Virus record (IMG/VR): IMGVR_UViG_3300029156_000006
Location: 1-40,867 of that record
Strand: one strand, 5' to 3'
Length of the DNA stretch: 40,867 nt
Origin: a virus
Taxonomy: Duplodnaviria > Caudoviricetes
The position numbers and the translations under genes are program-made. Positions 1 to 40,867 of the stretch are shown here, piece after piece. A model generated the notes under the pieces. That model worked only from the letters and a program-made list of their open reading frames with translations, was not told the origin of the DNA and made no database searches. How positions within the stretch are numbered: position 1 is the stretch's first letter; each line of letters opens with the position of its first letter.

Positions 1-63
1 GTTTCCCAGTCACGATCTGGTTTGGCTGGATATCAACCCTGAGAACTAACTTTCCCTTTCCAT

Positions 64-594
64 GTGGCTAGATACGCAAAAATCATCGACGAGATCGCAG
101 CCGATCAGGACGTTAGTCGGCAGACGGTTGCCGAATGGAAGCGCCGCCCAGACTTTCCCGCAAAAACCAAAACACGCGGTTGGTGGAATCTCGACCGCAT
201 TGGCGAATGGTGTAAGAAAAATTGCGTTGGCAAGTATCGCCAGGGCAATGAACCCCGCATCAAAGAGTCCGACGAAAACAGAACACTCGCTGAGGCCAAC
301 CGCAAGCTGCGTTGGGAGCAGCGAGAAACAGAACGACTCAAAAAAGAGAAGCTGCTTATTGAACAAGCCAAGGAACTTGGAGAGTTGGTTGAGATTGGTG
401 CAGTACGCAAGATGTACTTGGAAACAGTTGCAACGGTATCAGCGGTACACGATTCCCTTTCTGATGCAGTTGATCGTGCTTTGCCAGAAAAGCCCCCGTC
501 TAGTGATGCGTGGCCGGAAATACGCGAACGGGTTCTTGGCTTGTGCCAAAAGCTGGCAACGGACGCCGCTTCCGCGATGAAGGAATTAGATTGA
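64..594 (+). CDS. terS: Terminase small subunit (Nu1-like)
   Basis: N-terminal HTH-like segment (IAADQDVSRQTVAEWKRR), central coiled coil, GELV motif; TGA stop overlaps the terL start (TTGA). Confidence 0.85.
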   Translation: MARYAKIIDEIAADQDVSRQTVAEWKRRPDFPAKTKTRGWWNLDRIGEWCKKNCVGKYRQGNEPRIKESDENRTLAEANRKLRWEQRETERLKKEKLLIEQAKELGELVEIGAVRKMYLETVATVSAVHDSLSDAVDRALPEKPPSSDAWPEIRERVLGLCQKLATDAASAMKELD

Positions 595-2699
595 TAGCAC
601 TTCCCGAAATAGCGTTGAATCGCTCTGCTGAGAATTACCGAGATTTGCGTTCGGAGTTATTCTCATCATGGGAGCCGATCGAAGAACCCCCGATATGCGA
701 TTGGATCGAAACCAATCTGCGCTTTGGACGAGGCGATAGCGGCAAGCAGCTTGAGAGTCGCATAGGGCCGTTCACATACGAAGATTCGCCTTGGTGGAGA
801 TTCCCATTAGAGTGCGCTGCAGAAAAACGCTGCAACTCTATAGCAATTCCTGCGGCTACCCAGACGCACAAGACATCTAACCTTTTGATTGCTGTGCCTT
901 TGTTCTTTGCGGAGTTCCGACCTGCCCCCGGCATGATCGTTGTGCCTGACGAGCTAGAAGCAAAGAAGATACGCGACCGTATTTATTCGGTAGTGCAAGA
1001 ATCACAGAAGTTCGCCGATTTTCACCGAATTCGCATTCCGCCCAAGCATAAGTGGAATCTTCAAGAGATCGACTTAGGCTCGATGGTTATACACTTGGCG
1101 TGGGCCGGTTCTCGACAAAGAACGCGTGGCAAGCCGTGTTACTACGTTTGGTTTACAGAAGTGGATGTCTACCGCGATGCCGACACGAAGGCGGGTGATG
1201 CAGTCGAAGCGGGCAAGCAACGCACAAAAGACGTGTTCCGCTACAAGCATATGTTCGAGTCGTCGCCTAGCGAAGCTCCTTCGACTGTATGCGAAGAAGA
1301 GTCGCTGGCTGACGACCGTTGGCGTTGGTACATTACCTGCCCATGTTGTGGATTAAAGCAAGAAGCAAGGTTCTTCACGCACAAAAAAGGGAAGCACGCC
1401 AACAAGGGTGGCATTGAGCTTACTGTCAAAGCGAAAGGTGGTGATGGTGCTTCGTTGATGTCGCCGCTGCAAGCACGTGACAATGCTTTTTATGTCTGCC
1501 TCAATGGTTGCAAAATAGAGAACGACCGCAAGCAGCAAGTAATCGAATCTGGCCAGTGGTATCCACGCGGCTGGAAGATGGGCGATCCGGAGCCGACGCG
1601 AGTGCCGGCCAAGAATGTAGGATTTCATCTTTGGGCCATTCACTCACCTAACGAAACATTTGGCAGTATCGCCGAAGATTACTTGCGCCACCTAAAGAAG
1701 GGCCGCAAGGTCGACTTCTACGGCAACCGACTTGCGATTGCTTATGAGGCAGAATCGAGAGTTCCCAACTGGATCGAATTAGGCAGGCGATCGGCCTGGA
1801 CACACGCACGCCGAACAGTTCCCGATGAGGCATGGTTTCTCACGGCAGGTATCGACAAGCAGGGCGAAAACAACGGTTCACGCTACGTAATTCGAGGATG
1901 GGCACCGGGCCGCACGTCTTGGCTTGTGGATTGGGGGTGGGTAACACGCGATCCGTCAGACACCGGAGCTATTCTCGGCGACTTATTGGAGGTGCAGCGA
2001 CGAGTTTTGGTGTCCGATTTCCCGATAGTGAACCGAGACAACGAACCGTCAGTCAATCCACTTGGGCATCAGCGGCTGCGTTCCCGTTTATCCAATATCG
2101 ACACCAAGCATTTGCCCATGCAAATACACCGTTGGATGCGACAACTGCCAGAGGAATGGTTAGATCGTTTAATAGGCAAGAACCTCATCCCCGGTCGAGT
2201 GCGTAACATCCACGGCGACCACAAAGTGCGTCCCGATGTGCGATTTCGTAGGAATCTTGTCGAATCTAATTCGCGCACTGGCGAGAAGTACGAAGGCGGC
2301 CTGCATCTGTGGGGAATCTGCGTTTACCCCTACTACTCCGAAATGCTCGACTTCCTCAGTGGAGAACCAGGACAGATTGGCAGTTGGTATGTGACCGCAG
2401 ATTGCTTGTCGCAAGGGCGTGAGTACCTAGAGCAAGTCACCAACTTTCACTACGCGATTACGCACGACCATCGCAAGGGCAAGATTGGAAAATGGGGGCC
2501 GCGTTCAGGCCGTATCCCTGTCGACTTCTGGGATTGCGAGATCTATGCCATGGCTGCTGCTGAAATGGTAGTCGGCAACTTGGGGTGGGAGGCATCTGCG
2601 TGGGAACAGTGGCGAAAAAATGTAGTCAGAAAACAGCAGGAGAAGCAAGAGAAACCGAAGCGTATCGCGCAGGACTTCGACGAAGTTGGCGCGAGGTAA
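591..2699 (+). CDS. terL: Terminase large subunit, lambda gpA family
   Basis: Walker A-like AATQTHKT, Walker B-like WFTEVD, SSP coupling motif, CPCC/CxxGC Zn site, nuclease motifs LTAGIDKQ and DFWDCEIYA; TTG start at 591 after AGGA preferred over 510. Confidence 0.92.
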   Translation: MIALPEIALNRSAENYRDLRSELFSSWEPIEEPPICDWIETNLRFGRGDSGKQLESRIGPFTYEDSPWWRFPLECAAEKRCNSIAIPAATQTHKTSNLLIAVPLFFAEFRPAPGMIVVPDELEAKKIRDRIYSVVQESQKFADFHRIRIPPKHKWNLQEIDLGSMVIHLAWAGSRQRTRGKPCYYVWFTEVDVYRDADTKAGDAVEAGKQRTKDVFRYKHMFESSPSEAPSTVCEEESLADDRWRWYITCPCCGLKQEARFFTHKKGKHANKGGIELTVKAKGGDGASLMSPLQARDNAFYVCLNGCKIENDRKQQVIESGQWYPRGWKMGDPEPTRVPAKNVGFHLWAIHSPNETFGSIAEDYLRHLKKGRKVDFYGNRLAIAYEAESRVPNWIELGRRSAWTHARRTVPDEAWFLTAGIDKQGENNGSRYVIRGWAPGRTSWLVDWGWVTRDPSDTGAILGDLLEVQRRVLVSDFPIVNRDNEPSVNPLGHQRLRSRLSNIDTKHLPMQIHRWMRQLPEEWLDRLIGKNLIPGRVRNIHGDHKVRPDVRFRRNLVESNSRTGEKYEGGLHLWGICVYPYYSEMLDFLSGEPGQIGSWYVTADCLSQGREYLEQVTNFHYAITHDHRKGKIGKWGPRSGRIPVDFWDCEIYAMAAAEMVVGNLGWEASAWEQWRKNVVRKQQEKQEKPKRIAQDFDEVGAR

Positions 2700-2728
2700 T
2701 ACCCATCTTTTTTTGAGCGGAGATAATT

Positions 2729-3205
2729 ATGCCAGACACAGAACCTATGGCCCTAGAAACAGGCCAATCCGAAACCCCAGCCACTGAGCCTATGAGTCTC
2801 GACGATAGTGTTGTCGAGACTGATAGCACCCCGGCTAAGGATGTAGACGGCATACCCTACTGCCGCGCGCATCATTGTCGCATGAAGCAGAAGAGCGGGG
2901 GCAAGAAGGGTTCGCGCACTGCTTATTATTCTTGTCCCGTTCCAGGGTGCGGAGAGAAGTCGCAGATGATTAAAACTAAACACCCCGGCGTGGTGCCACC
3001 ACAACCTCTTGTGTGTGCAAGATGCAGCGACAAGAAAAAGAAGGTGTACTGCGAACGCGACAAAGACTGCTCGACTGCAGCGGCAGTAATTCTCCGTTGC
3101 CCTAGTTGTGGCTGGAAGTCGAACACAATGGCTGTTCCACAGCTGGCCGCTGCGCACTTTTCGCGACAGTCGACCATGCTTGTTTCTGGGGTGGGCGACA
3201 GGTAG
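2729..3205 (+). CDS. Multi-zinc-ribbon protein, possible Ogr/Delta-like late regulator
   Basis: GGAG RBS; 10 Cys in five pairs (CRAHHC, CPVPGC, CARC, CERDKDC, CPSC); YYSCPVPGCG resembles the Ogr Zn knuckle. Confidence 0.55.
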   Translation: MPDTEPMALETGQSETPATEPMSLDDSVVETDSTPAKDVDGIPYCRAHHCRMKQKSGGKKGSRTAYYSCPVPGCGEKSQMIKTKHPGVVPPQPLVCARCSDKKKKVYCERDKDCSTAAAVILRCPSCGWKSNTMAVPQLAAAHFSRQSTMLVSGVGDR

Positions 3206-3273
3206 TTTACAGATACGCAACCTTAATTGCAGCACGCTCCGCAATGTGGAGTATATTGCATAAATGCGAAGTG

Positions 3274-3299
3274 CTTGGAAAACGTTAACGTTTTCCAAG
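3274..3299. repeat. Perfect 26-bp palindrome CTTGGAAAACGTTAACGTTTTCCAAG
   Basis: Self-reverse-complementary by direct reading; intergenic. Confidence 0.95.
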
Positions 3300-3340
3300 A
3301 AAAAATGGACAGAACTAAGTTGTGTCCAAAAAACCAAGGA

Positions 3341-3457
3341 GCCGCGTTACCGCGCGGCCACGGCGAGGCAGGGCCGGCCAGCCCTCCGAGATGCCGTAAA
3401 TCATCGAGCCATTACGGGGTTCGCGTGAAAGCGCGTGCTCCGTTTTTTTATTGCTCG
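3341..3457 (+). promoter_or_regulatory. Structured leader/attenuator of the head operon
   Basis: Hairpins GCCGCG/CGCGGC (3341-3358) and ACGGC..AGGGC-CGGCCA-GCCCT..GCCGT (3360-3397), then a GAAA-loop stem with a U-run. Confidence 0.55.
3414..3449 (+). terminator. Intrinsic terminator-like hairpin
   Basis: ACGGGGTTCGCGT-GAAA-GCGCGTGCTCCGT followed by a T run, 10 nt before the next ATG. Confidence 0.65.
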
Positions 3458-3459
3458 AT

Positions 3460-3672
3460 ATGCCAGCAACCGATCAACAGATTGCCGACAAAGCCCGCGA
3501 CTCTCTTGCGCGCATTCTCGACACTGATTCTACAGCTTGGTCGGAAGGCGAGCGCCGCCAGCAGCAGCTTGAGATAGATCGCCTGGAAAACATTATTACG
3601 AAGTTTGAAGCCAAGGCCGCACGATCTTCGGGCCGTAAGATATTCTCCCCGATTGTAAAGGTGAATGTCTGA
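3460..3672 (+). CDS. Head-to-tail joining protein (gpW-like)
   Basis: 70 aa immediately before the portal; helix-hairpin-helix pattern; TGATG coupling to the portal. Confidence 0.65.
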   Translation: MPATDQQIADKARDSLARILDTDSTAWSEGERRQQQLEIDRLENIITKFEAKAARSSGRKIFSPIVKVNV

Positions 3673-5357
3673 TGCTCGGCTGGCTCAAAAATATGGTAGC
3701 AAGCGAACGACCGGCGCCCGGTTCAACGCAGCACGCCAACCAACTTTTATCACAAGCCTTCGAAGCTTACCGACTCGCACGCCGCGATCGACCGCGCGAA
3801 CACAATCAGCCCCACGCCTACAGCGGCGATGCGGCAATCATGGGTTCGCACGACTTAATGAATCGGCGTACGCGAGACTTGGTGCGCAATACAGCCCAAG
3901 GCAAGCGGATTATTTCTGCCATCGTCGATTTGGTAGTAGGCACGGGCATGCAAACCTACTCTTGGCCGTTTGCGCCTTCTGAGTTGTTTGAGATTTCTAC
4001 AGAGTTGGAATCCCTAGCAGCAGGAGAGCTTGGCCCGCGACTTACCTACGCACTCGAATCGGACGACTTGTTCGAGGAATGGTCAAGCGACCCCAAGCAA
4101 TTCGATGTAGAGGGCCGTTTGTCGTGGGCGGACATCCAGAGAATGCTGATGCAAGAATCAGCTCTCGTGGGTGACGGTTTTTTAGTGCGTTCGTTCGTGA
4201 AGGATTACGAATTAGTTCCATTGGCCTATCAGATCGTTGAGCGCGAACAGCTAGATCACACCCAAGACCGGCCAGCGTCTGAAGATAAAAACAAAATCAT
4301 AGGTGGCCGCGAGTTCGACTCCAACAATCGAATCGTTGCTTATCACTTCTATCTCGACCACCCGCACGAATTTTTTGGCATTAGCCAGTCTTCGCTAATG
4401 GGTTCTGGCGCTCCTGTGGATAGCTCTGGTAGGGGTCGCAGGATTCTCGCAGATCGTGTCATCGACTTGACGCTGTTTCACCGCCCTTCCGCTTCCATGG
4501 GTGTGTCGTGGCTCGATGCCTGCGGCCAAACCACTTGGGATCGTGATTCCTACATGGAGAGTGAGATACGCTCTGCGGCAATCGACGCCGTTTTCACATT
4601 TGTCGCCCACTTGCAAGATGCTGAAAAGCATGGCGATGGACTGGGTTTTGATGACGGAGAAACAGATAGCGACGAATTCGGAAACCGTCAATTCAAGGTG
4701 GGCCATTCGCCGGTGGCTTCTGTCATGGGGACGGAAGAGAGTTTGGAAATGGTGCGTCAGACCCGCCCCAACAAAGACGCGCCAGCATTTATCAAGCTGC
4801 TAGACCGCGACATTGCAGCTAGCACTTCGCTTTCTTACTACAGCGTGACAGGCGATTACGAAGGCACTAACTTCTCATCCTCACGCGCAGCCAAGCTCGA
4901 CGAAGATTTGCACATCAAACCTCTGCAAAATTGGTTTGCCTGCCACGTCGCCATGCGAGTCCGTAAGGATTTCAATGCAATGGCTGCTGCAAGTGGCTTA
5001 TTCAAGTCTCTTGCACCCGCAGAGTTTCGGCGTAATCAGCGGACCTACCAGCGTTTTGATGCTATCGGGAACGGACGCGATTTACTCGACCCCTTCAAGG
5101 AAGGCGAGGCCCGCACGACACGCCTCCGCACACGTATCAGTACGTTCAAAGAAGAGTGCGCACGTGTCAACAAACATTGGCTACGAGTTCTGATGCAACA
5201 CGCTGTTGAGGATCGTGTATCAAATCTATTTGGTGTCACCCTAGATTTCAGCAAGAGCGGTAGCGGCAGTTCAGAAAACAAAACACAAACAGATTCCGCA
5301 GAAGATCAAGCGGAAAAAATAGCCAGCCACCTATCGATGATATTGGAGAGCGAGTAA
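3672..5357 (+). CDS. Portal protein, lambda family
   Basis: RTRDLVRN, VVGTG, FDVEGR, VAYHF and TGDYEGTNFSSSRA motifs; size and position. Confidence 0.92.
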   Translation: MLGWLKNMVASERPAPGSTQHANQLLSQAFEAYRLARRDRPREHNQPHAYSGDAAIMGSHDLMNRRTRDLVRNTAQGKRIISAIVDLVVGTGMQTYSWPFAPSELFEISTELESLAAGELGPRLTYALESDDLFEEWSSDPKQFDVEGRLSWADIQRMLMQESALVGDGFLVRSFVKDYELVPLAYQIVEREQLDHTQDRPASEDKNKIIGGREFDSNNRIVAYHFYLDHPHEFFGISQSSLMGSGAPVDSSGRGRRILADRVIDLTLFHRPSASMGVSWLDACGQTTWDRDSYMESEIRSAAIDAVFTFVAHLQDAEKHGDGLGFDDGETDSDEFGNRQFKVGHSPVASVMGTEESLEMVRQTRPNKDAPAFIKLLDRDIAASTSLSYYSVTGDYEGTNFSSSRAAKLDEDLHIKPLQNWFACHVAMRVRKDFNAMAAASGLFKSLAPAEFRRNQRTYQRFDAIGNGRDLLDPFKEGEARTTRLRTRISTFKEECARVNKHWLRVLMQHAVEDRVSNLFGVTLDFSKSGSGSSENKTQTDSAEDQAEKIASHLSMILESE

Positions 5358-5596
5358 TGAAGGAAACACATGTCCTAAAAACCGGAGACGAATTAGTCGT
5401 CAACGCAAAATCCACCGTCACTATTACCAAATGTGGAATGCACAGCGAAGGTGGCGGCATCCCAGCCCCGACAGTCACTGTCGAAGTTAGCGACGAAACC
5501 AAGCCCGCCCTCCAGACCGTCGTTGAGGATGCGGTTGAGCCAGCTGAAGAAGCGGTTGATCCGCAAGACATACCTGCTGTTGAAGAGAACTCATGA
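5357..5596 (+). CDS. Hypothetical protein, acidic C-terminus
   Basis: TAATG and ATGA coupling on both sides; GGAG RBS. Confidence 0.6.
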   Translation: MKETHVLKTGDELVVNAKSTVTITKCGMHSEGGGIPAPTVTVEVSDETKPALQTVVEDAVEPAEEAVDPQDIPAVEENS

Positions 5597-8229
5597 GCAA
5601 GCAAGCAAAACGCCGGAAAATTGCCAAGCTCCGTGCAGAAATGTACGCCGCACCGTGGGCTATCGACGCGCGTGCGCTGGGCGGACTTGAGGAAGCCATC
5701 GAAGCTGGCGACCTAGAATCAATACGTGCGTCGTTGTCACTAGGTAGTGACAGTGAAACGACCACGCGCATTGTGGACGGCATCGCCATCATTCCGATTA
5801 CGGGAGTCTTGCGTGATGCGGTCGATTATATGGTGCGATGGGGCGGTGCATCGTCCTACCAGTTGATAGAAAAAGGGTTCAACCAAGCGATGGAAAACGC
5901 CCAAGTCAAGGGTGTGCTGTTCTATTGCGATACTCCGGGTGGCTCTGCCATTGGTTGCAAGCGAGTTGCCGACCGTGTCCACGAATCTCGTGGAGACAAG
6001 CCTATTCGTGCTTATGTGCAAGGCATGTGCGGCTCAGCAGGTTTCTACATCGCATCTGCCTGCGATCGCATCGAGTCAACAGCTGACTCGTTAGTTGCCA
6101 GTATTGGCACCATTTACCCACACCAAGAGTACAGCGGGATGCTGAAAGAGTTTGGCGTGGGTGCAAAAGTATTCACGAACAAAGACTCACCCAAAAAGGG
6201 CCACGGCAACATCTACGAGCCGTTGACCGAGCAAGCCCAAGAAACCATCCAGCAATTTGTTGAGTCCTATGGCCAGTCGTTCATTAACGACGTGGCGCGT
6301 TATCGAGGCATCAAGCCAGAGGAAGTTGTGGCCAAATACGGCCAAGGCGATTCGATGCGTGCTGATGTGGCAGTTAGCAAGGGCGTAATCGATGCCGTTG
6401 TATCCAATTTTGAAGATTCCATGGAATCCATGAGAAACACCGTGGGCGGCGACCCAAATGTTAAGTCGTCGTCTACACCCGTCGTTTCAAGTACCTCAGT
6501 AAGGAGAAGTAAGATGAACGAGCGAATCAAAGCTCAGTTGTTTGCGTTGGGTCTGATTGATTCGCTCGACGCACCGGATGCCGTTTGCCAATCAGCGCTA
6601 AACGCATGGTTTGCGTCTCGCGGCGACAACCTTCCAAGCGACGAATCGCAGATCCTCGCTTCCCTCCAAAAGCTACGCGCTCAAGATGACGCGCCCGATG
6701 ATGAGGACGAAGAGGAAGAATCCGGCGACGAAGAAAAGGAAGCCGGCGACAAGGCCGCTACCCCAACGGCCAATAACGTGCAGCGTGCTCACGAAAGCGA
6801 GCAATCCGAAGCCCGTTTAGAGGCGCTGAAGTCCTCAGCAGCCTTAATCAACGGGATTACCGGCGAGACGTCTATCAGTGCAGAAATGGTACTGGAGGCT
6901 CACGAAAAGAAGCTCGACGCGAAAGGTGCGACCAAGATGTGGAACGAAAAACTAGCGGGCGACGAATCTCCACTACCTACCGCGCGCGTTAAGGGTGAAG
7001 GCGCAGACCGCTTCGCTAATGACGTTGTAGACGCGATGATCTATCGCGCCAGCAGCAACCCCACGATGGAGATTTCCGATGGGGCTTCCAATCTCGTCAA
7101 CCTTCCCTTGTGGGCTGTTGCAGGTAAGTGCTTGGAGCAGTCGGGCGTTAAGGTCGACATGTTTGGCGACAAAGAGTACATCGCCGAGATGGCTATGCAG
7201 ATGGGAACGCCCGGTGCACGACACACGTTCTTTTCTGAAAAAGAAGGCCGCCAGTACATCCAGGCATCCGGTACGCCGAATGCACGACCCGGCGACTTTC
7301 CGAATATCCTTTCCAGCTTGTCGAATAAGTTTCTCGACACGATCGGACTCGACGACGACTACAGCTATCAGCAAGTTTCGGCGCTACTCCCTGGTGGATT
7401 ATCCGACTTTAAGCCTGCCATGATGGTAAACAAAGGTATTGTCGAGGAACTTGACGAGCTGGAAGACGCCGAGCAGTTCAAGGATATCGGCCTCAGCGAG
7501 GAGGTACTCTCCTACATCTTCCTGCGACGTTTCGGTAACAAGTGGGGCTGGACTCCCGTGATGGTCGCCAACGACGACATGGGTGCGTTCGTGGAAGGCA
7601 TGTTGGGCCTAGAAGAGGCTTGGCAGGTTACACAAAACCGACTCGTCACCGACCGATTTACGTCGAACGAAAACTTGCTTGACGGAAACCCGCTGTTTGC
7701 TAATCGTGCGGATACTGGAGTAGGTGCCAACCCAGCCACCAACGACAACGACGTTACGTCTGGAGCAGCTCCTAGTGATGCTCAATGGGCAGCCATGGAG
7801 ACTAAGTACGCTGATATCGGCGGTATCGCAACAGGCCGACGCGTGCGTGGTTCACTCAATACGTGCTTCACCCCAACGGGCACCAATGCCCAAGAAGCAC
7901 GCCGAACATTCCTGCCACTTAATTCGGGCGGCATGGAAATGAAGGTTGCGAATACCACGCAAAACATCGGTCTCTATCGCGGTGAAGTGCAGGTAATTCC
8001 AGAAAGCGAATTGCGCGTTGCTTCCTCGAATGTTTGGTACGGCCTACGAAATCCTACGCGGCTAAATACGGCTACTGTTGTCCGTGGTTATTTCAATGGC
8101 TTCGGCACCGCAGGTCGCCGTGAGCGTTGGTACGACCCACAAACAAAGACGACCTACGTATCGATCGAAGGCCGTATTGCCGTCGCTGTCAAAAACTGGA
8201 GGTACGCAGTACGCAACGCTGGCGCTTAA
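5593..8229 (+). CDS. Fused S49 prohead protease - scaffold - major capsid protein
   Basis: DTPGG, CGSAGFYIASAC and ASIG S49 motifs; acidic linker; C-terminal capsid region (DFPNIL, LSDFK, MVANDDMGAF, NWRYAVRN). Confidence 0.88.
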   Translation: MSKQAKRRKIAKLRAEMYAAPWAIDARALGGLEEAIEAGDLESIRASLSLGSDSETTTRIVDGIAIIPITGVLRDAVDYMVRWGGASSYQLIEKGFNQAMENAQVKGVLFYCDTPGGSAIGCKRVADRVHESRGDKPIRAYVQGMCGSAGFYIASACDRIESTADSLVASIGTIYPHQEYSGMLKEFGVGAKVFTNKDSPKKGHGNIYEPLTEQAQETIQQFVESYGQSFINDVARYRGIKPEEVVAKYGQGDSMRADVAVSKGVIDAVVSNFEDSMESMRNTVGGDPNVKSSSTPVVSSTSVRRSKMNERIKAQLFALGLIDSLDAPDAVCQSALNAWFASRGDNLPSDESQILASLQKLRAQDDAPDDEDEEEESGDEEKEAGDKAATPTANNVQRAHESEQSEARLEALKSSAALINGITGETSISAEMVLEAHEKKLDAKGATKMWNEKLAGDESPLPTARVKGEGADRFANDVVDAMIYRASSNPTMEISDGASNLVNLPLWAVAGKCLEQSGVKVDMFGDKEYIAEMAMQMGTPGARHTFFSEKEGRQYIQASGTPNARPGDFPNILSSLSNKFLDTIGLDDDYSYQQVSALLPGGLSDFKPAMMVNKGIVEELDELEDAEQFKDIGLSEEVLSYIFLRRFGNKWGWTPVMVANDDMGAFVEGMLGLEEAWQVTQNRLVTDRFTSNENLLDGNPLFANRADTGVGANPATNDNDVTSGAAPSDAQWAAMETKYADIGGIATGRRVRGSLNTCFTPTGTNAQEARRTFLPLNSGGMEMKVANTTQNIGLYRGEVQVIPESELRVASSNVWYGLRNPTRLNTATVVRGYFNGFGTAGRRERWYDPQTKTTYVSIEGRIAVAVKNWRYAVRNAGA

Positions 8230-8298
8230 GTCATCCTCGCGTTCTGATTTTTCAACGCCTGTATTGCAGGTGCAACAGTCCTTGATAAGGGAAAAACA

Positions 8299-9015
8299 AT
8301 GTCACAACAAACTAGAAAGTACCGCTACGATTTTCGCGGTCATCACTTAATCCCAGCCACCGCCAGTGGCGCGGGTACGCCTTTCGTTAAGGCGGATACA
8401 TCTTCCGCAGGTAGCCCTACCATGCAGGGACTGACTGGTGGCGGTTTGCGTATGCAGTTGGCTAGCACCAATGAGGTGGAAAACCTTTGCCTGTACATGG
8501 GTGATGTGTTGCCGTTTGATATCGACGAGATTATCTCGTTCGAGGTCATCGCTAAAACAGTTGCCTCGCTCGACTCCGCAACGCAAATTGCGTTTGGTCT
8601 TGCAGCTGCTCGCAATGACGCCATCGATTCGCTTTCTGCTGCCGCCCTGTTTCGCTGCGTTGGTGATAATAACGTGGTGGTCGAAACCGACGATGGCACC
8701 AACGACAACGATGATGTCGCTACGGGACTTACGTTGGGAGCGACTTGGAAGCGGTTCGGTATGGAGTTCGCTTCTCGCAATACCACGATGGAGCCACCTT
8801 CGGTTTCGTTGGGCCGCAAGTCGAACATCGAGTTCTACGGCGCCAACGACCATGGCTCTAAGCGTCGTGTTGCCAGCGGAACACGGTTTGATATGAGCAA
8901 CTATGCAGGTGGTTTGCAGTTGTTTGCTCAGCTTCAGAAAACCGCCGACACCAATACCGACAGCCTGGACATCTTGGAGTTTTGCGTCGAGGTAAACCTG
9001 CCTAACTACGCATAA
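8299..9015 (+). CDS. Virion structural protein (possible head decoration)
   Basis: Directly after the capsid gene; beta-rich, Gly/Thr/Asp-rich. Confidence 0.55.
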   Translation: MSQQTRKYRYDFRGHHLIPATASGAGTPFVKADTSSAGSPTMQGLTGGGLRMQLASTNEVENLCLYMGDVLPFDIDEIISFEVIAKTVASLDSATQIAFGLAAARNDAIDSLSAAALFRCVGDNNVVVETDDGTNDNDDVATGLTLGATWKRFGMEFASRNTTMEPPSVSLGRKSNIEFYGANDHGSKRRVASGTRFDMSNYAGGLQLFAQLQKTADTNTDSLDILEFCVEVNLPNYA

Positions 9016-9019
9016 CGCT

Positions 9020-9388
9020 ATGGGATTTCAGGAGAGTTTTGAAACCAGGGTCAGATCGGCTGCCGACCGTGCATTTGGCGTATCCGCCACGCTATCGCAC
9101 GGCGGCAGCACGACCGATTCGTTTACCGTCGAGTGGGAGGACCAAAAATACGATGTCATGGACGCCGAAGGGTTCCTTACCCAGGTCCATTCGCGTGACT
9201 TTATGTTTGCCGTAACGGCAGCCAATATCTCCAGTGTAGCTTTCGAGCCGCGCCCGGGTGATGTGCTTGCAGTTACAGAAAACGGAGTCGCCAAGAAGTT
9301 TGAGTTGTTGCCTGTTGGAAGTATGCCCGCCATCCAGCTAATGCCCGGTGGCTACCGCTGGAAAGTACACACTAAACGAGTTGATTGA
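9020..9388 (+). CDS. Head closure/adaptor protein (gpFII-like)
   Basis: RDF..EPRPGD..WKVHTK pattern; synteny. Confidence 0.6.
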   Translation: MGFQESFETRVRSAADRAFGVSATLSHGGSTTDSFTVEWEDQKYDVMDAEGFLTQVHSRDFMFAVTAANISSVAFEPRPGDVLAVTENGVAKKFELLPVGSMPAIQLMPGGYRWKVHTKRVD

Positions 9389-9894
9389 TGCCCGAAGCCG
9401 TCTCAGTAACAGTTGCTAAATTTGTGACGTCGCAAATCACTGCGGCCACGCTTAGCCAGGCGGATAGGACCATCGATCGTAGTTACGCAGATTGGGATTT
9501 AGAGTTTAAGAATACCGACAGCATGGCTTTGTCGGAGGCCGACAAGCTGCGAATAGACATCGCCAGTCACACCACAGAGCAAGCTGCCGAACTCTCGACA
9601 AGGGGAACTCTGAAATTCACTGCTCCTATCGACATCGCAGTTCGCAGGAAGTTTGGGAGCGACACTTTAGACTCCGCCACAGGTCGGATACCAGTCGCCG
9701 AAATAGACGCGCTTGTGCTGCTTACGCAAGAGTTGCATGTACTGCTAACCAAGCTAAGAACCTCAGACGCTCTAGCGGCAGTCTGGGAAACAACACAGCT
9801 ACTATCAAACCCGATTACAGAACACTTGAGAGAACTGCGGCAATTTACATCAATCATCCGCATCGGTTTTCGTGCGGATGTGGATTTAACCTAA
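9388..9894 (+). CDS. Tail terminator/completion protein (putative)
   Basis: Position between the adaptor and neck genes; TGATG and TAATG coupling. Confidence 0.5.
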   Translation: MPEAVSVTVAKFVTSQITAATLSQADRTIDRSYADWDLEFKNTDSMALSEADKLRIDIASHTTEQAAELSTRGTLKFTAPIDIAVRRKFGSDTLDSATGRIPVAEIDALVLLTQELHVLLTKLRTSDALAAVWETTQLLSNPITEHLRELRQFTSIIRIGFRADVDLT

Positions 9895-10295
9895 TGCTAA
9901 AGCTAAACGTAAAAGCCGAACCACTACGGGACAAGCGCACCGGGCGTTTTGTTTCGCGCGCTGCGTTTCGCAATATCTTTCATGCGTCGGCTAGTATTGC
10001 CAAAGACATGAAGGGGTCTATCCGCACATCGGAGAGACCCGCTCCCGCCGGCCAGCCACCCCGCACACGACGCCGCAAACGACTCAAGTTTGCCATCCGC
10101 TTTGCTGTCGACAAGCAAAAGAATCGTTCCGTTATTGGCCCACGGGCCAGCATTGTTGGTAAAGCAGGCAAGGCGCACGAGTTCGGAGGTAGTTACAAGG
10201 GCGAAAGCTTTGAAGCACGCCCATTCGCACAGCCCGCGTTGGAGCGTGGCATACCGCGTTTCGCGGGAAGTTTTCGAGGTTCAATAGGAGGTTAG
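9894..10295 (+). CDS. HK97 gp10-like neck/tail completion protein
   Basis: Basic protein with PAGQPP, HEFGG and ARPFAQPAL motifs. Confidence 0.7.
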   Translation: MLKLNVKAEPLRDKRTGRFVSRAAFRNIFHASASIAKDMKGSIRTSERPAPAGQPPRTRRRKRLKFAIRFAVDKQKNRSVIGPRASIVGKAGKAHEFGGSYKGESFEARPFAQPALERGIPRFAGSFRGSIGG

Positions 10296-10299
10296 AAAC

Positions 10300-10728
10300 G
10301 TGGCAAATCAAAAAATGGGCTTCGAGGGCTTGCTGTACTACGGCACACCAGGATCGACGGCCAGCACACTCATTACCAATTGCAAGGACATCACCATTTC
10401 GAGGGATGTTGAGCGTGGAAATACCACGGTGCGTGGCGATAGCACTGTGGCTCCGATCGAGACCGAACACGTAACCATGCGTAAGCTGTCAATTGAGTTC
10501 CAAATGCTCAACGATTCAACAGACACCACGCTTGAGGCGCTGCGTGTAGCGGTATCCACGGGAGCTGCTGTTGCCTTGCGAGGAAAAGACTACTCATCCG
10601 GCAAGGGGCCGGATGGCGACTTTACACTCTCGCAAAGCGATCCATGGCCCCTCAATGGCGAGCAGATGATTACCTTCACTGCTGTTCCTACTCGCGGCAG
10701 CGGGCGTACGCCATCCATATACGTTTAA
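10300..10728 (+). CDS. Major tail tube protein
   Basis: AGGAGG RBS, GTG start; LYYG..KDITIS..TVRG pattern; no sheath gene present, so siphovirus-type. Confidence 0.7.
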   Translation: MANQKMGFEGLLYYGTPGSTASTLITNCKDITISRDVERGNTTVRGDSTVAPIETEHVTMRKLSIEFQMLNDSTDTTLEALRVAVSTGAAVALRGKDYSSGKGPDGDFTLSQSDPWPLNGEQMITFTAVPTRGSGRTPSIYV

Positions 10729-10778
10729 TAATCGGCTAGTCATTACGTGCCAAGCGGAAAACACCAAGGAAACCAACC

Positions 10779-11411
10779 ATGCCCACTCTCAATTATTCAG
10801 TAGCTATCTCCGGATTAGGAGGTAGCATCAGTCGCAATATTCCACGCACAGAAGATGGCGGCGGAAGTAATGAGATTGCAGTTGGAGTCGGATACTCGGG
10901 CACGCTTACCACGCGGACCGATGACGAAACGGGATCTCTCACTCTTGCGTCTGGCCACGGTATCACCACTGCTCAAGTCATCGACCTGTATTGGTCGGGC
11001 GGCGCACGGTATGGAATTACAGTAGGCACCGTAGCGACCAATGTCGTTCCAATCGGAGCTGACAACTCTGGTACGGGGGATGTGTTGCCTACTGCCGCCA
11101 CGGCCATCGTTGCATCGCCCAGGGTTACGTTCAACTGTGCTATTGATGGTGACGAGCTAGCGCTGCTGGGAGTGCAGCAGGCTTACGCATCCAACACGGA
11201 AGCTGCCAACTCTCATATTTCATTCCTCGACAGTGGCAGTGCAGAGATCGAAGAATTCGCTCTTTCGGCTAACGTTCCCCGCACATTTGACATCACGGGT
11301 GGTGATACCAACGGATTCACCGGCAATCCTATTACTTCGGCAGTTGTTAGCAACGGTTCAGCAACAAATGCCGCCACACTCAAAATACTTTGGGTGCAAG
11401 ATTCTACCTAA
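10779..11411 (+). CDS. Beta-rich virion protein, paralog 1
   Basis: Gly/Thr/Ser-rich; collinear with 11445-12071. Confidence 0.7.
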   Translation: MPTLNYSVAISGLGGSISRNIPRTEDGGGSNEIAVGVGYSGTLTTRTDDETGSLTLASGHGITTAQVIDLYWSGGARYGITVGTVATNVVPIGADNSGTGDVLPTAATAIVASPRVTFNCAIDGDELALLGVQQAYASNTEAANSHISFLDSGSAEIEEFALSANVPRTFDITGGDTNGFTGNPITSAVVSNGSATNAATLKILWVQDST

Positions 11412-11444
11412 CGGCTAGTACACAACACAAAGGGAAGATTTTAG

Positions 11445-12071
11445 ATGCCGTCGATAAACAATGCAGTTAGCATGACTGGCATGGGTGTAAGTATCTCATC
11501 AGATACTGCGCGCACGGCTGATGGAGGTGCAATCAAAGAGATCGCCGTCTCCAAGGGGCAGTCGGGCGTATTGTCTATGCGTACAGATGACGACACTGGC
11601 ACCATAGAGATGGATTCTTCCAACCACGGCTTTGTAGCCCTCGACAATATTGACGTTTACTGGTCTGGAGGATTGCGTCGATCGATGCAAGTCACTTCGG
11701 TAGCAGACTCTACTGTAAGTATCAATTCTGGTTCAGGCGATGTATTACCTCCCGCGACAACATCTGTCGTGGGATCAGAGCCTGTCGACTTCAACTGTGC
11801 TATTGATGGTGATGAATTATCTATTATTGCTGCTGAGCAAGCATACGAATCCACCACAGAAACAGCAGATTCTTACTTAATTCTTTCAGATGTGTCGGTT
11901 TCCATAGCCTCATTCACACTAAAACCCAACACGCCCCGCACATTCGACATCACGGGTGGTGATACCAACCCGTTCACTGGGAATCCCATCATAGCTGGGA
12001 AAATCAGCAACGGCTCAGCAATAAACGACGCCACATTAAAGCTGATGTGGATTCAAGATTCTACACCTTAG
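11445..12071 (+). CDS. Beta-rich virion protein, paralog 2
   Basis: Shares RTDD.TG, D.YWSGG, GDVLP, FNCAIDGDEL, PRTFDITGGDTN, FTGNPI and ATLK..W.QDST with paralog 1. Confidence 0.7.
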   Translation: MPSINNAVSMTGMGVSISSDTARTADGGAIKEIAVSKGQSGVLSMRTDDDTGTIEMDSSNHGFVALDNIDVYWSGGLRRSMQVTSVADSTVSINSGSGDVLPPATTSVVGSEPVDFNCAIDGDELSIIAAEQAYESTTETADSYLILSDVSVSIASFTLKPNTPRTFDITGGDTNPFTGNPIIAGKISNGSAINDATLKLMWIQDSTP

Positions 12072-12084
12072 ACACAGAAACAAT

Positions 12085-12582
12085 ATGCCAACCTTCAAAG
12101 ACAACAAGGAACGCGAGTGGGATGTCGCAATCGATGCCCCCAAGATCGACAAGATACGCGAAGAGTGCGATCCCAACTTCTTGCTGCACGACAGCGAGAA
12201 AGAAAACACATATGAGCGTCTCTTGAACGATCCGGTTCTTCTCTGCCGCGTAATTTATATTCTTTGCACAAAGCAACGCGAGGAGCGCGGCGTCACCGAA
12301 GAGGATTTCTACATGGAGGTCATCGGTGACGCGATCGATCGCGCTACCCAATCCATGCTAAAGGCCATTGTGTCTTTTACCCCCCGGCGAACACGGGCCG
12401 TACTGGAAGTGTTCGCCACACACGACAATCTAAGGCAAGAGGCGATCGAGAAGGCGGTGAGCAAAATCAGCGATCCGAAGCTAGCCGAGGAGATAATGAA
12501 AAATCTCCAGAGCAAGGTAGACAGCGACTTCCAACAACTGTTGACGCAGCTTTCGAGTGCTACAAGCTCGCCGGATTCGTAG
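12085..12582 (+). CDS. Tail assembly chaperone (gpG-like)
   Basis: MPTFKDNKEREW start; position before the tape measure gene. Confidence 0.7.
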   Translation: MPTFKDNKEREWDVAIDAPKIDKIREECDPNFLLHDSEKENTYERLLNDPVLLCRVIYILCTKQREERGVTEEDFYMEVIGDAIDRATQSMLKAIVSFTPRRTRAVLEVFATHDNLRQEAIEKAVSKISDPKLAEEIMKNLQSKVDSDFQQLLTQLSSATSSPDS

Positions 12583-12719
12583 GCATCAACCCCAGCGGAT
12601 TGACCTATCGATCGTTAGAAAGCATGGCAATCGGTAAAGCAGAAATAATTGGGGGCACTAGTGGCGGCAGCCAGCCTGTCAGCCCTTACGATCCAAACAT
12701 CCTACAAACATGGGCTTAG
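12540..12719 (+). CDS. Tail assembly chaperone gpT-like segment in the -1 frame (start uncertain)
   Basis: -1 frame is open 12330-12719 and encodes ..CYKLAGFVGINPSGLTYRSLESMA..; fills the gap to the tape measure gene. Confidence 0.5.
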   Translation, partial: VDAAFECYKLAGFVGINPSGLTYRSLESMAIGKAEIIGGTSGGSQPVSPYDPNILQTWA

Positions 12720-12722
12720 TAG

Positions 12723-14432
12723 ATGTCGCGTGCAGATATCAAAGCAGGGAGCGCTTATGTCGAGCTACTCATGCGCGACAAAGACTTCACCAAGCGCCTG
12801 CGTGCTGCAGGTGCAGGCTTGAAATTGTTTGCACTCAGTGCGATGTCGCTGGCTGGTCCGATCGCGGCTGCTTTTTCTTTTGGATCCGTAATTAAAGCCT
12901 CAAGTGACGTTGAAGAAACAATGAACAAATTCAATGTCGTATTCGGCAAGAATTCCAAGGAGGTAAAGCAGTGGAGTGACGGTTTCGCTAAAGATGTAGG
13001 CCGCAGCGAGGAACAGATAGCACGTTTTGTTTCAAACAGCCAAGACCTATTCGTTCCATTGGGCTTCGAGGCTGGGGCTGCTACGGAAATGAGTAAGCAG
13101 ATTACCGGGCTTTCTCTTGACTTGGCTTCATTTAATAACATGCAAGACGCAGACACCATGCGTGACCTGCAAGCCGCACTTACAGGCAGCGGCGAGGTAA
13201 TGAAAAAATACGGTGTTGTGCTGAGTGAAGCGGCTGTTAAGCAAGAGTTACTCAATCAAAAGCTAGACCCCAAGAAGGCAAGCGACCAAGAGAAGGTGCA
13301 AGCACGTCTCAACATTATCATGCGTGGCACAACCGCCGCGCAGGGCGATGCGATCCGTTCGGCGGGCGGATTTGCCAACATGTACAAAGCTCTAAAGGGC
13401 AGGCTATTCGACACGGCAGCGACGATTGGCTCGGCCTTGCTGCCGGGTGTCACGAAGCTAGTCGGAGCGGGGGTCGACGTTATTGATTCCGCACGAGGCA
13501 TGGCGATAGAGGCTATTGCGTGGTGGGACCAAATGTCCGGCACGATCATAGGCCACGCCCAGCTTATTTGGTCAGTCGTGAAAGATGTGTTCTCAGGGGT
13601 ACTCGATTTCTGGACGACCGTCTGGTCTGGCATATCGAGTGTTGTTACCGACGTATGGACTACGATCGTAGATAATACGATCGGCGCTACGACTACGTTC
13701 CATGATTTCATATTAGGCGCTCTATCTTCCATTTCTTTTGCGTACAAGAATTGGCGCGTCATTCTCGAAACCGCCGTCACCAGCTCGATGCTGGCCGTTG
13801 TGCGTTTCGCCAATCAAACCGTCCATCTATTTAGTGAGGTCATTCCTACCTGGCTAAAGTGGTTTGGCGACAACTGGCGAGATGTTTTCACAGATATTGC
13901 CAACATCACAGCCACCATCGCCGGCAACATTTGGAACAATCTTAAAAATCTTTGGGATTCGATCGTCGGATTGTTCAGTGGTGAGGGTTTTTCGTTTGAG
14001 TGGACGCCACTAACTGAAGGTTTTGAGTCGGCTATTAAAGAGTGGCCCAAAATAGCCGAGCGACAAATGGGGCCACTCGAACAAAGCTTGCAGGACGAGC
14101 TGAATTCACTGGCCGAAGACCTCAACTCCAACTGGCAGCAGCACGGCAAAGAGTTCGCTAAAAATGTCGACAAGTTCCTACCTAGCAAATCTGAGTTCGA
14201 GGCAGTTGCAGCCGAGCAACAAGACGGCATCCAGGAGGCTCTCGGTGCTACGCCTAATCGCTCTCAATCCAAGAAAGAAGTAGTCGGGGCGTTTTCGCTA
14301 TCGGCCTTGGCAGCACAAGCAGGCGGCGGAGACAAAACGGTAGACGAACTCAAGGCCCTCAAGCGTCAGCAAGCCAAGCAGCACAAAGAAACAATTCGAG
14401 CCATGTCGGGAGAGGGGGCACTACAGCCGTAG
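12723..14432 (+). CDS. Tail tape measure protein (569 aa)
   Basis: IKAGSAYVEL start, EETMNKFNVVFG, DLASFNN, Trp-periodic helical repeats. Confidence 0.88.
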   Translation: MSRADIKAGSAYVELLMRDKDFTKRLRAAGAGLKLFALSAMSLAGPIAAAFSFGSVIKASSDVEETMNKFNVVFGKNSKEVKQWSDGFAKDVGRSEEQIARFVSNSQDLFVPLGFEAGAATEMSKQITGLSLDLASFNNMQDADTMRDLQAALTGSGEVMKKYGVVLSEAAVKQELLNQKLDPKKASDQEKVQARLNIIMRGTTAAQGDAIRSAGGFANMYKALKGRLFDTAATIGSALLPGVTKLVGAGVDVIDSARGMAIEAIAWWDQMSGTIIGHAQLIWSVVKDVFSGVLDFWTTVWSGISSVVTDVWTTIVDNTIGATTTFHDFILGALSSISFAYKNWRVILETAVTSSMLAVVRFANQTVHLFSEVIPTWLKWFGDNWRDVFTDIANITATIAGNIWNNLKNLWDSIVGLFSGEGFSFEWTPLTEGFESAIKEWPKIAERQMGPLEQSLQDELNSLAEDLNSNWQQHGKEFAKNVDKFLPSKSEFEAVAAEQQDGIQEALGATPNRSQSKKEVVGAFSLSALAAQAGGGDKTVDELKALKRQQAKQHKETIRAMSGEGALQP

Positions 14433-14444
14433 TGTTATTGCGCC

Positions 14445-15245
14445 GTGGCCTTTACCTTTGAGGAAACCCCCGATTCTCGCTCGGAAACTTACGATCCGCC
14501 TGCCTACACCTTAATCTACAAGGCAGCAGGCGAGCACGACGATTATATAGTTAGTTTGCACGCGCAATCGGCAACGCCGATCACAGTTTTCCGTCCCACA
14601 GGTACACTCTACCGGCGCAACATCACGATGGTCCCCGATGGGCACGCGCAATACATTGTCACCGTGCCTTACGGCCAGCTAGACAGTAGTAATGTGCCAA
14701 CCGGCTCATCGACATTCTCTTTCGACACCTCGGGCGCGACAGTAAAAATCAAGGCCGCCAAAGAGCATGTTGCCACCTATCCGACCACCAACAATCATCA
14801 CAAAGGGGCGATCGGCGTCAAAGAAGATGGCGATGTCGAAGGTGCCGACATTGTGGTGCCCGCGCTCAAACTCACTTACGGTTTCAGTCATGCCCAGGGC
14901 GTAGTTTCCGAAACTTTTGCCCGCACTATCGCCTCCGCCACAGGCCGCACCAATGCCAACGCGTTCCGTGGTTTTGCCCAGGGAGAGTTGCTATTTGTGG
15001 GCGGCTCGGGCTCCGATGGTACTGAGGCCGCTGCTACTGTCGACTATAGCTTTATCGCCCAGGCCAACGAAACCAGCATGTCGATAGGAGAGATCTCGGG
15101 CATCGTGAAAAAAGGGCATCATTATGCTTGGGTAGAGTTTGAAGATGACACTTCTGGGGGTGAGGCAATTAAGCCTCCCAAGCGCGTGCATGTCGAACGG
15201 GTGTACGACGAAATAGACTTTGCAACCTATTTCGGCTGGAGTTAG
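14445..15245 (+). CDS. Distal tail/hub protein (putative)
   Basis: Follows the tape measure gene; FSFDTSG, FRGFAQGELLF and KKGHHYAW motifs. Confidence 0.55.
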   Translation: MAFTFEETPDSRSETYDPPAYTLIYKAAGEHDDYIVSLHAQSATPITVFRPTGTLYRRNITMVPDGHAQYIVTVPYGQLDSSNVPTGSSTFSFDTSGATVKIKAAKEHVATYPTTNNHHKGAIGVKEDGDVEGADIVVPALKLTYGFSHAQGVVSETFARTIASATGRTNANAFRGFAQGELLFVGGSGSDGTEAAATVDYSFIAQANETSMSIGEISGIVKKGHHYAWVEFEDDTSGGEAIKPPKRVHVERVYDEIDFATYFGWS

Positions 15246-15248
15246 CCC

Positions 15249-16310
15249 ATGGCCTCTTTCAAACACGTACGCGCAGGCACTTCCAAGAAAACCTCCCCCA
15301 CCAACTCTGCGGCGTGGATCAATGCGGTCACGGATACGGTCAATCACTACCGCAGTAATGTCGAAGGTGGGCGATCTAGCACACCTGCAAAACTAGGCAC
15401 TTCAAACCCCGCCATTGTCAAAATCAAGAACGACACTGGTGAAGATCTAGAACGCGGACATTTAGTGCAGCTAGGAGATGATGAACTCAGCAATATCAAC
15501 CACCGCAAGCTCTGGTTTGAGTCAGATCTGTACGACGATACGATATCCAAGCCTATTGCCCTGGTGCGATCTGCAGTAAAGGACGGCAAGCGTGCCGATG
15601 CGCAGCTAATTGGAGTTTGTACAGCGATTGTCAATGTGACCGACATTACGCACACTCATGCAGAACCTGTCGATGGCAACAAGGTTTCAGATTCAGCGGA
15701 ATCCGGGTTGATAGAGATTTTGTCCGTGATAAGCAGTACAGGCGTGCAGGAGTGTATCGTCCAGCTCGGCGGAGCGGCGGCAAGCGGCCTCGGCACCTAC
15801 GGCATGGTAACCAGCAACATCCCCGCCGCCACCCAAAACGGCACAGCAAAAACCACAACTGCCGGCGTGCAATCAACTGCAGGCGTAGTGGTGATGAAGC
15901 GCACAACGACGGGCATGGCAGAAGACACCGACCACGGCACGGTCAAAGGCTGGAATGACGTTTCTAAGTTAGAGATAAGAGGCAGTACAACGGCTCCGCT
16001 AGTATTGCCTGGCAGTGTCGAGACGATAGATGGAACCAAATACTTCGTAGTCGACAGCGTGCCGTCGAACACGTTGCAGGTTCGTGGTCTTGCGACTGCG
16101 GATTACGCAAGCACAGCAACTACGTTCACACTTGATAACCTCAAGCTATTAAGTGGTGAATGGCAAACTGCTGGGCTTGGCTCTGCACCCTCAACAATTA
16201 CCGTGCAGAACATTGCTGATTGGGCAGTGGACGACAACGGTAATGTCTGGGCCAACTGGAACTACGAAGACGAACAGTGGGAGGCGGTGCAGGCCGAGTG
16301 CCCCGCGTAG
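15249..16310 (+). CDS. Tail tip/minor tail protein
   Basis: Position; modular Thr/Gly-rich protein ending WEAVQAECPA. Confidence 0.55.
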   Translation: MASFKHVRAGTSKKTSPTNSAAWINAVTDTVNHYRSNVEGGRSSTPAKLGTSNPAIVKIKNDTGEDLERGHLVQLGDDELSNINHRKLWFESDLYDDTISKPIALVRSAVKDGKRADAQLIGVCTAIVNVTDITHTHAEPVDGNKVSDSAESGLIEILSVISSTGVQECIVQLGGAAASGLGTYGMVTSNIPAATQNGTAKTTTAGVQSTAGVVVMKRTTTGMAEDTDHGTVKGWNDVSKLEIRGSTTAPLVLPGSVETIDGTKYFVVDSVPSNTLQVRGLATADYASTATTFTLDNLKLLSGEWQTAGLGSAPSTITVQNIADWAVDDNGNVWANWNYEDEQWEAVQAECPA

Positions 16311-16314
16311 TTCT

Positions 16315-16857
16315 ATGGGAGGTTATCCATGTTGCTGTGATAATAGTAGCCCAACTGTTAATTGCGGCCCTTGCGACGCTAATCTAGCGCCGGAGTTCTT
16401 AAGGGTTACCTTCAGCGGAATAACTTACGTTGACGGCGAGCGCGATGATATAGTGGGGTGCCCACCCTGCGAGAATTGCAGCGGACTTTCAACTAGCAGC
16501 ACTTTTCTAGTTCCCCATAACGCAGCAGCTAGTACCGCCACTCGTTGCTGGTGGATTTTAGACAACTCTGTGAGTCTAACTTGCGATATCCATACTCAAT
16601 CAGTTGGGGTTTCTCTTGCACAATCGGGTAGCAATGTTTCGGTTTCTGGTGGTGTAGGTTACCTGACAAGCAAACTCTGCAACGGATTAAACATATACAC
16701 ACCATCGGGTGCGAATTTCGCGGCGGAGACTTTCGCAAATTTCGACTGCTTGGATTTTGATGTTACGCTGACGAACCTAAACACCCCACCTCTACCTAGT
16801 GATTCTGTTAGATGCACTCACCTTGAGTCCGGGACCATGAGGATAGAAAGCACATGA
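16315..16857 (+). CDS. Cys-rich tail-tip protein (candidate receptor-binding protein)
   Basis: ATG at 16315 gives MGGYPCCC; 13 Cys in 180 aa; AT-richer codons than neighbours. Confidence 0.6.
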   Translation: MGGYPCCCDNSSPTVNCGPCDANLAPEFLRVTFSGITYVDGERDDIVGCPPCENCSGLSTSSTFLVPHNAAASTATRCWWILDNSVSLTCDIHTQSVGVSLAQSGSNVSVSGGVGYLTSKLCNGLNIYTPSGANFAAETFANFDCLDFDVTLTNLNTPPLPSDSVRCTHLESGTMRIEST

Positions 16858-17189
16858 TTTGTTCTTGTGGTGTGGTCTTGCCTGATAACTACAGATTGAA
16901 CACGTTGCGCTGTGTCTGCGGTAAAAAGGTTACACTTAGAAATCCTTGCCCCCACCTAGGCCCTGCAATCAAACGCGATGGAGTAGTAGTCAAAGTAAAA
17001 TGCAACTGCACAAAAGAAGCTCAAGACCGTATGCTGCCTGCGCACGAGTGCAGTAAGTTCGGGCGGTGCTTGCCGACTGCGAGATTCAACGAAGAAGAAT
17101 TGAAGGCTTGGGAGAAGCGAGACGAAGCAAAGCTTTACGAACTCTGCCAGCCTTGCCCGCTCCGCAGCTCTGCTACAATAAACGAATGA
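16854..17189 (+). CDS. Small Cys-rich protein
   Basis: ATGA overlap; 11 Cys in 111 aa. Confidence 0.65.
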   Translation: MICSCGVVLPDNYRLNTLRCVCGKKVTLRNPCPHLGPAIKRDGVVVKVKCNCTKEAQDRMLPAHECSKFGRCLPTARFNEEELKAWEKRDEAKLYELCQPCPLRSSATINE

Positions 17190-17380
17190 GAACCACACTC
17201 TTACTATCGCTACTACTAGGCTGCGCCCCAGCCCCCACGCTCCAGCTCAACAACATGAGCCCAGCAGAAATGCGCGACCACTGGGAAGCTAATGGGATTA
17301 CTGAGGGTGATGTTGACGCTGCTGTTATGCGGGACTTGCGACAGCGCGACGTGGCTGGGGCTGATAGGTGGGGCGAGTGA
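17186..17380 (+). CDS. Small lipoprotein
   Basis: ATGA overlap; MRTTLLLSLLLG-C lipobox. Confidence 0.55.
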   Translation: MRTTLLLSLLLGCAPAPTLQLNNMSPAEMRDHWEANGITEGDVDAAVMRDLRQRDVAGADRWGE

Positions 17381-17402
17381 GTGGTGCTGGCAGTAGATGC
17401 GC

Positions 17403-17437
17403 AAAAAAACAGCGCCGTGAATAATGGCGCTGTTTTT
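17403..17437. terminator. Bidirectional intrinsic terminator
   Basis: A-run CAGCGCC..GGCGCTG T-run between convergent genes. Confidence 0.85.
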
Positions 17438-17445
17438 CGTGCTTA

Positions 17446-17643
17446 TTATTGAACCTTCTTTTGGTAATCTGTAAATCCGCGCTCTCGGAGTATTTGTCTA
17501 ACCTTCTCCATAACAGTGGGGTTGATAGGTGCGGACTCCAGGTTACCTACAATGCGTGATTTAGCGCCCATTGAAGAACCAAGTTTTTTCTTGCGTTTTA
17601 CGCCCTTTCTATTGGCGTTTTTTTTCTTGTTCATAGTCTTCAT
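17446..17643 (-). CDS. Small highly basic protein (moron)
   Basis: GGGGGA RBS; Lys/Arg-rich N-terminus. Confidence 0.55.
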   Translation of the reverse strand: MKTMNKKKNANRKGVKRKKKLGSSMGAKSRIVGNLESAPINPTVMEKVRQILRERGFTDYQKKVQ

Positions 17644-17679
17644 AATTCGGTCCCCCGAGGTCGCATGCCTTAATTAAAC

Positions 17680-18408
17680 CTATTGCTTTTCTACGTAACG
17701 GGCCACTCCAATGGTCGAAGAATCTAGTATTTTTCTTACTATACCACCGCTTTTACCGAAAAAATCCGGGTCATTGCTGTCTAAATAAATTACCGCGACT
17801 ACATGGTCACTATCCCCCACTGGTATGGCAGCCCACGATTTACGGTCCTGACTGACAGCACCGGCTTCAGCTCTCTCGAAACCGTAATTCTGTACTAAAT
17901 ACTCACTCACCAACATGTTCTTCTGCAGCCTGTCGTACAGGGATTTTCCAGACCTAAAAGCAGTTCCTACAACACCTGACCTGAGGGGCAGGTTTCTTCC
18001 CCTGCCGTGGCTGATTTCATCGCATACGTAATCGGTAATTTGGTGTACATGACCAGGCTTAGAAGCATGCACAAAAACACATATACGCAATGACGCCTTG
18101 TCGGCGTCTTTGGTTCGCTTAGTCAAAACTGCATGCAGCGTGTACAGCACAACATCCAATGAATGCGCGCTGTCAGAATCTCTAGCCCTTTTGTTTCTTA
18201 GGAATGCCCTGATAACTAACGCAGTAACTAAAACTAGAGCCACCACAATATACCCATAAGCCAAGTCAAATTGCGGCGTATCTTTTCTTAGTTCCCTTAT
18301 GGCGTTAATCACACTTAAGGCAAGAGTGGCAAAAGACAGGAATATTTCAAACAAGAACTCACCAGCGCAAATATTTTGCAAGCTGGTTTTCTGTTTCAAC
18401 TTTGTCAT
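17680..18408 (-). CDS. Two-TM membrane protein with C-terminal GAF-like domain (moron)
   Basis: Two hydrophobic helices, then GVVGTAFRSGK..SWAAIPV..VVAVIYLDS GAF signature; AT-rich and opposite strand. Confidence 0.75.
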   Translation of the reverse strand: MTKLKQKTSLQNICAGEFLFEIFLSFATLALSVINAIRELRKDTPQFDLAYGYIVVALVLVTALVIRAFLRNKRARDSDSAHSLDVVLYTLHAVLTKRTKDADKASLRICVFVHASKPGHVHQITDYVCDEISHGRGRNLPLRSGVVGTAFRSGKSLYDRLQKNMLVSEYLVQNYGFERAEAGAVSQDRKSWAAIPVGDSDHVVAVIYLDSNDPDFFGKSGGIVRKILDSSTIGVARYVEKQ

Positions 18409-18489
18409 GGGTGCAGAGATCGAGCCTTAGAGCAGGTAGCCAAACTATTAAATTTGAACAAGTCTTTACCAAAACAACAACCCGCAACC

Positions 18490-18744
18490 TCACTCCCCGC
18501 ACCCCTCACAAGTCATCCGCGCAGCCTGAACCCGCGCCTCCTCCTCCCAGCGCATCACCTCCCAAAGCGCCTCCTGCAGCGCCCGCTCTTCCGAGCGCCC
18601 TTGGAACGCTTTCTGTGAGTTGCCCACGAAGATCGTACACGTCCAGGGCGCGTCGCCTACGTTTCGGTTGGTTGTGTAGACTTCGTAGCCGAGCGCTTCT
18701 ATATCTTTCTTGAGATCGTTTACTGTACGGTTTTTTTCGCTCAC
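18490..18744 (-). CDS. Hypothetical protein
   Basis: GGGAGG RBS 6 nt before the GTG at 18744; C-terminal CEGC. Confidence 0.6.
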   Translation of the reverse strand: MSEKNRTVNDLKKDIEALGYEVYTTNRNVGDAPWTCTIFVGNSQKAFQGRSEERALQEALWEVMRWEEEARVQAARMTCEGCGE

Positions 18745-18829
18745 ATGTGTCCTCCCGGCTTGTTTCTGCACCACCAATTGTGGCGCGCAAAAAACCTACA
18801 TAAATTACTGTAAATGGCCTAAAAGTTAC

Positions 18830-18859
18830 TTGCATTCATATAGCATACATGCGTACACT
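18830..18859 (+). promoter_or_regulatory. Candidate sigma70-type early promoter
   Basis: TTGCAT-18 bp-TACACT in the AT-rich divergent intergenic region; dyad TACA-N8-TGTA at 18797-18812 upstream. Confidence 0.45.
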
Positions 18860-18997
18860 AGTCACCTGAACGCACGAAGACAAGTGCTGCCCCTTCACTT
18901 TCTTGTGAAGCCGTGATCTTGAGGGCAGTCGAGGGCCGGTCGCTACGTTATAGCGCAGCCTGCGTTAGTTCCACACAAGCAGTTACGGGGAGATTCT

Positions 18998-19255
18998 ATG
19001 CGCGAAGAAAACGAGAGTAAGCCGCCCACAAGAACACAGGCGGAGATAGCGGCCTACATCGATCTGTGCCTACACAGCAACGGTTGTCCGCCTTCGATTC
19101 GGCAGATAGGCGATAGGTTCGGCATAGGGAATCCGAACGGCGTGAAGTACCACCTAGAGGCTATGCGCTCGAAGGGGATTGTCGACTGGCAGCCGGGTAA
19201 GTCTCGCACGCTGCGCTTGCTCCCGGGGATTCCGGTGGTGGGGGAGGTGGGTTAA
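18998..19255 (+). CDS. LexA-like winged-HTH DNA-binding protein lacking the peptidase domain
   Basis: TRTQ..I..GCPPSIRQIG..FGI..V..HL.A...KG.....PGKSRTL, ending IPVVGEVG. Confidence 0.85.
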   Translation: MREENESKPPTRTQAEIAAYIDLCLHSNGCPPSIRQIGDRFGIGNPNGVKYHLEAMRSKGIVDWQPGKSRTLRLLPGIPVVGEVG

Positions 19256-19450
19256 TTACCTATCACCTAAGTCCCTTACAAGCTTTTTTGTGCGCTTGTC
19301 TGATTTATGGTCAATAACGACAGCGACTGCATGTATCACGCCAGGAACCCAAAGGATTAAAGTCAAAACTATGTTCAATAATGCTTGCACAGGTTTTCCG
19401 CAAATCAATACAGCAACGGGTGGTAGCAGTATGGCTAATAGTATCATCAT
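19256..19450 (-). CDS. YqaE/Pmp3 (UPF0057) family small membrane protein
   Basis: LAILLPPVAV..LNIVLTLILWVPGVIHA signature. Confidence 0.85.
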   Translation of the reverse strand: MMILLAILLPPVAVLICGKPVQALLNIVLTLILWVPGVIHAVAVVIDHKSDKRTKKLVRDLGDR

Positions 19451-19635
19451 TACAGGAGACTCCGGTTTACAGATTGTCAAATGTCGGTTATCGTTTCGTG
19501 CATGGCAATTAAGAGAACACAACACGCTCTTGCTTTGGTGCTGACTGCTTTCTGCATGTCTCTTGATTGCCAAATTAAATTCAGGCTTAAGCAGTCGGCA
19601 CCGAACCAAGAACACACTACCCAAAGGAGCCACGG

Positions 19636-19812
19636 ATGAACCGCGCTCAATCTTTCATGGTGATGAGAATGCTACGGAAGGCATTGTCTTACGAACGCAA
19701 TCGCGTTCCTGTGCCAGAGCACCTTACTCGACGAGGCATAGCGGCTAGGTCTGGCGTCAAGGAAACCTTCGTTTGGTGGTTCGATGATTTTCTACGGGGG
19801 GAATTATGCTGA
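19636..19812 (+). CDS. Small HTH-like protein (58 aa, not in the ORF track)
   Basis: AAGGAG RBS; MNRAQSF..HLTRRGIAARSGVKETFV..GELC. Confidence 0.55.
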   Translation: MNRAQSFMVMRMLRKALSYERNRVPVPEHLTRRGIAARSGVKETFVWWFDDFLRGELC

Positions 19813-20042
19813 ACTCAGAAATTCAACTCTTGGAACCTGGCTACTATCACGCCAATCGTATCAGCGATGGCGAAGAAGTGATCCTTTGGGTTTACAAGTT
19901 GCCTAATGGAGAGAAGTCTTTTTCGTGCAGTAGGCAGATGTTCGCAGGCTTGAATCCATCGAACTACGAGTTAGTGGGTCCGGTGCCTAATCCGTGTGAA
20001 TTGGAATCGCTCACCAACTGCTGTAGTGAGGTGGTGGCATGA
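19806..20042 (+). CDS. Hypothetical protein
   Basis: G-rich RBS; overlaps both neighbours. Confidence 0.55.
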   Translation: MLNSEIQLLEPGYYHANRISDGEEVILWVYKLPNGEKSFSCSRQMFAGLNPSNYELVGPVPNPCELESLTNCCSEVVA

Positions 20043-20776
20043 GCGAAAATTCTGCACTAGTGAAAGCTCTCGCCAAAGCCCAAGGCGAGTTCCCTGAAAT
20101 CCCCAAGGACCGCACCAACGAATACTTCAAGTCGAAGTACGCCACACTTGATGCCGTTATCAGCGCGACACGCGATCCCCTGGTCAAAAACAATATCGCT
20201 GTGACCCACGCATTCACCAGTAACGAAAACGGCCCCTGCGTTACAACAACCCTACGCCACGAGTCTGGCGAAACAATCGAATCATCTATTCCCGTAAACG
20301 CAGGCGACAAAATGCAGGCACTGGGCTCTGCGATCACCTACGCCAAGCGATACAACCTCTGTGCATTACTCAACGTCACCGCAGACGAAGACGACGACGG
20401 CAACGCTGCTCAGCCGCAGAAGGATACCAAGCGGAAATCGCCAGCAAAAAACGCAGCCAAAAAGGCTCCAGCTAAGTCCGAAAAGAAACCGCTTACAAAC
20501 GAAGAACTAATCGAACGTGCTACAGGTTCTTTCAAGAGAGCTGAAAACCATGAACAACTCATGGAGGCGATTAACAAAGTCGGAGATAGCCGCGATTTCT
20601 TCAAGGAGTTTGAAGCGTATTCACAAGCATTGGAAGCTGCCGAAGCTAGGGCTGGCGAACTGAAGTGCAGCGAAGAAGAGATTAACCACACCAAGCGGCG
20701 AATTAGTTGGTATCTCGACGCACACAGTAAAAGCCCCAAGAAGCAACTTGACGATCAGGCTGAGGAATTGTTTTGA
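20039..20776 (+). CDS. erf: ERF-family ssDNA-annealing recombinase
   Basis: KSKYATLD, LRHESGE, QALGSAITYAKRY and DEDDDGN motifs. Confidence 0.92.
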   Translation: MSENSALVKALAKAQGEFPEIPKDRTNEYFKSKYATLDAVISATRDPLVKNNIAVTHAFTSNENGPCVTTTLRHESGETIESSIPVNAGDKMQALGSAITYAKRYNLCALLNVTADEDDDGNAAQPQKDTKRKSPAKNAAKKAPAKSEKKPLTNEELIERATGSFKRAENHEQLMEAINKVGDSRDFFKEFEAYSQALEAAEARAGELKCSEEEINHTKRRISWYLDAHSKSPKKQLDDQAEELF

Positions 20777-21174
20777 AGAAAACGCAGCGATCCTGGAATA
20801 GCACACTGAGAACCAAGAGCCCCAAGCGGAAACGCAAGGATTCAAAAGCCGTGAAGCAACGTAATGCCTATAAGGCCGAATTTCTGATGTGCCAGTTGTG
20901 CTGCAAGAGGCAGGCTACGGACGTGCACGAAATTGCGCGAGGCTCGCACCGTGAGGCTGCTTTTGCCGAGCCAGCAACATGGCTGACGCTTTGCCGCTAC
21001 TGTCACCAAGAAATGGGCGATTACTCGGTATGGCCTCTAACAAGGCAATTGGCTTTGAAGCTAGTAGTAGACCCAACAAGGTTTGACCTAGTGATATTTA
21101 ACAGAGTTCGTGGCCGAGCCGACACGGCAATAGAGCTCGCCGACATTACCAAGCATTTACAATTAGCAGGTTAG
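20773..21174 (+). CDS. HNH-like zinc endonuclease
   Basis: CQLC..ATDVHE..LCRYCH. Confidence 0.65.
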   Translation: MKKTQRSWNSTLRTKSPKRKRKDSKAVKQRNAYKAEFLMCQLCCKRQATDVHEIARGSHREAAFAEPATWLTLCRYCHQEMGDYSVWPLTRQLALKLVVDPTRFDLVIFNRVRGRADTAIELADITKHLQLAG

Positions 21175-21183
21175 GAGTTGAAC

Positions 21184-21906
21184 GTGGCCAAGGAAACGGT
21201 ACAAGCCAAGAAGCTACAGGTTGAGCGTCTGCAAACTCGCGTCTCCACCGATAGCACCTATATCGAAGAGCTCGCCGACCGCATGAAGTCGGGTGCGGCC
21301 TTCCCTCCGATCACGGTAGTACGCAATGGCTCGGGCGCCTGGTTGGCTGACGGCATTCATAGATTGGATGCTGCGATCATGGCTGGCAAGAAAATCGAGG
21401 TCAACTACATAGCTGGCGACCGCAAGAAAGCAGTCGAGATAGCTTGTGGTGCCAACCAATCTCACGGGCTCCGCAGGTCAAACGCAGACAAACGCCGTGC
21501 TGTCGGCATGGCCCTTAAAGAATTCAGCGGCAAGAGTGACCGAGCCCTTGCAGATATGTGCGGAGTAGGACGCCCGCTAGTTGCGGAGCTGCGTTCCAGT
21601 CAGGTGGCAGAAAAGCCACCTGGAAATTCCACCCGCACTGGAAAAGACGGGAAAAACTATAAGGTACCGGTGCCAAAACCGCCAACTAAGCCCAGTTCGG
21701 CAGCGACCGATTTCGACCCTGGGAACCTGCCACCGGCAGCGGCCACCAAGCCGCCAAAACCCGGCAAGGCGACAGTTACAGTCAAGCAGCGGAAGGCATG
21801 CCACACACACCTTGGCGGGCTGATACGTTCTTTGCAGTCAGTTGGTATCTACGACGAGTTCCTTGGAGCTCTCAATCAGATAGCGGAAAGGCTCAAGCAG
21901 ATATGA
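21184..21906 (+). CDS. ParB N-terminal-like domain plus HTH protein
   Basis: FPPITV..WLADGIHR..AN..HGLRRSNADKR..SDRALADMCGV; AGGAG RBS before the GTG at 21184. Confidence 0.75.
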   Translation: MAKETVQAKKLQVERLQTRVSTDSTYIEELADRMKSGAAFPPITVVRNGSGAWLADGIHRLDAAIMAGKKIEVNYIAGDRKKAVEIACGANQSHGLRRSNADKRRAVGMALKEFSGKSDRALADMCGVGRPLVAELRSSQVAEKPPGNSTRTGKDGKNYKVPVPKPPTKPSSAATDFDPGNLPPAAATKPPKPGKATVTVKQRKACHTHLGGLIRSLQSVGIYDEFLGALNQIAERLKQI

Positions 21907-22787
21907 AGTGCAAGTTGTTCGACATAGCCGCCTTTGGAAGACGAGAATCTGTATTGTGCCTGCCAGGTCGCGAGAAGCTTATCCGCTCTGCTCGGGCAAA
22001 TATAAGAAAGTCTGTTTTCTTAGACGCAAGTGAGATTAACGAAGCACATAATTCATGGCTCAACACTGGGGGAGATTTTGCAGATGACCTAAGGCGGTGC
22101 ATTCCACCCTGGGAAAACCTATTTATTTATGGTGGCTACGAAATATCTCCTGATGGTCACAAAGTCGAGTCGGGAGTGCACTGCTTGACAAGCAACCGAT
22201 ACACGAAGGATGAAATACCACAGGGAAACGATGGGATCCAAGGTGATGTGGCGGAAATAATACGCGAAGGCTCACGCATGGTGGTAATGACCTCTTGGAT
22301 GCGCATTGAAAAAATGCGCAGCAAGGTTTTCTTCATGCTACCCCACACCGCGGTACTAAGGGACGACGGATCGTATGTTAGTAGCTGGGGCGCGGACTAC
22401 AGGCAATTCGGGTTCAACGATTCGAAGGACAACTGGTGGTCTTTGGCACTTTTCACATGCCAGCTTGTTCATTGCAAGAATATCATCACACAGGAACACC
22501 CGCCATATAGACCAACAATGCCCAAGGGAAAGCGTAATAAGTCCCCTAAAATTAAGTACCACACACTGCGTATCAGCAATAGCTTAGTGAAAAGCGAAAG
22601 CAGGGATTCAACCAACAAAGGGCAGGAAAAGCCTAAGCATATATGTCGTGGTAAATTCGCTCATTACACCGAAGAGAAAAAGCTCTTCGGCAAGTACACG
22701 GGTACTTTCTGGCGGCCAATGCACATCCGCGGCAGCGCCAACCACGGCATTGTGGGAAAGGACTACGCTATGGGGGACACAGCATGA
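21903..22787 (+). CDS. Conserved-type phage hypothetical protein
   Basis: ATGA overlap; C-terminal H-x-x-RG..W...H.RG motif seen in many phage proteins. Confidence 0.6.
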   Translation: MKCKLFDIAAFGRRESVLCLPGREKLIRSARANIRKSVFLDASEINEAHNSWLNTGGDFADDLRRCIPPWENLFIYGGYEISPDGHKVESGVHCLTSNRYTKDEIPQGNDGIQGDVAEIIREGSRMVVMTSWMRIEKMRSKVFFMLPHTAVLRDDGSYVSSWGADYRQFGFNDSKDNWWSLALFTCQLVHCKNIITQEHPPYRPTMPKGKRNKSPKIKYHTLRISNSLVKSESRDSTNKGQEKPKHICRGKFAHYTEEKKLFGKYTGTFWRPMHIRGSANHGIVGKDYAMGDTA

Positions 22788-24295
22788 ACCTTTGGCCGCA
22801 CCAACAACGCGCATTAGACCAGCTCGCCGCAAGCTCTTCGCGCAGGGTGGTTGTCACTAGCCCCACGGGCGGTGGCAAGTCGCTCATCATGCAGAAGATC
22901 ATCGAGCAAGGTAAGCGAACCACCGTATTCGCTAATCGAGTGGCGTTGGTTGAACAGTTGGCCCATGGGCTCAATGAGGCTGGGATTCAGTACGGGATGC
23001 AGGCAAGTGGATATGCTCCTGATTCGGGCGCTGGTGTGCAGATTGCTTCTATACAAACCGTCGACAAACGAATAAAGGCTGGCAAGGCAACTATCGACGA
23101 TGCAGAAATTGTTCTATTGGATGAATGCCACAACGAGACAGGTGAGCGCTCATGCGAAATACTCGACAAATACACAGAGCAGGGTGCCCGCGTCATCGGC
23201 GTCACAGCCACTCCTATCGGCATCGGGCATATGTTCGACGATCTTATCGTTGCAGGGACAACGAGCGAACTACGCAAGTGTGGGGCGTTGGTGGCGGCAC
23301 AGACATACGCTCCTGACGAACCGGACGTGCGAGCTCTCAAAGCCAAGACCAAAGGTATCTTGCAACTGCGCGATGAAGTCAAGGAAGTTATGTTGCACAC
23401 GATTTTTGGTCGTGTCATCGAACACTACCACAGATTGAATCCCGACCAGTTACCTACGATCCTGTTCGCCCCTGGCGTTGACGAATCAGCATGGTTCTGT
23501 GAGCAGTTCAACGCCCAAGGCATTCCGTGGAGTCATATCGACGGTAGCAAGATCATTATCAACGGCGAGACGATGAGCGCTTCGCGCGAGAACCGCGAGC
23601 TACTCAAAGCTGCTTGCGAGAGTGGGCGAACTAAGGGCGTATCGAACCGCTTTGTCATGCGAGAGGGAGTCAACTGGCCTTTCCTAGCTCACGGCATATT
23701 CGCCTGTACGTTCGGCAGTGTGGCTAGCTACATCCAAGCGGGTGGGCGCCTGCTACGCAACCACGACAGCCTAGAAAACGTGACCATCCAAGACCACGGC
23801 GGCAACTTTTGGCGACACGATTCGCTCAATGATGACCGCGAATGGCACTTAGAAGATACCTACCGCAAGATACAAGACCGGCATGACGAAGTGTTCCGCA
23901 CCAAAGCAGAGCCCGAGCCCATTGTTTGCCCCAAGTGCGCAAAGATCAGGCGTTCGGGGGTCTCATGCCCGCAGTGCGGGTTTACTTATCGTGGCCGGCA
24001 GCGAACTGTGGTGCAAACAGACGGCAGTTTGCGAGAGGTTCACGGCGATGTGTACCGCAAGCGTGTTGTCAACGAATCACCCGAAGCCCACAAAAAGTGG
24101 ACAGCTTGCGTCTTTCGCTGCAAAAACTCCGACAGAACTTTCAATCAGGCCCGCGCACTGTTTCAGCGTGAAAACTCTGGCACAGTGCCCGGCTCTGATT
24201 TCCCACTAATGCCACAGAACGAAGCGGACTGGTACGCCAAGGTGCGTGATGTGCCGTTTCAGAGGCTGAGCAGGAAGCAGGGGGCTGCGGTATGA
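22784..24295 (+). CDS. Superfamily II (DEAD/DEAH-like) helicase with Zn finger
   Basis: SPTGGGKS, DECH, TATP, QAGGRLLR, CPKC..CPQC. Confidence 0.92.
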   Translation: MNLWPHQQRALDQLAASSSRRVVVTSPTGGGKSLIMQKIIEQGKRTTVFANRVALVEQLAHGLNEAGIQYGMQASGYAPDSGAGVQIASIQTVDKRIKAGKATIDDAEIVLLDECHNETGERSCEILDKYTEQGARVIGVTATPIGIGHMFDDLIVAGTTSELRKCGALVAAQTYAPDEPDVRALKAKTKGILQLRDEVKEVMLHTIFGRVIEHYHRLNPDQLPTILFAPGVDESAWFCEQFNAQGIPWSHIDGSKIIINGETMSASRENRELLKAACESGRTKGVSNRFVMREGVNWPFLAHGIFACTFGSVASYIQAGGRLLRNHDSLENVTIQDHGGNFWRHDSLNDDREWHLEDTYRKIQDRHDEVFRTKAEPEPIVCPKCAKIRRSGVSCPQCGFTYRGRQRTVVQTDGSLREVHGDVYRKRVVNESPEAHKKWTACVFRCKNSDRTFNQARALFQRENSGTVPGSDFPLMPQNEADWYAKVRDVPFQRLSRKQGAAV

Positions 24296-24501
24296 AGCTA
24301 AACAATACAAAAACGCTGAGAGTCGGGAAGGGCATTAAGGGAGTTTATGCAGAAGGCCCGAAGCGTGCAGGTGAATTGAAGTGCCAGGCGTTGTGCCTTG
24401 ATGGCATCCCCTGCTGTAGATACGCCGCCAAGAAGTTTGGCGAATTACTCCTATGCAATCAGCACGCAAAGAAATATTTAAGATTAGAAGCAGTTACATA
24501 G
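24292..24501 (+). CDS. Small Zn-binding hypothetical protein
   Basis: CQA....G.PC..LCNQH; ATGA overlap. Confidence 0.55.
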   Translation: MKLNNTKTLRVGKGIKGVYAEGPKRAGELKCQALCLDGIPCCRYAAKKFGELLLCNQHAKKYLRLEAVT

Positions 24502-24741
24502 CGGTTCGATCACCGACAGCGGCCAAGACGAAAGCACAGCCCGGAAGATCAGAAGGATTGCCATTGCTGCGGCGCGTACACGTCATGGACTGACGCGAAA
24601 TGGAATGGCTTATGTGTTAAGGAAATGACCGCAGCGGGGTGTAAGCGACGGCGTCCGAGCGGCGATACGTAGCGACCCTCTGGCACCCGATTTACTTCGG
24701 GGGGCTGGGGGGTATTGCGCTCCGACGAACCGCCGACGAAC
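24501..24741 (+). ncRNA. Putative structured RNA / replication origin
   Basis: Non-coding gap closed by GCGGTTCG/CGAACCGC; internal stems; long G-U-rich hairpin at 24668-24719 containing G6CTG6. Confidence 0.45.
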
Positions 24742-24759
24742 GTAACGGAGTTTTGATTC

Positions 24760-25239
24760 GTGATGATTTTGCAAAATAAGAGTGACCAGATTGAGCGAGC
24801 CGTATTGGCGTTGGTATTTCAAGCAAGCGACGAGAACATGCTGTGGAGCTTAGAAGATGCAGACTTTGCGAACCCAAGTCACAAGTTCCTTTTCTCGGAG
24901 CTAAACGGCATGGTTGCTTCTGGCGCTCCACTTGGCGACCCCGTAGCCTGTGCCAACTGGTTTTGTTCGGAAGGTGCAAAGAAGCGTGCCACAGGTATCA
25001 AGGAAGGCAACTTGCCAGAGTTGAGTTACGAAATATTCAAGACAGAAGTAATCAAGGCCAATCAAGACTATTACATGAAACTCCTACGTCGCAACCGTCT
25101 AAGCCGTGCACTGAAGATGCTGGCCAGGATGTTGAACCACAAACTAACCAAGGCTGTGGAAGAACCGAACGACATTCTTAGCTGGTTAAGCGGCCAAGTC
25201 GAAACAATCAATGAAAAGGCGTCGGAGGTGTTGGCATGA
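24760..25239 (+). CDS. Stand-alone DnaB N-terminal-like domain protein
   Basis: IERAVLA..L..ADFANPSHKFLF resembles the DnaB NTD (EQAVLG..DFY.P.H..IF); no RecA-type ATPase domain. Confidence 0.65.
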   Translation: MMILQNKSDQIERAVLALVFQASDENMLWSLEDADFANPSHKFLFSELNGMVASGAPLGDPVACANWFCSEGAKKRATGIKEGNLPELSYEIFKTEVIKANQDYYMKLLRRNRLSRALKMLARMLNHKLTKAVEEPNDILSWLSGQVETINEKASEVLA

Positions 25240-25553
25240 AGCGATCAATTCCAGCCGCAACACAAGGGAAAATCAAGCGACATTACCAGCAAGGATTTTC
25301 CGCAAAAATACTCGCAAAACAAAATGGATTAACTGTCAAAGAGGTGTTGACGATTGTGCGAGGCGAGCAGCCTGCAAGTCGCTTCGAGGAAGACTCAGAG
25401 GCAGGAAGGATTCACGCGGCGTGTTCGATGTGGAGACGCAACGAGAGCAAGCAGCAATCAGAAAGGCGTCGGCAGGTGACAAAGCGGGCTATTATCGGCA
25501 ACTTCGCTGACGTGAACTGGTGGGAACATGCTTCAAAAACGGAGGCGAAGTGA
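25236..25553 (+). CDS. Putative HTH protein
   Basis: YQQGFSAKILAKQNGLT..EV..IVRG. Confidence 0.55.
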   Translation: MKRSIPAATQGKIKRHYQQGFSAKILAKQNGLTVKEVLTIVRGEQPASRFEEDSEAGRIHAACSMWRRNESKQQSERRRQVTKRAIIGNFADVNWWEHASKTEAK

Positions 25554-25990
25554 TGGCAGTAACCCTAGCCTTAGACCTAGCACGCAAAACCGGCTACGCA
25601 ACAGAACACGAAAGCGGCGTAGTGGATTTCGGATTCATGCCAGAAGAAACGCTTGGCAGTAAGTTGGATAGATTTCAGCAATGGCTTTACGAGTGGACTC
25701 CTCTTGAACCCACGAAAGTTATCTGCGAAAGATCGCACCATAGGGGCGGAGCTGCAACAAGGCAGGCAATCGGCATGGAGGGATTAGTCGAGCTATTCGC
25801 GCACGAAGTCGAAGCGGACTTAGAGTTTGTGCATACACGCACACTCAAAAAACACGCGACCGGAAACGGCGCAGCGAAGAAACCGGAAATGATAGCAGCG
25901 GCAATCGAGAAGTGGCCGGAGATTGAAATTGAGGACGACAACCACGCCGACGCTTTGTGGTTATTGGATTACGAGAAAAATGGAAAGTAG
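25553..25990 (+). CDS. RuvC-like Holliday junction resolvase
   Basis: LALDL..TGYA, VICE, LKKHATGNGAAKK and DDNHADAL motifs. Confidence 0.85.
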   Translation: MAVTLALDLARKTGYATEHESGVVDFGFMPEETLGSKLDRFQQWLYEWTPLEPTKVICERSHHRGGAATRQAIGMEGLVELFAHEVEADLEFVHTRTLKKHATGNGAAKKPEMIAAAIEKWPEIEIEDDNHADALWLLDYEKNGK

Positions 25991-26022
25991 GAGCGCACGA
26001 CGCGCAGTTGAACGGACTCACT

Positions 26023-26080
26023 AAAGGGGGCAGTCGCAACCCTCACTTGATAGACACCCAGTAACGCGGCTGCCCCTTTT
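26023..26080 (+). terminator. Long-loop hairpin followed by a T run
   Basis: GGGGCAGTCGC / GCGGCTGCCCC stem, 28-nt loop, TTTT. Confidence 0.4.
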
Positions 26081-26197
26081 GGTTTCAAACCCCAGTACGG
26101 TACGACGCATCGAAGTGTATCGAAACAGCACAAGAAAACCACGGTATTAAACCAAAACGCAAATAGCGAAAATCGCTATCTAACCATAAAGAAATCA

Positions 26198-26989
26198 ATG
26201 AATGAGTTGGCTTTATTTGCCGGAGCTGGCGGAGGATTGCTCGGTAGTCGATTGCTCGACTGGCGTACAGTCTGCGCCGTCGAGATTGACAAGTATTGCC
26301 AGCGAGTCTTGCTCCAGCGCCAACGTGACGGCCACCTCGTGCGATTCCCCATCTGGGACGACGTGCGAACTTTCGATGGCAACGAGTGGTGCGGTCGAGT
26401 CGATGTCGTTACCGCAGGATTTCCTTGCCCGGCATTCAGCCAAGCGCGAGGTGGAAAGAACCCCGACCCGTGGGCAAATACAAAAAACATGTGGCCACAC
26501 ACTTTTCGCATCATCAACGAAGTCAAACCGGCGTGGTGCCTACTGGAGAATGTGCCGGGACTTCTTTCAGGAAGTCATGGTTACTTCGGCAAGGTACTCA
26601 GAGACATGGCCAAGGGCGGGTTTAGTATTGCTTGGGATGTGCTATCGGCGGCAGACGAAGGCGCGGATCACATCCGCGACAGGTTGTGGATACTTGGCTA
26701 CTCCAACAGCAACTGCGAACCAGACGTCTCCGTCAATGATGAAGCATCCAGGTTGCCGGTTGCTTCTGCCAACACCAGTAGCGACTGCAGCCATAAGTAC
26801 ATCAGGCCCCACAGAGTCGAAGAAGAGATACAAGGAGCACGGAATTACTGGGAGGTTGAACCCAGATTGGCAAGAGTGGCGAATGGGGTGGCCGATTTCA
26901 TGGACCGCTCAAAAGCCATTGGAAACGGACAAGTTCCAGCAGTGGTTGTCCGCGCATGGCAAGAATTGAGCAAGCAAGTCAGTAACTGA
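26198..26989 (+). CDS. C5 cytosine DNA methyltransferase, large polypeptide
   Basis: Motifs I (LFAGAGG), IV (GFPC), VI (ENV), VIII (HIRDR) and X (IGNGQVP). Confidence 0.9.
   Translation: MNELALFAGAGGGLLGSRLLDWRTVCAVEIDKYCQRVLLQRQRDGHLVRFPIWDDVRTFDGNEWCGRVDVVTAGFPCPAFSQARGGKNPDPWANTKNMWPHTFRIINEVKPAWCLLENVPGLLSGSHGYFGKVLRDMAKGGFSIAWDVLSAADEGADHIRDRLWILGYSNSNCEPDVSVNDEASRLPVASANTSSDCSHKYIRPHRVEEEIQGARNYWEVEPRLARVANGVADFMDRSKAIGNGQVPAVVVRAWQELSKQVSN
26202..26969 (+). CDS. Nested +1-frame ORF: putative second methyltransferase polypeptide carrying motif IX
   Basis: 255-codon open frame with LATPTA/LPTPVA repeats and GRLNPDWQEWRMGWPISWT. Confidence 0.6.
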   Translation: MSWLYLPELAEDCSVVDCSTGVQSAPSRLTSIASESCSSANVTATSCDSPSGTTCELSMATSGAVESMSLPQDFLARHSAKREVERTPTRGQIQKTCGHTLFASSTKSNRRGAYWRMCRDFFQEVMVTSARYSETWPRAGLVLLGMCYRRQTKARITSATGCGYLATPTATANQTSPSMMKHPGCRLLLPTPVATAAISTSGPTESKKRYKEHGITGRLNPDWQEWRMGWPISWTAQKPLETDKFQQWLSAHGKN

Positions 26990-27032
26990 AATACCGCCAG
27001 CCAGTAGCCCACACCAACTTAGAGAACCGAGA

Positions 27033-27278
27033 ATGAGCATGAAAGAAGTTCAGGCGATGGTGACCACAAGGAAAGTCTCAACGGAAGTTGAAGTAGTAAT
27101 TCCCGGAGATACGTTCCACGTCGCTAAGGGCGTGGAGGAAGCCATCGACATTACTCTAGGAGATGATGGGATTGTCTATTGCAGCTACTGCCCAGACAAC
27201 AAGACGGCTAGCAAAATCGAAAAGTCATTCACCTACGACGAGTTTGTTAGGCGGATGAAGATTCTTATTCAGTTGTAA
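27033..27278 (+). CDS. Hypothetical protein
   Basis: ORF bounded by junction motifs. Confidence 0.6.
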   Translation: MSMKEVQAMVTTRKVSTEVEVVIPGDTFHVAKGVEEAIDITLGDDGIVYCSYCPDNKTASKIEKSFTYDEFVRRMKILIQL

Positions 27279-27339
27279 TCACGATACCGAACACGTCTTT
27301 TGAAGCTACTAATCAACAGTATCAAAGGAGATTTAGATC

Positions 27340-27648
27340 ATGGCATCAAGCCACCACGGAGAACGTAGACCCGATTCCAGAGACTTTGAGAATCACCTAA
27401 TGCGACGATTCGCAGAGCAAGAGGAAGGCACAGCGAACCGCCAGTGGCCAGAAGGACGTATCTCAGGTGACGACGATGGCGAGCTAGCGTTTGTCGTCGC
27501 AGCCAAGGATGGCCTTGTGCGTCTCGACTTCGGCAAACCAGTCGAGTGGATGGCAATGCCACCAGAGCAGGCGGTGCAAATGGCCCAACTTTTAATAAAG
27601 CAAGCTCGCAGTGTCGCCACCAAGCCGCTGCGAATTTCGATCAATTGA
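27340..27648 (+). CDS. Hypothetical phage protein
   Basis: AAGGAG RBS; P.G..S.DDDGEL.F..V.LDFGKPVEW pattern. Confidence 0.7.
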   Translation: MASSHHGERRPDSRDFENHLMRRFAEQEEGTANRQWPEGRISGDDDGELAFVVAAKDGLVRLDFGKPVEWMAMPPEQAVQMAQLLIKQARSVATKPLRISIN

Positions 27649-27697
27649 AATACTCAAACAAGCCATTGAAGCTACTAATTAGGAGTATGAAAGCAAA

Positions 27698-27952
27698 ATG
27701 CCAGTACCTACTGGGGAAACGCTGATTGAAGCGCTCGGCGATTGGCGTACCAAGCACATTTGGCTAGAGCGGCTGAAGATTGAAGAATACAACGGCGAAG
27801 AGGACGCGCCCGAGCTAGAAAAAGCCGCCTACGAGTGCGACGAAGCCGAGCGGTGGTTGGTGACTCTTTATCGGCAGGCGACTAACTACAAACCTCATGT
27901 CGGACATTCGTGCCACTCCGAGCACACCGACGCAAATACTGAATCAGGGTAG
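27698..27952 (+). CDS. Hypothetical protein
   Basis: AGGAG RBS lying inside a junction motif. Confidence 0.6.
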   Translation: MPVPTGETLIEALGDWRTKHIWLERLKIEEYNGEEDAPELEKAAYECDEAERWLVTLYRQATNYKPHVGHSCHSEHTDANTESG

Positions 27953-27956
27953 CAGC

Positions 27957-28322
27957 ATGGACCAAGAAACACGGATAAAAGCGAAGGTGAAGGCCCGTGA
28001 AGATGCCCGCGAGATTGCTGAAATGCTCTCTTGGGGGAACGGAACCGGCGCAGACTACGCCGAGTCATTCCTGAAAGAGCTTCGGTCTAGGTTGCCAGTG
28101 AAGGAATCAGCGAAACCGCCGACACCACTGGCACCTATTCCAATAGCAAGACTTGGCGCAGTACCCATGCCGTTCGGAGAGCACCGAGACAAGCCGCTTG
28201 ATGATGTTCCGTTGCAGTACCTTGAATGGCTCTGCGGCAAGCAGGAGGAATTTTTGCAGGGACTGAGAGCGTATCTCAAACATCCTGAATTAGAAGCCCG
28301 GCGACGAGCTTATACGCCCTGA
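27957..28322 (+). CDS. Protein with a C-terminal DUF3820-like motif
   Basis: MPFGEHRDKPLDDVPLQYLEWL resembles MPFGK.KG..L.DVP..YL.WL. Confidence 0.6.
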   Translation: MDQETRIKAKVKAREDAREIAEMLSWGNGTGADYAESFLKELRSRLPVKESAKPPTPLAPIPIARLGAVPMPFGEHRDKPLDDVPLQYLEWLCGKQEEFLQGLRAYLKHPELEARRRAYTP

Positions 28323-28348
28323 ACCAGTAGAGAGAGCGAGGAAATCTG

Positions 28349-28543
28349 ATGCTAGGAAAACTACTTTCTAAGACAGTGAAAGCCGTCACGTTCCCGATTG
28401 ATGTAGTTGAACGTACTGGGGATTGGCTCTGCGGGGGCGACGGCACGAAAGAAGAGCAGATTCAGAACCGCAAACTTGGCGCCAATGGCATGTCACAACT
28501 ACGTGACATTGTGACCGACACGCTAGAAGAGTTGGACGACTAA
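28349..28543 (+). CDS. Hypothetical protein
   Basis: GAGG RBS. Confidence 0.6.
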   Translation: MLGKLLSKTVKAVTFPIDVVERTGDWLCGGDGTKEEQIQNRKLGANGMSQLRDIVTDTLEELDD

Positions 28544-28577
28544 TACACCAAACAACCATTAAAGAAAGGGAACCAAA

Positions 28578-28820
28578 ATGCAAATAGAAGGCAATGCAGA
28601 AGAGATCGGCTTGCTGCTAGGTGCAGTTGCGGGAGGAGATAAGCCAACTTCAACAGAACAATCTGGCTGGACCAAAACCAGCGACGGAAAACTTAGCGGT
28701 GAAGGATTTTATATAACACTTAACGAAAACCCAGCAGATACAGACTTTCCATCAATATGGAAAGACCCGGTTGACGTGTACTGCGGCTACCACCTCAAAA
28801 TTCCCACCCATCCGCGGTGA
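28578..28820 (+). CDS. Hypothetical protein
   Basis: AAGGGA RBS. Confidence 0.55.
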   Translation: MQIEGNAEEIGLLLGAVAGGDKPTSTEQSGWTKTSDGKLSGEGFYITLNENPADTDFPSIWKDPVDVYCGYHLKIPTHPR

Positions 28821-28862
28821 ACCAACAAAACCACAGTATGAAACCAACAACTAATAGATTTC

Positions 28863-29093
28863 GTGGGTTTTGCAGTGCATCCATTTCACAAGCTACAACG
28901 CGAGATAGGAGACCGCATGAGGGAGGCCGAGCAGGGCGCCGAAGTGCGAGGGTTTGTTGGTGGCGTAGTAGTGGCCCTGTTGCTTTTTTGTCATACCAAT
29001 CAGCCGCATGGATGTTCAGCAGTGCGGACGAAACGAGAGAGCCGAGCCGCCCACCCCATAATTATCAAGTGCGCTCATACTACGAAGAGATAG
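28863..29093 (+). CDS. Hypothetical protein (frame uncertain; alternative 28838-29098)
   Basis: Two competing + frames; this one has a hydrophobic segment. Confidence 0.3.
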   Translation: MGFAVHPFHKLQREIGDRMREAEQGAEVRGFVGGVVVALLLFCHTNQPHGCSAVRTKRESRAAHPIIIKCAHTTKR

Positions 29094-29100
29094 TTTAGCC

Positions 29101-29155
29101 CCACCGGGGTAAGGGGCTCCACGCCCCGTGTGCTTCGGCACCGATGCCCCGGTGG
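29101..29155 (+). ncRNA. Small three-way-junction structure
   Basis: P1 CCACCGGGGTA/TGCCCCGGTGG, P2 GGGGC/GCCCC, P3 GTGC-TTCG-GCAC (cUUCGg). Confidence 0.5.
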
Positions 29156-29219
29156 ATTTGAAATACGGTAACTAGGTAGACCGCCCCAACTTTCACAGCC
29201 GAAATGGAGTATCAAAGCT

Positions 29220-29510
29220 ATGAGCAAAGAATTCCCCAACCATCCCTCTAAGGGAGGACGCAATGCGATACCAACTGACGAAGCTCTCGCCAATCGACCT
29301 GCAGCTCCACAGGGTAGCGGTCCAAAGCAAGCGTCGTCGATATCGGTAGAAGTTTCTGGGTTAATGCAAACAGCCGTTGATATCACTGAGGATATTACAG
29401 GAGCCGATTTAGCAAACATGCCCGAGCACTGTTCAAAGCTGATCGTGAAGTTGAAGAAACATACAGAAAATATGTGTCAGTACATGGCCAATTCACCATT
29501 CACGAAATAG
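29220..29510 (+). CDS. Hypothetical protein
   Basis: GGAG RBS; TAG stop inside a junction motif. Confidence 0.5.
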   Translation: MSKEFPNHPSKGGRNAIPTDEALANRPAAPQGSGPKQASSISVEVSGLMQTAVDITEDITGADLANMPEHCSKLIVKLKKHTENMCQYMANSPFTK

Positions 29511-29554
29511 TCCACGTAGGTATCACAGCAAAACTTCAAGAATGGAAATACGGT

Positions 29555-30193
29555 ATGAAAGCTGGCATGAGAGTATTGCTGTCCAACAACACAGGACCCA
29601 TCGCCAAGCACTTGCTGGCGAAGTACCCCGATCAGATCGGGCACTGCATATCGCCTGGAGGGTGGCGAAAGCCATTCCCTTACTACGTGGCAGAAAATGG
29701 CCGATTTAATTCTGGTTGGAGCGAAGATGTGTATTTTAAGCACTTGGAAAAGGTCAGCGAACATCCTATAGCACCCCAATGGCTATCAGTGCTAGATGTA
29801 GTGGGCGATCACGCCAAGACGTTAGCCGAGTGGAAGATGTGGTATGGCGAACTGCGCAATTACGGTTGGCCGCTAGCGTTTGTCGCGCAGGACGGTTGCG
29901 AACCCTCCGATGTACCCAAAGAAGCTGAAGTTGTTTTTATTGGAGGCACGACGACATGGAAGCGGCGCAACATTTACAAGTTCTGCGATTATTTCCCGCG
30001 CGTGCATGTTGGGAGAATCAACACGGCGAAGTGGCTCAAGGTGTGCCATGATGCAGGCGCAGAAAGCGTAGACGGAACGGGCTGGTTTCGCGGAGACCGC
30101 GTGCAACTCAGCTGGCTTGTGAAATTTTTGGAGGGCGAACACAGTCCTAATCCGCGCCCACTATTAGACAAATTAAATACAGAAAGTGAGTAG
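29555..30193 (+). CDS. TGT/DpdA-like TIM-barrel protein (putative base-exchange enzyme)
   Basis: AENGRF, LDVVGD, VAQDG, FIGG, VHVGRIN and ESVDGTGW match the tRNA-guanine transglycosylase-like motif order; start at 29555 or 29567. Confidence 0.6.
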   Translation: MKAGMRVLLSNNTGPIAKHLLAKYPDQIGHCISPGGWRKPFPYYVAENGRFNSGWSEDVYFKHLEKVSEHPIAPQWLSVLDVVGDHAKTLAEWKMWYGELRNYGWPLAFVAQDGCEPSDVPKEAEVVFIGGTTTWKRRNIYKFCDYFPRVHVGRINTAKWLKVCHDAGAESVDGTGWFRGDRVQLSWLVKFLEGEHSPNPRPLLDKLNTESE

Positions 30194-30563
30194 ACCAGCT
30201 ATGTTGATTTACTTAGTGGACGACGATCCTGGCAACTGTGATATGTACCCGCAGCTTTGGGATTCTCACGATACTAGAACATTTGACAGCCTATTCGATG
30301 CTGTAGGCGAGAAGGCACCAGACCTGCTAATAATTGATATTTCAGCAGTTTGTCCTTTAGGCGACATATCGCACTCTGCTTACTCACCTATCTGTTCTTA
30401 CATCGATCGTTTTCCCCATGTTCCGGTACATATCACATCGTTTGTGTCGTCGAACTCAAGACAAGATGTTGTAGACGATGTTATGCAGGCGATGCCTGAT
30501 GCGATTGTTACGCATGGCACGTTAGATAGAGCAGAAATTCGTATCAAGCAATTGGTAGCTTGA
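30186..30563 (+). CDS. Stand-alone response-regulator receiver (REC)-like domain
   Basis: LIYLVDDD, PDLLIID and VPVHITS; conserved Lys not evident. Confidence 0.7.
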   Translation: MSRPAMLIYLVDDDPGNCDMYPQLWDSHDTRTFDSLFDAVGEKAPDLLIIDISAVCPLGDISHSAYSPICSYIDRFPHVPVHITSFVSSNSRQDVVDDVMQAMPDAIVTHGTLDRAEIRIKQLVA

Positions 30564-30585
30564 AATACTCCCCGCAGGTAGATCA

Positions 30586-30834
30586 ATGACATCAGAACTT
30601 AGAGGTCGAAGGCGTAAAACAGTATCCTCGCACAAGTCGGATGCTAGGCATCGAGCTAAAAGCCACAAGAGATTCAGTGTGGAGGCACGTTATATTGGTT
30701 CGCTCCCTAGCTTCCTGTCGCGATCGAGCAACTGGACCATCTGGGCCAAATATGCGACCAAGAAAAGCGCGGTGAACGCAGTAGCGGGACTGAGCAGAAG
30801 TAAGAAGAACTGGGAATTTAGAATCGTGTCTTAA
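30586..30834 (+). CDS. Basic hypothetical protein
   Basis: ORF bounded by junction motifs. Confidence 0.55.
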   Translation: MTSELRGRRRKTVSSHKSDARHRAKSHKRFSVEARYIGSLPSFLSRSSNWTIWAKYATKKSAVNAVAGLSRSKKNWEFRIVS

Positions 30835-30867
30835 CACCCGCGACAAGAATCGAACGGAGGTTTTATA

Positions 30868-31200
30868 GTGGGAAATAGTAAGGCCCAAGAAAACTACGAC
30901 GTCGAGTGTTTTCGAACTTTGAACGTGGGTAGATTTCGTTACGGCGTCTGGGTGATGACCCGAAAAACGGGTTCGCGAGGTATGTTTGTTCATGGTGACC
31001 GTTGTGAGGTCCAGGCACCACATTGGACTGTCGAAGAACTTAGGGACGGTGAAGCTGAAGCTGTCCCTATTTCGTGTGAACAGGCACTTAAAATAGTGTC
31101 AAATTGGCCAGAAGTGCAAACGGAAATGCAGAAATGTTTCGACAGGCATATCATTCAGAATACCCCGGCTAGCCATGAAAGCGAGGCAAGCAATGAGTGA
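30868..31200 (+). CDS. Hypothetical protein
   Basis: GGAGG RBS before the GTG. Confidence 0.6.
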   Translation: MGNSKAQENYDVECFRTLNVGRFRYGVWVMTRKTGSRGMFVHGDRCEVQAPHWTVEELRDGEAEAVPISCEQALKIVSNWPEVQTEMQKCFDRHIIQNTPASHESEASNE

Positions 31201-31408
31201 TGCAGAATTACAGTTAGGTACTTTCATCGCTGAGACCAGCCTGCGAGCGGAACTGCGAATTTCAGGGGTTGGGAAAATAGCGGCAGCAGTGCAAGGCAAG
31301 CCATCGTGGGAGTGGGTGGTTGTGAGAGAGTGGGAGCACCCAGAGCAGCCTACGGTTGAAGATTTGAATAATATCCGTAGGGCTTTTGGCATTACCGAAA
31401 CGCCCTGA
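31175..31408 (+). CDS. Hypothetical protein, degenerate XRE-HTH-like
   Basis: REWEHPEQPTVEDLNNIRRAFG; start at 31175 or 31193. Confidence 0.5.
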   Translation: MKARQAMSDAELQLGTFIAETSLRAELRISGVGKIAAAVQGKPSWEWVVVREWEHPEQPTVEDLNNIRRAFGITETP

Positions 31409-31430
31409 AATAGCTTAGGAGAGTAGCAAG

Positions 31431-31610
31431 ATGAGCAAAAACTTGTTGTATGTCGCTCTGGGGTCTGTGACCACATCGTCGTGGTGGTGGGTGTACCTAG
31501 ACTATCCAAGCCGCCCTTCTGCAGTTGTCTTTGTGCTTGCTCTAGTGGGAAGCATAGGGGTTGTTGGCGTTATTGCTAGAGAAACCATGATCCTAAACGG
31601 TTGGGACTAA
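31431..31610 (+). CDS. 59-aa two-TM membrane protein (not in the ORF track)
   Basis: AGGAG RBS; MSKNLLYVALGS..SAVVFVLALVGSIGVVGVIA..; flanked by two junction motifs. Confidence 0.6.
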   Translation: MSKNLLYVALGSVTTSSWWWVYLDYPSRPSAVVFVLALVGSIGVVGVIARETMILNGWD

Positions 31611-31633
31611 CTACTCCATCGAGGTAGACAGAC

Positions 31634-31816
31634 ATGCTCTTTAGTAAAAGAAAAGCACTAGCCGCAGAAGTAGCTAAGAAGCTGGTGGAAATGAAAATCG
31701 ATCGGTTTCCAACTAGCGTTTTCAATGTGATTACTGCCTTGGATTCCATGGGGCACCTTAACGAGTCCGCACAAAACCCCAGTATCAAACCCGACAACAA
31801 TACCGAGACCAAGTAA
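31634..31816 (+). CDS. Hypothetical protein
   Basis: GAGG RBS inside a junction motif. Confidence 0.55.
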   Translation: MLFSKRKALAAEVAKKLVEMKIDRFPTSVFNVITALDSMGHLNESAQNPSIKPDNNTETK

Positions 31817-32082
31817 TGCAGGAAGAAAAAAACAACCCGTTCTTTCCGCTTGCGGAGATGTTCCCAGATGAGCGATTCGATGAGATAGGACAGCTATTTG
31901 ATAGCGGGAGTGGGTTGGATATAGGCGAAGATCAGTGGAGGCTAAATGGCCTCGCCGTCTTACTGGGTTGCTTAGAAAATTACGATGGCGAGGGGCCGGA
32001 TCCTGTAGACATAGAATCACCCCTAATCTGTAAAATCCGCGCTTTGGAAGCGGCATACCAGCTTGGACGAGATAGCGCTTAA
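31816..32082 (+). CDS. Acidic hypothetical protein
   Basis: TAATG coupling at a junction motif. Confidence 0.55.
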   Translation: MQEEKNNPFFPLAEMFPDERFDEIGQLFDSGSGLDIGEDQWRLNGLAVLLGCLENYDGEGPDPVDIESPLICKIRALEAAYQLGRDSA

Positions 32083-32125
32083 CCACAACACTTCGGAAGT
32101 ATCAAGCACCACTAGGAAGGCCACT

Positions 32126-32359
32126 ATGAACAAGGATGCTCTGACCCCATACGTTCCGGTTTGCAGTAAATGCAAGCAGGAGTCCGCGCCGTTGTTCAAT
32201 GGCGTCTGTCAGCACTGCGAAGGACGCGGCGACGACCTTTGGGTGGTCACTGATTTTGGCAAGCCACGCAAATACAGCAAACTAGGCGTTACTGTGACAG
32301 CGGAGCGTCATGGCGTTGGAAGGGTGCGCCTGCTGGTAGAGCGACTCAGAATTGCTTGA
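32126..32359 (+). CDS. Small Zn-finger protein
   Basis: AGGAAGG RBS; CSKC..CQHC. Confidence 0.55.
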   Translation: MNKDALTPYVPVCSKCKQESAPLFNGVCQHCEGRGDDLWVVTDFGKPRKYSKLGVTVTAERHGVGRVRLLVERLRIA

Positions 32360-32380
32360 CTAAACACACCTGAATAGACT
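32352..32380 (+). promoter_or_regulatory. Candidate promoter of the late (lysis-like) operon
   Basis: TTGCTT-17 bp-TAGACT. Confidence 0.5.
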
Positions 32381-32423
32381 AGGTTAGAAGCTCAGACAAC
32401 TTGTATCCCGTGTTGGGTCGGCC

Positions 32424-32472
32424 AAAAGCCGCACGATTGTTACCGCGATGGTGACAGCCGTGCGGCTTTTTT
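32424..32472 (+). terminator. Terminator/attenuator hairpin in the late leader
   Basis: AAAAGCCGCACG..TTGTTACC-GCGAT-GGTGACAG..CGTGCGGCTTTTTT. Confidence 0.75.
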
Positions 32473-32497
32473 CGTGCCTAAATCGAAAAGAGGAATT

Positions 32498-32890
32498 ATG
32501 TCACTCCGCAAAGAAGTGCAAGACGTTGTCGACAAGTGGACAGAAGCAAGGGCCGACGAAACCCTCACGCCAGAGGAAGCCCATCAGATTACCCGCGAAG
32601 TCGTGGACGTAGTGAAATACGCCCTCACGATGGATTCTTCGGACGCATCGAAAGAAGACCTAAGCGGCGAAATTGAATCCGCAATCAACGCCATTGCAGA
32701 TAGCGTGCTCAGCGACCGGCCCATCGTGCGCGGCATCGTCAAGACATTCACCGACAACGCTGCAGGCAAGATCGTCGAAGAGATCGCCAAGTATTCGGGC
32801 AATGCTCAAGACTTCTGGCGTGACAAGATCGACCCGATTCTCTCTCGCTGGGAAGAAACCCTTCATTCTGTCCGTGCAATTGGTGGCTAG
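32498..32890 (+). CDS. Hypothetical helical protein
   Basis: GAGGA RBS; first gene after the leader. Confidence 0.7.
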   Translation: MSLRKEVQDVVDKWTEARADETLTPEEAHQITREVVDVVKYALTMDSSDASKEDLSGEIESAINAIADSVLSDRPIVRGIVKTFTDNAAGKIVEEIAKYSGNAQDFWRDKIDPILSRWEETLHSVRAIGG

Positions 32891-33577
32891 ATGCACCACA
32901 CCCGCGAAACACGACTACGCAATGCCCGGCTAGCCTTAATTGGGTGGCTTGGCTTTCTAGTGATGTTGCTGTTGGCTTGTACTAGCCAGGTATGGAGCGC
33001 AGAGCTAATAGAGTCGGTGGGGCGGGTTACGCTGACGGAAGGCGGATCCGTCTCGAGCTACGGAACTGGGACACTAGTAGCTAAAGATGAGCGTTTTGGG
33101 TACGTGCTGACTTGTGCCCATGTTGTCGACGAGCGCGAAGGCAAGCAGCTAGCGGTTGAATTCCAAGGCGAAGCTCGAGCCAATGCGACCGTGCTCGAGC
33201 AGCAGGCAGAGGCGGACTTGGCGATTCTGAGAATTGACCGACCCGCGAAATCTTGCCGAAGTATCTGTTGGCAAAAGCTCGAGCTACGACAGCCCGTCTG
33301 GCAATCAGGATACGGCCACAAAGGAAAGCCGCCTCGACAAATATGGGGGCAAGTGACGCACCTCGAGCGTGGGGCCTACTTCTGCGCTACACCGATTGCC
33401 CGCCTTGGTGATTCGGGTGGTCCAGTCCTCAACGAAAAGGGCGAAGTCGTGGGTGTTATCAGCGCAACGTGGATGCCTGACTTGCCTAGGGCGACTTCAT
33501 TCTCCAAGTCAATGCGTGCTATGTACGCAACTCCCTTGTCAAGCAATCAGTGGCTCAAGAAACATCTTCCTAAGTGA
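32891..33577 (+). CDS. Exported trypsin-like (S1) serine protease
   Basis: N-terminal TM/signal; catalytic triad motifs LTCAHVV, ADLAIL and GDSGGP. Confidence 0.9.
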   Translation: MHHTRETRLRNARLALIGWLGFLVMLLLACTSQVWSAELIESVGRVTLTEGGSVSSYGTGTLVAKDERFGYVLTCAHVVDEREGKQLAVEFQGEARANATVLEQQAEADLAILRIDRPAKSCRSICWQKLELRQPVWQSGYGHKGKPPRQIWGQVTHLERGAYFCATPIARLGDSGGPVLNEKGEVVGVISATWMPDLPRATSFSKSMRAMYATPLSSNQWLKKHLPK

Positions 33578-33858
33578 GTAGAGCAATGGAAATCCTTCAA
33601 CAATTTCTCGGCGAACACCAAACGGCCATCCTTTCTGTGATAGGCGGCATTGCTGCTTGGCTCAACAAAGACAAGCTCAAGAAAGTCATCCCCACCCCGA
33701 AGCCGACACCCGCGCCAGAACCGCAAGACGCCGACGTCGCGGTGATGCTGGCAATTAAGAAGATCATCGCCCACGCCGAAGCGACCGGCAACGAGAAGCT
33801 AAGGAAGTGTGCCCAGGAAAGCCTTACACATCTATTTGCACCTAGCCCCACAGCATGA
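33574..33858 (+). CDS. Single-TM protein with a Pro-rich linker
   Basis: AILSVIGGIAAWL; PTPKPTPAPEP. Confidence 0.6.
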   Translation: MSRAMEILQQFLGEHQTAILSVIGGIAAWLNKDKLKKVIPTPKPTPAPEPQDADVAVMLAIKKIIAHAEATGNEKLRKCAQESLTHLFAPSPTA

Positions 33859-34265
33859 CAGCCAGAGCTAAACACAATCTGACGCTGCTACTTGCGGCAT
33901 TAGCCGTATTGGTGCTGAGCCAACGCGGGGGAACTGCGGGCACTGCGATTATACCGGGCGACAAGCTCATGGTGCTAGTGGTCGAGGACACACAGAACAG
34001 AAACAACCTGCCTTATGAACAGCGGCTAGCATTAGCCAGCCAGAAATGGCGAACAGCAATCAAGCAAAGCGGTGGCGAACTCAAAAAGATTGAACCGGGC
34101 CAAGATATTGGACCCTCACAGGTATGGCGAGCTGCCGCACAGCTTGAGCGAGGCGAAGCGCCCTGGTGGATCGTGTCAAACGCTCCCAAGGGGCGCGGCG
34201 TTTCGCAGCCTTTTCCCAAGACAGCCGACGAAGCCCTGCGCACCATCCAAGAGGTGACGCAGTGA
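33855..34265 (+). CDS. Exported protein, possibly a degenerate thioredoxin-like fold without CxxC
   Basis: N-terminal hydrophobic helix; LMVLVVED..PWWIVS pattern. Confidence 0.55.
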   Translation: MTARAKHNLTLLLAALAVLVLSQRGGTAGTAIIPGDKLMVLVVEDTQNRNNLPYEQRLALASQKWRTAIKQSGGELKKIEPGQDIGPSQVWRAAAQLERGEAPWWIVSNAPKGRGVSQPFPKTADEALRTIQEVTQ

Positions 34266-35050
34266 CTTTCATTTCTAACATTAGCGGACAGTGGGTAGAG
34301 GAAGGCCAGCCCGGCTACGACGGTGGCGTGGTAGCTCGTGATAGGCAGGAATCCCCGCTTTGTTGTGGGTCAGCCGCCGAGAGAGTTTCTCTACCACTCA
34401 TCCCTGAAAATGAATGGCTAGGTTGCATCGAGAAGATGGAAGTTGAGCAGGCCCGTAGCGTAGACATTCGCCAGCAAGCTCCGCTCAAGAGTTTGCACCA
34501 AGGCCAGACAAGTAGTTGCTGGATTCAATGCGTAGCGCAGAACATGCACTACCGCCAATCTCAACTAGGCTACTCACGAATCCCGCTAAGCCCATGCTCA
34601 GTGGGTCAGCCGATTAAGAACTGGCGAGACAAGGGTGGTATGGTTAGCGAGGGCATCGAGTTTGCAACCGAGCATGGTTTCGTGCCGCAGTCGCTATTCC
34701 CACCAAACGCAGTCGGTCGTGGAGCCAAGAAATTCTACACCGACGAAGCAATCCAAGCGGCCCAGGATCATAAGCCGCTTGAGTATTGGGACTTGGAACT
34801 AAACAACGGCGCAGAACTGGCGACCTGTTTACTCAACGGATTCCAAGTGGCTATTTGTTATCTATGGATGAGCCATGCTGTACTGGCGATTGATCTAATC
34901 TCGACCAGCAAGGGCCTAGCAGTGCTGTGTGACAACAGTGGCTACGGACGCGACCGCGATGGACTGACGGTAATCCCAATAAAGAAGGCTTTCGACTTCG
35001 ATGATGCTGTTGCGATCCGTTCGATTAAGGCGACGGGGGTGGCAGCATGA
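34262..35050 (+). CDS. Papain-like (C1) cysteine peptidase
   Basis: HQGQTSSCW (Gln, Cys), MSHAVLA (His), DNSGYG (Asn); GTGA overlap. Confidence 0.8.
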   Translation: MTFISNISGQWVEEGQPGYDGGVVARDRQESPLCCGSAAERVSLPLIPENEWLGCIEKMEVEQARSVDIRQQAPLKSLHQGQTSSCWIQCVAQNMHYRQSQLGYSRIPLSPCSVGQPIKNWRDKGGMVSEGIEFATEHGFVPQSLFPPNAVGRGAKKFYTDEAIQAAQDHKPLEYWDLELNNGAELATCLLNGFQVAICYLWMSHAVLAIDLISTSKGLAVLCDNSGYGRDRDGLTVIPIKKAFDFDDAVAIRSIKATGVAA

Positions 35051-35661
35051 ACCGAGCAGCGACCTTCGCATTATGTTTACTCGCACTTTACATCGCTTTC
35101 AACGGATTAACAGAGCCAGGAAAAGGGGTGATTTCATCTAACGAGGCCCAGGTAATCGCACCAACCGACAAGGGAACCACGCCGCCAGGGAACGGCCAGC
35201 CCGTAGGTGCGCCAGCCGCGCAAGCCGTTGTCGTATCGAAAAGCGTCTCTGCACCTGCCGAGCCCCAACTAAAGAGCGAAGCGCCAAAGCCTCGAAAAAT
35301 AAACTGGCTCACCGACCTACGAGCAGCTTACAAGCTGGCTGCTAAGGACGGGAAGCCAATCTTAGTGCATTGTACGGCTGTCTGGTGTGGGCCGTGCAGG
35401 GTGCTCGATAGAGAAGTGTTTACCGACAGCCGCGTGATTGCCAAGTCGGCAGATTTTCATTGCGTGCGCATCGACACGGACAAGATCAAGTTGCCCGCAT
35501 CGTGGGGGATGACTACTTGGCCAACGGATTACTTAATCACCATGCGTAATGGCGTGCCCAAACTCACTAGGAAAGAACCGGGCGCAGCCAGCACCCCCCA
35601 AGCCTACCTTAACCGCCTAGCCCAATTCGAGCGGCTAGCACAACCCCAGAGGAAACCATGA
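35047..35661 (+). CDS. Exported/membrane-anchored thioredoxin-family protein
   Basis: N-terminal TM, Pro-rich linker, KPILVHCTAVWCGPC, cis-Pro WPT. Confidence 0.85.
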   Translation: MNRAATFALCLLALYIAFNGLTEPGKGVISSNEAQVIAPTDKGTTPPGNGQPVGAPAAQAVVVSKSVSAPAEPQLKSEAPKPRKINWLTDLRAAYKLAAKDGKPILVHCTAVWCGPCRVLDREVFTDSRVIAKSADFHCVRIDTDKIKLPASWGMTTWPTDYLITMRNGVPKLTRKEPGAASTPQAYLNRLAQFERLAQPQRKP

Positions 35662-36050
35662 AGAATTTAGTATTGATCGTTGCCGCCATGTTTGTAGTAG
35701 GCAGTAGCTTGCCAATCGACCAGAAGACAAACGCCCAAGAAGACACCGCAGCAGTATCGGCCTACGACACAACCGTACCGGAAATGCCCGTTGCTGAAAC
35801 ACCAGCAGAAGAAAGCCCAGCCGTTGAGTCGAAGGCGGCTAGCTCAAGTCATCGTGTAGCCCGTCGGCCTGTAGCACGAGCTGCTGGGCGCGTGGTAACA
35901 GCTCCATTTCGTATTGTTGGACGTGTAGCTAAAGGCGTCGGCCAGCGAGTACGTAACCGAGTGAATAACCGTGTGTCACGACGAGCGGCCCGTGGTAATC
36001 AATTCGCCAGCCGTCGCCTATATCGCCGACAAGCAGCGGGCAAAGCCTAA
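35658..36050 (+). CDS. Exported low-complexity protein with an Arg-rich C-terminus
   Basis: Signal peptide MKNLVLIVAAMF; acidic half followed by a strongly basic half. Confidence 0.65.
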   Translation: MKNLVLIVAAMFVVGSSLPIDQKTNAQEDTAAVSAYDTTVPEMPVAETPAEESPAVESKAASSSHRVARRPVARAAGRVVTAPFRIVGRVAKGVGQRVRNRVNNRVSRRAARGNQFASRRLYRRQAAGKA

Positions 36051-36123
36051 GAAAATCCTCCCCTCCCTCCCCAGGGATAGCGGGGTTCTGCTACTCCGAT
36101 TGCAGGCCCCGCTAACTTTTAAC

Positions 36124-36426
36124 ATGCCAACCGAGAAAGAAATTAACGAGTGCTGTCATTTTGTGGCCACTCAGCACTTAGCTGACGAGCCCAATTGCCA
36201 GCGAAGCGAAGGGCGGGTATTGGCAGAGCGCGCCATAGTGGAGAGCGCATTGGAAGGAGTCGACCGGGGCCTTAAAGGAATGAGGCTTCGGTTTTATGTA
36301 ATAAGAAACTGCCGACAGCAGTGCGGATTCAACATAACAACTTGGCTAGCGATATTCGGTTTGATTGCCAACGTAATACGAATCGTCCAAGAGTGGCGAA
36401 AGAATAGAAAAGCATTGGAAGTATGA
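36124..36426 (+). CDS. Hypothetical protein with a C-terminal TM
   Basis: GFNITTWLAIFGLIANVIRIV followed by a basic tail. Confidence 0.55.
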   Translation: MPTEKEINECCHFVATQHLADEPNCQRSEGRVLAERAIVESALEGVDRGLKGMRLRFYVIRNCRQQCGFNITTWLAIFGLIANVIRIVQEWRKNRKALEV

Positions 36427-36432
36427 CGCACG

Positions 36433-36801
36433 ATGAAGTTGGAAACCAAGCTATTGATTGCTACCGCCGAGGCTTTCGCGGTCACGCTACTACCGCCTTG
36501 GACCCTTGCGTTTTGGGCAGCAGCACTCGCGGCGCTAATCGGAGCTCTGCTGATGGGGCGCCGTGCCAGCAAACTAGAGCTAACACCTATCGAAGCGATC
36601 AGCGAAATAGGGCTCTGCGGTGCGCTAGGATGGGCCGTGCAGGGGATATTGATTTATCGCGGCTGGCAAGACACGCAATTTATTTTAATCGTATCGGCGC
36701 TAGTCGGCTCAACAGGCAGTCGCGGGCTAATCGCGCTCACCAAGATGCTGTGGCAGATAGTGGAAAACCTTGTCGCCAAGGGAAACTTGAAAGATGAGTA
36801 A
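36433..36801 (+). CDS. Holin-like multi-TM protein
   Basis: 122 aa, 3-4 TM helices, charged C-terminus. Confidence 0.55.
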   Translation: MKLETKLLIATAEAFAVTLLPPWTLAFWAAALAALIGALLMGRRASKLELTPIEAISEIGLCGALGWAVQGILIYRGWQDTQFILIVSALVGSTGSRGLIALTKMLWQIVENLVAKGNLKDE

Positions 36802-37402
36802 CAGCAGCACTATGGGTGAGAAGATGTGCGACACGAGCGCGGGCCGAGAGCTACAGCACTACGCTGTGTGGTCGATTGCTATTTTGCTCTTGTTGGGCAC
36901 CGGATACGCCAAGATATCGGGCGTGAATATCAAAGCCATGCCCTCACAGATAAAGAAGATCGAAGAAGACCTAGAAAAAATCGCCAAAGCTGCGCAGGCG
37001 CAGAAAATGAAGCAAGACGATCTCGAAAAAACACAACGCGAAGTCGAAGAGCAGCAGCTAGGGCTCACCATAATCGGATCGGCCTACGCGGAAAACGAAA
37101 TACCAACGCTTGTAACCGACGCACGCGGTCGCATCACGCACCCCAACTTACCCGCCATTAAGTTACTGGGCGGCAAGTATTGGGTCGACATAGCGGGGCA
37201 CGATCTTAGCGAGTGGATGCGATTCGACATGCGCAAAAAGCACATGGCAGGTCTTGCCAACGGGCAACTACCAATAGGCAAGACTACCAAGATTGAGTGC
37301 TTCTTAATTGTGAACGATGAACAGGTGAAAGTATTGGCTGAAATCAAGCCCGTGAGGATCGGCAAGCGGATCATCCATCGCGTGAGGCTAAGCAAGATAT
37401 GA
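36794..37402 (+). CDS. TM + coiled-coil + PAS-like domain protein
   Basis: TLVTDARGRITHPNLPAIKLLG..IAGHDLSEWM is a PAS signature. Confidence 0.7.
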   Translation: MSNSSTMGEKMCDTSAGRELQHYAVWSIAILLLLGTGYAKISGVNIKAMPSQIKKIEEDLEKIAKAAQAQKMKQDDLEKTQREVEEQQLGLTIIGSAYAENEIPTLVTDARGRITHPNLPAIKLLGGKYWVDIAGHDLSEWMRFDMRKKHMAGLANGQLPIGKTTKIECFLIVNDEQVKVLAEIKPVRIGKRIIHRVRLSKI

Positions 37403-37893
37403 GTAAGTACAAGCGACCAATCTGGTGGGCAATCGGCATCGGCATCATCCTATTTTGGGTGTCGGTGCTGGTGGCTATTGGGAAATGCCAGGACCAGGAT
37501 CCTCTACACCAAAAAACGCGAAACCATTATTTCATCCCTTTCAAGGTAACTCGCGTGCTGGATGGCGATACGGTCGAAGGCGTTATCGAAATCAAAGTAC
37601 AAGTGCGCATGAGAAACTGTTGGGCGCCTGAACTGAAACCACGGCACAAGGGGCGGACAGAAGAAAGCTTGGCTAGTGAGAAAGCTGCCGCTAAGGCGTC
37701 TCGGGATCATTTGCAGAAAATGGCTTTGAACAAGGATGGCTACCTCGTCCTGTCTTTCGATAAGACGAAGCACATCGGGGAAATGTTTAGCTTCGGTCGT
37801 TTGCTGGGGTCAGTGTTTATCAAAGGTGAAGCAGGTAGCCTAGCAACGCGGCAAGTGGCGGCAGGACATGCCACTGAGGAGCGTGCTAAATGA
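37399..37893 (+). CDS. Membrane-anchored thermonuclease (SNase-like)
   Basis: VTRVLDGDT, VRM..WAPE, FGRLLG and AGHA motifs; N-terminal TM. Confidence 0.85.
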   Translation: MSKYKRPIWWAIGIGIILFWVSVLVAIGKCQDQDPLHQKTRNHYFIPFKVTRVLDGDTVEGVIEIKVQVRMRNCWAPELKPRHKGRTEESLASEKAAAKASRDHLQKMALNKDGYLVLSFDKTKHIGEMFSFGRLLGSVFIKGEAGSLATRQVAAGHATEERAK

Positions 37894-39119
37894 AAAAGAT
37901 AGAACGCGAAACTATCATTGGTATTTGCTTAGAAATGAGCGTTTGGATATTCGTCTTAGTGTTCGGCGTAACTGCTTACTGCCAGGACCACAGCGCCAAC
38001 CAGAAGTTTGCCGAAGTGAATCGGCAGAGTTCGATTGTCGTGGGTGCGGAGCCAACCCCGGTAACAATCACAGCACCTTACATGGACCGCGCAAACATCT
38101 ACGTGCGCGAGTGCCCCGGCGAAACCTTTGCCGACAAGCTGGAATATGCAACCGCAAAAGCAGATTGGCTAGCTGCCAAAGGCCAGTACCACGCTATCTG
38201 GTGGCCGGGCGGTTCGCAGGTAATCGACCGCAAAGTCTCTTTGATACGCCAGGACAGCAAGCCAAGTAACAACGACACGCGCACCGGGCTAGTCCATCTT
38301 TGTAACGACACCCAACTACGCGGCACAACTTCAGACGCGGCCATCGACTTGCCATCGTCTAAGCGAATGAGCTTCGAGAGATCGCTACGGTGCTGGGGCG
38401 TCGATATCGTGATTCGACCGGCTTGGAAATACAACGCCAACGGCGCGTACAATCTTGACTTCGACAAGTTGCAAATGGTCGGCAGCACAATGCGTATCGG
38501 CGATGTGATGGGGCCGGATATACGGCATATCACAATTGGCCAACTCAACGGCGTAGGCGATAGGACGGTAGTGCTGGAAGGGGCGAACGTAACCGACGTT
38601 TACATACAAAGCTGCCGAATCTCCAACTACCAGAAGTACGCTATCGAAATGCTAGGCACCAAACCAACCCGTTTTGACACGGGCCAGGTGCTCGACCCGT
38701 TTGGCGACATCTACGACGGTTTAATCATAACCAAGGCATTTAGGGCCAGGGTAGTCAACGAAGGCTGTGGCGGAGGTGGGCCAGACTTGCAGATAGGACG
38801 ACTCACTTGTTCGACGAGAGCCAAAGACAGCTACGCAATCCACACGGTAAACGCAGGCGGACTAGCTTGTGACTGGGCGCGTATCGAAGGGGAAAGCGGC
38901 GTACTTCACAGCGAGGGCCTACTGCGAACCGAAAAGAAGCGACTCTACAAGACATTCCACAAGGCGAGCTGCGTGAGCAAGGGAACGAACGTACTCATGG
39001 AAGGCGGATCGCCGGTATTCATTCACGATAGCTGCTTTGCGGGCGATGTGCGCAGGCCGAATGCTTACGCTCGACTGAAGCTAGAAAACACTTATGTAGG
39101 TGGGGTAAGCGATGAGTAG
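37890..39119 (+). CDS. Exported protein with a possible right-handed beta-helix
   Basis: N-terminal TM; periodic beta-strand pattern. Confidence 0.45.
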   Translation: MKKIERETIIGICLEMSVWIFVLVFGVTAYCQDHSANQKFAEVNRQSSIVVGAEPTPVTITAPYMDRANIYVRECPGETFADKLEYATAKADWLAAKGQYHAIWWPGGSQVIDRKVSLIRQDSKPSNNDTRTGLVHLCNDTQLRGTTSDAAIDLPSSKRMSFERSLRCWGVDIVIRPAWKYNANGAYNLDFDKLQMVGSTMRIGDVMGPDIRHITIGQLNGVGDRTVVLEGANVTDVYIQSCRISNYQKYAIEMLGTKPTRFDTGQVLDPFGDIYDGLIITKAFRARVVNEGCGGGGPDLQIGRLTCSTRAKDSYAIHTVNAGGLACDWARIEGESGVLHSEGLLRTEKKRLYKTFHKASCVSKGTNVLMEGGSPVFIHDSCFAGDVRRPNAYARLKLENTYVGGVSDE

Positions 39120-40776
39120 CGATCTATTTCATCTAGGGATCACAGACAGCGGCGGCAGTCCTGCTTTCTCCGACCTATCGGGCGTGCATAGCTTTACCTT
39201 CACCGAAGGCACGGGACCGATAGGCTTAGCGTCGATGGCAGGTAGCCAGAATGGCGCTGTGTTTGGTGGTGGCGCTACCAATGACGTACTGCAAGTGACG
39301 GGTGACATAGCCGGGTTCAGCCAGAATATGTGGTCGCCACTAACAATTAGCTGGGTGATGGAAGGAACAGGGGTCGACGGTTCGGCTGATCGCTATTGGT
39401 CGATGAATTCGGGATCAGGATTTAGTGAGTTTTCTTTGATTTCGGGGTCGGGCGGTACGGCTCGTTTGCTAATCAGGCTGCATGATGGCACGACACAGCA
39501 CACACTGGTAGACGCAACCGGAACCGCCGATATTCGAGACAACGGAGAACAGGATTTTGTCCTGCTGTGGAACCCTGAAGCGGGAACTTGCGAACTTTGG
39601 ATTGACGGAACGCGGGATATAAACGCGGCAATTGATTCAACATGGCTAGCTGCGGAAACGCACTTCCCCAAAGCGCTCGTACCTACGGCGCTGTGCTTAG
39701 GGGCTAAGACTGTAGCCGGTGCCAATGAGCAGGGTTGCACAATGCGGACATTTCGCATTAACGACCGGATCGTGCCATCGTCAGATTGGGACGCCCTACA
39801 CGCTGGTACAGCAATTGGCACTCGCCTGACCGTAGGTGGAGCCCACAACAGCCTAGGTAACGACGGCTACAACGTACTGAACTTTGGTGTTGCAGGCGGA
39901 CCTGATACCGATTGGCAAACAGAAACGCCAGTATGGTTTCCCGGCTGTATGCATAGCATGGCCCGCAAGTACGCCGATGCTGGCGCAAGTTTCACAGGCC
40001 AATACGGTGTTGTTCAGGCATCGCACCAACAAGACGGAAAAAACCAAGACTTTCACGAAGCGAACCGCGACTCGGTAGATGCACTGTACCGCCGTGGTAC
40101 GGGTAAGCTCGCTGCATGGCTCAACCCGCCTTCATCCGACACGAGAGTCTATGACGTAGTTTACGTTCAGCCGTGGACGCCAGACGATCAAGAAACGATT
40201 CTCGACGAAGTGAACGCGATGATTGCGATCATCATGGACGCCACGAGAACAGGGCAACCCAAGCCGCTAGTTGTGATGCGTAGATCGCCGCCCAATCACA
40301 ACACCATGAATAACTGGACTAATCCCTTTGTGGATACGGACTCAGCAGCAGTCGCCTTGACGGCAGCTTGCTACGACGCGATCTATGCAAGGCTAAAAAG
40401 CTCCGCGTCTTTGATAGGCTACACGATAGTTCAGTCGTATGCGGGCGACGTACTAAAAGCCATCTACGACAAGATCGATAACGAAGGTTCGTTTGGTGGT
40501 TACACAGCAACCGTAGATTTACGCCGTGGCTCGTCACCTTATACACACATGAGCAACGGTGGTGGTAGGTGGATACTGGCACAATCTGACTTCTGCGCAA
40601 TCACCCAGCAAAGCTGCAGAGACATCGACGTACCCTGCGGCGACTTCCATTTCAACATTAACGAGACGGGATTTAACGATGCGTTTCGCACGGCAGTAGT
40701 TGCTGAGGTGAATGCGTTTATGGGTGGGGGCGGGATGAGATCACACCAACAGTTACTTGTACCAAGTGGATATTAA
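39112..40776 (+). CDS. LamG/ConA-like plus SGNH-like domain protein
   Basis: LTISW..FVLLWN..ELWIDG..LCLGA (LamG-like); AHNSLG..YDVVYVQ..THMSNGG (SGNH-like). Confidence 0.5.
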   Translation: MSSDLFHLGITDSGGSPAFSDLSGVHSFTFTEGTGPIGLASMAGSQNGAVFGGGATNDVLQVTGDIAGFSQNMWSPLTISWVMEGTGVDGSADRYWSMNSGSGFSEFSLISGSGGTARLLIRLHDGTTQHTLVDATGTADIRDNGEQDFVLLWNPEAGTCELWIDGTRDINAAIDSTWLAAETHFPKALVPTALCLGAKTVAGANEQGCTMRTFRINDRIVPSSDWDALHAGTAIGTRLTVGGAHNSLGNDGYNVLNFGVAGGPDTDWQTETPVWFPGCMHSMARKYADAGASFTGQYGVVQASHQQDGKNQDFHEANRDSVDALYRRGTGKLAAWLNPPSSDTRVYDVVYVQPWTPDDQETILDEVNAMIAIIMDATRTGQPKPLVVMRRSPPNHNTMNNWTNPFVDTDSAAVALTAACYDAIYARLKSSASLIGYTIVQSYAGDVLKAIYDKIDNEGSFGGYTATVDLRRGSSPYTHMSNGGGRWILAQSDFCAITQQSCRDIDVPCGDFHFNINETGFNDAFRTAVVAEVNAFMGGGGMRSHQQLLVPSGY

Positions 40777-40785
40777 GGAGAAGAA

Positions 40786-40867
40786 ATGTCTAATCGTAAG
40801 TCACAACCACAAACCGCTACCATATTAGCTTCGGGAACAAGCAGCGGTCCAGTTAGCTTACTGGATG
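40786..40867 (+). CDS. Partial ORF running off the window end
   Basis: AAGGAG RBS; MSNRKSQPQTATILASGTSSGPVSLLD. Confidence 0.6.
   Translation, partial: MSNRKSQPQTATILASGTSSGPVSLLD

What the first reader, a model, noticed from the sequence alone, without database searches (positions are those of the whole stretch)
26159..32107. TAC-N9-GTA dyad at almost every gene junction: a cassette-like array of small accessory genes
I count nine exact copies, all at or near gene ends or starts: TGAAATAC cgccagcca GTAGC (26987), GAAGCTAC taatcaaca GTATC (27302), GAAGCTAC taattagga GTATG (27668), GCAAATAC tgaatcagg GTAGC (27932), TGAAATAC ggtaactag GTAGA (29159), TTAAATAC agaaagtga GTAGA (30173), TGAAATAC tccccgcag GTAGA (30561), CTAACTAC tccatcgag GTAGA (31607) and AACAATAC cgagaccaa GTAAT (31796). 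About 1.5 would be expected by chance in 6 kb at uniform base composition. Same-spacing variants occur: TAG-N9-GTA (29508, 31411), TAG-N9-CTA (26164, dyad preserved), TAC-N9-CCAT (27651, 28544, 31161), MAC-N9-GTAT (28824, 31770, 32087) and CAC-N9-GAAT (30835). Some are in tandem (27651+27673, 31770+31801). Stop codons often lie in the left arm, RBS or start in the spacer or right arm, and the right flank is often T(C/G)AAA(G/C)C. Fixed spacing with a free spacer fits a dimeric protein site. Placement between unrelated single genes recalls integron cassettes, though these are not attC sites, or mycobacteriophage L5 stoperators. Hypothesis: an undescribed site-specific gene capture and shuffling system, with tandem sites as empty cassettes. 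No recombinase is visible in the window.
Basis: partly seen in the sequence, partly recalled or inferred. Interest (0 to 1): 0.85.

Follow-up and report, generated by a model that had tools for sequence, protein, structure and literature searches.

The report
Rigid dyad between phage accessory genes
A short two-armed DNA signal with rigid spacing sits between nearly all the small accessory genes of this uncultured phage and is not repeated at its other gene junctions; it likely marks joints where single genes are swapped in and out by an enzyme the phage does not appear to encode.

Summary
The motif is real. TAC-N9-GTA occurs 10 times in 26159-32107 against 0.70 in shuffles. A leave-one-out profile scores at least 10 bits at 12 of 18 array junctions, 1 of 46 other junctions and 5 of 1239 junctions in related loci. 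Refined form: (TGAAA)TAC(Y)-N7-R-GTA(T/G)(CAAAGC), one strand only, no hairpin. It is not attC, host dif, or a LexA or sigma-70 site.

The window is a lambda-like, probably planctomycete phage with no tyrosine or serine recombinase found. No relative covering the array could be fetched, so gene swapping at these sites is unproven here. Support is indirect: one gene is flanked by a 14-nt repeat running into the spacer. An unrelated phage (L159) has its own 11-7-11 junction dyad and a duplicated gene whose identity begins and ends inside the sites.

Best reading (0.45): crossover sites for a recombinase supplied from outside. An operator array remains a strong rival (0.3). This scan has already noted junction dyads of other sequence in other phages. 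PeSLs and pdif modules are the closest published kinds.

The parts
26020..26083 (+). Terminator-like hairpin followed by a T run; 5' boundary of the array
   Evidence: 18-nt arms, 83% complementary; -31.4 kcal/mol; function inferred
26127..26185 (+). Tandem sites (core triplets at 26132 and 26164, 32 bp apart) at the head of the array; 26164 is the only site that folds as a hairpin on both strands
26198..26989 (+). C5 cytosine DNA methyltransferase, first array gene
   Evidence: PF00145 4e-32
26987..27013 (+). Exact site; TGA stop is the outer end of the left arm
27280..27328 (+). Tandem: weak site 27285 and exact site 27307 (22 bp apart)
27340..27648 (+). 102-aa gene of unknown function, flanked by an exact 14-nt direct repeat (27300, 27666) that covers the left arm and 4 spacer bases
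   Evidence: homologues
27646..27694 (+). Tandem sites 27651 and 27673 (22 bp apart)
27932..27958 (+). Exact site; TAG stop in the right arm
28539..28565 (+). Variant site TAC-N9-CCAT
28819..28845 (+). Variant site AAC-N9-GTAT; spacer 8/9 identical to those of 26132 and 31770
29097..29157 (+). Intergenic G+C-rich branched hairpin just before site 29164; no Rfam or tRNA match
29159..29218 (+). Tandem sites 29164 (exact) and 29197 (33 bp apart)
29503..29562 (+). Tandem sites 29508 and 29541 (33 bp apart); an 11-nt repeat shared with 29160 brackets gene 29220-29510
29555..30193 (+). DpdA-like tRNA-guanine transglycosylase homologue; start codon in a right arm
   Evidence: 33-36% identity to annotated phage proteins; phrog_15826
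30173..30199 (+). Exact site; TAG stop in the right arm
30561..30587 (+). Exact site; TGA stop in the left arm
30830..30856 (+). Weak variant CAC-N9-GAAT (leave-one-out 5.1 bits)
31156..31182 (+). Variant TAC-N9-CCAT; ATG in the right arm
31406..31432 (+). Variant TAG-N9-GTA; RBS-like spacer
31607..31633 (+). Exact site
31765..31822 (+). Tandem sites 31770 and 31801 (31 bp apart) inside the 3' end of gene 31634-31816
32082..32108 (+). Last clear site, AAC-N9-GTAT
26198..32359 (+). Array of 18 co-oriented, mostly small genes, mostly separated by site-bearing gaps; core replication genes upstream mostly overlap by 1-4 nt
32424..32470 (+). Terminator-like hairpin followed by a T run; 3' boundary of the array
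   Evidence: 21-nt arms, 86% complementary
20039..20776 (+). ERF single-strand annealing protein; candidate for sequence-independent exchange (rival 2)
   Evidence: PF04404 4e-26
18998..19255 (+). LexA DNA-binding-domain-only protein; candidate binder (rival 1), untested
   Evidence: PF01726 1e-18

Best explanation
A rigidly spaced, one-directional dyad, (TGAAA)TAC(Y)-N7-R-GTA(T/G)(CAAAGC), sits at nearly every junction of an 18-gene accessory array and likely serves as the docking and crossover site of a site-specific recombinase that would be supplied by the host or another element. Shown: the motif, its rigid spacing, its polarity, its confinement to the array, the lack of hairpin structure, and no PF00589 or PF00239 match in the window. 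Inferred: two protein subunits bind the arms and exchange strands across the 7-bp free core, the geometry of tyrosine-recombinase core sites. Each mobile unit would run from one right arm through the ORF to the next left arm, which explains why stop codons sit in left arms and some start codons in right arms. Differing 7-bp cores would limit self-deletion of the array and favour exchange between like sites, or the enzyme would be mismatch-tolerant like IntDOT. Tandem sites would be scars of lost genes. No enzyme, excised circle or comparative breakpoint was found for this motif.
For: Enrichment and confinement. Rigid spacing: extended arms match 8 times at N9, once at N5, never at N6-8 or N10-13. 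Seven free bases inside a conserved Y/R pair; IntDOT has a 7-bp overlap with variable sequence between imperfect inverted core sites (PMC2817482, passages). Not a hairpin: z < -2 for 3 of 46 strands, no site-specific covariation. Stop codon in the left arm or core at 10 sites and in the right arm at 3; ATG in the right arm at 4. Gene 27340-27648 is flanked by an exact 14-nt repeat of left arm plus 4 spacer bases, and those two sites are the most similar pair (25/31). Analogue in phage record G253 (L159), which carries a homologue of that gene: 11 junction sites of an 11-7-11 dyad with recurring cores, and a 66-aa gene present twice (195/201 nt) whose identity starts in a right arm and ends one base into the next spacer.
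Against: No recombinase in the window. No joints or variants in the only two runs holding the DNA, both source-like contigs. The motif is not clustered around homologues of array gene 27340 in 62 loci, in 49 other viral records or in 251 Planctomycetia genomes (34 matches against 32 control matches), so there is no sign of a shared cassette pool. Adjacent sites are no more alike than permuted order (p 0.33); adjacency of long shared words gives only p 0.063; spacer families are not significant (p 0.18 and 0.07). The integron rule of complementary arms around each gene is not met (4.9 against 4.6 of 12). The G253 motif is a different sequence whose profile does not pick out the window's sites. 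In G253 the duplicated unit starts 4 bases into the right arm rather than in the spacer. Many sites are degenerate in one arm.
Confidence: 0.45

Rival explanations
1. The sites are operators or transcription road-blocks for a dimeric regulator (stoperator- or SPBRE-like) that silences or tunes the accessory operon. Any gene exchange at them is incidental.
For: One orientation, intergenic, often overlapping ribosome-binding sites and starts. Tandem spacings of 22, 22, 31, 32, 33, 33 bp are close to 2-3 helical turns. Sites cluster at the head of the array after a terminator-like hairpin. The phage encodes a LexA-DBD protein and a ParB-like protein. Precedents: stoperators (PMC6550527, passages); MrpR, a dead tyrosine recombinase binding SPBRE (PMC10516654, passages).
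Against: Sites are confined to one 6-kb array, with none scoring >=11 bits in the control or replication regions (a 10.4-bit hit at 19321 is at chance level). Stoperators and SPBRE lie across the genome and at lytic promoters. Host lexA upstream regions hold no TAC-N9-GTA (0 of 30). One site per gene flush with stop codons is more than repression needs.
Confidence: 0.3
2. The motif is a 'linker' relic. One junction sequence (stop context, RBS gap, ATG-AAA-GC start context) was copied again and again by ERF-mediated annealing at short homologies, as proposed for PeSLs, with no site-specific protein.
For: The phage encodes ERF and a RuvC-like resolvase. Arms double as stop and start contexts. 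Three sites share spacer plus right arm and two share 25/31 bases. Related phage L139 shows repeated RBS-stop-start junction words. PMC2839356 (abstract and discussion) leaves open whether PeSL exchange needs a dedicated protein.
Against: Annealing needs contiguous homology, yet the middle 7 bases are free while both flanks and the spacing are kept. The right arm is kept as GTATC or GTATT where it is not a start codon. The profile is rare at 1239 junctions of related loci that have the same translation signals.
Confidence: 0.2
3. The pattern is chance plus stop-codon and RBS composition.
For: Variants were hand-picked; one exact copy lies inside a gene.
Against: best gapped junction word among 123 loci; 7 hits against 0-3 in 49 records.
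Confidence: 0.02

Closest known systems
PeSL regulatory cassettes of T4-type phages (PMC2839356; abstract and discussion read)
   Same: Repeated element between non-essential small genes in a plastic region; proposed gene gain/loss points; no dedicated recombinase identified.
   Different: PeSLs are sigma-70 promoters plus terminator stem-loops. This site has neither and is a short dyad with a free core.
pdif sites / dif modules of Acinetobacter plasmids, XerC/XerD (PMC6449649; passages read)
   Same: Simple two-armed sites bounding accessory genes, with a variable centre, conserved inner palindrome and recombinase supplied by the host.
   Different: pdif is 11-6-11 and dif-like. Here the core is 7 bp, all sites face one way, and candidate host dif sequences are conventional TAA-N6-TTATGTTAA, unlike this motif.
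Integron cassette arrays and CALINs in phages (PMC9892861; passages read)
   Same: Co-oriented single-gene units, one site per junction, stop codon often within the site, no integrase in the phage.
   Different: No attC hairpin, no paired RYYYAAC/GTTRRRY boxes at the junctions, no arm-complementarity rule.
IntDOT core sites of CTnDOT (PMC2817482; passages read)
   Same: Imperfect inverted arms around a 7-bp overlap that can vary between sites.
   Different: IntDOT acts on one element's att sites and is encoded by it. Here there are about 22 sites, a different sequence and no integrase.
Mycobacteriophage stoperators (PMC6550527) and SPbeta SPBRE/MrpR (PMC10516654); passages read
   Same: Many short intergenic protein sites, oriented with transcription.
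   Different: Those lie across the genome, include lytic promoters and have a known repressor; stoperators are 13-bp asymmetric words. This is a gapped dyad limited to one array.

Membership tests
Integron attC / CALIN | Imperfect hairpin on the bottom strand | tested here: not met
   z < -2 for 3 of 46 strands, median +0.6; no covariation
Integron attC / CALIN | RYYYAAC ... GTTRRRY boxes bounding each site | tested here: not met
   5 and 8 scattered boxes in the array, not paired at the junctions
Integron attC / CALIN | Integron integrase nearby | tested here: not met
   No PF00589 match in the window at E <= 1; not required for CALINs
Integron attC / CALIN | Co-oriented single-gene cassettes, one site per junction | tested here: met
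   16 of 18 junctions score >=6 bits leave-one-out
Xer dif/pdif | 28-bp 11-6-11 site resembling host dif | tested here: not met
   7-bp free core; dif-like candidates in 3 of 5 planctomycete genomes are TAA-N6-TTATGTTAA (candidates picked by eye, query pattern recalled)
PeSL | Sigma-70 promoter plus terminator stem-loop at each element | tested here: not met
   2 promoter-like sites against 6.2 expected, 5 terminator-like against 9.0
PeSL | Gene gain/loss breakpoints at the element in close relatives | not testable with these tools
   Close relatives found do not cover the array
Tyrosine-recombinase core site | Inverted arms around a 6-8 bp overlap at fixed spacing | tested here: met
   TAC(Y)-N7-RGTA, rigid spacing; outer arms only weakly symmetric
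Tyrosine-recombinase core site | Cognate recombinase and strand exchange within the overlap | tested here: inconclusive
   None in the phage; no joints in source-like contigs; one internal duplication ends in the spacer
Stoperator / SPBRE operator | Genome-wide sites including the early control region | tested here: not met
   18 of 19 hits >=11 bits lie in the array
Stoperator / SPBRE operator | Binding by the phage repressor | not testable with these tools
   Needs DAP-seq or EMSA
Host LexA box | Same motif upstream of host lexA | tested here: not met
   0 of 30 lexA upstream regions hold TAC-N9-GTA

The most novel reading that the evidence does not exclude
Planctomycete phages carry hairpin-free, integron-like single-gene cassette arrays built on simple arm-7bp-arm sites, each lineage with its own site sequence (this window; G253), which a host-encoded or helper tyrosine recombinase loads and reshuffles in trans.
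Probability: 0.3. Interest if true: 0.8.

Novelty: new variant of a known kind. Interest (0 to 1): 0.5.

Why it matters
How phages gain and lose single accessory genes with clean gene-boundary breakpoints is a long-standing question (conserved linker sequences versus illegitimate recombination, as discussed in PMC2839356). A short, countable site at nearly every junction of a compact 41-kb phage gives a directly testable substrate: find the protein that binds it and test for site-dependent exchange. If a trans-acting recombinase is confirmed, this is a new cassette system with mismatch-tolerant or address-coded sites. If it is an operator, it is a new planctomycete phage regulon. The cargo (C5 methyltransferase, DpdA-like transglycosylase) is of the DNA-modification, anti-restriction type (inference from the family names).

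Tried and rejected
Relatives by single protein: RuvC-like found none; trypsin-like 3 loci at 25%; helicase 8 loci at 36-51%, no motif cluster. RuvC alignment: 80 viral and 21 genome loci, no cluster of the motif. DNA pattern scan of viral contigs with a consensus: 30 hits, none an array; that pattern was stricter than the window's own sites, so it is a weak test. The same holds for (9 of 201 genomes, single chance hits), which was therefore repeated with a pattern that has exact matches in the window. Terminase alignment: 3 close relatives whose contigs end before the array; 0 of 401 Planctomycetota genomes. G718 and G719 looked promising, but their hits are not junction arrays. G253-type pattern: 4 viral hits and 2 of 251 genomes, all single (the two genome loci were not inspected). 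Reads: X1 and X2 are source-like contigs with no joints; X3 holds only short pieces, so absence of circles means nothing. blastn of the array against 50,697 phage records matched only methyltransferase pieces. Rfam (16000-40867) and ARAGORN found nothing. The 294-aa replication-region protein resembles AcrVA2-like clusters, not a recombinase (lead only). A general junction-motif screen of 110 loci ranked L159 first and the window 11th; it penalises gapped motifs and had no shuffle control. Sigma-70 promoter rejected (right arm lacks the -10 T); ECF and sigma-54 spacing judged not to fit from recalled consensus. Literature searches for a described system of this kind returned integron papers or nothing relevant; the library lacks most subscription papers, and no supplements were read.
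Full report
Setting. The window is a whole IMG/VR-type virus record of 40,867 bases. It has lambda-like head genes (gpA terminase, portal, S49 protease-capsid), a LexA-DBD-only protein, ERF, an HNH nuclease, a ParB-like protein, a helicase, a RuvC-like resolvase, and later trypsin-like, thioredoxin-like and holin-like genes. Terminase homologues at 74% and 43% are named Planctomycetota and Planctomycetaceae, and a homologue of array gene 27340 is named from Rubinisphaera italica, so the host is probably a planctomycete. Two Logan contigs start at window positions 21-22, just before the small gene preceding the terminase, and one runs about 363 bases past the window's end. I infer a near-complete genome of about 41.2 kb, although CheckV says 40%. 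No PF00589 or PF00239 match exists in the window at E <= 1.

Observation. TAC-N9-GTA occurs 10 times in 26159-32107 (nine at junctions, one inside the methyltransferase gene). Shuffles give mean 0.70 and maximum 4 of 1000, and it is the best dyad over all triplets and gaps, with 0 of 100 shuffles as good. A profile from 22 hand-listed sites gives 19 plus-strand hits at >=11 bits, 18 in the array, and none on the minus strand (in-sample). Left out in turn, 12 of 18 array junctions score >=10 bits, against 1 of 46 other junctions and 5 of 1239 junctions of related loci. The array (18 genes, 26198-32359) lies between two terminator-like hairpins.

Anatomy. The consensus is (TGAAA)TAC(Y)-N7-R-GTA(T/G)(CAAAGC). 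The last spacer base is a purine in 22 of 22 sites, TAC is followed by a pyrimidine in 9 of 12, and extended arms match only at N9 (8 times; once at N5). There is no site-specific complementarity and no folding except at 26164, so the site is read as double-stranded DNA (inference). Upstream stop codons lie in the left arm or core at 10 sites and in the right arm at 3; ATG starts lie in the right arm at 4 (gene calls from my own simple ORF caller). Six tandem pairs are spaced 22, 22, 31, 32, 33 and 33 bp. Gene 27340-27648 is flanked by an exact 14-nt repeat covering left arm plus four spacer bases, and gene 29220-29510 by an 11-nt repeat. Taken over all junctions, however, neighbours are not more alike than permuted order (p 0.33; p 0.063 for long shared words), and spacer families are not significant.

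Relatives. The motif was not found as a cluster elsewhere. It is absent as a cluster from 62 loci carrying homologues of gene 27340, from 8 helicase relatives, some with the same gene order, from 49 other whole viral records (7 hits in the window, 0-3 elsewhere; the two best followed up were not arrays), and from 251 Planctomycetia genomes (34 matches against 32 controls by my count of the table). Only 50 of about 130 intended handles could be searched. Close relatives exist (over 30 terminases at 70-81%), but the three reachable contigs do not include the array. The decisive breakpoint test therefore could not be run, and reads gave only source-like contigs without joints.

Analogue. One of the 62 loci, L159 (record G253, 50.8 kb, 77% complete, unrelated terminase type), has its own junction dyad, TGAGTACTAAC-N7-GTT.GAAG.CA. 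It occurs at 11 junctions in two accessory blocks; six seed sites score 14-24 bits leave-one-out. There too the left arm often begins with the TGA stop and the right arm often ends at the start codon. A 66-aa gene occurs in both blocks (L159:1212-1412 and 5944-6144; 195/201 nt). Identity begins four bases into the upstream right arm and ends one base into the downstream spacer. G253 has no PF00589 match but encodes a resolvase-family protein. This shows a site-bounded gene copied as a unit in a similar layout. It is a different sequence, and neither motif detects the other, so it is analogy, not homology.

Mechanism. Rigid spacing with a free 7-bp centre argues for two protein subunits rather than simple homology. 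That geometry matches tyrosine-recombinase cores such as IntDOT's, which tolerates mismatched overlaps (PMC2817482, passages). Confinement to one array and placement flush with gene ends favour a crossover role with the enzyme in trans (0.45). An operator or road-block array (0.3) fits the polarity and helical phasing, with precedent in stoperators (PMC6550527, passages) and SPBRE/MrpR (PMC10516654, passages), but not the confinement; it is not the host LexA box (0 of 30 upstream regions). A linker relic spread by ERF annealing (0.2) fits the phage's gene content but not the free centre. Chance is excluded.

Comparison. It works most like PeSL-bounded modules (PMC2839356, abstract and discussion) and pdif modules (PMC6449649, passages), and is laid out like a CALIN (PMC9892861, passages). 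It fails the membership tests for all three: no promoter or stem-loop, not dif-like, no attC hairpin or boxes. Five literature searches found no description of this motif, within a library that lacks most subscription papers. Earlier AI notes of this scan describe junction dyads of other sequence in SPbeta-like and other phages, including planctomycete phages. These are unchecked leads. They show the kind recurs in this scan, while no note matched this sequence or this genome.

Verdict. The feature is real and well supported, a new variant of a known kind, with its mechanism open. Interest 0.5; the novel case (trans-acting cassette system) has probability 0.3 and interest 0.8.

Noticed in passing
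L159 (record G253): 908-2239 and 5924-6912: A cleaner 11-7-11 junction dyad at 11 accessory-gene junctions, with recurring 7-bp cores and a duplicated 66-aa gene bounded by the sites; deserves its own follow-up.
   Followed up: partly
window 29097-29157: Intergenic branched G+C-rich hairpin inside the array; no Rfam or ARAGORN match.
   Followed up: partly
window 18998-19255: LexA homologue of only 85 aa that stops where the cleavage-site linker would be (recalled feature); lacks the protease domain.
   Followed up: partly
window 21903-22787: 294-aa protein whose nearest atlas clusters carry AcrVA2-like (PF26125) on 15-29% of members; lead only.
   Followed up: partly
window 19321-19360: Two weak motif-like sites 21 bp apart ahead of the replication operon; scores near chance level.
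   Followed up: partly
window 30201-30563: 120-aa array protein whose start looks like a response-regulator receiver domain (recalled resemblance; no Pfam or NCBIfam hit).
   Followed up: no
window 10779-12071: Two tandem paralogous tail-region genes, 69% identical over about 280 nt.
   Followed up: no
L223-L252, lexA upstream regions: Several planctomycete lexA upstream regions share GTAC/GAAC/GACA words followed by RGTATATT, a possible LexA box and -10 element.
   Followed up: no
L162 flanks; L139 15000-19400; L091 and L176 junctions: Other repeated junction words in related phage loci (a 15-nt repeat flanking the gene 27340 homologue in L162; repeated RBS-stop-ACC-start words in L139; GCTAAC-led words in L091 and L176).
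   Followed up: no
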